Positions 1-64,000 of a stretch of DNA of 64,000 nucleotides are shown here, in pieces. Each line of letters begins with the position of its first letter. Position 1 is the stretch's first letter. A program made the position numbers and the translations under genes. Under the pieces are notes generated by a model. The model saw only the letters and a program-made list of their open reading frames with translations, was not told where the DNA came from and did no database searches. The DNA lies in the IMG/VR virus record IMGVR_UViG_3300027734_000045, positions 32,001 to 96,000 of that record; one strand, 5' to 3'. The DNA is from a virus.

Positions 1-9
1 CGCGTAAGC

Positions 10-116
10 TTCGGGTCGTTTTTCTTCGTCGTTTCTCGACCCGAAATGACAGTCGGTTTTTTCGTTTCCCGACTGTCGGAGGGAGGGGACTGTGTCCATT
101 CCGGTCTCCTCCTTCT
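10..116 (+). ncRNA. Three tandem stem-loops; candidate structured RNA or 3' UTR
   Basis: Perfect stems 10-18/37-45 and 48-56/69-77; stem 78-91/103-116 has G-U pairs, favouring the + strand. Confidence 0.45.
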
Positions 117-124
117 CAAAACTT

Positions 125-176
125 TATATAAAAAGTTTCCAAAAATGACAGATTCTAGAGTATTTCCTGTTATAAT
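125..176 (+). promoter_or_regulatory. Phage early promoter copy
   Basis: CCTGTTATAAT at 166-176 with A-rich upstream block; same motif recurs before many early genes. Confidence 0.75.
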
Positions 177-214
177 CGTATTAGGCAAGTAAGAGACAGA
201 ACGAAGGAGAACAC

Positions 215-2074
215 ATGGCTCACTTGAAAGACGGAACAACAAAGGCACAGAACACGCCACCGCAGTGGTTGCCTGTAGGTGCAAACATCGGTCGAGTAGT
301 AAATGACTGGGCGAACCGAGGAGACCTAGTTGTCTATCTTGGTCCAGGCGCTGGAGGACCTGCTCCAGCATGTTACACTCCATCTCTCGCTGAAATTGAA
401 ATCAACACAGACGTAGCGTTCGGAGCTATCACAGACCCGAAGACAATCGGAGACCTATCTGTTCGCAAGAATCAGTACAAGTATCCAAAGGCGATTGGCG
501 CTATCATGCACGAATCATTCCACGCACGCTTCACTCGCTGGGACTTGGTTGCGGCAGCTAAGGCTCTTCAACCTGATGAGCTTGCTGCTCTGCATTGGCT
601 GGAAGAGACTCGAATCGAAAAGTTTGGACTTAGGTCTATGCCGAAGAATCGCGCGTTCCTTCGCAGTTGTGCTTTGGAAATCGTTATCGACGACATGCAC
701 GAAGGAATCAAGTCAGCGAAGTCAGTCGAGGCGGTTGCGCAGATAGCAGCTTTAGTTCTCGCAAGAATCGACGCAGGAGTAATCGATCGCGTTGACGTGT
801 ACGCACTGGCTCCGATGATTGAGTCGATGCTCGGTGAAGAGCTACTTGCAAGTCTTCGTGAAATCTGGTTGGAATTCCAGGAACACGATGAGCACGCGAA
901 TCCACTTCCACTTTACGACTTAGCTCGCGAATGGGCGAAGCTCGTTAGAGAAGTAGCCGAAGAAGGAGAAGGCGAAGGCGAAGGCGAAGGCGAAGGCGAA
1001 GGCGAAGGTTCCGGTGAAGGCGATTGCGAAAAACCTGGCAGTGGCAAAGGTAAAGGCAAGGGTAAAGGCACAGGAGACTACGAAGTACTCGTGCAAGAAC
1101 TTGTAGATGCTCTCAGCGAAGCTGCCGAAGACGCAATCATCAACGCTCAATCAGAACTTGACGACCAGGAACTAAGTGACGACTACAAAGAAGAAGCAGA
1201 CATGCGAACTCGCTACAATCAAGAAGTTGCGAAGAACGCCGAAGTCGCTAAGAACGTTTTCTCAAGAGCCACTGGACCAGGCAGTGGACAGGCAACTTCA
1301 TCAAGTCTTATTGAATCTCGCGTGCCAACATCTAAAGAGAGAATTGCGGCAGTGCAGGTTGCCAACGCGTTGAAGAAGGCAAAATACCGTGATCGTTCAG
1401 AGACCACAGTGTCATCTGTGATTCCACCTGGACGTCTGCGTACTCGCACTCTGGTGCAGGGAACTGCGGCGAAGACTAAAAACCCGATGGCTTCTGTTGA
1501 GCCATGGCGTCAAACAAAGCGTAAGCACGTGGACGACCCAGAACTTAAAATCGGAGTGATGGTTGACATCTCTGGTTCTATGGGTGGAGCGATGCAGCCA
1601 ATGGCTTCTGCAGCTTGGATTCTTTCAGAGGCGACCAAGCGAGTTCAAGGAAAAGCAGCAATGGTCTACTACGGTAGCAGCGTCTTCCCGACTCTAAAGC
1701 CTGGACAAAACCTAGACAAGGTGAATGTCTACTCGGCTCCGGACGGAACTGAAGAGTTCGACACAGCGTTCAGAGTTCTTGACGGAGGTCTGAACTTGAC
1801 TGCTGGGACAGGAGCTCGTCTGCTCGTCGTAGTTTCCGATGGACACTACACTCCTGAGCAGACTAAGCTTGCGAAAGCTGCAGTGGCAAAGTGCGCGAGT
1901 GCCGGAGTTGGAGTTCTCTGGATTACGTTCCAGCGAGATGGTGGAGTAATCCAAAACTATCTGAATGGAAAGCCTGGAACAAAGTTAGTCCAAGTTCTTG
2001 ACAAGGACTTCACCAAAGCAGCGATGGAAATCGGTGCGGCAGCTGCGCAGGCATTGACTGCAGCAGGAAGATAA
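215..2074 (+). CDS. vWA-domain protein with N-terminal HExxH metallopeptidase-like region (CobT/MoxR-partner type)
   Basis: HESFH motif, acidic GE/GK linker, C-terminal MIDAS VDISGSM...GTE...VVSDG; SD GAAGGAG upstream. Confidence 0.8.
   Translation: MAHLKDGTTKAQNTPPQWLPVGANIGRVVNDWANRGDLVVYLGPGAGGPAPACYTPSLAEIEINTDVAFGAITDPKTIGDLSVRKNQYKYPKAIGAIMHESFHARFTRWDLVAAAKALQPDELAALHWLEETRIEKFGLRSMPKNRAFLRSCALEIVIDDMHEGIKSAKSVEAVAQIAALVLARIDAGVIDRVDVYALAPMIESMLGEELLASLREIWLEFQEHDEHANPLPLYDLAREWAKLVREVAEEGEGEGEGEGEGEGEGSGEGDCEKPGSGKGKGKGKGTGDYEVLVQELVDALSEAAEDAIINAQSELDDQELSDDYKEEADMRTRYNQEVAKNAEVAKNVFSRATGPGSGQATSSSLIESRVPTSKERIAAVQVANALKKAKYRDRSETTVSSVIPPGRLRTRTLVQGTAAKTKNPMASVEPWRQTKRKHVDDPELKIGVMVDISGSMGGAMQPMASAAWILSEATKRVQGKAAMVYYGSSVFPTLKPGQNLDKVNVYSAPDGTEEFDTAFRVLDGGLNLTAGTGARLLVVVSDGHYTPEQTKLAKAAVAKCASAGVGVLWITFQRDGGVIQNYLNGKPGTKLVQVLDKDFTKAAMEIGAAAAQALTAAGR
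961..1070 (+). repeat. GAAGGC tandem repeat encoding (GE)n then (GK)n linker
   Basis: Visible 6-bp tandem repeat inside the vWA gene. Confidence 0.85.
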
Positions 2075-2085
2075 GAGGAGAGCAA

Positions 2086-2226
2086 ATGAAAGAGTCAAAA
2101 AAGTATACGCTGGTTGAGTACCTACTTGACGGCAACAAGGTTGTCTCTGCGATTCATTACCGAGACTTTTGGCAGTTCATGCGTGAGCATCCAGAAGCTG
2201 TGATAGTGAAATCTACCGGCAAATAG
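2086..2226 (+). CDS. Small hypothetical protein (46 aa, MKESKKYTLVEY...), not in ORF track
   Basis: GAGGAG SD, ATG at 2086, open to TAG at 2224-2226. Confidence 0.65.
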   Translation: MKESKKYTLVEYLLDGNKVVSAIHYRDFWQFMREHPEAVIVKSTGK

Positions 2227-2228
2227 AT

Positions 2229-2344
2229 TTTGGTCCTGGGCAACCTACTCCTTCAGGTTGTCCAGGCCAAAGCTCTCAGAGGTCCAATGAGACCACGAGA
2301 CACGGAGACCATAGTAGTTGCCATCCGGCTAGTTCAAGGGTCTC
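2229..2344 (+). ncRNA. Multi-hairpin intergenic element; first loop ACTCCTTC is anti-SD-like
   Basis: Long stem 2229-2246/2255-2271 with one G-U pair and one bulge; further GAGACC/GGTCTC stem downstream. Confidence 0.45.
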
Positions 2345-2354
2345 ACGGAGGCTC

Positions 2355-2414
2355 AAAAAATCTTAAAAAATCTTTGCAGAATGGGAATAAAAGCGGAGCA
2401 AAACCTGTTATTAT
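2355..2414 (+). promoter_or_regulatory. Phage early promoter copy
   Basis: AAAAAATCTTTGCAGAATG...CCTGTTATTAT. Confidence 0.65.
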
Positions 2415-2447
2415 AGATAGGTAGCAACTAAACGAAGGTAGAAAAAC

Positions 2448-2630
2448 ATGGACAAACAAAAAGTCAATGGGGTCTGGGAAATCAGAACGAAGAACGACGA
2501 CAAGATGATTCTCAGATTCAGAGCGTATAAGCAGAGAGACATCAACCTCCAACTCAAGAAGGCGGAGATTGGATTGAAGATTCCAGCCGACAACTTGGTT
2601 GCGGTATTCATAGCCGAATGGCTAGATTAG
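2448..2630 (+). CDS. Hypothetical protein
   Basis: ORF directly after promoter, purine-rich RBS. Confidence 0.7.
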   Translation: MDKQKVNGVWEIRTKNDDKMILRFRAYKQRDINLQLKKAEIGLKIPADNLVAVFIAEWLD

Positions 2631-2764
2631 TGAGAAGGCGCGAAGACAGAGTGCTGGTTCTGTTGGCCAAGGATTCTGACAGTCTAGAGGGACGCAAGGG
2701 AGTCTTAGAGCTGGTGTCCTGTAGACGCGGTAAGCACTGTGAGATTCACGGACAAAAGCGTTTA

Positions 2765-2824
2765 CAAAAAAGTTATAAAAAGTTTCGCAAATGTGCAGCA
2801 AAGTAGAGCGAAACCTGTTATAAT
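2765..2824 (+). promoter_or_regulatory. Phage early promoter copy
   Basis: AAAAAAGTTATAAAAAGTTTCGCAAATGTGCAG...CCTGTTATAAT. Confidence 0.8.
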
Positions 2825-2875
2825 CGAATAGTAGCAAAAACCAAATACAAATGACAAACGACAAAAGGAGTCAAC

Positions 2876-3112
2876 ATGGCAACTGTAAAAAGCCTAATCG
2901 AACAACTTCAAGAAATTGAAGACCAGAACCAACCAATCATCTTTCAGTACTACATCGCTGAACACTTCATCGACCCGGAGACAAACGACAACCTGGAGCC
3001 AAAGCGCTTTGAAATAGTTGCGGAAAACGTCGAAAGAATCGATGGACTTTGGGAAGACATCTACGAAGAAATTGCAACCAACGTAATGGCATTGGAGAGC
3101 GACAATGAGTAA
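2876..3112 (+). CDS. Acidic hypothetical protein
   Basis: SD AAGGAG; leader AAACGACAAAAGGAG. Confidence 0.75.
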   Translation: MATVKSLIEQLQEIEDQNQPIIFQYYIAEHFIDPETNDNLEPKRFEIVAENVERIDGLWEDIYEEIATNVMALESDNE

Positions 3113-3326
3113 TCAAACCACAATCGAAATCACAACTCAACGCTGCATGTTTTGCGGAGACAACTCCGTGATGACAGTTGATGCGGCAAGTTACGTGGCA
3201 TGGAAAGATGGAGCATTGATTCAGGATGCTTTTCCAGAGTTCGACGCAGCAACAAGAGAAGTAATCAAAACTGGAACTCACGGCAAATGCTGGGAGCAAA
3301 TGTTCGGTATTCCGGACACACTGTAG
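3105..3326 (+). CDS. Hypothetical protein with CxxC...HxxC (putative Zn site)
   Basis: CMFC and HGKC; overlaps upstream gene. Confidence 0.7.
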   Translation: MSNQTTIEITTQRCMFCGDNSVMTVDAASYVAWKDGALIQDAFPEFDAATREVIKTGTHGKCWEQMFGIPDTL

Positions 3327-3339
3327 AGACGGAGAAACT

Positions 3340-3726
3340 ATGAAAGAAAAAATCCTAGTTGAAGGCACAGAAACAAACGCAGCTGCTTATCCAAACGCAC
3401 TAAATGGTCCTTGGACAGCATCTATTCACCAGATACTTCACAACGACGACAGACTCTGGTACGTCATCGAGTACACGAGTCCAAACTACGGTGAAGGCAA
3501 ATACTCTTGCACTTATAAAGGCGGAGCGACCCTCGAGTTGATGAAGCAAGCTCTTGCCGACCAGATTACCAAGGTCTCAGAATCTGATGTCACGGAAGAC
3601 ACTCCACGCTTTGGTTCGTGCACCTACTGCGACCGCAAAGCGACTCCTGCTGGATACCAACTAAGTTCTCTACTCCCTTGGGCTATTGAGGACGACAACT
3701 ACGATGGTTGCCGAGGTTGGGACTAA
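3340..3726 (+). CDS. Hypothetical protein, C-terminal CxxC...YDGCRGWD
   Basis: ORF with SD GGAG. Confidence 0.7.
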   Translation: MKEKILVEGTETNAAAYPNALNGPWTASIHQILHNDDRLWYVIEYTSPNYGEGKYSCTYKGGATLELMKQALADQITKVSESDVTEDTPRFGSCTYCDRKATPAGYQLSSLLPWAIEDDNYDGCRGWD

Positions 3727-3783
3727 AAATAGTCGAAAAATCTTTGCTCAAATGCAGCTTTTGCTCTAAATACCTGTTATAAT
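3725..3783 (+). promoter_or_regulatory. Phage early promoter copy
   Basis: AAAAATCTTTGCTCAAATGCAG...CCTGTTATAAT. Confidence 0.8.
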
Positions 3784-3813
3784 CGTATTAGACAAAAAGA
3801 CGGAGGATTCAAA

Positions 3814-3975
3814 ATGGCAAATACACACGCACATTCAATCGAAAACAAAAGCTACATCAAGGCGATGCGCGAGATTCGCAGAAGCAACGCGGCAGGATTA
3901 CACGCCGACAAGCGAACACGGAGAGCACGCACTCGTTCAGCATCACTAACCCGCGCAATGCGCGATTACAACTAG
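3814..3975 (+). CDS. Small Arg-rich basic protein (53 aa, ...IRRSNAAGLHADKRTRRARTR...), not in ORF track
   Basis: SD GGAGG, ATG at 3814, TAG at 3973-3975; first gene after a promoter. Confidence 0.75.
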   Translation: MANTHAHSIENKSYIKAMREIRRSNAAGLHADKRTRRARTRSASLTRAMRDYN

Positions 3976-3983
3976 GAGAAAAA

Positions 3984-4361
3984 ATGACAGAAAACGAAAA
4001 CACAAACGAACTGGTCTCGCTAGAACGCGAGCTAACCGAGACTGAGGCAAGAAGCCTAAGTCGTGAGCAGGTGGCAACTCGAAAGAAGCTGAAGTGGGAA
4101 AACTATCCTGCTGTCCACGGACACATCGTAAAGCACATCACCGAGCTCGAGCACTCTCCTGTAGAGTACTACGAGTGGTTTTGGACAAAGGCACCAGAGT
4201 GTCCTAGTTGCGGTGGATTCATTCCAAACAATGAGAACCCTGGGGCTTACATGGGAGCAATCTCACGGAAAGATAACAAGACCGAAATCTGTTCTGCTTG
4301 CGGAACGATCGAGGCAATAGCAGACTTTTACGAAAGTCAGAAGGCAGGTAGCAATGAGTAG
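3984..4361 (+). CDS. Zn-finger hypothetical protein
   Basis: CPSC...AISRKDNKTEICSACG; SD AGGAG. Confidence 0.75.
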   Translation: MTENENTNELVSLERELTETEARSLSREQVATRKKLKWENYPAVHGHIVKHITELEHSPVEYYEWFWTKAPECPSCGGFIPNNENPGAYMGAISRKDNKTEICSACGTIEAIADFYESQKAGSNE

Positions 4362-4725
4362 CGAAATCAAAGAAGAAATGACTCTTGACGCATTGATGAG
4401 CAAAGTTCTGGAGATTCTTCCGGATGCGATTCTCTCTGAAGAATCTGGAGAAATCGTGATTGCCACTGGGTTGCGGGAAAACTCTCCCGGTGACGTGCTG
4501 ACTCCAGCAGATGTCATCGATGGAGATACGGTATCCTCAACTCACTACTTCACAGACGATGGAACCTACGGCTCCGTCGATGGGATGGAAATCATGGACA
4601 CCTCGGCTTGGACTTCAGAGGACTGGGAACGAATCGAGGAAGCCGGAGACTCTGCTCGCCTCGCTGAGGCAAGAGTAATCTCAAGTCTCAGAAAAAAGCA
4701 AAACGAAAAAGAAGGCGGTAACTAA
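4354..4725 (+). CDS. Acidic hypothetical protein
   Basis: Overlapping operon arrangement. Confidence 0.7.
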   Translation: MSSEIKEEMTLDALMSKVLEILPDAILSEESGEIVIATGLRENSPGDVLTPADVIDGDTVSSTHYFTDDGTYGSVDGMEIMDTSAWTSEDWERIEEAGDSARLAEARVISSLRKKQNEKEGGN

Positions 4726-4919
4726 TGTTCGATTACGATTCATGGAAAACCAGTGGGTACGGAGACGATGAAGTTGCAATGACTGTCTCCTTTGAGTGCG
4801 ACAAGTGCGAGCATCAAAACGATGACATGGAAGCTGTCGGCTCACGTCGAAGTGACGAAGTCTACGTTGAATGTGAAGAATGCGGTAAAGAAAACTGCGT
4901 TAGCGTCGGTGGAGACTAG
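4725..4919 (+). CDS. Zn-ribbon protein
   Basis: CDKC...CEECG; TAATG stop/start coupling. Confidence 0.7.
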   Translation: MFDYDSWKTSGYGDDEVAMTVSFECDKCEHQNDDMEAVGSRRSDEVYVECEECGKENCVSVGGD

Positions 4920-4923
4920 TTAC

Positions 4924-4982
4924 AAAAAAGTTATAAAAAACTTTGCAAATGTGCAGCTTTTTGCTCCAGTTCCTGTTATAAT
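4924..4982 (+). promoter_or_regulatory. Phage early promoter copy
   Basis: AAAAAAGTTATAAAAAACTTTGCAAATGTGCAG...CCTGTTATAAT. Confidence 0.8.
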
Positions 4983-5022
4983 CGAACTAGAAACAAAAAG
5001 ACAAACGACAAAAGGAGCTCAA

Positions 5023-5328
5023 ATGACCGAATTCGCGGAATGGCTAGAAAAGTCAAAGGTAGTAGCTGAAGCACGCAAAACCGAAATCTGGAGTACGGAG
5101 AACGGAGAACTTGTATGCGTAGACAGTAGCTGCATGGGAAACAGGATGTACACTGAAGTCACTTCAAGTAAGCGTAAGAAGACTACTCAAGATGGTGGAT
5201 ACTTACTTGACGCTCGCGAAATCGAGTACATGAGAAACTTCTTAATCAATGAAATCGGAGAAAAATCTCCAACCTGCACTTGCGGCAGGGTAGAAATCAA
5301 AGTCGCTGAAGCAATAAGCGTCAGCTAA
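5023..5328 (+). CDS. Hypothetical protein (start revised to MTEFAEW)
   Basis: Leader AAACGACAAAAGGAG precedes ATG at 5023; the longer track ORF runs through the promoter. Confidence 0.75.
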   Translation: MTEFAEWLEKSKVVAEARKTEIWSTENGELVCVDSSCMGNRMYTEVTSSKRKKTTQDGGYLLDAREIEYMRNFLINEIGEKSPTCTCGRVEIKVAEAISVS

Positions 5329-5344
5329 ACAGAAAGAAGCAAAG

Positions 5345-5530
5345 ATGAAAATCTACTCACTAAAAATCACACCTGCTAACGCAGACCACGCTTCACCTAT
5401 TTACGAAGTTCATTCTTGGGAAAAGGTAGAAGAAATCATCAAATCGACAAAAGAACTCTACAACGGAGAATTCACTTTTGAAGTCTTCGGTAGAGTAGAA
5501 GCTCGAGTAGCGGAAACGGAGACACTATGA
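5345..5530 (+). CDS. Hypothetical protein
   Basis: ORF in operon. Confidence 0.65.
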   Translation: MKIYSLKITPANADHASPIYEVHSWEKVEEIIKSTKELYNGEFTFEVFGRVEARVAETETL

Positions 5531-5748
5531 GTATGAAAATATACTGGGACGAAATGTCTGAAGCAGAAATGAAAAAGTCTGGTGCCGAATACCACGCTTG
5601 CAACAACAAAGCCTGCGGACACACACCACTCATCTGGCAGCAAGCCGTTGGAGACGCAGTCTGCGAAGGTTGCGGTAAATGGCAAAATGAAGAAGAAGAA
5701 GAAGAAGAAGAAGAAGAAGAAGAAGAAGAAAGCGAGAAAAGCGAATGA
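5527..5748 (+). CDS. Cys-rich protein with poly-Glu tail
   Basis: CNNKACG...CEGCG followed by a (GAA)n tract at about 5688-5730; ATGA overlaps at both ends. Confidence 0.7.
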   Translation: MSMKIYWDEMSEAEMKKSGAEYHACNNKACGHTPLIWQQAVGDAVCEGCGKWQNEEEEEEEEEEEEEESEKSE

Positions 5749-6050
5749 GTGAAAACCAACCAACGCAAGAAGAAATCCTATTCAATCTAACGCAGGCTCT
5801 GCAGAACGCCAACGCACTGCTTGGACAACTAGAGCAAACTGACTTGGTGAAACTTCACCGCAGACGAATCGGCAAACTTTGGTCTTTCTATCTGAAGAAG
5901 CGAGTCGCTGCAGCGCAAAAAATAACCTGGGGCGAATGGCTTTCTGACGAGGCGAACATGGCCAAGTTTAAGGCTTGGTTATTTAATGACGAAGTCGACG
6001 AAGAACTTATCTCTCTTAGCAACGGAGAAGAAGGCGAGAAAAACCAATGA
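5745..6050 (+). CDS. Hypothetical protein
   Basis: ATGA-coupled ORF. Confidence 0.65.
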   Translation: MSENQPTQEEILFNLTQALQNANALLGQLEQTDLVKLHRRRIGKLWSFYLKKRVAAAQKITWGEWLSDEANMAKFKAWLFNDEVDEELISLSNGEEGEKNQ

Positions 6051-6292
6051 GAACTATCGGTCGTTTCTTGATTGCGGTAGTCACCGCACCAATCGTACTA
6101 ATCGCCTACGGACTTCTCTGGGTTCTTTTGATAGGACTCGGAGCAGAGGATAACGGAATGTTCTATTCGAACCTTCCATTCATTGCAGCCGGCTGGATTA
6201 CAACGCTAACTGCGTTCCCGTGGCTGATGAGATTAACGGATTCCATCGACAGATGGATGGAAAACCAAGCACGAACACCATACAAAAAATAA
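6047..6292 (+). CDS. Membrane protein (two hydrophobic segments)
   Basis: Two hydrophobic stretches; ATGA overlap. Confidence 0.7.
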   Translation: MRTIGRFLIAVVTAPIVLIAYGLLWVLLIGLGAEDNGMFYSNLPFIAAGWITTLTAFPWLMRLTDSIDRWMENQARTPYKK

Positions 6293-6304
6293 GGAGAGAC
6301 AAAA

Positions 6305-6625
6305 ATGTCTGAAAAAACCAAAGCAGCACCAAAAACCCGTTTAGAGTCGCTTCCGCGCCTTCCAGAAGGCGTGCAGTTGCCGGAAGGGTATGTACCTGCC
6401 TACTACCGTAAACGCGCCAGTCTCGCGGTCCTAAGGGCCTTAGACGGCAGCGGATACAAGGTTCTTGAGGTACAAACCGGAATCATTCACGACGCAAAAA
6501 CCACAAGAGAGACATCTCGCTTGATGGCACAAATTGGCCGCGACATTAGAGCGGTAAGAGAAGCATCTAAGCCCGCGAAGGTGACAGTTTCAACTGAAAC
6601 CCTGGTAGAATCAAAGGAAGCCTAA
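6305..6625 (+). CDS. Hypothetical protein
   Basis: SD AAGGAG. Confidence 0.7.
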   Translation: MSEKTKAAPKTRLESLPRLPEGVQLPEGYVPAYYRKRASLAVLRALDGSGYKVLEVQTGIIHDAKTTRETSRLMAQIGRDIRAVREASKPAKVTVSTETLVESKEA

Positions 6626-6701
6626 ACTTTAGGTCCAGGAGATAACCAAAACCCCTGAACACAATACGACCGAGTACTAACTCACGGAAAGGTAGGTCGG
6701 A

Positions 6702-7268
6702 ATGAAAAAGAAGAAATGGTTATCGTTTGTGCTGACTGCGTTGTTCACGCTAGCTCTTGCTAGTGGAAGCGATGCGGCAGTAGGCACGGAGGTCCGAGCG
6801 TCGCAAGACGTAAAGGTAAAGTCTGTGCCTTCAAGTGAAACAACCCAAGCGAATTTCGCTTTCGTCCAGAAGCTAATAAAAGCATCGGAGAGAAAGAGAA
6901 TCGCGCAAGTCGTGCGGAGGCTGAAGTACTATGTTGGTAAAACAAGATACGTATTTTCTGGTGACACTCCTCAAGGCTGGGACTGCTCGGGTCTCGTCCG
7001 CTGGACGTACGAGAAACTAGGAGTCACTCTAGAGCATTCTGCTACAAAGCAGAAGAACTCTGGAACCCTGGTAAAAAACCCTCTTCCCGGGGATATCGTG
7101 GCCTTCAGCTACGGTAGCGGAAGTAGTTTCTACCACTCGGGTATCTACATCGGAAATGGAAAAGTTCTTCATGCTCAACAGGCACGCGGAACATTCATCA
7201 GTTCGTTAGATAGCCCGCTCTTCGCAGGTAATAAGATTACCTTCACGCGAATCATAATAAACCAATAA
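6702..7268 (+). CDS. Secreted NlpC/P60 cell-wall peptidase
   Basis: Signal peptide; YVFSG...GWDCSGLV, PGDIVAF, HSGIYIGNGKVLHA (Cys-His-His). Confidence 0.92.
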   Translation: MKKKKWLSFVLTALFTLALASGSDAAVGTEVRASQDVKVKSVPSSETTQANFAFVQKLIKASERKRIAQVVRRLKYYVGKTRYVFSGDTPQGWDCSGLVRWTYEKLGVTLEHSATKQKNSGTLVKNPLPGDIVAFSYGSGSSFYHSGIYIGNGKVLHAQQARGTFISSLDSPLFAGNKITFTRIIINQ

Positions 7269-7288
7269 TCCCGTTCAGGGGAATCTCC

Positions 7289-7323
7289 GGTCACCGTCGG
7301 CTTCTGTCGGCGGTGATCTTTTT
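7289..7323 (+). terminator. Intrinsic terminator
   Basis: GGTCACCGTCGGC-TTCT-GTCGGCGGTGATC followed by TTTTT. Confidence 0.8.
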
Positions 7324-7373
7324 CGCCTTGAAGCGCAAAGTCACGCGGAAAGCACCCTTGCTAGAATCGCACT

Positions 7374-7634
7374 ATGAATCTGAAGGGAAATCAAATGAAA
7401 GACAAAATCTCACCTATCGTAGCGGATACATCAGGCTGGTACCGTAAAGCTCAGGACGCGGAATTGTATTGCGGATGGTGCTTACCAGCGAGAGCAGCTC
7501 TAGCTCACCAAGCGCACCCTGAACGAAAGTGGATTGCCACGGAAACCGGCGACTTCCTAGTTCTCGTCGGAGACGTCTTGGACAAAGTCTCTGAGGCAGA
7601 AAAGAACCTGCATCGCAGCTGCGAAAACGGATAG
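7374..7634 (+). CDS. Hypothetical protein (CxxC)
   Basis: ORF; TAGAAT just upstream; alternative start at MKDK after AAGGGA. Confidence 0.6.
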   Translation: MNLKGNQMKDKISPIVADTSGWYRKAQDAELYCGWCLPARAALAHQAHPERKWIATETGDFLVLVGDVLDKVSEAEKNLHRSCENG

Positions 7635-7638
7635 TTCT

Positions 7639-7687
7639 AAAAAAGTTATAAAACTAGGTGTACTTTCTGCCAAGTACCTGTTATAAT
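7639..7687 (+). promoter_or_regulatory. Phage early promoter copy
   Basis: AAAAAAGTTATAAAA...CCTGTTATAAT. Confidence 0.75.
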
Positions 7688-7718
7688 GATTATACGGTAA
7701 TCATAACGACAGAAAGAG

Positions 7719-7931
7719 GTGAGTGCCATGGAAATACAAGTAGGAAAAATCTCGACTTGGTTAAGTCCAAACGGAGAAGTCTGTAGAGTAAAAGTAGTTT
7801 CTGTAGAAGACGGAAGACAAGGTAAAGTCTTTACGGGCTACAGAGTGAATGAGAAAGACGAGCCTTTGCAAAACGAAGCAGGCTTCTTTTATCCAACCTT
7901 CTCCGGAATGGCAGAATCTCTCGGAGGTTAA
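7719..7931 (+). CDS. Hypothetical protein
   Basis: ORF after promoter; GAGGTGA may instead serve ATG at 7728. Confidence 0.65.
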   Translation: MSAMEIQVGKISTWLSPNGEVCRVKVVSVEDGRQGKVFTGYRVNEKDEPLQNEAGFFYPTFSGMAESLGG

Positions 7932-7987
7932 CGGCAAATTGCAACTCGATGCGGTAAAATAATACAAAGAAACCAATCGAGGTAGAA

Positions 7988-8224
7988 ATGTCTGAAAACC
8001 CGCAAATCGGAAGCAGAGCGGTAGCAAGAAACTTAGTGATGCGTCTTCTACAGCAATACGAAAGACATCAGCTAAATCCGCTCGACCTCTCTTATCAAGA
8101 GCTAGCTCACATAAACTACGCAATAAAGCTTGCAGACCTGGGAAGAGATTCCGAGTCGCTGAATGACTTTGCGGAAGCAATAGAAAAACTCTTCACAATC
8201 TTCACTCCAAAGTTCGAAGACTAA
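7988..8224 (+). CDS. Hypothetical protein
   Basis: SD GAGGT. Confidence 0.65.
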   Translation: MSENPQIGSRAVARNLVMRLLQQYERHQLNPLDLSYQELAHINYAIKLADLGRDSESLNDFAEAIEKLFTIFTPKFED

Positions 8225-8238
8225 AATAAGGAAAACAA

Positions 8239-8466
8239 ATGACGCAACACGGTTACGACAAAAGAAGCTTTGAATCTGGCCAGCGCGATGGCATTCGCCG
8301 AGGATACAACTCCGCTATCGACAAGATGCTGGCGGAAATAGACAAATGCACGGAGCTCGCTCGGGGAAATAAGAAAGCCACAAAAGAAAACATAAACCCT
8401 CTGACGATTCTTTCGATGCTCCGAGACTTCTGCGTTGACTTGGACCAAAATCTTTACGAAGAGTAG
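8239..8466 (+). CDS. Hypothetical protein
   Basis: SD AAGGA. Confidence 0.65.
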   Translation: MTQHGYDKRSFESGQRDGIRRGYNSAIDKMLAEIDKCTELARGNKKATKENINPLTILSMLRDFCVDLDQNLYEE

Positions 8467-8493
8467 ACTTTTGGGCTAAATGCCTGGTATAAT
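8465..8493 (+). promoter_or_regulatory. Promoter variant
   Basis: CCTGGTATAAT at 8483-8493. Confidence 0.6.
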
Positions 8494-8537
8494 AAACTTG
8501 CGATTCACAATTTACACCTCAAAAAAGGAATGATACA

Positions 8538-8816
8538 ATGAGAACTGACCAAAAGCTAGAAGTGTTAGCGGTTGATTGCCACAGAAACGGAATCGACGGC
8601 TTGCCATTCAAGGTCGCTATCGTTTACGATTCTTTTTACGGAGATAAGAAACTTGTAGTGATGTTTGAAGAAAAGAACGCTACCGCGGTGTTCAGTCTCG
8701 ATAAACTAATTGCGGAAGCGGACATAAAAAGCATCTCTAACTCTTGGCGCGGAGACATTTACGACGAAGCTCTAAGAAAAGAGCTTTGGCCAAAAGAGAG
8801 TGAGAAAAATGCTTGA
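8538..8816 (+). CDS. Hypothetical phage protein (HRNGI...NSWRGD)
   Basis: SD AAGGA; ORF. Confidence 0.7.
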   Translation: MRTDQKLEVLAVDCHRNGIDGLPFKVAIVYDSFYGDKKLVVMFEEKNATAVFSLDKLIAEADIKSISNSWRGDIYDEALRKELWPKESEKNA

Positions 8817-9018
8817 AATTCTAGGAATACTCATCATAGTAGTCGGCGTCGTTCTTTTAGTGTGCCTTGTCGCAGCAGGATTCTTGATTCTTATGGGAAC
8901 TGTTGCCGGTTTAGACATCTACGACCACGATGAAATCGAAGAAAACGAACCGACTGCTCTTCTCGGAGTAGTTTCGCCAAAAAACCATTCAAATTCAAAA
9001 GGAGACATCAATGCTTAA
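8809..9018 (+). CDS. Single-pass membrane protein (start revised to 8809)
   Basis: Long N-terminal hydrophobic stretch; overlaps upstream stop. Confidence 0.65.
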   Translation: MLEILGILIIVVGVVLLVCLVAAGFLILMGTVAGLDIYDHDEIEENEPTALLGVVSPKNHSNSKGDINA

Positions 9019-9184
9019 ACTACTTATCGCCCGCTTACGCGAGCTCGTTTGGCCAGCGGTCATTTCCGTGCTACTAATCGCGGTGTCCTTGGTCATCGTC
9101 GTAGTTTCTCCCGGGTTCTCAACTGGGGCAGGAGTCTTTGCCTTGGCTGGAATTGGGTTCGCAATCCTGGCTCAGAGGGCCTAA
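9011..9184 (+). CDS. Small two-TM membrane protein (57 aa, MLKLLIARLRELVWP...), not in ORF track
   Basis: SD AAGGAG, ATG at 9011, TAA at 9182-9184; two hydrophobic segments. Confidence 0.7.
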   Translation: MLKLLIARLRELVWPAVISVLLIAVSLVIVVVSPGFSTGAGVFALAGIGFAILAQRA

Positions 9185-9242
9185 AAAATAGTTCAAAAAT
9201 CTTTGCAAATGTGCAGCTTTCTGCTCTAAAACCTGTTATAAT
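9183..9242 (+). promoter_or_regulatory. Phage early promoter copy
   Basis: AAAAATCTTTGCAAATGTGCAG...CCTGTTATAAT. Confidence 0.8.
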
Positions 9243-9281
9243 AAATAAGTAATAAAAAACGAGTTCCTTTAGGAGGAAATT

Positions 9282-9836
9282 ATGGCAGATACAATGATTC
9301 AAGCAACCGGACCTCAGGTCAACTTTGTGAAGGTTCTTTTGGCAGAACGAGTAATCGATGACGTAGACTGGGCAGAAGAGATTGCGGCAAAAATCGACGA
9401 AAACAAACTAAGCAAAAAAGATGCAAGTCAGGTAATTGACAAGTTGATAAACGCGAAGAGAATCCCGAAAGACCCTGTACTTCAGAGCGTTCTTTCTTCA
9501 ATTCCAAAATCAAAGTACGCAATCCCGACTTCAGAACTTGACGTCTTCGTAGAAGAAAAAGTAAACGGAGACTTGTTGTTCGTCGAAGTCAAAGAGTACA
9601 TGAACATACTTTACATGAGAAAACTTCTCGGTGCACCTGGCGGATTCACAAGAACCAAGCTTTCAGTTTCTGACGTGAAAGAAATCGTAAACATCATCGC
9701 TGCAGACCCTGTAAAGTACGCGAGAATCTTCGGTGAACACTACAGCTGCTGCGGTAAGTGTGGAGCAGAGTTGACAGACCCGATAAGCAGAAAACTGCAG
9801 TTCGGACCAACATGTCGAGCAGAGTTTGGACTGTAA
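9282..9836 (+). CDS. Protein with C-terminal DUF6011-like Zn ribbon
   Basis: CGKCGAELTDPISRKLQFGPTC; SD AGGAGG. Confidence 0.75.
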   Translation: MADTMIQATGPQVNFVKVLLAERVIDDVDWAEEIAAKIDENKLSKKDASQVIDKLINAKRIPKDPVLQSVLSSIPKSKYAIPTSELDVFVEEKVNGDLLFVEVKEYMNILYMRKLLGAPGGFTRTKLSVSDVKEIVNIIAADPVKYARIFGEHYSCCGKCGAELTDPISRKLQFGPTCRAEFGL

Positions 9837-9898
9837 AGTCCAAATTCTCGCTTCGGCGAAAGCAAAAACCAAATGACAAAAAGAAAGCGAGGTAGCTC

Positions 9899-10339
9899 AT
9901 GTGGCTATTTACGGAAACCGGATTCATGAGTGCTGTGAGACATCGAACGTCTCCAGACAACCTAGTAGTTAGAGCAAGAGACAGACAGTCTCTACTCGAG
10001 CTTTCGGAGTTCTCTAAAGAAGAGATACAGTTTACTCCGTATGCCGACTATCCATACAGAGTCATCGTTCACGAGAAGCAACTAAGAACTTTTATGGACG
10101 ACGCTCTTAAAAATCTGAAGTACGATAACTTCAAGAGTAGAGTTCAGAAGACTCGCGGACTACAGTTCGTCGATGCTCTGCAGGATGTCTGGGCAACAAT
10201 GCACAAAGTCGAAGACTTAGAGTCTGCAAACCGCTGGGAAAAGTATCCGGTGGAAGAGACTCTTCCTGGATTCGACGATTCACCAGACCCTTACGATTAC
10301 GATTCATTTCCAGACTGGGAGCCGGATGAAAAGTCCTAA
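9899..10339 (+). CDS. Hypothetical phage protein (MWLFT..GF.S.V; DYPYR; YDNFK)
   Basis: ORF with SD GAGGT. Confidence 0.7.
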   Translation: MWLFTETGFMSAVRHRTSPDNLVVRARDRQSLLELSEFSKEEIQFTPYADYPYRVIVHEKQLRTFMDDALKNLKYDNFKSRVQKTRGLQFVDALQDVWATMHKVEDLESANRWEKYPVEETLPGFDDSPDPYDYDSFPDWEPDEKS

Positions 10340-10907
10340 AGTAGCGGCTGCGTTGGTGCTTGCGTTTGCTTTTGTAAGCGCAGGTATTCAACCAACTGTT
10401 CCGCAAGAAATAAAAATCGTGCAACAAAAAGAAAAAGAAAAAGAAAAAGAAAAAGTCTCCCCGGTGGAGAAGTTTCGAAACGCAAAGAAGCTAAACGGAA
10501 TCCAACTCGCGGCAATTTTAGCGCACGTTGGGTTTCGCGGGAACTCGCACAAAATCGCTTGGGCTCTTGCAATGAGAGAATCTCACGGGAACCCGTTATC
10601 ACACAACCGCAACGCTGCTACGGCTGATGACTCGTATGGGCTCTTTCAAATAAACATGCGTGGATACCTGGGTAAGGCAAGAAGAGTGACTTACGGGCTC
10701 TCTAGGGACTCTAAACTGTTCGACCCGTTGACTAATGCGTGGGTAGCGTATCGGATGAGTAAAGGGGGCAGAGACTTTGGTCCCTGGGGCATAGGCCCGA
10801 ACGCCTACAGAGCGAACCGGGGAATCGGAACCATCTCTAAGCATTTTGCGTCTTATCCTGGGTATCCAAAGACAAAAACGGTACACAGCGGTAAGAAATC
10901 CAAATAA
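10326..10907 (+). CDS. Secreted SLT/lysozyme-like transglycosylase
   Basis: N-terminal signal/TM; AMRESHGN (catalytic Glu), SYGLFQIN, LFDPLTN, FGPW. Confidence 0.85.
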   Translation: MKSPKVAAALVLAFAFVSAGIQPTVPQEIKIVQQKEKEKEKEKVSPVEKFRNAKKLNGIQLAAILAHVGFRGNSHKIAWALAMRESHGNPLSHNRNAATADDSYGLFQINMRGYLGKARRVTYGLSRDSKLFDPLTNAWVAYRMSKGGRDFGPWGIGPNAYRANRGIGTISKHFASYPGYPKTKTVHSGKKSK

Positions 10908-10937
10908 AATCTTACAAAATCAAGTTTTGGAGAAAAA

Positions 10938-11495
10938 ATGTCTGAAGAAATCGTAAACCCTGAAGAAAACATCACCCCGGAAGACACTTCAGCCCCCGAA
11001 GAGAGCCAAGAGCCGGAAGTCCAGGTGGATACCCCGGAAATCCGTGAAGAGGCTGTCACCCCGGAAGAGAGGCCAGTTGCGACCCCGATTCCGGCTCCAA
11101 TCCGGGTCTCCGTTCCGGAAAAACCAAAGCAGGAGAAGAAAATTGCAGTTCCTGTTGCGGTAAGTGCTGAAGAAATAGAAAAAGTAGTAGAGAAATCTAC
11201 AAATTCGGTGATTGTTGGAACAGGCGACAAGGACGAAGTTAAGTTGTCGGCAATAGTCTACAAAAACTTTCAGTCAACTCGTTCTGTGAGCGTTTTCCAC
11301 GTTCAAAGAAGACTTTACGAACTTGGATACCAGGATTCTGCTTCAGACAGAAGAGGCTTTTTCGGAGACAACACAAAAAACGCACTCACCTACTTTCAAA
11401 GTGCAAATGGCTTAGAAGCAAGTGGACTTCCGAACGCTGAAACTCTAACTCTTCTCTTCACCGGAGACGAAAACGTTTCTCTAACTTTAGACTAA
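10938..11495 (+). CDS. Protein with C-terminal peptidoglycan-binding domain and Glu/Pro-rich N-terminus
   Basis: VQRRLYELGY...GFFGDNTKNALTYFQSANGLEASG. Confidence 0.8.
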   Translation: MSEEIVNPEENITPEDTSAPEESQEPEVQVDTPEIREEAVTPEERPVATPIPAPIRVSVPEKPKQEKKIAVPVAVSAEEIEKVVEKSTNSVIVGTGDKDEVKLSAIVYKNFQSTRSVSVFHVQRRLYELGYQDSASDRRGFFGDNTKNALTYFQSANGLEASGLPNAETLTLLFTGDENVSLTLD

Positions 11496-11515
11496 GAGAT
11501 TCTTCTATCCCGATT

Positions 11516-11572
11516 ATTATTATACCATACTTTTAGCTAAAAGTTTCTCTATTTATCAAACAGTTATAAAAC
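11516..11572 (-). promoter_or_regulatory. Minus-strand promoter copy with no downstream ORF (antisense)
   Basis: 27 bp at 11516-11542 identical to 13924-13950; reads TATGGTATAAT on the minus strand. Confidence 0.6.
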
Positions 11573-11609
11573 TTACTGTTTTTAGTCTACGGTATACAAT
11601 TGCATCATC

Positions 11610-12188
11610 ATGAATGCGATTACAAAACAAAATCACAAGCTTCCAACGACTGTAGCTTTCGTCTTCAAAGAAATCGCCACAACGCGAGAGCTAAGAGACA
11701 ACTACATCTCTGTTCTTAGAGAAAATGAATGGACTTTACAGTCGATTGCAGATTGCTGCGAACTCACTAGGGAGAGAGTCAGACAGCTTGCTTCTCGGAA
11801 ATCAGACCCCGGAGTAGTCTCCGAACTCATTCGCCTTGGGGCTGTGATTCCGACTCCACCGGAGAAACCTAAACGGGAAGTTGCCTTCAAGCCGGAAATA
11901 AAACCGGAGACCCTAGAGAAATTGCTAGAACTTCAGCCGCTTGCGCAACAAGTTCGCTCAAATAGCACGAAGTTCCGGGAAGAAGCTGAAGTCTACACGG
12001 CTCTTTTGTTTGACGCGTATAAAAACCAGGGAGTTTCTCTGTATCGGCTTGCAAAACTTCTCGGAGTTACTCATGGGGCGATAAGATTTAGGCTGGCGAG
12101 ATACGGATACATAAAACCTCAAGGCGGAAGCAGCAAAGTTTACGCTCTCGTAAAATCAGAAAACAGGGTGAAAATCTCAAATGGCTAA
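11610..12188 (+). CDS. Double helix-turn-helix DNA-binding protein; candidate terminase small subunit
   Basis: WTLQSIADCCELTRERVRQ and VSLYRLAKLLGVTHGAIRFRL; overlaps terL start. Confidence 0.7.
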   Translation: MNAITKQNHKLPTTVAFVFKEIATTRELRDNYISVLRENEWTLQSIADCCELTRERVRQLASRKSDPGVVSELIRLGAVIPTPPEKPKREVAFKPEIKPETLEKLLELQPLAQQVRSNSTKFREEAEVYTALLFDAYKNQGVSLYRLAKLLGVTHGAIRFRLARYGYIKPQGGSSKVYALVKSENRVKISNG

Positions 12189-13578
12189 AAGCATTATGGA
12201 ACAGTTAGCTCTTTTGCCGGAAGCGGAGAGATTAGAGATTCTTGCGGGCATGGACCCTGATACTTTGCTGTGGGATTGGTCGGTATGGGGAAGACCAGAA
12301 CAGCAAGCGCCTCAGGGTGAGTGGTCTATTTGGATGTATCTAGCCGGAAGAGGCGCGGGAAAAACGAGAGCTGCAGCGGAGTGGATTCGTGAAGAAGCAA
12401 AGTACACTACAACTGGGCAGAGAAGATTCGCCCTCGTTGCGAGAACTGCAGCAGACGTTAGAGATGTCATCGTTGAAGGTGAGTCGGGAATCATTTCCGT
12501 TACTCCGCCTTCCGAACGCCCTCTTTACGAGCCTTCGAAACGTCGACTCACTTGGCCAAATGGAAATACGGCAACTTGCTTCACAGCTGACGAACCTGAT
12601 TCACTCCGTGGACCTCAGTTTACTCACGCTTGGGGAGATGAGGTTGCGGCATGGAGGCAAACTCCGGACGCTGCCGGGATGACTGCTTTCGACAACTTGC
12701 GCGTTGGAACTCGTTTGGGCTCAAATCCAAAAATCATGATAACCACTACACCAAAAAGAGTGCCCTTGCTCTATCAGCTTTTAGAAGAAGAGAGAAAGAC
12801 GGGAAGAGTCGTCGTAACTCGTGGGTCGACTTTGGATAACTCAGGGAACTTATCAAGCTCTTACATCGATGCTATCACAGGAGTTTACGCTGGTACGAGA
12901 CTCGCGGCTCAAGAGCTTTACGGTGAAATGTTAGATAACGTTGAAGGCGCTCTGTGGACTGAAGAAATGATCGATAAAGGAAGAGAAACTGTCTTTCCAA
13001 TTGGATCTCCATTGAGAGTAATCGGTGTCGACCCTTCGGTTGCCGAGAACCCTAGAGACGAATGCGGTATCGTTGTCGTTGCTTCAACTGCAGAAAGAGA
13101 TTTATATAAACGACACGCTTGGGTTTTAGAAGACGCAACGATTCTCGGCTCGCCAGAAACTTGGGCGAATAAAGTAGTCGCCATGGCTCGTAAATGGGGA
13201 TGTCCAGTCGTTGCTGAAGTGAATCAGGGAGGCGCATTAGTTAGAAACGCAATTAACGCAATCGACCCTAACATCAAAGTTTTCGAAGTTCACTCAAAGT
13301 ACGGGAAAGCTCTTCGCGCAGAACCGGTGACTCTTGCTTACGAACAGAACAGAGTTCATCACGTAAACTACTTACCCGAACTTGAATCTCAAATGTATTC
13401 TTGGATTCCGGGAGAAGGAAAGTCTCCAGACCGAGTCGATGCTTTAGTTCACGCGCTTACTGCTCTGCTAATTAAACCACCGCAAGGTTTCGTCGGTGGA
13501 AAGATTACCGCAAAGTCAGTTGCTCACAGAAAGTTCGATACGGGAAGAGGCGGCGGAGGAATCTTCAAAGTTCGCTAA
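12181..13578 (+). CDS. terL: Terminase large subunit
   Basis: Walker A AGRGAGKT, LRGPQF, Walker B AWGDE, TTTP coupling motif, nuclease GVDPS...SPDRVDA. Confidence 0.95.
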   Translation: MAKSIMEQLALLPEAERLEILAGMDPDTLLWDWSVWGRPEQQAPQGEWSIWMYLAGRGAGKTRAAAEWIREEAKYTTTGQRRFALVARTAADVRDVIVEGESGIISVTPPSERPLYEPSKRRLTWPNGNTATCFTADEPDSLRGPQFTHAWGDEVAAWRQTPDAAGMTAFDNLRVGTRLGSNPKIMITTTPKRVPLLYQLLEEERKTGRVVVTRGSTLDNSGNLSSSYIDAITGVYAGTRLAAQELYGEMLDNVEGALWTEEMIDKGRETVFPIGSPLRVIGVDPSVAENPRDECGIVVVASTAERDLYKRHAWVLEDATILGSPETWANKVVAMARKWGCPVVAEVNQGGALVRNAINAIDPNIKVFEVHSKYGKALRAEPVTLAYEQNRVHHVNYLPELESQMYSWIPGEGKSPDRVDALVHALTALLIKPPQGFVGGKITAKSVAHRKFDTGRGGGGIFKVR

Positions 13579-13595
13579 GAGAGATTAAAGAAATC

Positions 13596-13625
13596 GCCCT
13601 CTTTCGAGGGCTTTTTCTTTTTTCT
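13596..13625 (+). terminator. Intrinsic terminator between convergent genes
   Basis: GCCCTC-TTTC-GAGGGC followed by a T-rich tract. Confidence 0.8.
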
Positions 13626-13632
13626 CTTTCGC

Positions 13633-13887
13633 TTACTTATTCGCAGCGATTGCGCATGGGTAAACTTTTACGTCTCGAGACCAAATCCACGGGTCGTCGT
13701 AACCATTCTCTTCGCTCATGTCTTCGTTGAAGTTTTTCTCTGCGGTCGCTAAGTCAACTTCTTCGTAGTAGACATCGCTGAACTTTCTAGCTTTTTGCAA
13801 GTCGCTGCAACCAACTCTGTGGCAAACATCTGTTCCGTCGATTTCTCTGATAACTGCTACTGCTTTTGTGTTTTCGTTTACGTTCAT
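13633..13887 (-). CDS. Cassette gene 1, hypothetical (MNVNENT...)
   Basis: Leader GACAAAAGGAAAACAAATG after promoter; start revised. Confidence 0.75.
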   Translation of the reverse strand: MNVNENTKAVAVIREIDGTDVCHRVGCSDLQKARKFSDVYYEEVDLATAEKNFNEDMSEENGYDDPWIWSRDVKVYPCAIAANK

Positions 13888-13923
13888 TTGTTTTCCTTTT
13901 GTCATTTTGTTTTTGTTTCTAAG

Positions 13924-14000
13924 ATTATTATACCATACTTTTAGCTAAAATACTGCACATTTGCAAAGATTTTTCTATTATTTATCATTTTGTTATAAAG
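13924..14000 (-). promoter_or_regulatory. Cassette promoter 1
   Basis: Minus strand: AAAAATCTTTGCAAATGTGCAG...TATGGTATAAT. Confidence 0.8.
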
Positions 14001-14136
14001 CTGTTTTGCGGTAGATTTGCGGTAGTTTCTCTTCGTTCTCTTCAAGCTTTCTCTCAGCTTTTTCTCTTTTAGAGAAGCTTCTCTTCAAGCTCTCTGCTTC
14101 TCTCAGATTTCTCTTTTTCCTTCCTTCAGCTTGAAC

Positions 14137-14215
<79 letters not shown>

Positions 14216-14227
14216 AAGTTTTCGACT

Positions 14228-14521
14228 TTAGATTTCGGAGACTTTCTTTGCGAAGATTTCATACTCTTCTTTTGAAGTCAAGAATCTCTTTACGCATTCG
14301 TTTCCAAGTCTCTTCACTTTAGCGTCTGCTTGCTCTTCTGCGAACGGAACTAAAGAATCTGTTTTCCAATTCCAACTAACTAACCAACCAGAATCTTCTG
14401 TCATCGCCTTTGCGCAATGTTCGCACCAAGTTTCAAAGTTGTTTTTGTAGTTTCTCTTCATGTTCATTTCGTACTGAGTGTGAGCTCCGAATCCATAACA
14501 CTTGATTTCGTTTACGGTCAT
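14228..14521 (-). CDS. Cassette gene 2, hypothetical with CEHC...GNEC (MTVNEIK...)
   Basis: Leader AAACGACAAAAGGAAAAAGCAAATG; start revised. Confidence 0.75.
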   Translation of the reverse strand: MTVNEIKCYGFGAHTQYEMNMKRNYKNNFETWCEHCAKAMTEDSGWLVSWNWKTDSLVPFAEEQADAKVKRLGNECVKRFLTSKEEYEIFAKKVSEI

Positions 14522-14560
14522 TTGCTTTTTCCTTTTGTCGTTTTGTTTTTTGTTTCTAAG

Positions 14561-14637
14561 ATTATTATAACAGGAACTTAGCAAAATAAACACACTTTAG
14601 CAAAGATTTTTAGACAAGTTATCATTTTGTTATAAAG
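14561..14637 (-). promoter_or_regulatory. Cassette promoter 2
   Basis: Minus strand: AAAAATCTTTGCTAAAGTGTG...CCTGTTATAAT. Confidence 0.8.
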
Positions 14638-14822
14638 TTGATTCCGGCTTGAACTACGGTGAAAGTTCGCACTTCGATGAGAAGTTTTCTACTTTTTCTG
14701 AAGTCTTTCGATTTCAAAAAGTTCTAAGTTTTCTGCGAAAGCAAAAAGCTTGAAGAGAGTAGAGTTGAGATTTCTCTTTTCTTAGATTTCTGAAGTCTTC
14801 AGATTTTTCTTCGTTGAGAGAG

Positions 14823-14860
14823 TTAAAAAGAATCGACCGCATTTCTGTGATCGATTTCTT
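14823..14860 (-). terminator. Cassette terminator
   Basis: Minus strand: AATCGATCACAGAAATGCGGTCGATT then CTTTTTAAC. Confidence 0.75.
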
Positions 14861-14871
14861 CTCGCTTTCGC

Positions 14872-15144
14872 TTATTCCCAAATGCTCGAGAAGTCAGTTC
14901 TCTCTTTTTTGTTCGTCAAGACGATTTCTTGTCGAGTGATTGGATTTTTAGCAATGATTCCGTACTTGTATTTTGCATCTTCTCCAAAGACTTTGACGTT
15001 TGTTTCGATAACTTTGTACTTTGTTGAGAAGTAGAAGACTGTGTCTCCAACTTTCTTTTCTCCAAGTGAGAACATTGCTCTTGCCAACTTGTTTAATTCT
15101 GGATTGCTGTTGTAAAGTACGTTGTCTTTGATTACTTCGTTCAT
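14872..15144 (-). CDS. Cassette gene 3, hypothetical (MNEVIKD...)
   Basis: Leader AAACGACAAAAGGAAAAGCGAATG; start revised. Confidence 0.75.
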   Translation of the reverse strand: MNEVIKDNVLYNSNPELNKLARAMFSLGEKKVGDTVFYFSTKYKVIETNVKVFGEDAKYKYGIIAKNPITRQEIVLTNKKERTDFSSIWE

Positions 15145-15183
15145 TCGCTTTTCCTTTTGTCGTTTATTTATTTTTGGTACATA

Positions 15184-15258
15184 ATCATTATAACATGAAC
15201 TTAGCAAAAATACTGCACATTTAGCAAAGATTTTCTACTTGTTATCATTTTGTTATAA
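15184..15258 (-). promoter_or_regulatory. Cassette promoter 3
   Basis: Minus strand: AAAATCTTTGCTAAATGTGCAG...CATGTTATAAT. Confidence 0.8.
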
Positions 15259-15300
15259 TCACTATTCCGGCTTGAACTACGGTGAAAGTTTGCGGTAAAA

Positions 15301-16120
15301 GCTCACACTCTCTGAAGTTTCTGAAGTTTCTGAAGTTTCTGAAGTCTTCAGATTTCGCTTTCACTTTTGAGCTCTCTGTCGAAAGCAAAGTTGCGATTTT
15401 GAGTTCTCTGTCGAAAGCTGAGATTTTGTTTAGAGCTCTCAATCGAAAGCTGAGATTCATTTTTCTCTCTCTGTCGATTTCTTAGTTTCGATTTAGATCT
15501 CTTTATCAAAAGTAGAGATTCGATTTCTGAAGTCTTTAGAGTTCTTTAGATTTCTTTCGATTTCTTAGAAGTTTCTAAAGTCTTCAGATTTTCGATTTTG
15601 TTTTTAGATTTCTCTTTCGATTTCTGAAGTCTTTAGATTCTTTAGATTCTTTAGAAGATTTTCTAAGTTTTCTAAAGTTTTCTGAAGTTTCTAAAGTTCT
15701 CTGAAGTTTTTCTTTCGCTACTAAAGTTCTCTGAAGTTTCTAAAGTTCTCTAAAGTCTTTCGATTTCTTAGAAGTTTCTAAAGTCTTTCGATTTCTCTTT
15801 CGATTTCTGAAGTCTTTCGATTTCTGCTTTTCTCTTTTGACTTCTCTTTTGATTTCTGAAGTTTTTAGATTTCTTCAAAGTCTCTGAAGTCTTTAGATTC
15901 GTTTAGTTGATTGCGGTAAATGATTGCGGTGAATTCGAACTCTCTTCAAAGTTTCTGAAGTCTTTCGATTTCTGAAGTCTTCAGATTTTTGATTTTAGTT
16001 TTTCGATTTCTGAAGTCTTCAGATTTCTTTCGCAACTTTAGATTTCTTTAGATTTCTTTCGCAACTTTAGATTTCTTTCGCAACTTTAGATTTCTGTTTT
16101 TCTTTTTCTCTTTCTCTTTA
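15301..16120. repeat. Low-complexity degenerate repeat tract (TCTGAAG, GATTTCT, AAGTCTTT, TTCTAAAG words)
   Basis: 9-bp tandem from 15311; palindrome TCTGAAGTCTTCAGA at 15338, 15971, 16009; 19-bp unit three times at 16021-16087. Confidence 0.85.
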
Positions 16121-16123
16121 GAG

Positions 16124-16157
16124 TTAAGAAAGAAGCGACCGTTTTTCAACGATCGCA
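16124..16157 (-). terminator. Cassette terminator
   Basis: Minus strand: GCGATCGTT-GAAA-AACGGTCGC then TTCTTTCTTAAC. Confidence 0.7.
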
Positions 16158-16180
16158 ACTTTTGTTGAGTGATTTCTTAC

Positions 16181-16426
16181 TTACACAACGTAAGCAAGAA
16201 CGTATCCACCATTCAATTTCTCTTGAACTTTTTCTTGAGCGATTGAAAGTGCACTTTGGTTTGAGTAAGCGTTTACAACTTTGTTCTGTCTCTGTGATTT
16301 CTCTGCCATTCCCCAAGACATTGAAACTTTATTATCAACAACGATTACTTCATAGATTTTCTTCTTGCCATTTAGTCCACGGTTTCCGTCACTGACCTTT
16401 AGTAGACACCATTTCTTTTCGTTCAT
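16181..16426 (-). CDS. Cassette gene 4, WGR-domain-like protein (MNEKKWC...)
   Basis: KIYEV...VSMSWGM...Q...A...EKVQEKLNGGY matches the WGR pattern, with WGM in place of WGR. Confidence 0.7.
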   Translation of the reverse strand: MNEKKWCLLKVSDGNRGLNGKKKIYEVIVVDNKVSMSWGMAEKSQRQNKVVNAYSNQSALSIAQEKVQEKLNGGYVLAYVV

Positions 16427-16473
16427 TTTTTTCCTTTTGTCGTTTTGTCGTTTATTTATTTTTGGTACATAAT

Positions 16474-16547
16474 CATTATACACTATTTTTAGCAAAATAG
16501 CTGCACTTTAGCAAAGATTTTTGCTAAGTTATCACTTTGTTATAAAG
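16474..16547 (-). promoter_or_regulatory. Cassette promoter 4
   Basis: Minus strand: AAAAATCTTTGCTAAAGTGCAG...GTGTATAAT. Confidence 0.75.
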
Positions 16548-16729
16548 AGTTATTTTGCGGTGATTTGCGGTGATTTCTTGATTTTTCTCGTATTTTTGAA
16601 CAAATGTTCAGGTCGCTAAGATTCATTATAATCAACTGTCTTTTGTTCTTGACTTTGATTTCTCTTTGTCATTTTGTGGAGCAATTCTGGGCGACATGAC
16701 AAAAGGGCACAAAAAGCTACAATGAGCGC

Positions 16730-17165
16730 AAAGTCTCTTCTTTTCTCAATTTCTCACTTTCTTCGCACTCTCTCACTCTCACTCACTTTCGTCGACTTTC
16801 TCTTCTTTTCTCTCGCTCTCGCTTTCTCTCACTCTCTCACTCTCACTTTCTCTCGCTATTTTTCTCTCGCTCTCGCTCTCGCTCTCTTCTTCTCTCACTT
16901 TGGCTCACACAAAAGCTCACGCAAAAGCGAAAGACTTTTCGACTTCTCGCTCTCTTCTTCTCTCACTCTAAGCGCTTTCATGAGCTTCTTTTTTCTTTAG
17001 AGAGTCTCGGCTGTGTGGAGTGAGCGCAGTTATAAAAATGTTATCATTAGAGTTGTGTGGAGTGAGAGAAGTCGTGTGATTGTGTGGTGTGGAGTGTAAT
17101 GAGAAAGTTATAATTGGTCGGTTTGGTGATTCGGGTCTCTGTTTGGGTCGGTTTGGTGATTCGGT
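16730..17165. repeat. Pyrimidine-rich CTCTCA/CTCTCG repeats followed by GT-rich repeats
   Basis: CTCTCGCT/CTCTCACT runs; GTGTGGAGTG three times; GGTCGGTTTGGTGATTCGG twice. Confidence 0.75.
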
Positions 17166-17308
17166 GGAGACGTTTTCAAGAAGCTCACACACTAACCGCA
17201 ACCCTCTCTTTCACCAAAGACACCTAACCTTACTGTACTGCTTCCTCTCCTCTGTACACAACCTCTCCGCCGTAGTCAGTTGTACACTCGCATGATACAG
17301 TATCTCGC

Positions 17309-17809
17309 ATGGAAGATAAGGCGAGAGTCGCGGCGCGAGGTCAGGCGCTCCCTCCCTCGGAGGCGAGCCTGCTCGCCGGTCTGCAACCGCGAGCCGTAAG
17401 GCAGCGCTGCGCGGACCTCTATAAGGCTGGGTGGACGCTTGACGCGATAGGCAACGCGCTCGTTCCGCCGCGTGGTCGCTCCACCGTTCGGTCGTGGGTC
17501 GCAAAGAGCACCTCAACACTCAAGGAGACACTTCCTCCTCTTCCTCTACCAACTGCCCGTCCGGCTCATAAAAGTGCACCCACGACCCATCCAGGTATCC
17601 CCGAGGCCACGGTCTCCCGAATACGAGAACTGGCTCCGCTTGCCCGGCATTACCGTTCTAGAACGGCGTCCACCTCAACGGCGGCCCGCGCGAACACTGA
17701 GCTAACCGCTCTCTGTCTTAGTTTACACGCCAGCGGCGTGACCACCGCTGAACTAGCCCGTGCCGCGGGAGTGACGTACCGTGCAATGGCACGCCGTCTT
17801 GGAAGATAA
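17309..17809 (+). CDS. Double helix-turn-helix protein, paralog of 11610-12188
   Basis: GWTLDAIG...; RELAPLA..R; GVTTAELARAAGVTYRAMARRL; GC-rich codons. Confidence 0.75.
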   Translation: MEDKARVAARGQALPPSEASLLAGLQPRAVRQRCADLYKAGWTLDAIGNALVPPRGRSTVRSWVAKSTSTLKETLPPLPLPTARPAHKSAPTTHPGIPEATVSRIRELAPLARHYRSRTASTSTAARANTELTALCLSLHASGVTTAELARAAGVTYRAMARRLGR

Positions 17810-17824
17810 AGGAGAAAATAAAGG

Positions 17825-18202
17825 GTGAGAATTCTACAGGACACCTTTCCAGCGCTGGTCTCAGTTGCTGGAAGTCCACCGCCCGCTGGGGAGACAATTC
17901 CTCCCGGCTCAAGAAAGTATCGCGCCAAGGTTGTTGACCGCGCGAGAGTTATCGTCACCGCGGACCGAGTTATCATTGCCGTTGACGGCACCAGCGACGA
18001 AGGTCCGCTTATCGTCTTTAGTCAGCCGTACTCTGCCGGGAACTTTGTCAAGGCAGGCAACGCGGATAACGCGTCAACGGTTATCACCGACAACGGAGCG
18101 TACGTCTCCTTCTCGCGAGGACAGGACTGCGCCTGCGGCTCACGTCTTCGCGGCTGGAACCCGTTTAGAGCCATAAGCTCAAGCAGAGACCCACAGGTGT
18201 AG
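17825..18202 (+). CDS. Hypothetical protein (C-terminal CACGSRLRGW)
   Basis: SD AAGGAG; operon with portal. Confidence 0.7.
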   Translation: MRILQDTFPALVSVAGSPPPAGETIPPGSRKYRAKVVDRARVIVTADRVIIAVDGTSDEGPLIVFSQPYSAGNFVKAGNADNASTVITDNGAYVSFSRGQDCACGSRLRGWNPFRAISSSRDPQV

Positions 18203-18203
18203 A

Positions 18204-18494
18204 GTGCAGGACCTAGTAGAACTAATAGTCTTAGCCCTCGCTGTTTTTCGCGTGACCCGGCTCGTCACCACGGACTATATAACTGAGCCAATTCGAAACT
18301 TTATCTGGAAACGCTTCCCGCCGGAGTCCACGAAAACAGGTTATCTATTCACCTGCGACTGGTGCACGTCAATCTGGGTTTCGTCACTGTTTGCGATTCC
18401 TTATACGATAGTTCCAACGGAGACCGTGGCGGTTTCGCTCATACCAGCGTTGTCTGCAGTCGCCTCCATAATAGCCGCGCGAGTTGATAGATGA
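18204..18494 (+). CDS. DUF1360-like membrane protein
   Basis: LALAVFRVTRLVTTD.ITEPIR...LFTCDWCTSIW. Confidence 0.75.
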   Translation: MQDLVELIVLALAVFRVTRLVTTDYITEPIRNFIWKRFPPESTKTGYLFTCDWCTSIWVSSLFAIPYTIVPTETVAVSLIPALSAVASIIAARVDR

Positions 18495-18533
18495 TGTCGA
18501 CCGTTCCGCAATCTAAAGACGAGGAGTTAACCA

Positions 18534-20267
18534 TTGGGTGTATTTAGCCGAGAGCCACAGCCGCTTCGTGCAAGTGGCGCGACAGGCCGCATAGCTCCTC
18601 CGTCTATCCTGTCTACCACCTTTGGCAATGGATACCAAAGTCTTCCGTACTCAGCTCCTCGAGGTCTAACTGCCGCTGCCGCGCAGATAAGACTAAACGA
18701 TAAGGGAGAGGCCGAGCAGTTCAAGGCTCGTCGCGCAACCGCGGTATCCGCCTGGCAAAACGAGGCGTGGGAATACTACGACGCAATCGGTGAAATCAAG
18801 TACGCCTTTAATCTAGTTTCCTCCGTCGTAAGCCGCATTCGTCTATACGTGGCCGTTGTCGAAAACCCGGCCCAGACTCCAGTTGCAGTTAGAAGTGCCG
18901 CCAGCGTTGACGGTCGACTAGCCGGAGCCGCCGAGCGCGCGCTTGACCGTCTGAACTCAGCGTATGGAGGACAGGCAGGTCTTCTCAGAGACGCGGCACT
19001 AAACCTGTCCGTCACTGGAGAGTGCTATCTTGTTCAAATTCCAGAGCGCCTAGGTTCCGGTATCCCTGAGAGCTGGGACATCCGCTCAACCGACGAGCTC
19101 CTAATCGACTCAAGAGGAAACTACGCGATCGCGCCAAGACGCGACCTCACCGTAGCTACCGGAGGCGGAGATAAGAAGGGGATTATCCAGCTGCCGACCA
19201 ACGCATTTGTTGGCAGAATCTGGCGTGCACATCCGCGCTACTCAGAGGAGGCCGACAGTTCTCTACGCGGTCTGCTAGACATGTGTGCCGAACTACTACT
19301 TCTAAACCGCACCTTCCGTGCAACGGCGCGTTCCCGTCTGAACGCTGGTGCGCTCTATCTCCCAGACGGCCTAAGCGTCGCGGCTGGACCAGACCCTAAC
19401 TATCCTTACGATGACCCGGACGGTCTGACCGACGCTCCGACTCCTGAGGAGATGCAGGACGAGTTCGAGGACCAACTTGTTGACGCGATGACCACTCCTA
19501 TTAGAGATGAAGATTCTGCCTCAGCGGTTGTTCCACTTATTATTCGTGGTCCTGCGGAACTTGGCGACAAGATTAAGCAGTTTAAATTTGAACGCTCATT
19601 TGACCCGGCGTTGGCAGAGCGCTCAGACCGCGTTCTTGAGAGAATCCTTCAGGGACTAGACGTTCCAAAGGACGTGGTCACTGGACTTGCCAACGTAAAG
19701 TATTCAAACGCGCTGCAGATTGATGAGGCACTTTACAAGGCACACATCGAACCGATGATGCTGCTTATCGCGGATGCCATTACCGTTGTCTATCTTCGTC
19801 CTTATCTTATTGCAAATGGATTTGACGCGGTTGACGTCAATAGACTGGTTATCTGGTATGACCCGTCTCTAGTCGCAACCCGCAACGACCGCGCGATGGA
19901 CGCGGACGCAGGATTCGACCGCATGGCAGTTTCATTCGAAACATGGAGACGCGCGCACGGATTCTCAGACGCAGACGCTCCAAGTCCAACTGAGCTTGGT
20001 CTACGTCTACTTGTCGAGAAGGGCGCGATTACTCCTGAGCTAAGCGAGGCCCTGCTGAACGCGGTCGCACCTGACATCATGAAGGCTGCCCGTGATGCCT
20101 CACAGGCAACGAGCGTTGCGCCAATTCCAGACATGGTAAACCAGATGCTTAGCGGACAGGCTCCAGCAGCACCAGCAGCTCCAGCAGCAGAGCCAATCGC
20201 GCCAGCAGACGCAGCGCCGCCTCCACCCGAGGAAGCTCCACCAGGATTAGCAGAACCAATAGTATAG
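18534..20267 (+). CDS. Portal protein
   Basis: Size and position before head genes; WQNEAWEYYDAIGEIKY and N-terminal LTAAAA as in actinophage portals; SD GAGGAG. Confidence 0.8.
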   Translation: MGVFSREPQPLRASGATGRIAPPSILSTTFGNGYQSLPYSAPRGLTAAAAQIRLNDKGEAEQFKARRATAVSAWQNEAWEYYDAIGEIKYAFNLVSSVVSRIRLYVAVVENPAQTPVAVRSAASVDGRLAGAAERALDRLNSAYGGQAGLLRDAALNLSVTGECYLVQIPERLGSGIPESWDIRSTDELLIDSRGNYAIAPRRDLTVATGGGDKKGIIQLPTNAFVGRIWRAHPRYSEEADSSLRGLLDMCAELLLLNRTFRATARSRLNAGALYLPDGLSVAAGPDPNYPYDDPDGLTDAPTPEEMQDEFEDQLVDAMTTPIRDEDSASAVVPLIIRGPAELGDKIKQFKFERSFDPALAERSDRVLERILQGLDVPKDVVTGLANVKYSNALQIDEALYKAHIEPMMLLIADAITVVYLRPYLIANGFDAVDVNRLVIWYDPSLVATRNDRAMDADAGFDRMAVSFETWRRAHGFSDADAPSPTELGLRLLVEKGAITPELSEALLNAVAPDIMKAARDASQATSVAPIPDMVNQMLSGQAPAAPAAPAAEPIAPADAAPPPPEEAPPGLAEPIV

Positions 20268-20281
20268 GAAAAGGAACATAA

Positions 20282-22693
20282 ATGCTTGACATTCTCCCGG
20301 ACGACCCGCTGGGTAGGGAAGAGCTTGCCGACGCGCTAGCCGAGACCTTATCTAACGTAGTTGTCTTTCAATACATGGCTCACGGTTTCCACTGGAACGT
20401 AAAGGGTCCGCACTTTGCTCAGTTCCACGAGTTCTTTGGAGAAATCTACGAGGACGCTCAAGGTTCAGAGGACGACCTAGCCGAAAACATTAGAAGAATC
20501 GGATACGACGCTCCGTCTGCGTTGCCACAGTTCATGGCACTATCAAACGTTCAATACGTTGAGTGTTCAAGTGACCCGCTAGAGATGAGCCAGGTTCTAC
20601 TGGAGGCCAACTCAGTTGTAATCGACTCGCTAAATGGTACGTTCACAATCGCCAACGCGATAAATGAACAAGGAGTTGCAAACCTAATCGCCGAGCGCAT
20701 CGACATGCACAAGAAATGGCAGTGGCAGCTAATCTCTACGCTAGGTCTTGACGAAAAGTCAATGGGAAAATCTAAGGCTGAATCTCCTTTAGAAGTATCG
20801 GACCACGATTACTCGTTGTTCGAAACGGACGTTCAGCCAGAAGAAGTTTTTGTTCCAACAACGGCTGCGGTTGGAAAAATAGTCTCAGAGGAGCAGGACC
20901 TAGCACAGGCTCTTCTTGACATCGCAAATAAGTATGGAAAGTTTAACGAAGACGATACCGGTATCTGGGCTGGGTACACTCCAGCGGCAGAAAACGAAGT
21001 TGCAGCCATTGGCGTCAAGTGCAGCAACTGCGTTCTTTATCGTGGCGGCTCAGAATGTGCAATCATCTCTGCTGAAGTAGAGCCTGAAGGCAAGTGCCGC
21101 TTTGCGGTAATTCCAGATGGCGTAGTTAGTTTAGACGAAAATCCTATAGAGAAGATGTTTTCTAAGCCACCTTACCTAGCTCAGGACGAGCTAAAGCAAA
21201 AGGTAGAAGACCTAGACGACTACGAGGAAGAATACCTAAACATCTCTGATTTGATTCCAACTCAGACTCATCTAGACCCAAGTAAGTTTAAGGACGCTCG
21301 CTCAATCACGAAGCCGGTAATCGTTTACGAAGACGCCGACGGATATAAGTTAGTTGACGGACATCATAGATGCGCTTCTAAGGCCATCGCAGGTGAAACT
21401 AAGATTATGGCAAGGGTCTACAGAGGTTTAGTAGCGGCAGCTTCATTGTTTACCGCGATACCAATAAGTCCTGACGACATAGAGCTTTCAGCCGATGGCC
21501 CTTGCTGGGACGGCTATGAGCAAATCGGCATGAAGATGAAGAACGGCAAGAAGGTTCCTAACTGCGTTCCGATAAACGCCGCCGCGACTGAGTTCGCTGC
21601 AACTGAAGATTCCTGTCCACCTGCCACTAGAGACATCGTTCTAAACGTCACCAACAGACAGAACGCCATCGACAACGTTGGCTACGGACCACTAAACCCA
21701 CTCGAGCCAAACGACGAGTTCTGGCAGGAGAAGGCAGACCGCTGGAAGACAACCCCAGAAGAGTCAAAGAAAAGCATTTGCGGAAACTGTGTATTCTTCG
21801 TGAGAACACCGAGCATGCTTAATTGCATTGAAGGCGGACTTGCCGAGGGTGGCTCAGGAGAACAAAACGCCTGGGACGCAATCGACAAAGCAGAGCTAGG
21901 CTACTGCGAAGCGCTTGACTTCAAGTGCGCTGCGTCTAGAACATGCAACGCGTGGGCAGCTGGTGGACCAATCACCGAGGAAAAGAGCTCTACTGAGACG
22001 TCAGACGACACCGTCAGCTACTCACCTGCCGACGCTCGCAACGCAGTCTACGCGTCTGGTTCTAAGCCTGCGCCAAAGAAGGACCGCATAAAAGGTTCTA
22101 AGAAAAACGCCCCAGGCTCTGCTAAGAACAAGAAAAAGGTAATAACCTTTTCAAAGGAAGTAGAGGCCTCTCTTCGCAAGAAGGTCACAGACCACAACGC
22201 TAAAGCGAAGACCGAGGGTCGTCAGGCAACATTGCCAATGCTAAAGGCCGTTTACCGCCGAGGAGCCGGAGCGTACTCAAGTTCTCATAGACCAAACATC
22301 TCTCGCGCAGCCTGGGCAATGGCAAGAGTAAACGCTTTCCTACACCTGCTCAAGACAGGTAAGCCTGCTAGCGTGAAGTACACCCAAGACAACGATCTAC
22401 TTCCAGCTAAGCATCCAAAAGCTCCAGGCGCGATTACCGCAAGTATTTTTAGCGAGCTTGCCGTTGAGCTTAAGGAAGAAAATGAATACGCGTCTCCAGA
22501 ACATGCTATATTTGCACTAGCAGAGTTCTCGGGAATGGGTTACGAGATTATTCCTGCACTTCGCGCAAGCTGGGCAAGAGCTGTTAAAAACGACGAAACA
22601 CCTTACAAACGAGCAATGAACCTTGCCACAAAGTTGTACAATAGTAATGACGCTGACCTGCTACCAGCAGATAAGAAAGGCACCTTAGAGTGA
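20282..22693 (+). CDS. Multidomain head-region protein: Dps/ferritin-like, two HiPIP-like Cys clusters, ParB-like and small head-associated modules
   Basis: HWNVKGPHF..FHEFF...DDLAENIR; CSNC..C..C; LIPTQ...VDGHHR; CWDGYEQIG...VPNCVP; CGNC...C...TCNAW. Confidence 0.8.
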   Translation: MLDILPDDPLGREELADALAETLSNVVVFQYMAHGFHWNVKGPHFAQFHEFFGEIYEDAQGSEDDLAENIRRIGYDAPSALPQFMALSNVQYVECSSDPLEMSQVLLEANSVVIDSLNGTFTIANAINEQGVANLIAERIDMHKKWQWQLISTLGLDEKSMGKSKAESPLEVSDHDYSLFETDVQPEEVFVPTTAAVGKIVSEEQDLAQALLDIANKYGKFNEDDTGIWAGYTPAAENEVAAIGVKCSNCVLYRGGSECAIISAEVEPEGKCRFAVIPDGVVSLDENPIEKMFSKPPYLAQDELKQKVEDLDDYEEEYLNISDLIPTQTHLDPSKFKDARSITKPVIVYEDADGYKLVDGHHRCASKAIAGETKIMARVYRGLVAAASLFTAIPISPDDIELSADGPCWDGYEQIGMKMKNGKKVPNCVPINAAATEFAATEDSCPPATRDIVLNVTNRQNAIDNVGYGPLNPLEPNDEFWQEKADRWKTTPEESKKSICGNCVFFVRTPSMLNCIEGGLAEGGSGEQNAWDAIDKAELGYCEALDFKCAASRTCNAWAAGGPITEEKSSTETSDDTVSYSPADARNAVYASGSKPAPKKDRIKGSKKNAPGSAKNKKKVITFSKEVEASLRKKVTDHNAKAKTEGRQATLPMLKAVYRRGAGAYSSSHRPNISRAAWAMARVNAFLHLLKTGKPASVKYTQDNDLLPAKHPKAPGAITASIFSELAVELKEENEYASPEHAIFALAEFSGMGYEIIPALRASWARAVKNDETPYKRAMNLATKLYNSNDADLLPADKKGTLE

Positions 22694-25600
22694 GCATCCA
22701 AAACATAGTCCTACCTCTGTCTCTTCGACTTCGCATTGCCGAAATCGTATCCGAAAAGAACAACTCGGTACTTGCGGCTCGTCAGGTTCCGTTGACCGCT
22801 GCCTACGTGGTTGCCAGACGTGCAATCGCCCTGACGGCAAGCCTCGACCCTTCAGTTGAAGGCTACGTGGCAATCAAGGCAGTCACCGCCTTTACCACGC
22901 TTGCGATCGACGGTAGGACGTCCCTTACCGCAAGCAGCGGGTTAGACATCTACCGCGACGTGCTTCCAATTGGTCACCCTGAGTTTTCAAACGCGGCCGT
23001 CTTGCCAATTAAGACGCTTAGAGCTGCCCGCGCAGAATGGCTAGCCGCAGACCCACGAATCGCCGACGAGTACCGTCCGCTAGTTGCCTCTGCGTTTGGA
23101 GCGACTCCTGGCTCGCTTGAACAGCGCCACGCCCGTGCGCGTTTAGACCGCGTCGACTCTCACAGCGTGCCGCTCGACATCGTACTTGCTCCACTAATTG
23201 CCGCTGCTAGAAAAATTGACATCGCAGCTCTAAAGGCTCGTGTTGCTGACCAGCTCCGCGACCCACACACTGGACAGTGGATTGAGGAAGGCCACTTTGC
23301 GATGTTTGACCTAAAGGGTCCTAGCGGAAAGATTCGCAAGGTGTTCGGTCAACTTGTTGGTGGTAACGACATGCTCGGCTACGGTGAGATTCACGTGACC
23401 GATGACCCAGACCTCGGCACCGGTGTAGTCAAGGTAAACAAGGCTAACATTACAGCTGTAGGCGGTATGCTTACAGACGAAAACCTAGAAAAAGCAGGCG
23501 TTGACCCACAGGGCAAGCAGAGAGTTTACCTAAACACTGATGCACAGAGTCTAAACGACCTAGCTAAGACCATGGACGTCGCGCCTAGTGACTGGACCTG
23601 GGATGCAAACGAAGACAACTCAAACGGCAGCAAGGGAGCGTTTATCTCTGCCGACGGTTTCAAGGCCGTTCCTGTTGGCGAAGGCGGACAGAACGCCAAG
23701 ACCTTCGACATCTTTGACGCAGATGACAAGCCGATTGAAACTCTGCAGGGTGAAGGTTGGGGAAACATCCAGGGCGGTCTACAAAAGATTCGCCAGGACA
23801 TGGCAAAGAAGGTGGACGCAGGTAAGCCTGCAACCGAGAGCACCGGTACCGCGCAGATGATTCCTGCTGGAAAGCTCCAGGCTGGAGACAAGGTTGACGT
23901 GGCAGGCAAAGAGAACACCGTTGTCTCAGTTAGCAAGCCGTATAAATACAAGGTAAAGCCTACTGACCTAAAGCAGACCAAGTCTGGCTATAGAAACGTG
24001 GTAGACGTCACCCTTGAAGACGAGAACGGCGAGCGCGTCACTAAGCGCTGGAACCCTGCGACTGAAATCCAGGCTATTCGTCCAGAAGGCAAGGAAGAAG
24101 CTCCAGCAGTCGAAGGAGAAGTAGAACACGGTCTATCCGATACTTGGACCAGCGTAATGAACGGCGCGTTAGGCAAGCGCGAGCAGCAGCTGCGCGACCT
24201 TGAAAAGTCATTCCCGCCAGACGCCGCGGCAACCGCTGAAATGAACGAGTTAGCAGCGGCTAGAGCAAGAATCAAATCAGGAGTGGTCACCGAGGCAGAC
24301 CTTGAAAAGGTCAAAGAACTTCTCAGTCAGGAGGACGGCGCCGATAGCCTGTTTACAAAGCCAGGTTCAACGATATCCCAAATCGACAAGCTTCTAAAAT
24401 ACAAGTTTGGTAAAGACGGTGCTCCTAGGAGCATGAGCCAAGAGTCCGATGACGCCGGTAAAACTCCTATCGAACCTGGCCAGAAGGTTAAGGGAGGCGT
24501 TTCTGACCTTCTCGACGACTACGATAAAGAATTACAGAAGAGCGGCTTCGACGTAGGAATGCGCGACGGCACCTGGACATCAGCAGATGGCCGTTTGGAA
24601 CTCTCTTACGAGGATGACGCATGGAACGTCAAGTTCGATGGAGAACTAGCGGCTAAGGTCACCATATGGGAAGAAGACGAGAACGGTAAGTATTACGAAC
24701 CCGACGACGACAGCATCTATGAGTCAATTTTCGACAGTCTTTATGGCGAACTAACAAAGGACTTTACCAAGGAAGACTACGTCGACGACATGGTCAGCAG
24801 CGGCCAAAGATCGATCCAAGAAATAAAGGACCTTGGAAAACTTCCTGACGAATCTGATGAAGACTTTGGTGCAAGAATCAAGAAACTAGAAGACGGCCTA
24901 TCATCTTTAGAAAGCTACATACGCTCAGATGACTTTAAGTACCTTCCAGATTCAATGAGAACAGAAGCCTATGGCACCTACACTCCGGGTACCAAAGCCT
25001 CTCCTATGGAACAAAAGCTAAACTCGCTATTAGAGTCTGCAAGACACGCTGGTTATAAGTCTCGTGAACTGTATTTGAAAGATCTCTTCGCTAAGAAGAA
25101 GGCCGAAATAGACGAAGCTAGTAAAGCTACAGGACCTTCACCTGATGCTGCCGCTGAAGGCAAGGTGAAGGCCAAGAACAAGGCCGAGGCAAAAGGCAAG
25201 ATGGCCGAGCCTGCCACGGACGCGCAAAAAAACTACGTAAAGGCAATGCTGAAGAACCCAGCAGTTCCAGACGATGTTCGCTCTAGAATTCAGGCTGACC
25301 TCGATGAGCAAGGCGACGCGATAAACAAGAACGACATCGGTCTTCACATCGCTGAGCTAAAGAACTACCCGAGCAAGAGTCTGCCGACAGACAAGATGTA
25401 TAACTCGATACAGCGTGAGCTCTACGCCCGCGGAGCCTCTCCTGAAGAAGTCGATAAGATTCTTGCTGACCTGCCTAACATGGACAAGAAGCAGGCCTCA
25501 GACCTAATCGGTTCGCTGAAGGAGAAACCAGACCTTGCCGGCGAAGAGGCAACTAAAAACGGATTTGAAGAAACCACCAATGAGTCTGATAAGTACGATG

Positions 25601-28600
25601 GTCAGCGCCGCTGGACGAAGGTTGAAGCAGGTAAGCGAACTACAGTTCTGCTAAACGGTGATGGCTGGAGAGTTAATCACCAAAGCAACGTAGACCCAGC
25701 AACTGGAACCTGGAACGACTCGCAAATGCAGTCGATAGACCACGACTCAGAAAAGAGTTCCAGCGCCGACGACGTGTTTAAGAACGCGGCTGACACCCAC
25801 GAAACTCTCGGAGCCAAGGAAGAGCTTCCAATCGACGAGAGTGCTGTTGCCGCTGACGTAGCCGCAGAAGTTAAGGAGCTTAGCGACAAGCAAAAAGAGC
25901 CTGCCACCGATAAGCAGCGCGCGTTTGTTGATAGTCTTCTTGCCAACCCAAAGGTTCCAGCCGACGTAAAGAGTGACATCGAGTCTAAACTTGCCGCAAA
26001 GCCAGACATGAACAAGGCAGAGATTGGCGAGATTATTGGTGCCCTAAAGAAGCTCCCTGGCTCAGACGCACCTACCAGTAAGATGCTCAACTCAGTAAAG
26101 CGCGAGCTCATCGCACGTGGCGTTCCAGTCAACGAGGCGAATGAGACTAGAGCTAACCTAGACGGCATGAGCAAGAGCGAGGTCTCAGACCTAATCAGCA
26201 AGCTAAAGAGTAAGGACGATGCCGCAGGAGCTCAAGCAGCGGCTAACGGCTTTGTTGAGGCCACCACTCCAGAGGACCAGGCAGGCGGAGTTCGCAGGTT
26301 CAACCTACTTGGAAGTGACGATGAGCTTCTAGCTGCACTTACGCTAGACGGCGAAGGCTTCACCGTGAACCGCAAGGATGAGAACGGCGAGGACGACGAG
26401 TTGTTCCTTGGTCGCAACCTAGGTAGCTTTGAGAGAATCGCAAACGCGGCTAAGGCTGCGCAGGACCTAAAGAACACAGACGTCACTAAGACTCCTGGAT
26501 TCGACAGTGAGTCAGACAGAGAAAAGAAGATTGCTACGGCTACGTACAACAGACCTGGAGACAGTGGCACCTGGATGGAGGGCAAGACTCCAGATGGACA
26601 GCGCGGTTGGTCGTACTACGATGCCGATGGAAATGTTACTGAGGTAACTGAAAATCCCGATGGCTCATTTACTAGACGCAGCAGCGACGCCCCTGAGCCT
26701 GTCACCTTTGATAGCGTAGACGAGGCGTTCTCGCTTGACAGTAAGCCAAGCGACACTGGCAGTAAGATGTCAGACTTCCAGGACGACTTTGACGACATAA
26801 TCGAGGCGGTTCAAGGACTAGACTTGTCAGGAGACGATGAGTCAAGCGACGACACTCCTGCGTCAGACCTAAAGAACTACGTGTCTAATCAAGTTACGCA
26901 AGCGGAAGAGCTCATCAAGAAAGGTGACCTTCTCTCCGCGCAGGCCTCGCTGGCCCTTGCCGCGGCTGACGCAAACGATTCAGACGTCCCTGGAGCAGAT
27001 GAGCTAGGAGACGCGCTGAACAACGCAGCTAAGTCGATAGCTGACATTAGAGAAGCGCAAAAGGCACTTGGCCAAGGTAGTGGCGGCGGAGATGAGCCTC
27101 CAAGCACTAACGCTCCTTCGTCTGCAGGCGACGACGACTTTGAAAACAACGTACGTGACGTCTCTGGCGACATCATGAGCATAGGCGAGGAACTAGACAA
27201 GAACCTCAAGAGCTCTGCGATAAACGCCATAGAAGAGCGCGAGGTTGCAGACGGTAGAACTATTCTAAAGAACGCAGAAGACTCAATGGGTCAGGCGCAG
27301 GAGGCACTTGCCGCTGGAGACACTGAGACTGCAAGAAAGCTTATCGACCAGGCAGCTAGTCAACTAGCCGACGCGTCAGACGTCTTCGAAAACATCTTGG
27401 ACCAGTCCGATGAAGGCAAGGCGGTAAGAAAGCTTGGAAAGAGTGCCGGTGACCTCGCTCTTAAGATAAGAGAAACTCTTCTTGATGGACAACCGCGAGG
27501 CGGAGGATCTGCCGGTGACAGAATCTTTGGCAAGGCTGGAATCTCCGATGACAGAATCATGCAGGCCATGGAGGACGTTGACGACTGGGTGGCATCCGAG
27601 AAAGGCAACGAGGTTTCTGGATGGGATAACAAGGTAGGCAACCTAGACCAGATGATTTCTAGTTTCAACGACGAGCCAGAGGCGCGCATGCAGAAGACCG
27701 CAGAGGCTCTGTACGAGCTAGGTCGTGAACTTGAAGACAATGGCTACAAGGATTCTGCGAACACCTTGTTCGACATGTCCAAGGCACTTTCAGACGAGTT
27801 CTACGGTGACTCTGACGAAGACGAAGACGAGACCTCCACTTCAGGCACTGCAGAGTACGCGCCGGCGACAGACTGGACTCCTGCTGAGAACGGGTTTAAC
27901 TTTACTGGCGGAGATGAGCCGGGAGAGGTCTCAGCAGCCTTAGCTAAAAAGAAGAAAAAGGTAGAAGACCTTATCGCAGATGGCGACTACGGAGGCGCGC
28001 TAGACGAGCTCTTCGACGGAGCGGCGAGCATTCCAATGAGCCGCGCCATGGAAGACGACCTCTCTGGATCGTACGACGGCATTCAAGATGGAGACGTCTT
28101 CTACCAAAACGCCGATACCATAGTCTATAAAACCAAGGATGGTCGCTGGAGAGTCTACTCTAAAGACGAGACGGACGGGTTTATCGACACCGGAGAGCCT
28201 GCCACTGACCAACTAGCCGACGAGCTTCTTAAGGAGATGATGGCGCCAAAGAGTGATTGGACACAGGCAAGATTCTATGACCCTCGCCTAAATGACTTGT
28301 TCCACGCCAACAACGCGCCTGGCCCGAGCGGAAACCCAGCTAACCACACGAGTACTCCTAACTACAAGATTAGCTTCGACGGTCTTCGCATGCCAGACGA
28401 CTGGGCAGGTGACCTTGGTCTTCCTGAAAAGGGCGAGGAAGAAGAACCTTACTCTGACGGTGAACTAATCGACACCTGGCTAAAAAATAACGGTCTAGAT
28501 GAGCTTGGCGTAAAGTGGGACCCAAGCTCAACAGAGACTACGTTTGGCGGAGCAAACGTCAACTTTGAGATTCCTGAAGGTGCCAAGGACAAGTTTGGCG

Positions 28601-31600
28601 AGGCCTACTATGGAGAAGGTGCCACCTGGAAGGACCTCGAAGACGACGAGATTCCAGAGGCCATCGAAGGCGGAGAACCCTCTTCATCAATCTATTCAGA
28701 CACCGAGAAAGCTGCGATGAATCGCAATATCGGCGACAGCGTAGTAGTAGTTGGTAAGAAGGGCAAGGAGAAGCCTGGAAAGATTATCGGCGTCGTACCT
28801 AGTTCTATCGGACAGTACATAGTAGAGCACGATGATGGAAGCACCTCTCTTCCTTGGTACTTTGACCTCAAGCCAGAAGGCGCAGAAACTCCTTCCGCTG
28901 ACAAAAAGCCTACAGAGGCCAGATTCAACGGCAAGATTGGCGACAGCGTAGTAGTAGTTGGTAAGAAGGGCAAGGAGAAGCCTGGAAAGATTATCGGCTA
29001 CGTACCTGGCTCAATCGGGCAGTACATCGTAGAACACGATGACGGAAGCTCCTCTCTTCCTTGGTACTTCGACATGAAGGCAGACGGCTTAGAAACTCCT
29101 TCCGCAGATGGAGAAGGTACTACAACCTCTCCAGCAGAAACTGAGAAACCTAAAAAGGGTAACCAGATTGGCGAACGTATCGTCGTGATTGGTAAGAAGG
29201 GCAAGGAGAAGCCTGGAAAGATTATCGGCTACGTACCTGGCTCAATCGGGCAGTACATCGTAGAACACGACGATGGAACAACATCTCTTCCTTGGTCCTA
29301 CGAAACTAAACCTGAAGGTGGAGAAACTAACCTAGGCTCAAGCGGCAGAAGCTCCGAGCAAGTGGCTAGAGACGCAGAAAACGCTAAGAAGACTGCGAAC
29401 GAGCTTGCCGCGGAGTGGAACAGCAAACCTTTCCCTATCGCAGACCCAGACAGTCTTGCCAGTGAAGAGTCTCTCACTAAGATGAGAAACATACTGCTAG
29501 ACGGCGCAACCAACTCTGATTACTTTGGTCCAGCGTTGAAGGCAATAGACGACCCAAATCTGTCAGGCACCGAGAAACTACAAAGAATCGCTGACGCGCT
29601 AACTGAACGTGGAGTTGGCTCTGATGGAAAAGGCGTCGACCTCCCTAATGCAAACCCTGGACTTCCTCTAAACGGAGACTACTCTGGAAGAGAAAAGGCC
29701 TTGTGGGCTAAGTCAAACATAACAAGGGCGCTAAATCTAAATGGAATTTTCTCTACCAAGGAAAAAGAAGCAGGAAAAGATAAGCTAAGTCCTAGGCTAC
29801 AAAAAATCGTTGACGCAGAGCTAAAGAAGCGCAGTGAAGGTGACGAGGGCAACGAAGGTACAGGTGGTGTCGACCCAAAAGTACCAAGCCCTAGTAAGCC
29901 AGGGGGAGGTGGCGCAGAGGCTAGTACCAGCGAAAACTCCTCGCCGGAGCTCACGTCAAAGGTAGAAGGAACAAACGCGCAGCTCACAAAGCGCTTTGCC
30001 TCTCGCGACGAACGAGACGCCTGGCTAAAAAGCATTCCTAAAGGAGCAGAGGCCGGAATTGCAATATCTATATCCAGCCCGACTGACTTTGATTTTTACA
30101 ACAAAAAGCGTGAACACTACGAAGTAAAAATCGACTTCGACACGCGCACCGAGGGGCTAGGCGTGCCTAAGGGGTTAGGCGCAGGTAGAAAGAAGGCTAT
30201 CGAGTGGGCCGAAAAGGAAGGATTCGATCTCTCTGAGGGAGAGCACAGCAGCGAATCCCTGGTTCCAAAGGTTAACGTTGACGACAAGATTACAATGTCC
30301 AACATTAGATTTGATGACAAGATCGACCAAGCCGAAAAGATTGAGGCTAAACTAAAGCCTGGAGAAGAAAAGGACTCAGCGAGACTTAGAATTAAGTTGG
30401 CTAGAGACAAGATTTCTAAGGCAAGAAAGGCTCGCCTAGACGGAGACCTCGAGGAAAGCGAAAAGCTAACTGAGGAGGCCTCGGCCGAGCTAACCGCGAT
30501 GGCTGAGGACATAGAAAAATACATGGTTAGCCCAAAAAGCCAAGACGCTAAGTATGGATTAAAGAACAAAGAGATACGAGAAGACGCAGCAAAGCTAGCC
30601 AAAGCAGTCGAAGCAGTTACGGCAAAAAGTAGAATAGCCTTTGCTGAAGAAAAAGAGGCTAAGTCGACTGAGTCTTCTGCATCTAGCTCAAGTACCATAA
30701 CAGGCGACAAGTACAAGAAACTTATCGACAACGCGTACGAAAAGTACGACCCGGGAGTAGCTCAGCACAGCTGGGACACAAAGGGAATTGGCGAGTCAAT
30801 CATGTCTCACCTTACCGGGATAGCTGACGACATCAAGTCAGGCAAGGAACTAGACGCCAAGGACGCCGCAAAGAAGATGCGTCAGCTTGCCTCGATGTAC
30901 AACGAACTTGCTGACGCAGCAACTGGCAGTGAGGGAGAAGATGGAGCTGAGTGGAGCACAGACGACTCCTCGATACAGGACCTTATCCAAGGTGCCCAAG
31001 AACTTGAGAAGCAGGCTGACCTGCTTGACCCTAAGGCGGTCGATAGCCCAAAAGCTGAAGCGCCTAGCGAACCTGACAGCGGTGAAACACAGGAGCCTAT
31101 TTCAGTAGACAGTGTACTTACAGATGGAAGTTTAGCCAGCAAAATTACAAAGAACGCAGACATGGACGCAGCTGAGCTCGAGCAGCTGAGCACCAGAATA
31201 GCTAAAGAGTTAGAGAACAATCCTCAACTAGCCGCGGTGCTAAAGCTTAGTGGAGATAGTCCTATTCTTAGCGCCCTTGAAGAACTAAACTCCTCTAATG
31301 GAGAGTCTTCACAAGGTTTAGAAGGCGACCTCAACGTTCTAAGAGACACCCTAGACTCTACAATAGAAGACAGCGAACTAATAGACTCGCTAACTAGGCT
31401 GCTAAAGAGCGTAGAAAAGAAAAACAACACCAAGAACCTAACTGGTTTTAAAAAGATTAGCGAGGCCAAGGGCTCTAACCCAGGTGGAATCTACGAGGAC
31501 CCTAAGACAGGCGAGCGCTTCTACGTAAAGTTCCCTAAGTCAACACTTCATGGCGAAAACGAGGCACTTGCCTCAGCCATCTACGAAGAGCTAGGTGTAC

Positions 31601-34600
31601 GCTCAGTCAAGGTCGAGCAGGGAGAACTTGATGGCAAGCCTGTCACCTACACCAGGATGATAGACGGCGCTAAGAGTGACCTAAAGGATAAGCTATCAGA
31701 CAAGTTCTACATGAAGCAGCTGCAGGAAGGCTTTGCGGTTGACGCTCTTCTTGCCAACTGGGACGTGGCCGGCCTAGAGTACGACAACGTGGTATCTGAC
31801 GCAGAGGGACTTCCTGTTCGCGTTGACCCAGGAGGCGCGCTTCTGTTCCGCGCTCAGGGAACTCCAAAGACAGACGACCAGTTCAATGAAAACGTACCCG
31901 AGCTGGACACCTTTACCGACAAGAACAGCTCGCGTCCTGCCGCCAAGATATTTAGCTCGATGACTGCAAGTGAAAAGTTGGACTCCGCGGTAAAGCTTAG
32001 TGACCTAGACGATGACGTTATCGATAACTTGGTGAATGAACACATCTCAGATGAAGCCGCGGCAGATAAGCTAAAGAAGCTCCTCAAGGCCCGTAGGGAC
32101 AACATCCTAAGCAAACTAGTATCATCTAAGGTATTCGAAGACGAGGCCTCTAAGCAAGGCGAGAGCAGCGAACCGGACGAGGAATTCCCGCCGTACGCCT
32201 ATGGCGAAAAGAAGTCGCACTCTGAAGGTGACCGAGTTGACGTGCTGTGGGACCCTAAAAATGGCGTAGAAATGACAGGCGAGGTCGTGTCTGGTCCAAC
32301 TGAAGACCAGATGTATAAGATTAGGCTCGATGACTCAAAGGTTAATGGCGACCAGGCTGGCAATGTAATAACTGCTAACATAGTGTCTCTTCGTCCAGAG
32401 CAGGCAAAGCCAAACTTTGATGAAGACGAGAAACCTGCTGCAGCTCCTGAGGTGAAGACCTCTACAGGCGAGCTAAAGCCTGGAGACAAGGTTGTCTACA
32501 AGGACGGCTCAACTGGAACTATCGTCAAGGCGGACAAGAACCCTAAGTACGTTCACGTTGCGATGGACAGCAAGGGTGGAAAGCTTCAAATCAAGGCTCT
32601 AAGCAAGTTGACCAAGGTCGAGAGTGCGCCAGACGAAAAGGCAGCGCCTGCTCTATCTCCATCTGGTAAGAAAATCGTTCCTAAACCTACTGCCAAGACT
32701 GTGCCAACGAAAACTGAGCCAGAGCCAGCAGCGGATGCAGACGCCACCTCCACTGGATTCACTAACTTCAAGGACGCGAACGGCGTCACTTGGTCATCGT
32801 CCATAACGCAGAAGTCCAATGGCGACACTGTAATTAAGTGGGATGGCACTAACGGAGAAACGTTCCCGGTCTACCTAGAGTTAGATAGCTTTGCTGGTAC
32901 TTGGAAGGTAATGAAAACTGACTGGGCAGGACATCCGTTTTTAGTAAAGGACACCTGGGACTCAGACAGCGCCGGGGCTCTTAACTTCGTGGCCAATGAA
33001 ATTAAAGGCGGCCAGGGCGCGACAGACGACCTTGGAGATGAGCCGTCTATAGTTCCACTGAAGCCAGTTGGCAACGACATGCTTGCGTTCAACGACGGCA
33101 ATGGAACAACCTATCCCGAGCTGCCTTCAGTAGTGCTGCTAAAGGACCCTGACTCTGCAGACTCTAACCCAAAGTATTGGATTCAAATTGAGCCTGCGGC
33201 AGACCAAAACTGGTCGCCATTTGAGGACCACATGAGCTCTCCCGCCACTCGTTCTCTTGCCGAGGCGATTAGCATAGTCAACTCTCATCTAAAGAATAAG
33301 GGAGTTACTAAGGAAAACGTCGATAGTCAAGTTGGAGACAAGGAAGTTGTAAAGTGGGACGTGTACGGTCCTGGTCTAGTGACAAGCAACGTGGACACCA
33401 AGGCCTTAGCTGAAACCGGATTGATGTCTCCAGTCGACCCGACTAAGCCGATGTTTAGGGTTAAAGAGACTCCTGAAGGGTCGCTGGACTTGGTAATAGT
33501 TCCGCCTGACACTAGCGGACTGGACTTAACTGCTATTACAGTTCCTGACTCTGAATCGCTTGACGTTGCCGTCTCGGAGGCTCTGGCTGCCGACTACAAG
33601 GAGACAAGCAACTATACGCCAAATGAAAAAGAGATTAACTGGATTCAGGCGCTTAGTGGAAACCACCTCAAGGACACGTCTAAGTGGGACGTAGATATGC
33701 TAAAGAATGCGTCATCAACTGGCACCGATGTAACTAAAAGTGGCAACGCTGGAGACGGCTACATCGTAGACTCTAAGCAGAGGCCAATAGGTAAGGGAGA
33801 ACTTGTAGTTCTGTCTGACGGTAGAACTGGAATATTAGCCCACGTAGGTCTTCCAGATGGAGAGATAAAGTACGACGCTCCTCAACCTACCGCGACAATT
33901 GTTTTTGCCGATGGAAGCACTGAAGCTGTAGACTCAGACAAGATTAGAGGTATTGGAAGATCTCTCTCGATGGGTTACAACGCAGGCAGTGAGCTAACTA
34001 GAATTAAGAGACGCTATGAGCTGCAGAACATGGAGAAGACAGGAGTGGACCTTACTCCTGAGCAAAAGGCCGCGGCGGCTTCTAAACCGTTCTTTACTGG
34101 TCGAATCGTGAAAGACGCGAAGGGGGAGGAAGGCTTTATCGTCGAGGATAAGGGAGACGGCTACTTCAAGGTCCAATTTGGCGATGGCCACATCAAGTCA
34201 AGAGCCGGAAGTAAGCTCACCGCGACCGATAAACAGGTTAGGGACTACAACGGTCTAATGTACACAGCTACCCACGTTAGAAAAGGATACGTCAAAGGCC
34301 TAATGAACTACGGGCAGACTGGCGGAGAGGGACTCGCAGTCCCGGTTCAACTTTCTGACCCGGGACAGAAGACCACTGCCGCTGGAGTTTCATACGGCAA
34401 CGTGAAGGTTACCAAGAACGCGCTTGGAGCTCAACAGGTTGTTGTCGACAACCCGTTGCCTCCAACTGAGTCCGGCTTTACCAGCATCCCATCTCTCTCA
34501 ACGGCCGTAGAGACAACGCTAAACCCTGACGACCCGCAGGCCGCTCTTAGAGGAGCCTCCGCAGCCTGGGACTCAGACTCAATTGAGGACCTAGACGTTA

Positions 34601-35865
34601 GATTCATGAGAGCAATCAACGAAAAGGGTGAGGACTCACTGTCCGCGAAGTTTAAGCTAACTGCCTGGGCTGGAGACGCGTTTATAAATGACCTAATGAA
34701 ACGCGCGGCAGAAGGCGACCAGAGCGTGACTATCACTGACGCGCTGCGCGTTCCAAAGCAGGTGATTAACTCCAACGGTGTTCTTTCATACGACCCATCT
34801 GAGCTTTCTGCAGCAGGCTTGACAGGAGCCGCGTATTCAAGCAGCGAAGGAACTACCGCCACGGTCACCTTAGACGATGGCACTAAGATTGTCTTTATGA
34901 GAGCTGATAACGCTACAAAGGCTAAGGGAGAAGGAGTCAACCTCTCGAGCGGCACCAACGTGATTGCCTTCCACAACAAGGTGCTGGTTCTCTTCCCAGA
35001 AGGAGCTAAGAACGACCCAGACGCAATCGCTAAGGTGCTGGCACAGGCTGGAGTCCGCGATTCCAGGCCGGCGACAGAAGCGGACGCTAAGACACTTATA
35101 GAAAACCGCCTAATCAGCATCTTTGCTGGAAAGACCAACCCGAAAACAAATCCAGGTGGCGCGACTAGAGCTACTCTCCTTGACGAGGTAAAGGCTAAGT
35201 TCGACATCGGACCGGAGGACGTGACCATGTCCACCGGCGGCGGCGGTAGAGTCGAGATGAGGCTGTCAGAAGAAAAGGCCAAGGCGCTTGCTAAAAAGAC
35301 AAACATCGCTCACTTCAAGCACACGTGGCACAGTACCGGTCAAATAGCCCAAAACATGGGAGAAAGCGACGAGGACTTTAGAGATAGAGTTGCAGACGCG
35401 GTAGCCGCTAAGCTGGCGACTCCTCAAGGCGGACTTCTTTCTACGACCACTCGCTGGACAGAGGGTATCCCGACGTCAGGAATGAGCAGCGCCTCTGACG
35501 TAAAAACAGGCGGTGGAGACTACGTGTTCTTGACCCCACAAGGCGCCTGGGCTGGCAAATCTGGAAGCTATTACAACGGAGCGCCTACCATCTACTTCTC
35601 TCCAGAGAAGCTCTTCCGTAGACTTGACTTCTGGGCGAACGCGACTGACAAGTATGGCGCTAGGTCCGAGAGCAAGACAGCCATGACCGACATGGTTCCT
35701 GGCTCCTACGAGGCCATGTTCAAGCAAAGAGTTAGCTTTGACGACCTAGACTCTCTACAAGTAAGAACAGATGCGCATAGGGATGCACTTATAAAGGCGC
35801 TTAAAAAGCGTGGAGTCTACGACTTTGGCGGAGTGCCAATTGAGCAAATAATACAGGTAAGCTAA
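22690..35865 (+). CDS. Giant (4391 aa) acidic multidomain head-region protein with kinase-like and C-terminal ADP-ribosyltransferase-like domains
   Basis: Uninterrupted 13-kb ORF between portal and protease; GTGA coupling; GSNPGG...YVK...NE...DALLANWD...DN...RVDPGG; H...GGLLS...DYVFL...YEAMF. Confidence 0.8.
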   Translation: MSIQNIVLPLSLRLRIAEIVSEKNNSVLAARQVPLTAAYVVARRAIALTASLDPSVEGYVAIKAVTAFTTLAIDGRTSLTASSGLDIYRDVLPIGHPEFSNAAVLPIKTLRAARAEWLAADPRIADEYRPLVASAFGATPGSLEQRHARARLDRVDSHSVPLDIVLAPLIAAARKIDIAALKARVADQLRDPHTGQWIEEGHFAMFDLKGPSGKIRKVFGQLVGGNDMLGYGEIHVTDDPDLGTGVVKVNKANITAVGGMLTDENLEKAGVDPQGKQRVYLNTDAQSLNDLAKTMDVAPSDWTWDANEDNSNGSKGAFISADGFKAVPVGEGGQNAKTFDIFDADDKPIETLQGEGWGNIQGGLQKIRQDMAKKVDAGKPATESTGTAQMIPAGKLQAGDKVDVAGKENTVVSVSKPYKYKVKPTDLKQTKSGYRNVVDVTLEDENGERVTKRWNPATEIQAIRPEGKEEAPAVEGEVEHGLSDTWTSVMNGALGKREQQLRDLEKSFPPDAAATAEMNELAAARARIKSGVVTEADLEKVKELLSQEDGADSLFTKPGSTISQIDKLLKYKFGKDGAPRSMSQESDDAGKTPIEPGQKVKGGVSDLLDDYDKELQKSGFDVGMRDGTWTSADGRLELSYEDDAWNVKFDGELAAKVTIWEEDENGKYYEPDDDSIYESIFDSLYGELTKDFTKEDYVDDMVSSGQRSIQEIKDLGKLPDESDEDFGARIKKLEDGLSSLESYIRSDDFKYLPDSMRTEAYGTYTPGTKASPMEQKLNSLLESARHAGYKSRELYLKDLFAKKKAEIDEASKATGPSPDAAAEGKVKAKNKAEAKGKMAEPATDAQKNYVKAMLKNPAVPDDVRSRIQADLDEQGDAINKNDIGLHIAELKNYPSKSLPTDKMYNSIQRELYARGASPEEVDKILADLPNMDKKQASDLIGSLKEKPDLAGEEATKNGFEETTNESDKYDGQRRWTKVEAGKRTTVLLNGDGWRVNHQSNVDPATGTWNDSQMQSIDHDSEKSSSADDVFKNAADTHETLGAKEELPIDESAVAADVAAEVKELSDKQKEPATDKQRAFVDSLLANPKVPADVKSDIESKLAAKPDMNKAEIGEIIGALKKLPGSDAPTSKMLNSVKRELIARGVPVNEANETRANLDGMSKSEVSDLISKLKSKDDAAGAQAAANGFVEATTPEDQAGGVRRFNLLGSDDELLAALTLDGEGFTVNRKDENGEDDELFLGRNLGSFERIANAAKAAQDLKNTDVTKTPGFDSESDREKKIATATYNRPGDSGTWMEGKTPDGQRGWSYYDADGNVTEVTENPDGSFTRRSSDAPEPVTFDSVDEAFSLDSKPSDTGSKMSDFQDDFDDIIEAVQGLDLSGDDESSDDTPASDLKNYVSNQVTQAEELIKKGDLLSAQASLALAAADANDSDVPGADELGDALNNAAKSIADIREAQKALGQGSGGGDEPPSTNAPSSAGDDDFENNVRDVSGDIMSIGEELDKNLKSSAINAIEEREVADGRTILKNAEDSMGQAQEALAAGDTETARKLIDQAASQLADASDVFENILDQSDEGKAVRKLGKSAGDLALKIRETLLDGQPRGGGSAGDRIFGKAGISDDRIMQAMEDVDDWVASEKGNEVSGWDNKVGNLDQMISSFNDEPEARMQKTAEALYELGRELEDNGYKDSANTLFDMSKALSDEFYGDSDEDEDETSTSGTAEYAPATDWTPAENGFNFTGGDEPGEVSAALAKKKKKVEDLIADGDYGGALDELFDGAASIPMSRAMEDDLSGSYDGIQDGDVFYQNADTIVYKTKDGRWRVYSKDETDGFIDTGEPATDQLADELLKEMMAPKSDWTQARFYDPRLNDLFHANNAPGPSGNPANHTSTPNYKISFDGLRMPDDWAGDLGLPEKGEEEEPYSDGELIDTWLKNNGLDELGVKWDPSSTETTFGGANVNFEIPEGAKDKFGEAYYGEGATWKDLEDDEIPEAIEGGEPSSSIYSDTEKAAMNRNIGDSVVVVGKKGKEKPGKIIGVVPSSIGQYIVEHDDGSTSLPWYFDLKPEGAETPSADKKPTEARFNGKIGDSVVVVGKKGKEKPGKIIGYVPGSIGQYIVEHDDGSSSLPWYFDMKADGLETPSADGEGTTTSPAETEKPKKGNQIGERIVVIGKKGKEKPGKIIGYVPGSIGQYIVEHDDGTTSLPWSYETKPEGGETNLGSSGRSSEQVARDAENAKKTANELAAEWNSKPFPIADPDSLASEESLTKMRNILLDGATNSDYFGPALKAIDDPNLSGTEKLQRIADALTERGVGSDGKGVDLPNANPGLPLNGDYSGREKALWAKSNITRALNLNGIFSTKEKEAGKDKLSPRLQKIVDAELKKRSEGDEGNEGTGGVDPKVPSPSKPGGGGAEASTSENSSPELTSKVEGTNAQLTKRFASRDERDAWLKSIPKGAEAGIAISISSPTDFDFYNKKREHYEVKIDFDTRTEGLGVPKGLGAGRKKAIEWAEKEGFDLSEGEHSSESLVPKVNVDDKITMSNIRFDDKIDQAEKIEAKLKPGEEKDSARLRIKLARDKISKARKARLDGDLEESEKLTEEASAELTAMAEDIEKYMVSPKSQDAKYGLKNKEIREDAAKLAKAVEAVTAKSRIAFAEEKEAKSTESSASSSSTITGDKYKKLIDNAYEKYDPGVAQHSWDTKGIGESIMSHLTGIADDIKSGKELDAKDAAKKMRQLASMYNELADAATGSEGEDGAEWSTDDSSIQDLIQGAQELEKQADLLDPKAVDSPKAEAPSEPDSGETQEPISVDSVLTDGSLASKITKNADMDAAELEQLSTRIAKELENNPQLAAVLKLSGDSPILSALEELNSSNGESSQGLEGDLNVLRDTLDSTIEDSELIDSLTRLLKSVEKKNNTKNLTGFKKISEAKGSNPGGIYEDPKTGERFYVKFPKSTLHGENEALASAIYEELGVRSVKVEQGELDGKPVTYTRMIDGAKSDLKDKLSDKFYMKQLQEGFAVDALLANWDVAGLEYDNVVSDAEGLPVRVDPGGALLFRAQGTPKTDDQFNENVPELDTFTDKNSSRPAAKIFSSMTASEKLDSAVKLSDLDDDVIDNLVNEHISDEAAADKLKKLLKARRDNILSKLVSSKVFEDEASKQGESSEPDEEFPPYAYGEKKSHSEGDRVDVLWDPKNGVEMTGEVVSGPTEDQMYKIRLDDSKVNGDQAGNVITANIVSLRPEQAKPNFDEDEKPAAAPEVKTSTGELKPGDKVVYKDGSTGTIVKADKNPKYVHVAMDSKGGKLQIKALSKLTKVESAPDEKAAPALSPSGKKIVPKPTAKTVPTKTEPEPAADADATSTGFTNFKDANGVTWSSSITQKSNGDTVIKWDGTNGETFPVYLELDSFAGTWKVMKTDWAGHPFLVKDTWDSDSAGALNFVANEIKGGQGATDDLGDEPSIVPLKPVGNDMLAFNDGNGTTYPELPSVVLLKDPDSADSNPKYWIQIEPAADQNWSPFEDHMSSPATRSLAEAISIVNSHLKNKGVTKENVDSQVGDKEVVKWDVYGPGLVTSNVDTKALAETGLMSPVDPTKPMFRVKETPEGSLDLVIVPPDTSGLDLTAITVPDSESLDVAVSEALAADYKETSNYTPNEKEINWIQALSGNHLKDTSKWDVDMLKNASSTGTDVTKSGNAGDGYIVDSKQRPIGKGELVVLSDGRTGILAHVGLPDGEIKYDAPQPTATIVFADGSTEAVDSDKIRGIGRSLSMGYNAGSELTRIKRRYELQNMEKTGVDLTPEQKAAAASKPFFTGRIVKDAKGEEGFIVEDKGDGYFKVQFGDGHIKSRAGSKLTATDKQVRDYNGLMYTATHVRKGYVKGLMNYGQTGGEGLAVPVQLSDPGQKTTAAGVSYGNVKVTKNALGAQQVVVDNPLPPTESGFTSIPSLSTAVETTLNPDDPQAALRGASAAWDSDSIEDLDVRFMRAINEKGEDSLSAKFKLTAWAGDAFINDLMKRAAEGDQSVTITDALRVPKQVINSNGVLSYDPSELSAAGLTGAAYSSSEGTTATVTLDDGTKIVFMRADNATKAKGEGVNLSSGTNVIAFHNKVLVLFPEGAKNDPDAIAKVLAQAGVRDSRPATEADAKTLIENRLISIFAGKTNPKTNPGGATRATLLDEVKAKFDIGPEDVTMSTGGGGRVEMRLSEEKAKALAKKTNIAHFKHTWHSTGQIAQNMGESDEDFRDRVADAVAAKLATPQGGLLSTTTRWTEGIPTSGMSSASDVKTGGGDYVFLTPQGAWAGKSGSYYNGAPTIYFSPEKLFRRLDFWANATDKYGARSESKTAMTDMVPGSYEAMFKQRVSFDDLDSLQVRTDAHRDALIKALKKRGVYDFGGVPIEQIIQVS
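28720..29320 (+). repeat. Three near-identical SH3/KOW-like repeats of about 50 aa in the giant protein
   Basis: IGDSVVVVGKKGKEKPGKIIG.VP.SIGQYIVEHDDG...LPW three times, conserved at DNA level. Confidence 0.9.
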
Positions 35866-35872
35866 GGTAGAG

Positions 35873-36535
35873 ATGATGCAAGGTAAGCCAATTTTTAGAA
35901 AAATAGACCGCGGTGGCGACAAAATCTACATGCAAGGACCGGCTGTCCTGCAGATAGGCAAGCCACGCCTAGACGAGATAACCGGCTACGTTCCCATTGT
36001 GTCCGTGCAGCTAAACTACGATAGGGTGTCAAAGGCCTACTCAGTGATGGCCTCGGGAGTCTACAGAGTTAGAGAGTACGAGCTAAAGTCTATAAATGAC
36101 TTTAAGTTTATGCCTACTCTCAATAAGATAACATTTGAGTTTCAAGGTACAATGTATACTGTACGACCGTTCAAAGACGAGGACGGCCACTGGGCTTCAA
36201 GCACAGAAGGTCCAGTTCCTTCAGACATACTAGAGGACATCCTGGTCAACAGCTTTAAGGCGGAAATTGGAGAAGAGAATCTGTTCATGAACGAATCATT
36301 AACGGCTCTTACAGACGAGACAACTGGCGAGGTTGTCTACCTGTTGTACACCGGAGCAAAGAAGACCTTCACGCGTAAAGGCGGAGAATGGCTTGAGCTT
36401 CACGACCCTAAGGGCGAGCTACTTGATGGACTAAACCTCTTTGACGTGGTTCCGGCCTTTGTAAAGTTCTATGACGAGAAGAACGGAAAGGTCTCTGAAA
36501 AGGACATCAATAAATTTGAAATGGAAATGAGCTAG
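35873..36535 (+). CDS. Hypothetical protein
   Basis: 220-aa ORF tightly packed between giant gene and protease. Confidence 0.8.
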   Translation: MMQGKPIFRKIDRGGDKIYMQGPAVLQIGKPRLDEITGYVPIVSVQLNYDRVSKAYSVMASGVYRVREYELKSINDFKFMPTLNKITFEFQGTMYTVRPFKDEDGHWASSTEGPVPSDILEDILVNSFKAEIGEENLFMNESLTALTDETTGEVVYLLYTGAKKTFTRKGGEWLELHDPKGELLDGLNLFDVVPAFVKFYDEKNGKVSEKDINKFEMEMS

Positions 36536-36543
36536 GACACGCC

Positions 36544-39500
36544 ATGGCAAAAATAGCAGGGTACAATTCTTCTCTAGTTCTTTTGGTTGAAGGCGAGAAC
36601 GCAGTCGTCGTTGACACCAGCAAAAACCTTGTGGTGGACTCTGGAACTAAGGAGGCTCTAGCCTCAAAGAAAAATTGGAAAAAGAGCAAGAGCTGCGAGG
36701 TTACTCCAGCGATGCTAGAGATAGCAGACGCAGCACTTTCGTCTCTAGACGTTTCGGTTATCACCGCGGCTGCTGGTAGACTGTACACTGTCCCTAGCTC
36801 AGTGCAGGCAGAGGCAAAGAAGGCGCTTGAGTGGCGCAAGGAGCACAAGCGCGGCGGAACTCCAGTCGGTCTAAGCACCGCGCGCACTCTTGCCAAAGGC
36901 GGTCAAATTGGACTTCAAAAGGTTCGTCACATCGCGAAGTACTTCCCTCGTCACGAGGTAGACAAAAAGGCTAAGGGCTACGAACGCGGTGAAGACGGAT
37001 TCCCGTCTAATGGCCGCATTGCCTGGGCTCTCTGGGGTGGAGACGCCGGTTGGCGCTGGGCAAAAAACATCGTTGAGCGTGAGAACAAGAAGGCTCTTAC
37101 CTCTGATGGATACGCTCTTCCGGGATACTCAATAGACGACGACACCTACGCTATTAGCGAGCCTGGCTACGGAGCAGATTTAAACGCATTTGGAGACGCG
37201 CACGCGTTAGACGATGGCGGTCCTGAGTTCATGGCTCGTGTTCGTATGGATGGCTCCGGCATGGACCGTCTATACAAGGTCGACGTCGATGGGCGTGTCT
37301 ACTTCTGGGATGACGGAGGCTGGGACGACCTAGGCTCTATCGATGGAGACATTTACTTCTACGACAAGTCTCTTGATGACCCGTATGACGACTGTGATAA
37401 GTCTCACTTCATAATCGACCCTGACTCGGCGCTAATTATTTCTGCGCTTCTTCAACAGGACCCGTACACCAACGTGTCGGTTGATGACATCGACTCACAT
37501 GAGGCCTCTCTTGCTAGAAACGCCATCGCCGAAGAAGACTGGGGCATGGTTGACCGAGTTGCGCGGGCGAGCGACGAAGACCCTTACTATCCGATGATGG
37601 CAGCCGCGGCTATGCCGGTAGACAAAGAAGCAGAAAAAGAGGAAGCTCCTGCTCCTGCCGTAGACACTAAGGGAATCTTAGGAGAGCCACATAAGGAGGA
37701 CAACGCTCCTGCCGCTAAAATCGACAGTGAACTTCCTGCTCTTACCGCAAAAGACCTTGGCCTAATTCTAAACGACTGGCCTGGTTGGGTTATGGACCAG
37801 AGAAAGACCACGACTGAGCAAGGACTAGTTGCACAGCGCACGACTACCTCCGATGACTACTCAGTCAGCGATTCAGTAGACACGGACAAATCCTATGAGC
37901 ACCCTCTACTAAAGCCTTGGCTAGACAAAAAGGCCGCTGGCATCTCAACAAAGTCTACTGATAACCCGGCGCTACTGTCTGCCGCTGAGCCAGTCTCAGC
38001 TAAGCCTACAACAGTAAAGGACATAGAAGAGGCTGCCAAGGAGACAAAACCTGGCTCCGAGGTCACTCCTGGCAAAACAGACGTGCAACCTATGTACCTA
38101 GCATTTGTTTCTCCTGATGACCCTCACGCGGTGTTTGACCTTATTGCACTTGTTCCAGCGAGCTCAACCTCTAACCAGCCGATGACATACCGTCGTCAGG
38201 ATAAGAAATGGGTGCGCTATCCAAGTGCTCTGCAGGACCTAAAGTCAGCTACTCCTCCGCCAGTCGTGCCTCTTGATAAGGAAGCACTGGACGCTACTCT
38301 AAAGCAGATTGACGGCATGTACGAAGCACTAAACGCGTCAGTGTTTTCAGTTGACCACCAGCTGATGGTGCTTTGGGGTCCAAGCGCTGTACGCATGGAA
38401 GACGCGCTGGTCGCCGCAGGTGGAGTAGACAAGAACCGCGGCAACGCGGAAAGACTCCGCAGGTACTGGTCTCACGGCAAGGGAGCAGCTAAGATTCGCT
38501 GGGGCACAAAGGGTGACTGGTCTCGCTGTGTTCGTCATCTGTCTAAGTTCCTTGGAGTTAGAGCTAAGGGATACTGCCAGTTGCGCCACAAGGAAGCAAC
38601 CGGCATGTACACCGCTACTCACGCCAAACTCGACCGCGCAAAGCATAACTCAAATTCAGAGTTTATTATGGAAGAGGTCTACGCTAAGAACACGGGAGTT
38701 CCGACTGCTGTGACTGAGCAGGACATGGCTAAGAAGTTAACCGAAATCATGGTTGAGCACGACGACGTGTACGACCACCACTGGAAGCCTGAGCCACAGA
38801 TTGTCGATGACCTAAAGAGGCTAAATCTTCTAGACGACGAAGAGTTCGAAGCGATAGTTGCGGCTGGAGGTTTTGACAGAAACCGCGGAAACGCAGAAGA
38901 GCTTCGCCGTTATTGGACTGTAGGCAAGGGCGCTAAAAAGATTCGCTGGGGAACCGGTGGAGATTGGACTAGATGTGTTAGGCAGCTGTCTAAGTACCTA
39001 GGCCCACGCGCTAAGGGATACTGTCAACTTCGTCACAAGGAAGTGACTGGTGAATACACCGGTGACCGAGCTCACATGGAAAAGTATGGCCATCTAAAGA
39101 AAAAGACCTGGCGCGACCGTCTAAAGCTATTTAGCATCGAGGAAAAGGTTATTGAACTTGCCGAGCGAGACGCACTGGCAGCAGGCCTACGAGAGAGAAT
39201 GGGTCTCACTGCTTCAGCGGTAGAGACAGGCGCGGGTTCGGCGTTTAGAATTCCATTGGCAATCCCAGAGGACGTCGAGTCTGGTGACGGCCGTCTATTC
39301 AAGAAGGACTCAATTACTGTTCGCGAGTTGCCTATCCCGCTTCTATGGCAGCTAAAGACAGGAGAGGGCCACAGTGGCTCTGTTGTAGTTGGTCGCGTCG
39401 ACCGTCTTGAAAGAGTGGAAAACGGTATCGGAAATGCCTATGGTGTTTTTGATGACGGCAAGCATGGCAAAGAGGCTGAACGCCTTGTTCGTGCTGGCTT

Positions 39501-40572
39501 CCTTCGTGGAGTGTCAGCGGACATGGACCAGTTTGAGGCAAAACAAACTAAAAGCAAGAAAAAAGATGCTGCTGAGGACGACGACATCTCCGCTGAGAAA
39601 ATCGTTATAAATAAGGCCCGTGTCATGGCCATTACAATAGTACCTAAGCCAGCATTTCAGGAATGCAAAATTCTTATCGACTCCGATGAGCTAGAAAATC
39701 CCCAGGAGGAAATTATGATTCTAAACGATGGAATCTATGTCGACGATGTCGACGCAAGTGACGCAGCTGCACTGGTTGCCTGTGGAGCAGTTGCTGGATC
39801 GATTCCAGTAGTGCCACCGGCTAACTGGTTTGTAAACCCTAAGCTGTCTAAGCCGACTCCGCTAACTGTCGACGACAGTGGTAGAGTATTTGGTCACATT
39901 GCCGCTTGGCACGTTGACCACATCGGCTTGACCGCGGGTACTAAGCCACCGCGCAGCAGAAGCAACTACGCGTACTTCCACTCAGGAGTTGTCCGTGCCG
40001 ATAATGGCAAGGACGTGCCTGTTGGCCAGTTGACACTCGCTGGTGGACACGCATCTATCGAGGCAAGTGCCTACGACGCAGTCAAGCACTATGATGACAC
40101 AGCATCTGCCGTTGCAGACGTGCACGCTGGAGAAGACGAGTTTGGAATCTGGGTTGCAGGAGCTCTACGTCCTAGCGCGCAGCCGGAGCAAATTCGTGCA
40201 CTTCGTGCTTCCGCTCCTTCAGGTGACTGGAGACCAATCAAGGGCTCACTTGAGCTTGTTGCAGTGTGTCAGGTAAACGTTCCTGGATTCCCAATTGCAC
40301 GAGCACGCGTTGCCTCAGGTCAGGTTATGGCCTTGGTTGCAGCTGGTGCAGCGGTTCTTGCTAAACTAAAGCAGGACCCAATGACAGAACTGGCCTCCAG
40401 AGTACGTGAACTCGAGCAGTTTACTGGCAAGGAGCTTGCAACCAACGCGGCCAGTGCCAAGGCAAGATTCGCGTCTATCGTTGACGAGATGCCAAGCAAG
40501 AAGCCTGTGACTGCAAGCGTGGACTCCATGAGAGCCAAGATTGCAGCCGCCCAGGAGGCCCTGGGAAAATAG
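36544..40572 (+). CDS. Capsid maturation protease, multidomain
   Basis: C-terminal ESGDGR...VVGRVD...GVSADMD...PAFQEC...GHIAAW...SGDWR...VNVPGFP as in actinophage prohead proteases; sits before the capsid genes; duplicated LRRYW...KIRWGT module. Confidence 0.75.
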   Translation: MAKIAGYNSSLVLLVEGENAVVVDTSKNLVVDSGTKEALASKKNWKKSKSCEVTPAMLEIADAALSSLDVSVITAAAGRLYTVPSSVQAEAKKALEWRKEHKRGGTPVGLSTARTLAKGGQIGLQKVRHIAKYFPRHEVDKKAKGYERGEDGFPSNGRIAWALWGGDAGWRWAKNIVERENKKALTSDGYALPGYSIDDDTYAISEPGYGADLNAFGDAHALDDGGPEFMARVRMDGSGMDRLYKVDVDGRVYFWDDGGWDDLGSIDGDIYFYDKSLDDPYDDCDKSHFIIDPDSALIISALLQQDPYTNVSVDDIDSHEASLARNAIAEEDWGMVDRVARASDEDPYYPMMAAAAMPVDKEAEKEEAPAPAVDTKGILGEPHKEDNAPAAKIDSELPALTAKDLGLILNDWPGWVMDQRKTTTEQGLVAQRTTTSDDYSVSDSVDTDKSYEHPLLKPWLDKKAAGISTKSTDNPALLSAAEPVSAKPTTVKDIEEAAKETKPGSEVTPGKTDVQPMYLAFVSPDDPHAVFDLIALVPASSTSNQPMTYRRQDKKWVRYPSALQDLKSATPPPVVPLDKEALDATLKQIDGMYEALNASVFSVDHQLMVLWGPSAVRMEDALVAAGGVDKNRGNAERLRRYWSHGKGAAKIRWGTKGDWSRCVRHLSKFLGVRAKGYCQLRHKEATGMYTATHAKLDRAKHNSNSEFIMEEVYAKNTGVPTAVTEQDMAKKLTEIMVEHDDVYDHHWKPEPQIVDDLKRLNLLDDEEFEAIVAAGGFDRNRGNAEELRRYWTVGKGAKKIRWGTGGDWTRCVRQLSKYLGPRAKGYCQLRHKEVTGEYTGDRAHMEKYGHLKKKTWRDRLKLFSIEEKVIELAERDALAAGLRERMGLTASAVETGAGSAFRIPLAIPEDVESGDGRLFKKDSITVRELPIPLLWQLKTGEGHSGSVVVGRVDRLERVENGIGNAYGVFDDGKHGKEAERLVRAGFLRGVSADMDQFEAKQTKSKKKDAAEDDDISAEKIVINKARVMAITIVPKPAFQECKILIDSDELENPQEEIMILNDGIYVDDVDASDAAALVACGAVAGSIPVVPPANWFVNPKLSKPTPLTVDDSGRVFGHIAAWHVDHIGLTAGTKPPRSRSNYAYFHSGVVRADNGKDVPVGQLTLAGGHASIEASAYDAVKHYDDTASAVADVHAGEDEFGIWVAGALRPSAQPEQIRALRASAPSGDWRPIKGSLELVAVCQVNVPGFPIARARVASGQVMALVAAGAAVLAKLKQDPMTELASRVRELEQFTGKELATNAASAKARFASIVDEMPSKKPVTASVDSMRAKIAAAQEALGK
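40563..40569 (+). other. Putative -1 frameshift slippery site G GGA AAA
   Basis: Correctly phased X XXY YYZ heptamer immediately before TAG; -1 frame open to 41126. Confidence 0.75.
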
Positions 40573-41126
40573 TTGCGGTTGAGGCCAGCGCAGCTGGACT
40601 TATCAACCAAGAAGGCGATAAGTACAATGCAGACACTCAACCGCGGGACATCAAGGGAAAGTTTAGAACAGTGCTAGCACGTCTAAAGCAAGACCTAGGT
40701 GTCGCCGGCCTTGACGCGGCTGTTAAAAAAATTGCCGAGGCAGAAAACATAAATAACGCCGGCAACTACGTAGAGGCTGCGGCTCGTGCAAACGACGTCA
40801 TAAGTCTCGTCGACCGTGTTCATAGTGGAGCCCTAACCGGTCCGTCACTAGAAAACATTAGAGAGTCAGCTGGTGCTCTTGGAGCTGCGATGGCCAACCT
40901 GCCATTGCCGTTTGGTCAAGAGAACCAAAAGCTGGCATTCAGCGATCTTCCTCCTTCACTGAAGAATCTTGTGAAAAGCATGATTCCAAGGGTAGAAGCG
41001 AGGATAGGAGATAAAGACGCGCGAAGTGCAATCAAGCCTTTGCAAGACTTTATGTCAGGCGGAGCACTGTACAGTCAGAGCCAATTATCGGCCGAGATGA
41101 ACACTTTACTCCGGTTGCTTACTTAG
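40569..41126 (+). CDS. -1 frame extension of the protease (IVAVEASAAG...QPRDIKGKFRTVLARLK...); includes track ORF 40671-41126
   Basis: Frame open from the slippery site; no clear SD before GTG 40671. Confidence 0.7.
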   Translation: MVAVEASAAGLINQEGDKYNADTQPRDIKGKFRTVLARLKQDLGVAGLDAAVKKIAEAENINNAGNYVEAAARANDVISLVDRVHSGALTGPSLENIRESAGALGAAMANLPLPFGQENQKLAFSDLPPSLKNLVKSMIPRVEARIGDKDARSAIKPLQDFMSGGALYSQSQLSAEMNTLLRLLT

Positions 41127-41245
41127 AAGCAATATACAATAATGTACTAGGTGGAGCGCCTACATGCAAACGCGTGGAGTCCCTTTACCTTGAACTAACA
41201 AGTGGTAAGTGAAATACACTTACTCAACTGTCCTTAGGAGGAACA

Positions 41246-43291
41246 GTGGACCAGATTAAGTCACAGGTAGACAACCTGGCTGACCTTAGCGACGAGCAAG
41301 TCGCTGAGCTCCAGGCATCTATCATCAGTGAATTCGAATCGGTCGAGGGTCAGGAACCTACTCCACAGACTGTTGACGCTATGACTTCGCTCGCAGACAT
41401 GCTTGACACCGTCCGCGGTGAGACCAAGCGTCGCGAAGCAGCTACCCAGGAGCTTGCAACGCAAGCCGCCGAGGCTGCTATGCGTGTTAAGGGCGAGGAA
41501 GAGGCACCAGCTGACGCTGAGGCATCCCATGAGGAAGCACCAGAAGAAGTTGGAGAGACTCCTGAAGAGGAGAAGAAGGAAGACGAGATGACTGAAGAGT
41601 CAGCTGTGTATTCTGCCGAAGCCGCTCAAGAAGCATCAACAACTGCTGAAGCCGGAACCGACGAACCTGTCGCCGATGAAGAAGTACCCCCAACCGAAGA
41701 AACACCTAGTGCTCCTCAAGAAGAGCAGAAAGAGCAGGCCCCAGTGACCGCTTCAGCAGAAGAGAGCTTCCAGGCTCCAGCTGACCGCCAGCCTGTAGTC
41801 GAAGTTAAGGAAGCAAAAGTGGCAATCACCGCTGGCGCTGACATTCCTGGCTACACCGCCGGCAGCACCATCGACAACCTAAGCGAAGTAGCTTCAGCTA
41901 TGGAAAAGCGTATCCACTCGCTTCGCCGCGTTAACGGAGGAGACGGAGAGCAGCACATCGTTGCGTCCTTCACCACCGCGTACCCAGAGTCACGCACTCT
42001 AACAACCGACGCAGAGTCAAACTGGACCAAGATTCAGGCAGTCGCGGGACCTGAGGCACTTGTTGCTTCTGGTGGTCACGCTACTCCATTCGAGGTCAAG
42101 TACGACATCTTTGCAATCGGTTCTACCACCATTCGTCCTATTCGCGACTCTCTACCTCGCTTCCAGGCTGACCGTGGCGGTATCCGTTTCATCACTCCAC
42201 CTAGCTTCGCTGGCGCAACATACGACAGCGCAGTTGGTATCTGGACAGCCGGTGTTGACCAATACGGAGCAAACGGACTAACTGCATTGTCACTTAGCGC
42301 GACTGCAATTTCTGGTAGCTCAGGTGCATACGTAATTGGTGTAACTAACAACACTATTCCAGTTGGCGCAAAGGTAACCTTTGGTACTATTGGAACTGCT
42401 ACTACACTAAGTAACATCACAGCTAACGTGACTGCGTCAACAAGCACCACTATTACCATCGACACCACAACTGCTATTTCAGGCACTCCGTCTTCCGGTA
42501 CCGTGTCTCCTGTAACAGTGAAGGGCTCATACACTGCATCTGCAGCTTCTGAAAACACCGTTGCAACTGACGCTGTAACACTACAGCTACAGTTCGGTAA
42601 CTTGATGTCTCGTGCTTACCCAGAGTTGATTGCTCGTCACAACGAACTTGCTCTAGTACAGCACGCTCGTGAAGCTGAGGACAACCTGTTGGCTAAGATC
42701 AACGCGGGTTCTACTGCAGTCACCACGCAGACCAACCTTGGTTTTGCTCGTGACTTCCTAGTTCAGGTGCGTCGTGCAGCTATGGCTTACCGTTCACGTC
42801 ACCGTATCGATCCTCAGACTCGTCTGAAGGCAATCCTTCCGGTGTGGGTTTACGAGGCAATGGCAGCTGACCTAACCTTGGCAATGCCAGGCGACGGCAC
42901 TCTAGCTGTGTCAAAGTCAGAGATCGATGGTTTCCTATCGGCTCTAAACGTTGACGTTGTCACTCACCTAGACGACAGCTCAAACAACGGTGTATTCGGT
43001 ACCCAAAGCGCCGGTGTACTGCTCGAGTTCCCGGACACCTTCCGTTGGTTCTTGTTCGCTGAAGGAACATTCTTGTTCCTAGACGGCGGAACTCTAGACC
43101 TAGGTATCATCCGTGACAGCTCTCTAGTTGGCACAAACGACTACAAGATGTTCATTGAAACATTCGAGAACGTTGCAAAGGTTGGTATCGAGTCTCTAGC
43201 GATTACCTCAACCATCAACGTATCTGGTGCAGCTGCGGCTCTTGTAACTGCAACATCAACAACATCTGCTGCTACATCTAACGACCTGTAA
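41246..43291 (+). CDS. Major capsid protein (hexamer-type) with N-terminal acidic scaffold-like region
   Basis: SD AGGAGG; ALVASGG...RGGIRF...LFLDGGTLDLGIIRDS.L..TNDY..F.ETFE resembles cluster-B-like actinophage capsid. Confidence 0.85.
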   Translation: MDQIKSQVDNLADLSDEQVAELQASIISEFESVEGQEPTPQTVDAMTSLADMLDTVRGETKRREAATQELATQAAEAAMRVKGEEEAPADAEASHEEAPEEVGETPEEEKKEDEMTEESAVYSAEAAQEASTTAEAGTDEPVADEEVPPTEETPSAPQEEQKEQAPVTASAEESFQAPADRQPVVEVKEAKVAITAGADIPGYTAGSTIDNLSEVASAMEKRIHSLRRVNGGDGEQHIVASFTTAYPESRTLTTDAESNWTKIQAVAGPEALVASGGHATPFEVKYDIFAIGSTTIRPIRDSLPRFQADRGGIRFITPPSFAGATYDSAVGIWTAGVDQYGANGLTALSLSATAISGSSGAYVIGVTNNTIPVGAKVTFGTIGTATTLSNITANVTASTSTTITIDTTTAISGTPSSGTVSPVTVKGSYTASAASENTVATDAVTLQLQFGNLMSRAYPELIARHNELALVQHAREAEDNLLAKINAGSTAVTTQTNLGFARDFLVQVRRAAMAYRSRHRIDPQTRLKAILPVWVYEAMAADLTLAMPGDGTLAVSKSEIDGFLSALNVDVVTHLDDSSNNGVFGTQSAGVLLEFPDTFRWFLFAEGTFLFLDGGTLDLGIIRDSSLVGTNDYKMFIETFENVAKVGIESLAITSTINVSGAAAALVTATSTTSAATSNDL

Positions 43292-43305
43292 AAAGCAACG
43301 TCTTT

Positions 43306-43339
43306 TTGCTGGGGTGGTCTTTTATGGCCACCCCAGCAA
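43306..43339 (+). terminator. Strong hairpin after major capsid gene (no U tract)
   Basis: TTGCTGGGGTGGTC-TTTTAT-GGCCACCCCAGCAA. Confidence 0.65.
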
Positions 43340-43372
43340 TAAGAGTAAGATTTTAAATTAAGGATTTGAAAA

Positions 43373-44464
43373 ATGGCTTTTCCAAAGAATGGCGTAGTAG
43401 AGGCACCAAAGATTATGCCCTCCGCTTTTGGCCTACTTGCAGTAGTCAAGCCTGAGAATTCTGCAGACGAAGACATGTGGATTCGTGGGTTTTCGCAGGA
43501 ATACGAAACTGAACTCTACGCAGCAAAAAACTGGGATGACACCGACACTACTAGTTCTGTAGTTGTAGCTGCAGGTGTCCCTAATTATTTCACTAAAATT
43601 GATCCCTTCTTTGTTGAAGTAGAAGAGCTTCGCTCAGGCTTAGGATTTCTAGGTCTTGACCGCATCGAACGTCTAAAGCGTCAACTTGAGGGTGTCACTC
43701 AAGACGCTATGGAGCAAGAACTTTGGGACGGTGGTATTCGAATTAGTGAAAGCCACCCTAATCGCGCTTTAGTTTCTTCTGGAGTTACCGTTCTTGATGG
43801 TACGGGACTTTCATCAAAACGTGCTTTGGCAGTGCTAGAGCATGGCATTGGTGCGGCATCAGAATCTGGCGAGCAGGGAGTTATTCACGCAACTCGCGAT
43901 GTAGTTGCTCTTTTTTCAGCCAACTCAAATATGCTTTTTCACGATAAAATTAGTGAACACTTGCAGACCTATGGTGGAACGCCTATAGTTGTCGGCAGTG
44001 GCTACAGTGGTAACGGTCCTCGTATTGCGGTTGCTACAGCAACTATTAGCGGTAGCACTACGCTAACTATCAACACTTCAGGCGACCACTACCTACTTGC
44101 AGGTGACACTGTTCGCTACTCTGTAGTTGGAGCAAACATCAACCAGTCCTCTACTTCTACAGCAGTTGTCACTAAAGTCGACGCTGACACAGTAACAATT
44201 ACTATTGCAAGTGCCACTAACCAAGGTCAAGAACCGGTTACTGGCTTTATTCAGCAGTTGGGAACCAACTCTGCAAAATGGATTTACGGCACAGGAACTG
44301 TTCGCTCATACGTGGGCAAGGTCGATGTCGTAAACGACAACTTAGCTCAAGGCTATGACGTGTCGGGTAACAAAAATGACATGCGTCTCAAAGCAATCCG
44401 CCCAGCGGCTGTTTACTTTGACACATCCATCCACCTAGCTGTTCGAGTCGATCTAACAGCCTAA
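43373..44464 (+). CDS. Second capsid protein (pentamer-type)
   Basis: Follows major capsid gene; FGLL...PFFV...EQELWDG...GVIHA...T.GGTPIVVGSGY...WIYGTG.V pattern. Confidence 0.65.
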   Translation: MAFPKNGVVEAPKIMPSAFGLLAVVKPENSADEDMWIRGFSQEYETELYAAKNWDDTDTTSSVVVAAGVPNYFTKIDPFFVEVEELRSGLGFLGLDRIERLKRQLEGVTQDAMEQELWDGGIRISESHPNRALVSSGVTVLDGTGLSSKRALAVLEHGIGAASESGEQGVIHATRDVVALFSANSNMLFHDKISEHLQTYGGTPIVVGSGYSGNGPRIAVATATISGSTTLTINTSGDHYLLAGDTVRYSVVGANINQSSTSTAVVTKVDADTVTITIASATNQGQEPVTGFIQQLGTNSAKWIYGTGTVRSYVGKVDVVNDNLAQGYDVSGNKNDMRLKAIRPAAVYFDTSIHLAVRVDLTA

Positions 44465-44486
44465 CAAGAAATAAGGAGAAAAGGCT

Positions 44487-46019
44487 ATGCCTACTCAAGA
44501 TTACGCAGCCAGCATCCAGGGTGTGGCCATCCGTGTCACCCGTTTGGACGCCGCTGGTAAGCTACTAAACGGACCAGGCGACAGCTACGTAACGTCAGCT
44601 TTCATGCGTGTTTCGTTCACTCCAGAATACGAAGAAGGCGACGAAATAACCGAGAAGTCGGCTAACGGCGCAGTTTGCGTGACCTATAAGTCTCCAGACA
44701 CACTAAAGCGTATTACCATGGAACTTGCTATCTGTGAACCAGACCCAGAGCTAACTAACCTAGTTGCCGGTGGTCTGCTTCTTCGCAAGAACCTTGGAAC
44801 AACACTCGCTGACGCAGCTACAAAGACCAGCTCAATTGGTTGGGCAGCTCCAGCTGTTGGAGACGACCCTGCTGGCTACGGTGTAGCTATTGAGGCATGG
44901 TCACTTGCAATCAAGGATGGAAAGAGGGCGACAAGCCTTCCTTTCTTCTACTGGGTATTCCCGTTCGTGAAGCTGCGCCAGTCTGGCGACCGCGTAATCG
45001 AAAACGGCATGCTTGCAAGCACCTTCGAAGGTTATGGTCTAGGAAACATCAACTTCAACTGGGGTCCTGATGGCCGTTGGGAATTCCCAACCGCCGCGGA
45101 GCGTCCGTACTCATACGCGCGTTCAGATTGGGCGCCAACTGGTCTAAAGGGTTTCTACACCTGGAACTACATCGGCGAAGGCTCTACTGAGCTCAACACT
45201 CCTGCCTACAACGCAGTTACCTCTCTAGACGGAATCTCAGCTGTAACAGCTACAGCTAAACTAAGCTCTAACGTGGTGACCTTGACTACTACCACACCTC
45301 ACGGTTTCGTAAACGGTCAGACCGTTACAGTTGAGGGTGTTGACCGTTCGTTCGTAATCACTAAGAAGAAGCTAGACACTAACGTGGTTACACTTACCTT
45401 TGGAGCTAAGCACAACTTCATAGTTAACGACACCATCGTGGTTGCCGGAGTTGACAGCACCTTCAACGGCACCTACACCGTTGCAAGCGTGCCTGCCGGT
45501 GAAACTACTCTCACCTACGCGAAGACCGCGGACAACGTCACAGAGGTCAACGTCAGCGGCGGAACTGCTACTCGTACTCTGTTCGATGGTTCATACGCCA
45601 TCAGCGGTGTACCGAGCACGACTTCGTTCACCTACGCACGTACTCACGCGAACGTTGCTGGAATGCTCTTGGCCGCAGGCACAAGCGGAAGCGCCTTTAC
45701 CACTGCTTCAGCTCACGGCTTAGCGGTTGGAGACAGAATCAACGTCACTGAAGCTGTCTCATCTGTTGCAGGTGCGTATAACGTAACTAACGCGCTTATC
45801 ACAGCAGTCGGCAGCACGACAACCTTAACCATCGACACGACACCTTCGGGCACCTGGACATCGGGCGGAACTGTAGCTCTTGTCGTACCTTCTGGTTCAG
45901 TTGTCTCAGTTCCATCGGTCAGCGGAGCTTCAAGCTACAACGTCCCTGGAAACGTCAACTTCAATGCTGACCTAGCAGTTGACCGCGTAATCAGCTCAAA
46001 CGAGGACCCAACCGCGTAA
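44487..46019 (+). CDS. Major tail protein with C-terminal beta-rich appendage domains
   Basis: IRVTRLDA.G...EYEEGDEITEK.ANG..C...ICEPDPEL...YWVFP; C-terminal H.F..G.TV modules. Confidence 0.85.
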   Translation: MPTQDYAASIQGVAIRVTRLDAAGKLLNGPGDSYVTSAFMRVSFTPEYEEGDEITEKSANGAVCVTYKSPDTLKRITMELAICEPDPELTNLVAGGLLLRKNLGTTLADAATKTSSIGWAAPAVGDDPAGYGVAIEAWSLAIKDGKRATSLPFFYWVFPFVKLRQSGDRVIENGMLASTFEGYGLGNINFNWGPDGRWEFPTAAERPYSYARSDWAPTGLKGFYTWNYIGEGSTELNTPAYNAVTSLDGISAVTATAKLSSNVVTLTTTTPHGFVNGQTVTVEGVDRSFVITKKKLDTNVVTLTFGAKHNFIVNDTIVVAGVDSTFNGTYTVASVPAGETTLTYAKTADNVTEVNVSGGTATRTLFDGSYAISGVPSTTSFTYARTHANVAGMLLAAGTSGSAFTTASAHGLAVGDRINVTEAVSSVAGAYNVTNALITAVGSTTTLTIDTTPSGTWTSGGTVALVVPSGSVVSVPSVSGASSYNVPGNVNFNADLAVDRVISSNEDPTA

Positions 46020-46027
46020 GAGTATTA

Positions 46028-46081
46028 AGAAGGGCGGCGCGTCAAGAATAAATGCAATCTAGACGCGTCGCCTTCTTTCTT
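46028..46081 (+). terminator. Intrinsic terminator
   Basis: AGAAGGGCGGCGCGTC...GACGCGTCGCCTTCT followed by TTCTT. Confidence 0.7.
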
Positions 46082-46097
46082 AGCTAAAGGAGACTAA

Positions 46098-47195
46098 ATG
46101 ACAGCTCTATGGGTAACACCGGCCGAACTTGGTCAATACGCTAACACCGAGTTTGCTCAGGAAGCCTGCGAGGCCGCTTCGTACCTACTCTGGGGAATGT
46201 CCGGTAGAAAATACACCGGAGTAACCACCGTCACCGAGAAATACGTTTGCGCGAAGCGCGCGTATCGCATCGGCGCGTCCTCTAAAAATTACTACGCCGC
46301 TCTTATCTCCGGCGAGGTATACAACATCCCAATCTCTGACTTCGACCAGTACGCCGAACTTGTCGCTGACGGGCTATCTCCAGAGTCTAGAGTTAGACTA
46401 CGCGGAAGACCGGTCACGCAGATACATGCGATTAGAACTCGAGACGGTAAAATCGTAGACCCGAGCGGGTACTACTTAGTAGACCACTCAACAATCCAAG
46501 CCTCCTCAGGCGTGCCGTGGACTCCGTGTAACATAGAGGTCACCTATTCGTACGGCAGCGAGGTTCCAGCCGCTGGAAAAATGGCCGCTCGCACGCTGGC
46601 ACTAGAATTTGCAAAGCTCTGGGCAGGAGACGATGACTGCATGCTTCCACAGCGTATTACGTCTATCTCTCGTCAAGGAGTCTCCTACACGCTGCTCGAC
46701 AGCCAGGACTTTATCGCAGAGCTACGGACAGGTCTTTACGCCATTGACTTGTTTTTAAAGACCGTAAACCCCGATGGAGCTAAGTCCCGTGCAAGAGTCT
46801 TTTCTCCAGATGTTCCACGGGCGCGTAGGTACACTCCAAAGAGTCCTGTTCTTGCGGCTAGCTCTTTGCTTGACATCGTCATAATCAAGGACAACACGGC
46901 TAACTACTCTACGGTCGGCAAGGGACTAGACACGACTATCTTTGTCGACGAGCCAGGCTGGTCTCCAAAAGTTGTAGTGCACAACTGGAGTGGCACCAAG
47001 TCCGTGCAACTACCAGGCGCATTAGTCGGCGCGTCTGACGTATCTTTTTCAATCGACTATAAGAACGCGTTGTCTATTCTTGGAATGGTCGACCCGGGAA
47101 CCTGGACGCTATACGCAACTAAGATTGTCGGCGGAGTCGAGAGTCTAGTAGAATTAGCTACAGGAAATCTAAAAATCCAGTTATACACCACCTAA
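46098..47195 (+). CDS. Head-to-tail adaptor
   Basis: AASYLLWGMSGRKY...VTYSYG..P...LALEF...LPQRITSISRQGVS...TGL..IDLF...VNP. Confidence 0.75.
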   Translation: MTALWVTPAELGQYANTEFAQEACEAASYLLWGMSGRKYTGVTTVTEKYVCAKRAYRIGASSKNYYAALISGEVYNIPISDFDQYAELVADGLSPESRVRLRGRPVTQIHAIRTRDGKIVDPSGYYLVDHSTIQASSGVPWTPCNIEVTYSYGSEVPAAGKMAARTLALEFAKLWAGDDDCMLPQRITSISRQGVSYTLLDSQDFIAELRTGLYAIDLFLKTVNPDGAKSRARVFSPDVPRARRYTPKSPVLAASSLLDIVIIKDNTANYSTVGKGLDTTIFVDEPGWSPKVVVHNWSGTKSVQLPGALVGASDVSFSIDYKNALSILGMVDPGTWTLYATKIVGGVESLVELATGNLKIQLYTT

Positions 47196-47211
47196 CAAAG
47201 AAAGAGTAATC

Positions 47212-47448
47212 ATGACAGTATACCAAACTAACTTTACTGCTGACGACGTTATCTACGTTGAAAACGGAGTAGTTGTCGCTGTTGGCCAGCAGAAGGTAGA
47301 AGAGCCTAAGGTTGTAGAAGAGCCTAAGGTTGCAAAAAAGGCTGAGGTTGTTGAAGAGCCAGAGGTTGTAGAACCTGAGGTTGTTGAAGAGCCAGAGGTT
47401 GTAGAACCTGAGGTTGTTGAAGAGGCAGTGTCAGAAGACGCTGAATAG
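47212..47448 (+). CDS. Small acidic protein with (VVEEP) repeats
   Basis: Low-complexity Glu/Val/Pro; 33-bp DNA duplication at 47344-47409. Confidence 0.6.
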   Translation: MTVYQTNFTADDVIYVENGVVVAVGQQKVEEPKVVEEPKVAKKAEVVEEPEVVEPEVVEEPEVVEPEVVEEAVSEDAE

Positions 47449-47450
47449 CA

Positions 47451-47957
47451 TTGAGCCTGCCTGTAAACTTAGCTGACGTTTCGGTAGACGCCTTACATCT
47501 AAAAAACATGATGGATGGCGTCATCGAGCGCGTCTGCTCTATCTACCAATCGTACAACGTCCCACTTCCAAATAAGAAATACTGGACGATGGGAACGCCG
47601 GTTATAGACTGTGAACAGGTAGTTGCCTCATTTAGCCAGTTGTATTTAGGCGCGCCGGGAGACCAGGCCTCAGAGCCACAGCGCTGTAACGTGCCAAGAA
47701 CTGTCACAATGACCGTAAGTATCGCTAGATCGTTTCCTACGTCTGGTCAAAACGGACGACCTCCGTCTGCTGAGACTATAGAAAAGGCGTCATCTCTATC
47801 TGCGATAGACGCTTGGATTCTCATAGAATCTGTTCGTCTCTTTGACATGTGGGACGACAGCACCTTTGGCCCTGGAGTAATTGCAACTGTCGACGTGGCA
47901 GAGCCTACCGGTGGAATCCAGTTAGTAAATATGCAGCTAACTATGGCGGTTCCATAA
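47451..47957 (+). CDS. Putative tail terminator/neck protein
   Basis: Position and size; DCEQ...P.GG motif. Confidence 0.55.
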   Translation: MSLPVNLADVSVDALHLKNMMDGVIERVCSIYQSYNVPLPNKKYWTMGTPVIDCEQVVASFSQLYLGAPGDQASEPQRCNVPRTVTMTVSIARSFPTSGQNGRPPSAETIEKASSLSAIDAWILIESVRLFDMWDDSTFGPGVIATVDVAEPTGGIQLVNMQLTMAVP

Positions 47958-48376
47958 TGGCTATTCAGGTAGAAAAAATAGGCAATTTCAAAAAGAATCA
48001 GCCGGCGTTCGACAACTTTTTCAACGAGCCTGCCGGGCAGACCGGAAGATTTATACACAAGAGAATCACTAAAAAGATTCTTGTAGGCGCTAAGGGCAAG
48101 GTCGGCGTAAAGTCTGGAGCTCTTAGACAAAGCATTCGTCCAACACACATTAGAATTCCTGCCGGACAGTTTGTCATAATCGGCTCTGGGCTAGACTACG
48201 CGTACCTACATCACGAAGGAACACGGCCACATCTTATAGTGCCTAACCAGGCTAAAATGCTGCGTTTCGTTTCCCATGGAAGAATGGTGCACACGCGGAT
48301 TGTACGCCACCCTGGAACAAGACCAAACCACTATCTAACACTTCCAATGCTAGAGGCTCTTTGGGGCATAAGGTAA
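47957..48376 (+). CDS. Neck/tail completion protein (HK97 gp10-like); start revised to 47957
   Basis: VKSGALRQSI...YAYLHHEGTRPH.I.P...LRF...V.HPGT.PN; TAATG coupling. Confidence 0.75.
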   Translation: MAIQVEKIGNFKKNQPAFDNFFNEPAGQTGRFIHKRITKKILVGAKGKVGVKSGALRQSIRPTHIRIPAGQFVIIGSGLDYAYLHHEGTRPHLIVPNQAKMLRFVSHGRMVHTRIVRHPGTRPNHYLTLPMLEALWGIR

Positions 48377-48474
48377 TAAGTCACCTTTGCTGTACGATGG
48401 TACAATCGTTTAGGGACAACACCCATATCCAAATACCGTAACACACACCCTATACAGCAGATTGGAAAACGCTA

Positions 48475-48816
48475 ATGACAGCAAATAGATTCAAAGACTT
48501 TGGCTCTGGAGTATCAGACATCACAAAGGAACCTCTTGTATTTAAGCTCTATGGAGAAGAATACAGATGCATGCCTAACGTTCAAGGAAAAGTTATGCTA
48601 GAACTTGTGGCCGACTCTTCCTCTGAGGACCCAGCGGTCTCAGCAAGAACACTTGCAACATTTTTTAGCAAGGTACTTTTAAAGGAAGACCTTGAAAAGT
48701 TTAACGAGCTTCTCGACAGTCAGGACAAGATTGTCTCAGTTGAGACTCTAAGCGAAATCAGTGCTTGGCTTATTGAACAGTACACTTCACGCCCAAATCA
48801 GCAGCCAGAGGTTTAG
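48475..48816 (+). CDS. Tail assembly chaperone (G)
   Basis: Upstream of tape measure; slippery C CCA AAT at 48792-48798. Confidence 0.8.
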   Translation: MTANRFKDFGSGVSDITKEPLVFKLYGEEYRCMPNVQGKVMLELVADSSSEDPAVSARTLATFFSKVLLKEDLEKFNELLDSQDKIVSVETLSEISAWLIEQYTSRPNQQPEV

Positions 48817-49223
48817 CAGGCTGGGCAATAGACCTCTGGCACATAGTTAACGGAAGAGCACTAGTGAATGGCCTTAGATTAGCGGACATGGATGCCGCAG
48901 ACATGCTAGATGTCATTCACTACTTCTTCGACCAGGACATAAACTACGCATCGGGCGAGCAGGCGGAGGCGCACTCTCAGGTGCGTTCCGCTATGTATAA
49001 GGATTTATACAACATAGAGTACAAGTATGGAGTTAGCAGTAAGAACTCCAACAAGTACAGTTCTACTACATACGTAGCTGACTTCGACCTAGAGGAAGAA
49101 GAGCTAAAGCCTGTAGACCCAGTGAAAAAAGCAAGAGAAGTAAAGCCATACGTTGCTCCTACTACGGTCGACGTAGATGGAAAGCGCCCCTTTGGCTCGA
49201 TGCTAGACGCGCCATTAGCTTAG
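48792..49223 (+). CDS. Tail assembly chaperone -1 frameshift extension (GT)
   Basis: -1 frame open from CCCAAAT through track ORF 48864-49223. Confidence 0.75.
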   Translation, partial: PKSAARGLAGWAIDLWHIVNGRALVNGLRLADMDAADMLDVIHYFFDQDINYASGEQAEAHSQVRSAMYKDLYNIEYKYGVSSKNSNKYSSTTYVADFDLEEEELKPVDPVKKAREVKPYVAPTTVDVDGKRPFGSMLDAPLA

Positions 49224-49241
49224 GTTAGGAGGTGAGATGTA

Positions 49242-52200
49242 GTGGCCGGTAACATAGTCGGTAGTGCTTATGTGCACATTCATGCCATAACCAAAGGCAT
49301 TGGTAGAGAAATTGAAGAAGGTCTAAATAAGACCAAGGTCAACACTACCGGCGCAGGCAACATCGGCAAGAAAATTGGCGACACAGTTTCTAAGAGCATC
49401 AGCGATGGAATGACTGGTGGACTAAACAGAGGAAGCGGACAGGCGCTCGCGGCGCTTCGTAAGACTCAAAATGAGGCTGCTAGAATGCAGCAAAAGTTTA
49501 TTAGCAACGCTAAAAAGGGTCCTAAGTTTCTTGACGCTCTAATCGAGCCAGGCTCTGCGGTATTCCAGGAAGTTAAGCAGGCTAGAGAATCCTTCAATCA
49601 ACTTACCAAGTCCGGTATGAAGATGACAGCTATCATTGGAACTGTAATCACGAGCGTGTCAGACCTAGTCATTGGACTTGGAGCTCTTATCTTTGGTGCC
49701 GCTGCAGCAGCTCCAGCCTTCGTGGCTCTTGCTGGAGTCTTTATTCAATTCAAACTTGGAATGCTTGCCACCAAACTTGCCATGCAGGGAGTTATGGAGG
49801 CTACCGGAGCTCTCTGGAAATCGCAGACCGCGCTGAATGACTCCTTCCGGGCGGCACGTCTTGAATTTAGAAATCTAAAGTTCGAGGCAGAGGGTGCAGC
49901 CTACGCAGAAGAAGGAGCAGCTCTTGCACTGCAGCAGGCTAAAATCGCGTTGCAAAGAGTTCAGGACCTTCCGCCTAATACTCAGGCAAGACGCCAGGCT
50001 GAGCTTGCGTACAAGCAGGCAGACCTATCATATAGACAGGCTATCGACAAAACAAAGGAAGCCACTCGCGCGGTAGATAAGGGTATTACCGCTACTCAGG
50101 CTTACCAGCCATTTGCCTCGCTAACTAAGACACAGCTTGCGTTTACTAAGTTCCTCGTGACTCTCCGTCCAAAGATGCAGGAGCTTCGTGGAATAGCGGC
50201 TGACAGCTTTATTCCTGCACTGCGAGACGGAATCAGCACTCTTGTTAATCGCGACTTTGGAATGTTTAAGACAGGAATTGGAAATCTGTCGAAGGGAATG
50301 TCAGGACTAGTAAAAGGTCTATTTGGCGCCTTTGACGACCCTAAGTTTAAAAAGAGTCTAAGCCAGGTTTTCGCTGGAGCAGGAGATACCTTACCTAAAC
50401 TAGGAAAAACCTTTGGAAACGTATTTAAGCTTATAATGACGTGGGTTTCCGCCGCGCAACCTCTTATCAAAACGTTTAGTACCTGGCTTGAAAAGACCAC
50501 GGGAAATGCGTCTAAGCTATTCCAGTCTAAGAAGGACAGCGGAGAGCTTACTAAGTTCTTTGAAAACGCGGGAGTAGTCGCAGCTAAGCTCGGCGCTATC
50601 ATTAAAAACGTATTTACGATGCTTAACAGCTTTACCAAGGCTAACGCCGGACCAGGCTCTGGCGGGCAAATGCTTCTCGACTGGATAAAGGACGTATCCG
50701 GAAAGTTCGCCGAGTGGACAAAGTCCGCGCCAGGACAAAAGAGCCTGTTCTCCTACTTCAAGGATGGCGCCGCTAACTTCAAGCAGATGTCGCAGACAAT
50801 CGGAAAGTTTATCAAGCCGCTATTCACGATGGCCGGTGACCCAGACATCAAGCAGATGTGGGCAACAATTGGAGAGGCTGCTCCTAACTTTGAAAGTATT
50901 CTAAAGAAGACACGCGAGGCAGCTCCCGCGATGGGAAGACTAGTCAAGCAAATCATTCGAGTAATCGACACCTTCACAGACCCAGGGCAAATCAAGGCGT
51001 TCTTTGACACGTTCACTAAAGCGCTAAAGATGGTTGGAGACTTCTTCAATCAGCCGTGGGTCAAGAGCATTATGACTTGGCTTGGTCCAATAACTGGTGT
51101 CCTGCTTGCGCTAGGAACAATCGGCTCAGTTGGACAAAAAGTCTTTATGGCCTTGGCCGGTCACATACAGGTGTTTGCCTCTCCAATGAAAAAGGCTATT
51201 GGGTACTTTACCGAACTAGATACTGGTATCATGAAGGTTGGAAGACACAGCAAGGCTCTTGACACTCTTGCCGCGCCTTCGGACGCGCGGTTTAGTAAGA
51301 TAGCTCGTGCAGGTAGACGAACTGAGTACATGGCACCTACAAGCAGACGCGCCATCAAGGAAATCACTGGGCAGGGTCTAGCGATTGGCAAGGCAGACGC
51401 GATGGCTGGAATGCCGATGACGTCAGTTCGCGCAGGCAGCAGAAAAGAGCTTAAGGCGTTTAGCCAAGGACAGAGTCTTGCTGCTGGCTCAGGTCCACTA
51501 ACTTACGCTAAGGGAATTCCAGCTACAGACGCAGCCACTACTGGATTCCAAAGAATGGGTATCGCTGCTAAGACCGCGCTGCGTGACATTGGCAAGGGCT
51601 TTGGAGCTCTAGGCGGAATGCTAAAGAGAAACTGGGTAATCCTAGCCATTGCCGCCTTGGTCGTGGCACTTGTTGCGTTGTACAACAAGTCTAAGGACTT
51701 CCGCGACCTTATGAACACCTACATGAACAGTGTAGGCAAGGTTCTTATGAAGACCTTCAAGAGCATCATGATAGCTCTACAGCCGTTGATCGACGCGTTC
51801 ATGGAGCTGTTTGATGCTTTGTTTGGTGGAGAAGGCGGAGGAGGCGGCTTAGTAGGCATGCTTCTGACTGCACTTAAGCCTGTTCTTGGAATAATTATTG
51901 GCGTTATAGCTACAGTGCTTCAAGCAGTGGCTCCACTGATCGTTCTACTGGTCAAGGTGCTAGTTCCAGTTCTAACCTTTATAGTTGACATCATCACCGC
52001 CTTGGTCAACGGAATAAACCTTGTCGTTGGCGGAATACTTTCTATCTTTGGAGTAAAAAACGACATGGGCTCTGTAGATTCAACTAGCAGTCCTGACCTG
52101 ACCGACGTCACCGAGAAAAATAAAGTTGACTGGGCGCAAATAAACAAGGACCAAAAGGAAGCTGCCACTCGTCAAATGGAAGCCGCTAACCAACAGTTAG

Positions 52201-53081
52201 AGGCTGCCAAGGGAACTAAGGACAAGGGAGACGACAAACTAGCGGCAGCGTACGCAAACGCTGTAGAGATGCAAAACGTTCAGAAATCAAGCGCGTTTGA
52301 GCAACTAATTTACTACTTTGAAAAGTCTAAGAGCGAGACCGACCCGACCAAGGTTCGCGCACAGCAGGCTAACATGATTGCTATAGCTAAAAAGATTCCT
52401 TTTGCTACGGCAGACATAAAGCGACTTAGTGGAGCTAAAAACACCGAGGAAGCTGCCTTTGCGGCGTACAAGGCTGCACTGGCCAACTTTAAGAAAAACT
52501 CCACCGATGAAAACGCAAAAGTAGTCGCGCAAAAACGGCTTGTCACCCAAAACGCAAGATCCACCTATCAAGGACTTCGCAGTCAGCTTACCACTAAATA
52601 CGCTAGATACTCTATAGACCCTGCTACCGGAAACATCATAGACAGAGACGCTGGCGGCGCGCCGGTTGACACTGCTTCGACTCCTACCACGTCTTCTTCT
52701 TCACCAACTGGTACAAAAACTAGCACTGCTAAGACCACGACCACGACCACCGCGGTTCCTACCGCTGGTTCTGTTGACTGGACCGCCATAAACGCCCAGT
52801 TGACGACGCAGAACGGCACGCTAGTAAGCATAAAGGAAAACATCGAGGGTGGAAATAGGCTTCTTAAAACTCTAGTCACTCTAGGCAAGGAAGACGCCAT
52901 CAAGCAGACAACTCTAACCACGTTGTACGCTGCTGGATTTGGATTGACCCAGAGTGCATACCCGGTGATTACGATTGGCGGAAAGAGAATGGGAATTTCT
53001 GAAACAAATGCTCTATCCCAGAATGTCCTAGGACTTTCTTACCAGGCCGTTTTAGACAGAACTGATGAGTACGGACGCTAA
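49242..53081 (+). CDS. Tape measure protein
   Basis: Long helical Ala/Lys-rich ORF with hydrophobic segments after chaperones; VGSAYVHI start; SD AGGAGGTGA. Confidence 0.9.
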   Translation: MAGNIVGSAYVHIHAITKGIGREIEEGLNKTKVNTTGAGNIGKKIGDTVSKSISDGMTGGLNRGSGQALAALRKTQNEAARMQQKFISNAKKGPKFLDALIEPGSAVFQEVKQARESFNQLTKSGMKMTAIIGTVITSVSDLVIGLGALIFGAAAAAPAFVALAGVFIQFKLGMLATKLAMQGVMEATGALWKSQTALNDSFRAARLEFRNLKFEAEGAAYAEEGAALALQQAKIALQRVQDLPPNTQARRQAELAYKQADLSYRQAIDKTKEATRAVDKGITATQAYQPFASLTKTQLAFTKFLVTLRPKMQELRGIAADSFIPALRDGISTLVNRDFGMFKTGIGNLSKGMSGLVKGLFGAFDDPKFKKSLSQVFAGAGDTLPKLGKTFGNVFKLIMTWVSAAQPLIKTFSTWLEKTTGNASKLFQSKKDSGELTKFFENAGVVAAKLGAIIKNVFTMLNSFTKANAGPGSGGQMLLDWIKDVSGKFAEWTKSAPGQKSLFSYFKDGAANFKQMSQTIGKFIKPLFTMAGDPDIKQMWATIGEAAPNFESILKKTREAAPAMGRLVKQIIRVIDTFTDPGQIKAFFDTFTKALKMVGDFFNQPWVKSIMTWLGPITGVLLALGTIGSVGQKVFMALAGHIQVFASPMKKAIGYFTELDTGIMKVGRHSKALDTLAAPSDARFSKIARAGRRTEYMAPTSRRAIKEITGQGLAIGKADAMAGMPMTSVRAGSRKELKAFSQGQSLAAGSGPLTYAKGIPATDAATTGFQRMGIAAKTALRDIGKGFGALGGMLKRNWVILAIAALVVALVALYNKSKDFRDLMNTYMNSVGKVLMKTFKSIMIALQPLIDAFMELFDALFGGEGGGGGLVGMLLTALKPVLGIIIGVIATVLQAVAPLIVLLVKVLVPVLTFIVDIITALVNGINLVVGGILSIFGVKNDMGSVDSTSSPDLTDVTEKNKVDWAQINKDQKEAATRQMEAANQQLEAAKGTKDKGDDKLAAAYANAVEMQNVQKSSAFEQLIYYFEKSKSETDPTKVRAQQANMIAIAKKIPFATADIKRLSGAKNTEEAAFAAYKAALANFKKNSTDENAKVVAQKRLVTQNARSTYQGLRSQLTTKYARYSIDPATGNIIDRDAGGAPVDTASTPTTSSSSPTGTKTSTAKTTTTTTAVPTAGSVDWTAINAQLTTQNGTLVSIKENIEGGNRLLKTLVTLGKEDAIKQTTLTTLYAAGFGLTQSAYPVITIGGKRMGISETNALSQNVLGLSYQAVLDRTDEYGR

Positions 53082-54475
53082 TGCCAACTAACCTACTGAC
53101 TAATTCAAGTTTCGACGTCGACGCTGCGGGGTGGACGGCGCTAAACTCTACTATAGCCCGCGTAACTACTCCAGCTCCAAAGAGTGGCGCGGGCTGTCTA
53201 AGCGTGACCAAGCAGGCAGCAGCTAACACCGGCTTCGCGCTTACTAACAAGATAGCGCTTGCCTCGGCTCAAACTAACCCGGCCGACCCTACTCGAGTCT
53301 ACGGCTTTACTGGAAATCTTTTGGTAAATCAGGTCGGGCACTCGTGCACGCTAAACATCTACATAAGATGGTACGATGCGTCTAACACTCTAGTTGTCTC
53401 AACCACGCGCTCAGTCATAAACATCTACGCTGGCAGAGGCTGGGTGCCATTTGCTATGTACGCGACTGCTCCTGTCACGGCAACACAGGCCACGGTTGAG
53501 ATTTCACAAGCAGACGCTCCATCAAACGGAGACATCTTCTACGCTGACGAGCTAAGTTTCTTCGCGCTAACACAGAGTCAAAAGACCGAGATAGTTAACG
53601 AAGTAATCGCGCCGCTGCCAACGTCTATTCAAAACCGTCACCTTACTGGACCTCAGTTAAAGGCCGACATCTCCTTTGCAGGGCTTACTTTAAATACGAT
53701 AGACGCGAGCAACGTAGTGTGGGTCTGCACTGACATGGTTGGCTGGTGGGGAATGTCAGACATCGAACTACCTGACATTCCGCGTGGTCTAGAAGACGGT
53801 TCCTTTGATTCGAATCCAAGAAGACTTGCTAGACAGATTAGCCTTACAGGCTCGTTCCTGCCACGTGACGCGAGCTACGTGGATGACGCTAAGTCTAACT
53901 TATTTAGGGCGATAAACGCAGCCCACGGTGGAGCCTGGCTCATAGTCGACGAGCAGCCGACCAAGGCTGCGTACGTAAGACTTGCCGCTAAGCCAGTTCT
54001 TACAAACATGACAGCTCGTGGAAAGCATAACTTCGAGATTCCACTTAGAGCTCCAGACCCTATAAAGTACAGCTGGAACTACGCCGATAAGCTTGGCTAC
54101 GAGTCAGTCTCTAGCACAGCTCCAGCGACTGCTATTCCAATAAACAATCTTGGAAACATAGCCGTTGGCGCTGTCTTTACTATAACTGGTCCTGCGCCTA
54201 TAGGCGCCTTCGTGACCTGCGTGTTTGACAACGACAGCGTGTCGACTACTGAAACAATTACCCTCGTCAAAGCGCTAACTGCGGGGCAAAACTTGGTTAT
54301 AGATACCTATGCTAAGAGTATAACTCTAGATGGTGCTACCGCTGGAGCAAGAGCGTACGTGTCCACTACCTTTGACTGGATAAAGCTACGACCTGGACAG
54401 AATAGTCTGCAGCTAACTAGCTCCGACAGCGGCGCTAGACTTGCGATTAAGTATCGCTCTGGCTGGACCGGATAA
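53081..54475 (+). CDS. Distal tail (Dit-like) protein with N-terminal carbohydrate-binding-like domain
   Basis: NLLTNSSFD...GW N-terminus; GWWG...LRAPDPIKY...LRPGQN...YRSGW. Confidence 0.75.
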   Translation: MPTNLLTNSSFDVDAAGWTALNSTIARVTTPAPKSGAGCLSVTKQAAANTGFALTNKIALASAQTNPADPTRVYGFTGNLLVNQVGHSCTLNIYIRWYDASNTLVVSTTRSVINIYAGRGWVPFAMYATAPVTATQATVEISQADAPSNGDIFYADELSFFALTQSQKTEIVNEVIAPLPTSIQNRHLTGPQLKADISFAGLTLNTIDASNVVWVCTDMVGWWGMSDIELPDIPRGLEDGSFDSNPRRLARQISLTGSFLPRDASYVDDAKSNLFRAINAAHGGAWLIVDEQPTKAAYVRLAAKPVLTNMTARGKHNFEIPLRAPDPIKYSWNYADKLGYESVSSTAPATAIPINNLGNIAVGAVFTITGPAPIGAFVTCVFDNDSVSTTETITLVKALTAGQNLVIDTYAKSITLDGATAGARAYVSTTFDWIKLRPGQNSLQLTSSDSGARLAIKYRSGWTG

Positions 54476-54516
54476 AATATAACTTGACCATGAAAGACGA
54501 TTAGACGGAGATTTAC

Positions 54517-57500
54517 ATGAGCGTTGACACTCCAAAGTATCGATACCTTGTCGCCAATTTTATTACTGGTGAAGTTCTATTAGAGCTACAACTAACAAAC
54601 GTATCGTTTGGTAGAAACCTAAAGTCTCCAGGACCGTTTTCTGGAACCATTCCAGTTCTGCCTGGAACAAACGTATCTGAGCTGTATAACGCGACTATGC
54701 CTGGTAAGACAGCGCTATACGTATTGCGAAATAACGCCGTTGTGTGGGGAGGGTTGCTTTGGACTCGAGAGTACAACATCTTTGAAAGAATAATTTCTCT
54801 AACTGGTTTGGAGTTTCCTAGCTATCTAAACCGAAGACTTATCTGGAAAACCTACTCATTTAGCTATAATTCAAGAGTGATTAGAGACTACACAGACGCC
54901 AGCGGAAAGGCACGCGTAGTTGTTGACAAAAACGACTCGCATGGTTTCATGCCTGGTGACTCAATAAATCTGCAGTACGACGGTGCGGCTATCTACTACA
55001 AGTACGACAATTTTAAGCTAAAGGTCTTAGCGGACCCTGTGCCAGTGAACGACGTAATTTATGAGTCACAGGTTGTCGTGCCAAACGTTACGTCAACTAA
55101 GTACTCATACAACAAGGGGTATAAAAAGGTAGTTGCAGAGATAGTCCTAAACGACGACCCGACTCTTCTTGCCAATCAGTGGTTCACAGTTTCTAATGTC
55201 TCTGAGTTCTACAATGGCAGCTACAGATGTATAGCCAGTCCGGGAGACGGAGATGACGTACCATACTCGGTAATCTACGACATCGGGAAAAAAGACACTA
55301 AGATAGCCATAAATAAGATAGTCACCTCTAAAACCAGCGTGGCAGCTGACAGAACTGTGACGTTCTTTTTAGATACTAAGCACGTTCACTTCTTTACAAC
55401 TGGCACAGCCGTAAACATAACTGGCTTCGCTGGAAGCTGCATCGCTGGAACTGCAAGTGAACTAAATCTGTACAACGGAGTCTACGTGGTCACAAGCGTG
55501 GACTACGTGGGAAACAAGTTTACCGCTAAGGCTCCGACCGGCGCGGTGAACAACAAGACCTATACTAAATACAAGGTAGTAAATGGCAAGACGGTGACCA
55601 ATCTTGCAGCCTCTAGCTCCTTTGGCGAGGTAGACATAGTCAAGCCAACAAGCAAAACGTTTACAACAGTCGTGGTGAGCCAGAGCGGCGGATTTGACAA
55701 CTACGTGCTTACTCTAAACAACGTTACCGACCTCTACGTAGGGCAGTACGTGCAGCTCGCGGGAGTGCTGAACCAAGTTCCGCTCGGAGGAACTGGAACC
55801 TTTGACCTTGGAGACCTAAACGAGCAAGGGCTAATCGGCGACGCAGACGTGCTTCCGATAATCACAAACGTAGACTCCGTAAATAGCAAGGTCACGGTAA
55901 AGAACCAAGGTCTGTCGTACTCTCCTACGTTAGGAACGTACAGCGGCGCTAACGTGACGGGGTCAGAGCTGACGCCATACATTCTAAGACCTACGTTAGT
56001 CGACCTAAACGTGCCAAAGAACGCTATCTCGTCTTTAGTCACTACGGCTACAACCTTCTGGGTGCAGTCAAGATACAAGATAACTGCGTGCAAGATCGAC
56101 AAGACTGGAACTGTAACTGCTACGCTAGATACTGCAAATCACAGTCTTATTCAGGGAGCAGGCTTTTACGTCTACGGGCTAACAGGTAGCACCACGACTC
56201 AAAAGAACTACGCCGGCTACGTAAATAACAACGGATGGGATAGCACCGACTCCGTAAAGGCCGTAGGATACACGGTCCTGGACATAGGAAAAAATTCTCA
56301 AAAGAACGTCATAAAGTTCAAGGTTGCCGGAGACCAGAACGATAAAATAACCACCGCCGTCGCGCTGCCTGCTCAAACGACTGCGTATCTAGAGGTCTTT
56401 CCAAACACGGTGCAAACAAGTAAGTTCTGGGGTTCACCAGATGGCTCGCTTAGCGCTACCGTTTTGGTTGGCGTAAATAGCTACGAGTACGTAAGAGAGT
56501 TGCTGCGCAACGTGCTCGAGGACTTTCAGTCTTATCGCTTTGCGAACAACCAGATTGAGCCTGGAGTCACTCTGACCCAGACCGGCATCGTTGGCTATGA
56601 TACCACTACTGCAAGCGGAGGTCGCGTAAAGGTTGTGCTCACCTTAGACGCTCCAAGTAAGCTTATAGTTGGAGAAAAGTTTAGAGTACTCAACGTTGGA
56701 ACTGCGGAAGGTAATTTAGTTAGCGGGTTCTACACGGTGTCAGAGGTAAGCAACGATCTAGAGACCGAGGTATACACGGTATCCTACTACGTAGCCGCAA
56801 GCGAGGTTAGCTCGCCAGATGCGACGTACGAACTGGCTGAGACGCGCTTGTTCCCTAGGTACAAGAAAATCTCTTGGGATGGAAAACTAAAAAAGACACA
56901 GTGCACTATACGAGTGTATAACCCAGACGCCGTGACTGACCTAATCTCAGACCTCTACACCAACATTTCTCTGAACATTGGAGACTACATAACCGCTAAA
57001 AGTATAGACCTGCCTAACAGTGGCTCTCTCCTATACGACACAAACGCGGCAAAGATAACACGCCTAGTCTGGAAGAATAGTGGCGCAATTTCTAGCAAGT
57101 ACGTAGAAGTGACCTATAACTCGCCAGCTCAAAGCGTGAAAGGAAAGCAGCCAGAGGGCGTGCAGGCTGAAACAAGTAAGAGCATTCAATTTGACTACCT
57201 AAAATACGCAGTCAGCGGTGGAGTTGCGACCGTGACGTTGTACGTTCCTGGAAACTATAACCTGACCGACAACACCATAGGACTTAGAGAAGGTGACGTA
57301 GTTAACCTGAGTGTCACGACTGAAAAGGGCAAGACAAACTCTAACTCAGCGTATGACACCACTAAAAAGAAACGCGCTATAGTTATTTCAACAACTGATT
57401 CGATGAGAAGTAAGTCAGTGGACAATCCAGACAAAAAGAGCACTGACAAAAAAATTACAAGAACCGAGGTAGTGCTACAGTACGAAGAAGTTCTTGCCAC

Positions 57501-59361
57501 TAGACAGTCTACTAAGAACGCCTTTATAAAGCAAAGTGGAAAGATTACGTTCTACCTAAAGCGAATCGACGACTACGCCAAGGTTTCCGCGGGGCACGTC
57601 GCTCAACTCATAAAGCCATACGCGATTAGGTCCAAGTCATTTGGAGAATTCCCTAACTCAGCGGACATGGGCGGACTAAACTTTTCAATTGAAAAACAGA
57701 TACAGAGCGTCGCGCTATCGAGTGACGGTATCGCTACGATAACGACAGCAACTCCTCATAATTTCAACAGAGCATCAGTAGTCAACAACATTACGGGTAT
57801 AGAGCAGTCTGGCACGACTACAACTATCTACTTTGACAGACGCCACAACATCTCTCCTACCGACACTGTAAAGATTTCTAACCTACAAATTCCTCTAAAC
57901 CCGACTATACAAAATGAATACAACGCAACGTACATAGTCACCGAGGTAAATGGAACTGCAAACTACGACGCCGGTCCATGGTTTGTAAAGTTTATACATG
58001 GAACAAGCAGAACTCTTTCACAGAGAACCGCGAGTGGTATCTTGTATAGCGGAAGCTCGCAGATAATTGTACGAATAATCTCTAGTGATAAGACTTTGTC
58101 TATTTTTAATGGAGACTACATAATCTATAGCGAGCCGACCTCGACAAGTTTCACCTACCAACTTTCTAGAAGATGCGCGGTGCTACAGAATACTGAGATT
58201 ATTAGCGTTGCTGGAAACGTGTCCAGGTTGAGATTTACTACTGACGCGACATATAACTACGCAGTCGGGCAAAACGTCAAATTGACTGGTGCGTCTGGAA
58301 GTCCATACAATGCGATAAATGGAGTCTCTCTTGAGGTGAAGGCTGTTGATACCTCTAGAAACACCTTTGACGTAGACTTTAATAACGCGACTATCGCGGC
58401 CTTCGGCGAAAGCTCGGTACTTGACTTTGGCAGCAACGTTTTTGTGAGCTACCCGCAAATGACTACTACAAACATTAGTGCTGTCACGACTACGCTTGCG
58501 ACTGCCACTCTAGATGGAGGAATAGTTTCTGGCACGGACTTTATCAAAGGCTCAGACTATCAAAACGTGGCTAAGCACCTTGACACATACTCAAATTCAA
58601 TAAATGGATTTGAATACCGAATAGACGCGAACTACAACGCGACTACTAATAAGTTTGAAAAAACGTTTGTGTTTATTCCAATAAACTTCTACGACCCAAA
58701 GCCGGGCGAGGTCTCTGACCCAAGCAGATTTGGCGCCGACCAGCTGCAGTTTGAGTACCCTGGAAACATAATCAACGTCTCTCTTGCGGAATCTGCTGAG
58801 GAAGGCAACACGAGGTTCTTCGTCGTTGGCGACACGCAGACAGGCGACGCAGAAACAAACCCGTACAGCTCAGCGGCTTCTTCGACTGACCTTCTTGGAG
58901 CCGGGTGGCCGCTGCTAGAGGGAACTGAAAAGGCGGAATGGCCTATCCTTGCCAACGCCTTCACCGGTAAAACTCCAGGCAACGTTGACCGCTGGAGTAA
59001 TAACGATATAGAGGCTGACCTATACAAAACAGCTAGGCGCTATCTAACTCAAAGTAGACCACCAACTGGGCAATTCAGCGTCGTGGTAAACGGAAACTTT
59101 GAGCCGCAGGTTGGTACCTACGCTCCAGGAGACTGGTGCCAGGTTAACATCGACAATCCATTCCTAAAACAAAGACTGCAGAGCGGGCTGGAGCCAAGAA
59201 ACACTACCTTTGTTAGAAAGATAGATGGGTACACGGTAGAGGTGCCAAACTCTCCGGCTGAACCAGAGAGAGTCACTTTAAATCTAAAGACCGAGTGGAT
59301 GGTCGACCGGTTCCCGGCGCAAATTGCAGCTGACGATGAATACATTCAGGGGTCTTACTAA
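54517..59361 (+). CDS. Minor tail/hub protein with large insertion of beta-rich repeats
   Basis: N-terminal LYVLRNNAVVWGG.LW and C-terminal FEYPGNI...GWPLLE...PGDW flanking repeated H.F..G modules. Confidence 0.75.
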   Translation: MSVDTPKYRYLVANFITGEVLLELQLTNVSFGRNLKSPGPFSGTIPVLPGTNVSELYNATMPGKTALYVLRNNAVVWGGLLWTREYNIFERIISLTGLEFPSYLNRRLIWKTYSFSYNSRVIRDYTDASGKARVVVDKNDSHGFMPGDSINLQYDGAAIYYKYDNFKLKVLADPVPVNDVIYESQVVVPNVTSTKYSYNKGYKKVVAEIVLNDDPTLLANQWFTVSNVSEFYNGSYRCIASPGDGDDVPYSVIYDIGKKDTKIAINKIVTSKTSVAADRTVTFFLDTKHVHFFTTGTAVNITGFAGSCIAGTASELNLYNGVYVVTSVDYVGNKFTAKAPTGAVNNKTYTKYKVVNGKTVTNLAASSSFGEVDIVKPTSKTFTTVVVSQSGGFDNYVLTLNNVTDLYVGQYVQLAGVLNQVPLGGTGTFDLGDLNEQGLIGDADVLPIITNVDSVNSKVTVKNQGLSYSPTLGTYSGANVTGSELTPYILRPTLVDLNVPKNAISSLVTTATTFWVQSRYKITACKIDKTGTVTATLDTANHSLIQGAGFYVYGLTGSTTTQKNYAGYVNNNGWDSTDSVKAVGYTVLDIGKNSQKNVIKFKVAGDQNDKITTAVALPAQTTAYLEVFPNTVQTSKFWGSPDGSLSATVLVGVNSYEYVRELLRNVLEDFQSYRFANNQIEPGVTLTQTGIVGYDTTTASGGRVKVVLTLDAPSKLIVGEKFRVLNVGTAEGNLVSGFYTVSEVSNDLETEVYTVSYYVAASEVSSPDATYELAETRLFPRYKKISWDGKLKKTQCTIRVYNPDAVTDLISDLYTNISLNIGDYITAKSIDLPNSGSLLYDTNAAKITRLVWKNSGAISSKYVEVTYNSPAQSVKGKQPEGVQAETSKSIQFDYLKYAVSGGVATVTLYVPGNYNLTDNTIGLREGDVVNLSVTTEKGKTNSNSAYDTTKKKRAIVISTTDSMRSKSVDNPDKKSTDKKITRTEVVLQYEEVLATRQSTKNAFIKQSGKITFYLKRIDDYAKVSAGHVAQLIKPYAIRSKSFGEFPNSADMGGLNFSIEKQIQSVALSSDGIATITTATPHNFNRASVVNNITGIEQSGTTTTIYFDRRHNISPTDTVKISNLQIPLNPTIQNEYNATYIVTEVNGTANYDAGPWFVKFIHGTSRTLSQRTASGILYSGSSQIIVRIISSDKTLSIFNGDYIIYSEPTSTSFTYQLSRRCAVLQNTEIISVAGNVSRLRFTTDATYNYAVGQNVKLTGASGSPYNAINGVSLEVKAVDTSRNTFDVDFNNATIAAFGESSVLDFGSNVFVSYPQMTTTNISAVTTTLATATLDGGIVSGTDFIKGSDYQNVAKHLDTYSNSINGFEYRIDANYNATTNKFEKTFVFIPINFYDPKPGEVSDPSRFGADQLQFEYPGNIINVSLAESAEEGNTRFFVVGDTQTGDAETNPYSSAASSTDLLGAGWPLLEGTEKAEWPILANAFTGKTPGNVDRWSNNDIEADLYKTARRYLTQSRPPTGQFSVVVNGNFEPQVGTYAPGDWCQVNIDNPFLKQRLQSGLEPRNTTFVRKIDGYTVEVPNSPAEPERVTLNLKTEWMVDRFPAQIAADDEYIQGSY

Positions 59362-62300
59362 TGGGTAGTTATAACGAAGATAGAAAAAGAAACGTAGCTG
59401 CGTACATTCTTGACATGCAGAACAGGCTTTCACAGGTTGAAAGAAACAGGACCAGGACGACTGGACTTGCCGCCAACGCGGTGTCGGCGACAAACCTAAC
59501 GGGAGAAGTTGTTTTATCTGACAACACCATAAGAAGCGCTAACTACGTCGAGGGATACTCCGGCTGGAGTATCGACGGAGATGGAAACTCTGAGTTTGCA
59601 AACGTGTTTGTTCGTGGAAACATCAACGCAAACTCTGGAACAATTGGAAACTGGACCATCAGCAATGAGATAGTCACGCGTAGATTTAATAAAAAGGTAG
59701 CCACTATAACCGCGGTCACCTGGAGCGATGGAGTTATCAAGTTCACCGCTGCCAATACATTCAACGCCGGCGAGTACGTCACGATAAGCGGTATAGACCC
59801 AGATGACTATAACTTTTACGACATCGAAATCGATTCAGCTACGTCGACCTACTTTACTGTGCTTAGTGACGCCGCAGCAGACTACGTTAGTGGCGGAACT
59901 GCTGAGTTGGTATACGCTGGAACATACGTAGAAAACCTAGACATTGGACTTGATGACGAGACTACGTCGAGTGGAAGCTACGTTGGGCTCTACACGTCGC
60001 CAAATCTAAGAACCGCTGGTCTCTATTTGCGAGACTACTCAAAGAGAGAATTTGACTACGGCTACTTCTCAAACGCGGGTGTCTCCTATGTCTCAGCTGA
60101 GGACATTAACTTATTAGAAAATCCGACCTTTGAATACAAGGATTCTCTAAACGCGATAAACTACAGCGCGGCCTCCTGGACCGCTGGAACCGGACTAACT
60201 CTTTTGGCAGGTGGAAAGGACTTTACCGCTGGAACTCCGCTGTATGCAGCCTCGCCAAAATACGGAGCACAGGTCACGTGGACGACTGCAGTTTCAACGT
60301 ACTTTACTGGAAAACTTCACTACACGGCTGGCAAGTCCTATGCCGTGTTTAAGAATAGAAGAAACCTGTACCTCGGACTAAAAGTCTTCCCGCTATACAC
60401 TCCGGTCGAAAAAACCGTCACCGCGGTTGAAGGAGTACGAGTAAGTGGAACTGTCACCGGCGCAACTTCAACAGCGACAACGGTGACCTATACTGGAACA
60501 AGCCTACAGTTCGAGCTTGGCCAAAGGTTGACCGTCACAGGTTTTGGAAACGCAAGATGCAACGTCTCTAATGCAATAGTCTCGGCAAAGAGTGGAACTA
60601 CCTCGGTGACGGTGCTATCAAATGGCGATAGCGGCATTACTTCTACCGCGTCTACCGCGGACAACGCAGTCACTGGACTTCTTAAGATTACCGCTGCCTC
60701 GCATGGATTTACTGCGGGGCAGGTAGTGTTCCTTGACTTTGATGCTGGGTACCTTGAGCCAGAGTTCGGTGAAGTAGTCAATATGTATTCCCCGCACACC
60801 ATAGCCAATGGAACGAGTGGCTACACCTTCGTGGTAAGCACCTTTGGATTAGCCGCTGGGTCTTTCCACGTACCTGCTGATTTTTCTGACATAGAGGTCT
60901 CGGCCATGAGCGTAATTCCACATGGCTCTAGAGCGACTAAGGCGTTTAGCGTTTACGAGGCAGCCTTTGACCTATCTAGCATTCGTCTAAGGTACGACAA
61001 TGGCAGCACTACGAATCTTTCTAGCGTACTTGCAGCCACGACGGCGGCCGAGTGGAGCGCCGGGACAAACAAGTATCTAATCAGCAACGCCAATTCATAC
61101 ATGCTCGGTAGACTTGACACCGCGGTAAAGATTCCGCCGATGACGCAAGCCAACGAGATAGTTATAAGTGGAGAGAAAGTCGAGGCAGCTTACCTGGCTG
61201 CCGACCCTACTGCCTATGGCTTAGACAAGGATATATTTATAGACCTTCCTGGCTGGCTCTATCCGCACGATGGAAACGGCGTTGTGTCGAATACGCCTAC
61301 TAAGATTGCAAGCATTGGATACATACTTGACGAAGTCTATTTCTCTTCATCTAACTCGTTCTTCTACGGAAGCGGCGGAGGCTCGTACCGCTGGTACGCG
61401 ACTACTGACACGACTCCCAGCTACGACCCGGCACAGGCCTCGGTTGAGGGAACGAAGACCTGGCTAAACATCGACCTAGGCAACCAGTCAGCGTCGCTCG
61501 ACTACTTTGACTACATCAAGTTTAAGCCACAGGTGTTCACCAAGGCTCTCAAGGAAAGACCTTCGATTGGCGTCTTTGACGCAGTCGTTCCATACATTAA
61601 AACAAACGACCCGGCTCCAGAGATTACCACTGTTAGCTCTGGACAGTACGAGTACATTATTGCAAGTGATTACAGAAACGTAAGCTCTCATCTAAAAACG
61701 ACTACCGGAGAGCGGTCTTCTGCGTTTGAGATTTCTGCACTGTATCGGGACATCTCGGCGAGCTCTGGAAGTGAGACTGGTCGCAAGGGAGCGCTTGTCG
61801 GCGGAGTCTACGACGGCCTATCTAACTCGACAACCTTGTACCTATCTAGCGACTCTCTGCAGTGGAGTTCTAACTACATAAGTCCAACTAATCCAAACTA
61901 CGCGCAAGTGAGATTTGCTGACAAGGCGTACTTTAACATTCCGGTGCGAATAGCAAGCAACATGTCTCTCAGTGGAACCTTCTATGGTGCTGGAAGCATC
62001 GTCACCTCAAGTGGAAACATTAGAACCACCTCTGGCAACGTCTACACTACAAGCGGAAACATCTACACCACAAGCGGCAACATTTACTCTACGTCTGGAA
62101 ACATCTACACCACGAGCGGCAGCATCACCGCAAGCACGTCACTGAACGGACAAACTCTAAGACTTAGCTCGACTGACAACATCTCGCTAGGAAGCAACAC
62201 TCACGCATTCCAAATCGGCGATAGCACTTCAACTAACCTTCGTTTAGACACCAACGAGGTGCAGGCGCAGGGATACACGTCTCCTAACCGGACTACAGCT

Positions 62301-62936
62301 GACCTATACTTAAATAAGCTTGGTGGAGACGTTTTCATTGGAAACACTGGAACAAGCAACCTAACCGCAAATGGAACTATCACTAGCGGTGGAATAGTCT
62401 ACAGCGGTTCTAACTTATACACCAACGGCATAACTACAACCACGTCGTGGTTCTCAAACGCCACAGACTTTACGGCTTTGGTTAACGGCGTAATTCACTC
62501 AAGTAACACTGGTGGAGAAGCTCTGCGTCTGTCTAGAAAGAGCAGCACCGGCGCTGTAGTTAACTTCTACTACGGTAGCGCGACCGTAGCGGGTCACATC
62601 GACGTTACCGGCACGTCGTCGGTTAGCTACATCACTAGCTCTGACTATCGACTAAAAGAAAATGTAGTCGCAATCAGAGACGCGGCGTCTAGACTTAAGA
62701 ATCTAAATCCTGTGCGCTTTAACTTCAAGGATGAACCTGGACGAACCGTTGACGGTTTTCTTGCACATGAAGTTGCTGCGTACGTTCCGGAGGCGATTAG
62801 CGGTGAAAAGGACGCTGTAGACGAAGATGGAAACCCTATTTACCAAGGTATCGATCAATCTAAGATGGTTCCACTACTAACCGCGGCTTTGCAGGAGGCT
62901 ATCGCAAGAATCGAAGTTTTGGAAGGAAGAGCATAA
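59361..62936 (+). CDS. Tail fiber/spike with C-terminal intramolecular chaperone (peptidase S74-like)
   Basis: IRSANYVEG.SGWSIDGDG.SEF N-terminus; SSDYRLKENV...LNPVRF...GFLAHEV...PLLTAALQE. Confidence 0.85.
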   Translation: MGSYNEDRKRNVAAYILDMQNRLSQVERNRTRTTGLAANAVSATNLTGEVVLSDNTIRSANYVEGYSGWSIDGDGNSEFANVFVRGNINANSGTIGNWTISNEIVTRRFNKKVATITAVTWSDGVIKFTAANTFNAGEYVTISGIDPDDYNFYDIEIDSATSTYFTVLSDAAADYVSGGTAELVYAGTYVENLDIGLDDETTSSGSYVGLYTSPNLRTAGLYLRDYSKREFDYGYFSNAGVSYVSAEDINLLENPTFEYKDSLNAINYSAASWTAGTGLTLLAGGKDFTAGTPLYAASPKYGAQVTWTTAVSTYFTGKLHYTAGKSYAVFKNRRNLYLGLKVFPLYTPVEKTVTAVEGVRVSGTVTGATSTATTVTYTGTSLQFELGQRLTVTGFGNARCNVSNAIVSAKSGTTSVTVLSNGDSGITSTASTADNAVTGLLKITAASHGFTAGQVVFLDFDAGYLEPEFGEVVNMYSPHTIANGTSGYTFVVSTFGLAAGSFHVPADFSDIEVSAMSVIPHGSRATKAFSVYEAAFDLSSIRLRYDNGSTTNLSSVLAATTAAEWSAGTNKYLISNANSYMLGRLDTAVKIPPMTQANEIVISGEKVEAAYLAADPTAYGLDKDIFIDLPGWLYPHDGNGVVSNTPTKIASIGYILDEVYFSSSNSFFYGSGGGSYRWYATTDTTPSYDPAQASVEGTKTWLNIDLGNQSASLDYFDYIKFKPQVFTKALKERPSIGVFDAVVPYIKTNDPAPEITTVSSGQYEYIIASDYRNVSSHLKTTTGERSSAFEISALYRDISASSGSETGRKGALVGGVYDGLSNSTTLYLSSDSLQWSSNYISPTNPNYAQVRFADKAYFNIPVRIASNMSLSGTFYGAGSIVTSSGNIRTTSGNVYTTSGNIYTTSGNIYSTSGNIYTTSGSITASTSLNGQTLRLSSTDNISLGSNTHAFQIGDSTSTNLRLDTNEVQAQGYTSPNRTTADLYLNKLGGDVFIGNTGTSNLTANGTITSGGIVYSGSNLYTNGITTTTSWFSNATDFTALVNGVIHSSNTGGEALRLSRKSSTGAVVNFYYGSATVAGHIDVTGTSSVSYITSSDYRLKENVVAIRDAASRLKNLNPVRFNFKDEPGRTVDGFLAHEVAAYVPEAISGEKDAVDEDGNPIYQGIDQSKMVPLLTAALQEAIARIEVLEGRA

Positions 62937-63064
62937 TGTACATGATTCTAAAGGTGTTGAACGATGAAGTTGAGGAATTTGCGGTGTATGACCGAATCTC
63001 AAGAACCGAGGTGGCTAGGTACGCGACTTATGGCGAGGCACTAGAAGACCTCTTATCAAGATAA
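62936..63064 (+). CDS. Small hypothetical protein (42 aa), not in ORF track
   Basis: TAATG coupling, GGAAGG upstream, open to TAA at 63062-63064. Confidence 0.5.
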   Translation: MYMILKVLNDEVEEFAVYDRISRTEVARYATYGEALEDLLSR

Positions 63065-63129
63065 CTAAGACTAAACCATATAGGATAGATAGGTAATACC
63101 CCACAGGACAAGGATAAGGAAAAGACAAG

Positions 63130-63327
63130 ATGGCTCAAGACAACCAAGCCGACCAAGGCGAATTTTTAGGTAACGTTCTAGTGCTAACTAGAAATCAACT
63201 AGCGTCTGCTATGAACGCATGCACTGAACTAGAGGCTGCATTGACTATAGAAAGAAAGCGCAATGAAGAGCTAGCTGCTCGAGTCGCTGAACTAGAGTCT
63301 CAGACTAAGGCAGCTACGGATAAATAA
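63130..63327 (+). CDS. Small coiled-coil protein
   Basis: Heptad-like LEAAL...LAARVAELE; SD AAGGA. Confidence 0.65.
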   Translation: MAQDNQADQGEFLGNVLVLTRNQLASAMNACTELEAALTIERKRNEELAARVAELESQTKAATDK

Positions 63328-63797
63328 TGATTAACGTAAAAGATGGCGCCAGAACTCTTCAATTTGATGGAGAGCTTTTAGGTACGTCTTCTTCATACAG
63401 GAGAGGCTCTGTCCGCTGGATTGAGTTTGAGCTGTATAGAACCAAGAGCGGTTCGTATGTTTTGTCTCGTGTTGGAGTTTCACTGGTCTTCCATGGAGCG
63501 GCGTGTCCTCTAGTAAAGAGATACAGTCTTACTGAGGCGCCGGTTGAAGACCTAACTGAACGCTCTCTTCCTTGCGAGCAGTGCAACCCTACTGATGACG
63601 TAGATTTAGTGTTCCCCGAAAAGAGTAGAAGCTGGGCGCAGGTTAGCGAAGAGCCGCAGGCTGTTCTAGACGCGCTTTACAAGTACGATGACGGTGGAGC
63701 AAGGTACCTAACAAACGTGGCGCAAAGGCTATTAGAAGATTCAGCCGAAAAAGACTCCAAAATAGATGAAGTCTACAGGATAGAACTTATCCCATAG
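63327..63797 (+). CDS. Hypothetical phage protein
   Basis: TAATG coupling; FDGELLG...RWIEFELYRT; H...C...CEQC. Confidence 0.7.
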   Translation: MINVKDGARTLQFDGELLGTSSSYRRGSVRWIEFELYRTKSGSYVLSRVGVSLVFHGAACPLVKRYSLTEAPVEDLTERSLPCEQCNPTDDVDLVFPEKSRSWAQVSEEPQAVLDALYKYDDGGARYLTNVAQRLLEDSAEKDSKIDEVYRIELIP

Positions 63798-63808
63798 CCT
63801 GTTATAAT
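63798..63808 (+). promoter_or_regulatory. Promoter core CCTGTTATAAT
   Basis: Exact match to the early promoter core, before kinase gene. Confidence 0.65.
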
Positions 63809-63833
63809 TGAACAAAGACGCAAAGGACAAAAG

Positions 63834-64000
63834 ATGTTTATAGTAATCGAAGGCACAGACGCCTCAGGTAAGAGTTCACTTACTCAGGCTGTCGAAGAAG
63901 AAATCGCAAGCAGGCTCCAATCAAGGCTGCCTATCAACTCATTCCATAAGGGTAAACCTGAGGAAGAGACTCGTCGTTGGGTTTTGCGTGATTACGTTCT
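63834..64000 (+). CDS. Thymidylate-kinase-like P-loop nucleotide kinase (truncated by window end)
   Basis: MFIVIEGTDASGKSSL; SD AAGGA. Confidence 0.75.
   Translation, partial: MFIVIEGTDASGKSSLTQAVEEEIASRLQSRLPINSFHKGKPEEETRRWVLRDYV

What the first reader, a model, noticed from the sequence alone, without database searches (positions are those of the whole stretch)
40553..41126. Programmed -1 frameshift at the stop codon of the capsid maturation protease
Seen: the gene ends CTG GGA AAA TAG, a phased G GGA AAA heptamer. The -1 frame is open for 185 codons (IVAVEASAAGLINQEGDKYNADTQPRDIKGKFRTVLARLK...), joining ORF 40671, which has no clear SD. A stem AGTTGCG/CGCAGCT follows at 40571-40595 and AGGAGG lies at 40553-40558. 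Known: GGGAAAA is the slippery site of mycobacteriophage tail chaperones; frameshifts are familiar in chaperone, capsid and tail genes, but I do not know one for a prohead protease. Inference: a fixed minority of protease molecules carries an extra cleavable helical domain into the head. Alternative: independent initiation at ATA 40569 using that SD.
Basis: partly seen in the sequence, partly recalled or inferred. Interest (0 to 1): 0.8.

Follow-up and report, generated by a model that had tools for sequence, protein, structure and literature searches.

The report
Frameshift switch in phage head protease
An uncultured freshwater phage very probably makes ribosomes slip back one base at a conserved slippery site and RNA stem, adding a 185-residue helical domain to its head protease; most relatives carry the same signal arranged so that slipping removes the domain instead.

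Summary
The 1342-codon protease polyprotein gene ends CTG GGA AAA TAG, with the heptamer in phase at 40563-40569. The -1 frame runs 185 codons to 41126 and has no ATG, GTG or TTG before 40671.

This is not an assembly error. A contig with synonymous divergence of about 0.85 (L006) has the same layout, and contigs from three other studies show no indel at the site.

The 34 codons between the heptamer and 40671 are under purifying selection only in the -1 frame (dN/dS 0.13).

All 33 unique relatives with the xGK junction spell it NNG GGA AAA. A 9-bp stem follows 5-6 nt later: GCGGYTGAG pairs with CTCARCCGC, which lies in the TQPR codons. One pair shows a compensatory change.

In 30 of the 33 the gene is continuous, and slipping would truncate it four codons later. 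The window plus L006, and separately L064, have lost one spacer base, so slipping now extends the protein.

I found no published report of frameshifting in a prohead protease gene. This scan had noted similar frameshifts on other DNA. The function of the domain (scaffold or targeting) is inferred, and no protein or efficiency data exist.

The parts
36544..40572 (+). 0-frame ORF of 1342 codons: head polyprotein with a prohead-protease region in about aa 904-1318. Stop TAG at 40570-40572.
   Evidence: ORF. PHROG phrog_18402 head maturation protease, E 9.5e-56, aa 1086-1318; phrog_859, E 5.4e-95, aa 904-1317. Pfam S78, 18 bits, below the 21-bit cutoff; relatives annotated as capsid maturation protease.
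40553..40558 (+). SD-like AGGAGG, 4 nt upstream of the heptamer. Possible modulator; role not established.
   Evidence: Conserved in L006; 24 of 40 unique cassette contexts have an SD-like 5-mer within 25 nt upstream (13 of them 12 nt upstream) and 16 have none.
40563..40569 (+). Slippery heptamer G GGA AAA, in phase with the protease ORF.
   Evidence: 33 of 33 unique contexts are NNG GGA AAA, against 2 of 255 other GK dipeptides in the same ORFs spelled G GGA AAA.
40570..40574 (+). 5-nt spacer TAGTT, which holds the 0-frame stop. It is one base shorter than the 6-nt spacer of continuous-ORF relatives.
   Evidence: 32 of 32 family matches in the pattern scan have a 6-nt spacer.
40575..40583 (+). 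5' arm GCGGTTGAG of the conserved stem.
40584..40635 (+). 52-nt interior of the structure, with two predicted inner hairpins.
   Evidence: MFE -30.2 kcal/mol; z -3.7 for 98 nt and -4.4 for 81 nt.
40636..40644 (+). 3' arm CTCAACCGC, lying in the codons for T-Q-P-R of the conserved TQPRD motif.
   Evidence: ACT CAR CCG CGN in 33 of 33 cassette contexts, whereas the Pro codon is CCG in only 5 of 34 contexts without the heptamer.
40569..41126 (+). -1 frame extension of 185 codons plus stop. It is an all-helical domain that ends in LLRLLT. The predicted trans-frame product is 1342 + 185 = 1527 aa.
   Evidence: dN/dS 0.085 against L006; family alignment; helical model, pLDDT 59.6.
40671..41126 (+). 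The 151-codon ORF that gene callers report from GTG. It is probably an artefact of needing a start codon, because it begins inside the conserved QPRDxKGKFRxVLARLK block.
41246..43291 (+). Major capsid protein gene (681 codons), the next gene downstream.
   Evidence: phrog_777 major head protein, E 5e-79; the DSL-LC01 homologue is annotated as major capsid protein.

Best explanation
The stretch 40563-40644 is a -1 programmed ribosomal frameshift cassette. It consists of the slippery heptamer G GGA AAA, a 5-nt spacer, and a 9-bp stem (11 bp with two G-U pairs) that closes a 52-nt structured loop.

Ribosomes that do not slip terminate at TAG 40570 and give the 1342-aa head polyprotein ending ...EALGK. 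Ribosomes that slip back one base on GGA-AAA read ATA GTT GCG ... and add a 185-aa helical domain, giving a 1527-aa product. The slip could also occur on AAA while the stop waits in the A site.

The cassette is ancestral to a large family of freshwater actinophages. In most members the gene is continuous and a slip meets TGA four codons later, so slipping truncates the protein. In the window's lineage, and independently in L064, loss of one spacer base swapped the two outcomes.

Shown: the sequence anatomy, the conservation, the covariation, purifying selection in the -1 frame, and the absence of indels in independent assemblies.

Inferred: that ribosomes really shift, how often they shift, and that the domain is a scaffold-like or capsid-targeting module whose dose relative to protease is set by the shift.
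For: (1) Phase and frames.

(2) L006, a contig from another metagenome, has the identical junction and no canonical start before the same GTG. It is 86% identical in protein, with dS 0.845.

(3) L064 is about 55% identical. It has CTG GGA AAA GCG TAA in the 0 frame, the domain in the -1 frame, and no ATG/GTG/TTG before the conserved block.

(4) Between the window and L006, the 34 codons from the heptamer to GTG 40671 give dN/dS 0.127 in the -1 frame (10 synonymous and 6 non-synonymous changes). The other two frames give 2.3 and 2.0. The whole domain gives 0.085.

(5) The continuous relative L004 reads LGK-AL-AVEA where the window reads LGK / IV-AVEA, so homology runs straight across the shift.

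(6) The junction is NNG GGA AAA in 33 of 33 unique contexts. In the same ORFs GGA is 37.6% of Gly codons, AAA is 28.5% of Lys codons, and G is 19% of third positions. A GK dipeptide 11 codons downstream is GGA AAA in only 2 of 23 contexts.

(7) In the conserved stem, 99.6% of cells pair across 27 sequences. One pair changes U-A to C-G in 5 sequences. Sliding the partner by 1-3 columns gives 24-42% paired.

(8) The codons of the 3' arm are fixed only where the heptamer is present.

(9) Logan contigs from four runs in four studies cross 40563-40572 without any inserted or missing letter. One contig carries 8 substitutions elsewhere.

(10) GGGAAAA is reported as the tail-chaperone slippery sequence in Microbacterium phage Bush (PMC11749239, passage) and for mycobacteriophage TM4 (PMC4626039, passage).
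Against: There are no protein, ribosome-profiling or reporter data, so the shift itself and its efficiency are not shown.

Only one stem pair covaries, and the five sequences that carry the change may reflect a single event. Seven of the nine pairs never vary, which says nothing for or against the structure.

The spacer in the window is short: 5 nt, or 3 nt if the two G-U pairs form.

The AGGAGG lies 4 nt from the heptamer. That is not the 10-14 nt I recall for the dnaX stimulator. Sixteen of 40 cassette contexts have no SD-like 5-mer.

ATA 40569 is conserved in L006 and sits 10 nt after AGGAGG, so weak independent initiation in this lineage is not excluded.

The window plus L006 sit on a long branch outside the main cassette clade, with weak support. 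A single clade of all cassette rows is nevertheless not rejected (p-AU 0.377).

The inverted polarity was seen on only three contigs from two lineages.
Confidence: 0.85

Rival explanations
1. Independent initiation: the 185-aa protein is made on its own from the non-canonical ATA at 40569, using the AGGAGG at 40553-40558 or re-initiation after termination at the overlapping TAG. No frameshift is involved.
For: AGGAGG lies 10 nt upstream of ATA, and both are conserved in L006. In several relatives the domain is a separate gene with its own ATG or GTG: L001, L051, L068, L078, L079 and L083.
Against: L064 has the same split layout but no ATG, GTG, TTG or ATA before the conserved QPRD block. Initiation does not explain why the heptamer, spacer and stem are fixed at synonymous sites inside continuous ORFs. 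ATA is a very poor bacterial start codon (recalled). The junction aligns residue for residue with fused relatives.
Confidence: 0.07
2. Only the 151-codon ORF from GTG 40671 is translated. Conservation upstream of it reflects RNA structure, not coding.
For: Gene callers chose this start in the window and in two relatives, P0001-P0003. Part of the upstream stretch forms the conserved stem.
Against: The substitution pattern over 40569-40670 is that of a coding sequence in the -1 frame only (dN/dS 0.127 against 2.0-2.3). GTG 40671 falls inside the nearly invariant QPRDxKGKFRxVLARLK block, which every stand-alone or fused homologue retains.
Confidence: 0.03
3. Transcriptional slippage: RNA polymerase adds an A in the A4 run, so a share of mRNAs is in frame.
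For: The product would be identical (inference). Homopolymer A runs are known sites of RNA polymerase slippage; the Sharma 2014 passage mentions this for AAAAAAA.
Against: Four A's are far shorter than the runs known to slip (recalled). This does not explain a phased heptamer that needs GGG, nor a downstream stem at 5-6 nt. No RNA data were available.
Confidence: 0.03
4. Assembly or sequencing indel, or a recently dead gene.
For: The frames differ by one base next to a homopolymer. The closest named relative, DSL-LC01, has another apparent frame break inside the same gene.
Against: The same layout occurs in L006 at dS 0.845 with dN/dS 0.085. Contigs of X2, X3 and X4 from other studies show no indel.
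Confidence: 0.02

Closest known systems
E. coli dnaX tau/gamma -1 frameshift (recalled; also named as closest in earlier scan notes)
   Same: It has an in-phase heptamer and a downstream stem-loop. In the usual polarity of this family the shifted ribosome meets a stop within a few codons, so one gene gives a long form and a C-terminally truncated form (TGA 4 codons later in all continuous relatives).
   Different: The heptamer differs (G GGA AAA, not A AAA AAG). The gene is a phage head protease polyprotein. The upstream SD-like element is not universal (24 of 40). In the window the polarity is reversed.
Tail assembly chaperone G/GT -1 frameshift of dsDNA phages (Xu, Hendrix, Duda 2004; seen only as a reference-list entry). 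GGGAAAA is used in Microbacterium phage Bush (PMC11749239, passage).
   Same: The window's polarity matches: a slip near the end of an ORF adds a C-terminal extension that has no start of its own. The same heptamer is used in actinophages. The window itself appears to have such a site, C CCA AAT at 48792-48798.
   Different: It is a different gene and a different assembly pathway (head, not tail). Here homologues exist with the two parts in one frame.
T7 gene 10A/10B and Lactobacillus phage A2 gp5A/5B capsid frameshifts (recalled; A2 also named in earlier scan note e1-5825351)
   Same: A -1 slip at the last codons of a head-structure gene gives a minor extended form.
   Different: Those are in the major capsid gene. 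No polarity-reversed homologues are known to me.
Nested protease/scaffold genes: lambda C/Nu3, P2 gpO, herpesvirus UL26/UL26.5 (recalled)
   Same: One locus yields protease with and without a helical assembly domain that lies just upstream of the capsid gene. The functional logic, fixing the dose of protease relative to an assembly or targeting domain, is probably the same.
   Different: Those systems use internal in-frame initiation, and the two products share the C-terminus. Here the products share the N-terminus, and the choice is made by frameshifting. No sequence or fold similarity of the 185-aa domain to any known scaffold was found.

Membership tests
-1 programmed ribosomal frameshift cassette | X XXY YYZ heptamer in phase with the upstream ORF | tested here: met
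   G GGA AAA at 40563-40569, with 0-frame codons GGA and AAA.
-1 programmed ribosomal frameshift cassette | Stable RNA structure a few nucleotides downstream, conserved in relatives | tested here: met
   A 9-bp stem lies 5 nt downstream in the window and 6 nt in continuous relatives. Across 27 sequences 99.6% of cells pair, and one pair shows a compensatory change in 5 sequences. The window fold has z -3.7 to -4.4. Covariation is thin: 7 of 9 pairs are invariant.
-1 programmed ribosomal frameshift cassette | Heptamer fixed at synonymous positions among homologues | tested here: met
   33 of 33 unique contexts are NNG GGA AAA. Other GK dipeptides in the same ORFs are GGA AAA in 7 of 255 cases.
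-1 programmed ribosomal frameshift cassette | The -1 ORF has no start of its own yet is under purifying selection from the shift site onward | tested here: met
   There is no ATG/GTG/TTG between 40485 and 40671. dN/dS is 0.127 over the first 34 codons in the -1 frame only. An ATA at 40569 remains as a weak alternative.
-1 programmed ribosomal frameshift cassette | Trans-frame protein detected, or shift efficiency measured | not testable with these tools
   No proteome, ribosome profiling or RNA run was available. One search listed no RNA holder.
dnaX-type arrangement (shift truncates) | -1 frame stop within a few codons of the heptamer inside a longer 0-frame ORF | tested here: not met
   In the window the shift extends the protein by 185 codons. 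The feature is met in 30 of 33 unique relatives, which have TGA 4 codons later.
dnaX-type arrangement (shift truncates) | SD-like stimulator about 10-14 nt upstream (distance recalled) | tested here: inconclusive
   In the window AGGAGG ends 4 nt upstream. Across relatives 24 of 40 contexts have an SD-like 5-mer (13 of them at 12 nt) and 16 have none.
Tail assembly chaperone G/GT frameshift | Located in the chaperone gene pair upstream of the tape measure gene | tested here: not met
   The site lies in the protease polyprotein gene next to the major capsid gene. The chaperone pair is at 48475-49223.
Prohead (capsid maturation) protease | Significant match to a protease family model | tested here: inconclusive
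   Pfam Peptidase_S78 scores 18 bits against a 21-bit cutoff. PHROG head maturation protease models give E 9.5e-56 and 5e-05. GenBank relatives are annotated as capsid maturation protease. Catalytic residues were not examined.
Scaffolding or capsid-targeting domain (for the 185-aa extension) | Gene or domain placed between the protease and the major capsid gene | tested here: met
   This placement holds in the window and all relatives, whether fused or separate.
Scaffolding or capsid-targeting domain (for the 185-aa extension) | Sequence or fold similarity to a known scaffold or targeting domain | tested here: not met
   No Pfam or PHROG family. No PDB sequence hit below E 0.4. No BFVD fold hit at E<=0.001. 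The model is all-helical but of low confidence, pLDDT 59.6.
Scaffolding or capsid-targeting domain (for the 185-aa extension) | Binds the capsid protein and is removed at maturation | not testable with these tools
   This needs procapsid biochemistry or virion proteomics.

The most novel reading that the evidence does not exclude
Frameshifting at the boundary between the protease and the C-terminal domain may be an old, general feature of this lineage of large actinophages, from soil Microbacterium jumbo phages to freshwater phages. It would be carried by interchangeable heptamers at the same codon position: G GGA AAA, C CCA AAA and A AAA AAA/G. It may be efficient enough, perhaps tens of percent, that evolution can flip which product is the default with a single-base deletion. 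The shift would then be a stoichiometry switch that fixes how many protease polyproteins carry the scaffold-like or targeting tail, and so how many enter each procapsid.
Probability: 0.45. Interest if true: 0.85.

Novelty: new variant of a known kind. Interest (0 to 1): 0.74.

Why it matters
Recoding in phage head assembly has been described for capsid genes and, in the tail, for chaperones. My literature searches found no report of it in a prohead protease gene.

This family offers a natural experiment. Homologous genes carry the same cassette in both polarities, and the domain stays under purifying selection in lineages where it can only be reached by slipping. That is unusually strong comparative evidence that ribosomes really shift.

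It also has practical uses. Gene callers truncate the extension to a 151-aa ORF or split the gene, so annotation pipelines need a rule for this site. Cultured SEA-PHAGES relatives (Pumpernickel, A3Wally, Cece, Big4, Zooman) have in-phase heptamers and hairpins at the same place, so the idea can be tested directly at the bench.

If the domain is the capsid-targeting or scaffold module, the shift sets how much protease is packaged.

Tried and rejected
Searches that found nothing:
- Megablast of 39000-43300 against named phages found no match.
I count it only as a hint.
- An exact-junction pattern scan of IMG/VR found nothing.
Of its 117 matches, 32 were family members, all with the 6-nt spacer, so it yielded no further inverted example.

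Readings I rejected:
- The rivals of an ATA start, a GTG-only ORF, transcriptional slippage and an assembly error are dealt with under rival explanations.

Function of the 185-aa domain, where nothing came back:
- The protein atlas gave no named cluster, best score 0.88.
- The BFVD fold search gave 0 matches at E<=0.001 on a low-confidence model.
- The PDB sequence profile gave nothing below E 0.4. The protease C-terminal 450 aa gave nothing either.
- Complex prediction of the capsid protein (alignment A3) with the domain (alignment A1) gave no verdict (score 0.00, controls not run). That is neither for nor against binding.

Other points:
- No RNA holder was listed for the stretch, so nothing can be said about expression.
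- Supplementary files of papers were not opened. They could hold frameshift annotations for SEA-PHAGES genomes that I did not see.
- The origin of the cassette is unsettled. The free tree puts the window plus L006 outside the main cassette clade with weak support. The AU test does not reject one clade (p 0.377). Single origin is therefore neither shown nor rejected.
Full report
THE OBSERVATION

The window is part of a 121-kb IMG/VR virus record. The ORF 36544..40572 (1342 codons) ends GCC CTG GGA AAA TAG. G GGA AAA therefore lies at 40563-40569 in X XXY YYZ phase, and the stop is at 40570-40572.

The -1 frame is open from 40485 to 41126. From ATA 40569 it holds 185 codons. Its first ATG, GTG or TTG is GTG 40671. 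AGGAGG is at 40553-40558.

The heptamer by itself is not special: there are 8 copies in the window against 10.1 expected.

WHAT THE GENES ARE

The large ORF matches PHROG head-maturation-protease and related head families over about aa 904-1318 (E 5.4e-95 to 5e-05). It matches Pfam S78 only below the cutoff (18 bits against 21). Its relatives in GenBank are annotated as capsid maturation protease.

The next gene, 41246..43291, is the major capsid protein (phrog_777, E 5e-79).

The 185-aa frame has no Pfam or PHROG family. It does have hundreds of metagenomic homologues: 248 at E<=0.001 among 1373 candidates. All end in LLRLLT and share a nearly invariant QPRDxKGKFRxVLARLKQDLG block. GTG 40671 lies inside that block, so the 151-aa ORF that gene callers report (P0001-P0003) is truncated.

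NOT AN ERROR AND NOT A DEAD GENE

L006 is a 1222-nt contig from another metagenome. It is 86% identical in protein and has the same junction...CAGGAGGCC CTG GGA AAA TAG, the -1 frame open into the domain, and no canonical start before the same GTG.

Between the window and L006 the domain has dS 0.845 and dN/dS 0.085. The 34 codons between the heptamer and GTG 40671 have dN/dS 0.127 in the -1 frame (10 synonymous and 6 non-synonymous changes), against 2.3 and 2.0 in the other two frames. So this stretch is translated in the -1 frame, and the arrangement is old.

Logan contigs from four runs in four studies cross 40563-40572 with no letter inserted or left out. X1 may be the source sample. X2 and X4 match exactly where they cover the site. 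X3 has 8 substitutions and no gap.

THE FAMILY-WIDE CASSETTE

I fetched 80 of the 241 IMG/VR relatives, plus named phages. These gave 65 unique domain sequences, which fall into the following classes.

| Class | Count |
|---|---|
| One continuous ORF with the heptamer | 27 |
| Domain in the -1 frame (window, L006, L064) | 3 |
| Continuous ORF without GGGAAAA | 27 |
| Domain as a separate gene with its own start | 7 |
| Cut by a contig end | 1 |

Counting by 500-nt DNA context, 33 of 67 unique contexts have the junction motif xGK[A/T]xA[V/A]E, and all 33 spell it NNG GGA AAA. The preceding codon is CTG in 13, ATG in 11, TTG in 6, GTG in 2 and GCG in 1.

In the same ORFs GGA is 37.6% of Gly codons, AAA is 28.5% of Lys codons, and G is 19% of third positions. 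Of 255 other GK dipeptides only 7 are GGA AAA and only 2 are G GGA AAA. A GK dipeptide 11 codons downstream is GGA AAA in 2 of 23 contexts.

In every continuous relative the -1 frame meets TGA four codons after the heptamer, giving the tail GK[S/N][I/T]SG.

THE STEM

RNAalifold on 27 sequences finds one helix. GCGGYTGAG starts 6 nt after the heptamer (5 nt in the window and L006). It pairs with CTCARCCGC, which forms the codons for T-Q-P-R of the conserved TQPRD block.

Counted on the alignment, 99.6% of cells pair. Seven of the nine pairs never vary. One pair changes U-A to C-G on both sides in 5 sequences. Sliding the 3' partner by 1-3 columns gives only 24-42% pairing. The single covarying pair may be one evolutionary event, so covariation support is thin.

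A sharper control is available. ACT CAR CCG CGN occurs in 33 of 33 contexts with the heptamer. Among the 34 contexts without it, the Pro codon is CCG in only 5, and one of those is L014, which is cut where the heptamer would be. The heptamer, the 5' arm and the 3' arm thus travel together as one module.

In the window the arms are 40575-40583 and 40636-40644. The full-context fold is -30.2 kcal/mol with z -3.7 to -4.4.

POLARITY REVERSAL

The continuous relative L004 reads CTG GGA AAA GCA TTA GCG GTT GAG, which is LGK AL AVE. The window reads CTG GGA AAA TAG TT GCG GTT GAG, which is LGK then stop in the 0 frame and (GK) IV AVE in the -1 frame. The window is therefore one base short in the spacer.

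L064 is a 116.7-kb contig about 55% identical to the window. It belongs to the LGKASAAEF subtype and reads CTG GGA AAA GCG TAA C GGCTGAG. That is again one base short, but at another position. Its 0-frame stop comes one codon later, and there is no ATG, GTG, TTG or ATA before the QPRD block. It folds to -31 kcal/mol with z -3.0.

On the domain tree the inverted state needs two changes. L064 sits inside the main cassette clade. The window plus L006 sit on a long branch outside it with weak support, but a single clade of all 31 cassette rows is not rejected (p-AU 0.377).

So the same cassette exists in two polarities. In most phages slipping would remove the domain. In the window slipping is the only way to make it. 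Because the domain is still under strong purifying selection in the inverted lineage, ribosomes must shift there. This is the core argument.

RIVALS

- Initiation at ATA 40569 is possible in the window and L006. It fails for L064, and it explains none of the synonymous-site conservation inside continuous ORFs.
- A GTG-only ORF is contradicted.
- Transcriptional slippage on four A's is unlikely (recalled), but I could not test it.
- Assembly error is contradicted.

WIDER PATTERN (PARTLY FOLLOWED)

A lead came from earlier scan note e1-5863763. Among the 33 unique contexts without GGGAAAA, 14 have an in-phase A AAA AAA or A AAA AAG 37-67 nt before QPRD, with a -1 stop 1-2 codons later. Some of these have a stem whose 3' arm again lies in the QPR codons, for example L075 and L086.

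The five cultured Microbacterium phages have in-phase heptamers at the same place. Pumpernickel has A AAA AAA, 55 nt before QPRD. Cece has C CCA AAA, 55 nt before. A3Wally, Big4 and Zooman have C CCA AAA, 61 nt before. In all five the -1 stop comes 1-5 codons later. In the four that I folded (Zooman was not folded), a hairpin starts 7 nt downstream, with z about -2, or -0.2 for Pumpernickel. I did not test conservation statistics for these.

WHAT THE DOMAIN DOES (INFERENCE)

The domain lies between the protease and the capsid gene. It is predicted to be all-helical at low confidence (pLDDT 59.6). It has an invariant C-terminal LLRLLT. In different lineages it can be fused, frameshift-linked or a separate gene.

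That fits a scaffold-like or capsid-targeting module, as in lambda C/Nu3, P2 gpO or herpesvirus UL26/UL26.5 (recalled). No homology or fold match supports this.

COMPARISON WITH KNOWN SYSTEMS AND NOVELTY

Mechanistically this is a classical -1 cassette. The usual polarity of the family works like dnaX, and the window's polarity works like the phage tail-chaperone G/GT shift or T7 10A/10B (all recalled).

GGGAAAA is reported as a tail-chaperone slippery sequence in Microbacterium phage Bush (PMC11749239, passage read) and for mycobacteriophage TM4 (PMC4626039, passage read).

Five full-text searches, and passages of PMC8008677, PMC13313380 and PMC4066793, gave no description of frameshifting in a prohead protease gene. 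The paper on DSL-LC01 (PMC10611076) I saw only as a search listing.

Within this scan, other agents had already noted -1 frameshifts at the ends of prohead protease genes on other DNA. Those are unchecked AI notes, not independent evidence.

I class the finding as a new variant of a known kind.

VERDICT

| Score | Value |
|---|---|
| Confidence that a real -1 frameshift occurs here | 0.85 |
| Interest | 0.74 |

Noticed in passing
window 48792-48798, with ORFs 48475..48816 and 48864..49223: The presumed tail assembly chaperone pair upstream of the 1279-codon tape-measure-like ORF (49242..53081). An in-phase C CCA AAT heptamer lies six codons before the stop of the first ORF. The -1 frame from it runs open into the second ORF. 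This looks like the canonical G/GT-type frameshift.
   Followed up: partly
L001 (Actinomycetia phage DSL-LC01, OQ999401) about 1851-1908: The homologous polyprotein is annotated as three CDS. The first break falls in the middle of a conserved segment: ...PMYLAIV in one frame and SPDDPRAVFDL in the next. The window reads straight through there (PMYLAFVSPDDPHAVFDL). This could be a sequencing indel or a further recoding site. I did not examine it.
   Followed up: no
L002 4509; L205, L207 and L208 358; L206 364 (cultured Microbacterium phages Pumpernickel, A3Wally, Big4, Zooman, Cece): In-phase A AAA AAA or C CCA AAA heptamers lie 55-61 nt before the QPRD block. The -1 stop comes 1-5 codons later. 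A hairpin starts 7 nt downstream in the four I folded (Zooman was not folded). All lie inside genes annotated as one continuous ORF. These are candidates for bench testing of the same switch.
   Followed up: partly
L027, L031, L032, L038, L040, L046, L049, L055, L065, L061, L075, L086, L083 (IMG/VR relatives): An in-phase A AAA AAA or A AAA AAG lies at the same domain boundary in relatives that lack GGGAAAA. In L075 and L086 a stem pairs with the QPR codons, echoing the architecture of the main cassette.
   Followed up: partly
window 36544-40572, about aa 600-850 of the polyprotein: There are two tandem copies of a module of about 65 aa (AAGG.D.NRGNAE.LRRYW..GKGA.KIRWGT.GDW.RC...L.K.LG.RAKGYCQLRHKE.TG). 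It matches phrog_6439 (unknown function, E 1.3e-42, two stretches).
   Followed up: no
window 41246-43291: The capsid protein has a conserved helical N-terminal region of about 95 aa, then a variable acidic low-complexity stretch, before the conserved capsid core. The PHROG match covers only aa 421-672. This resembles a built-in delta or scaffold domain, which bears on how much separate scaffold the phage needs.
   Followed up: no
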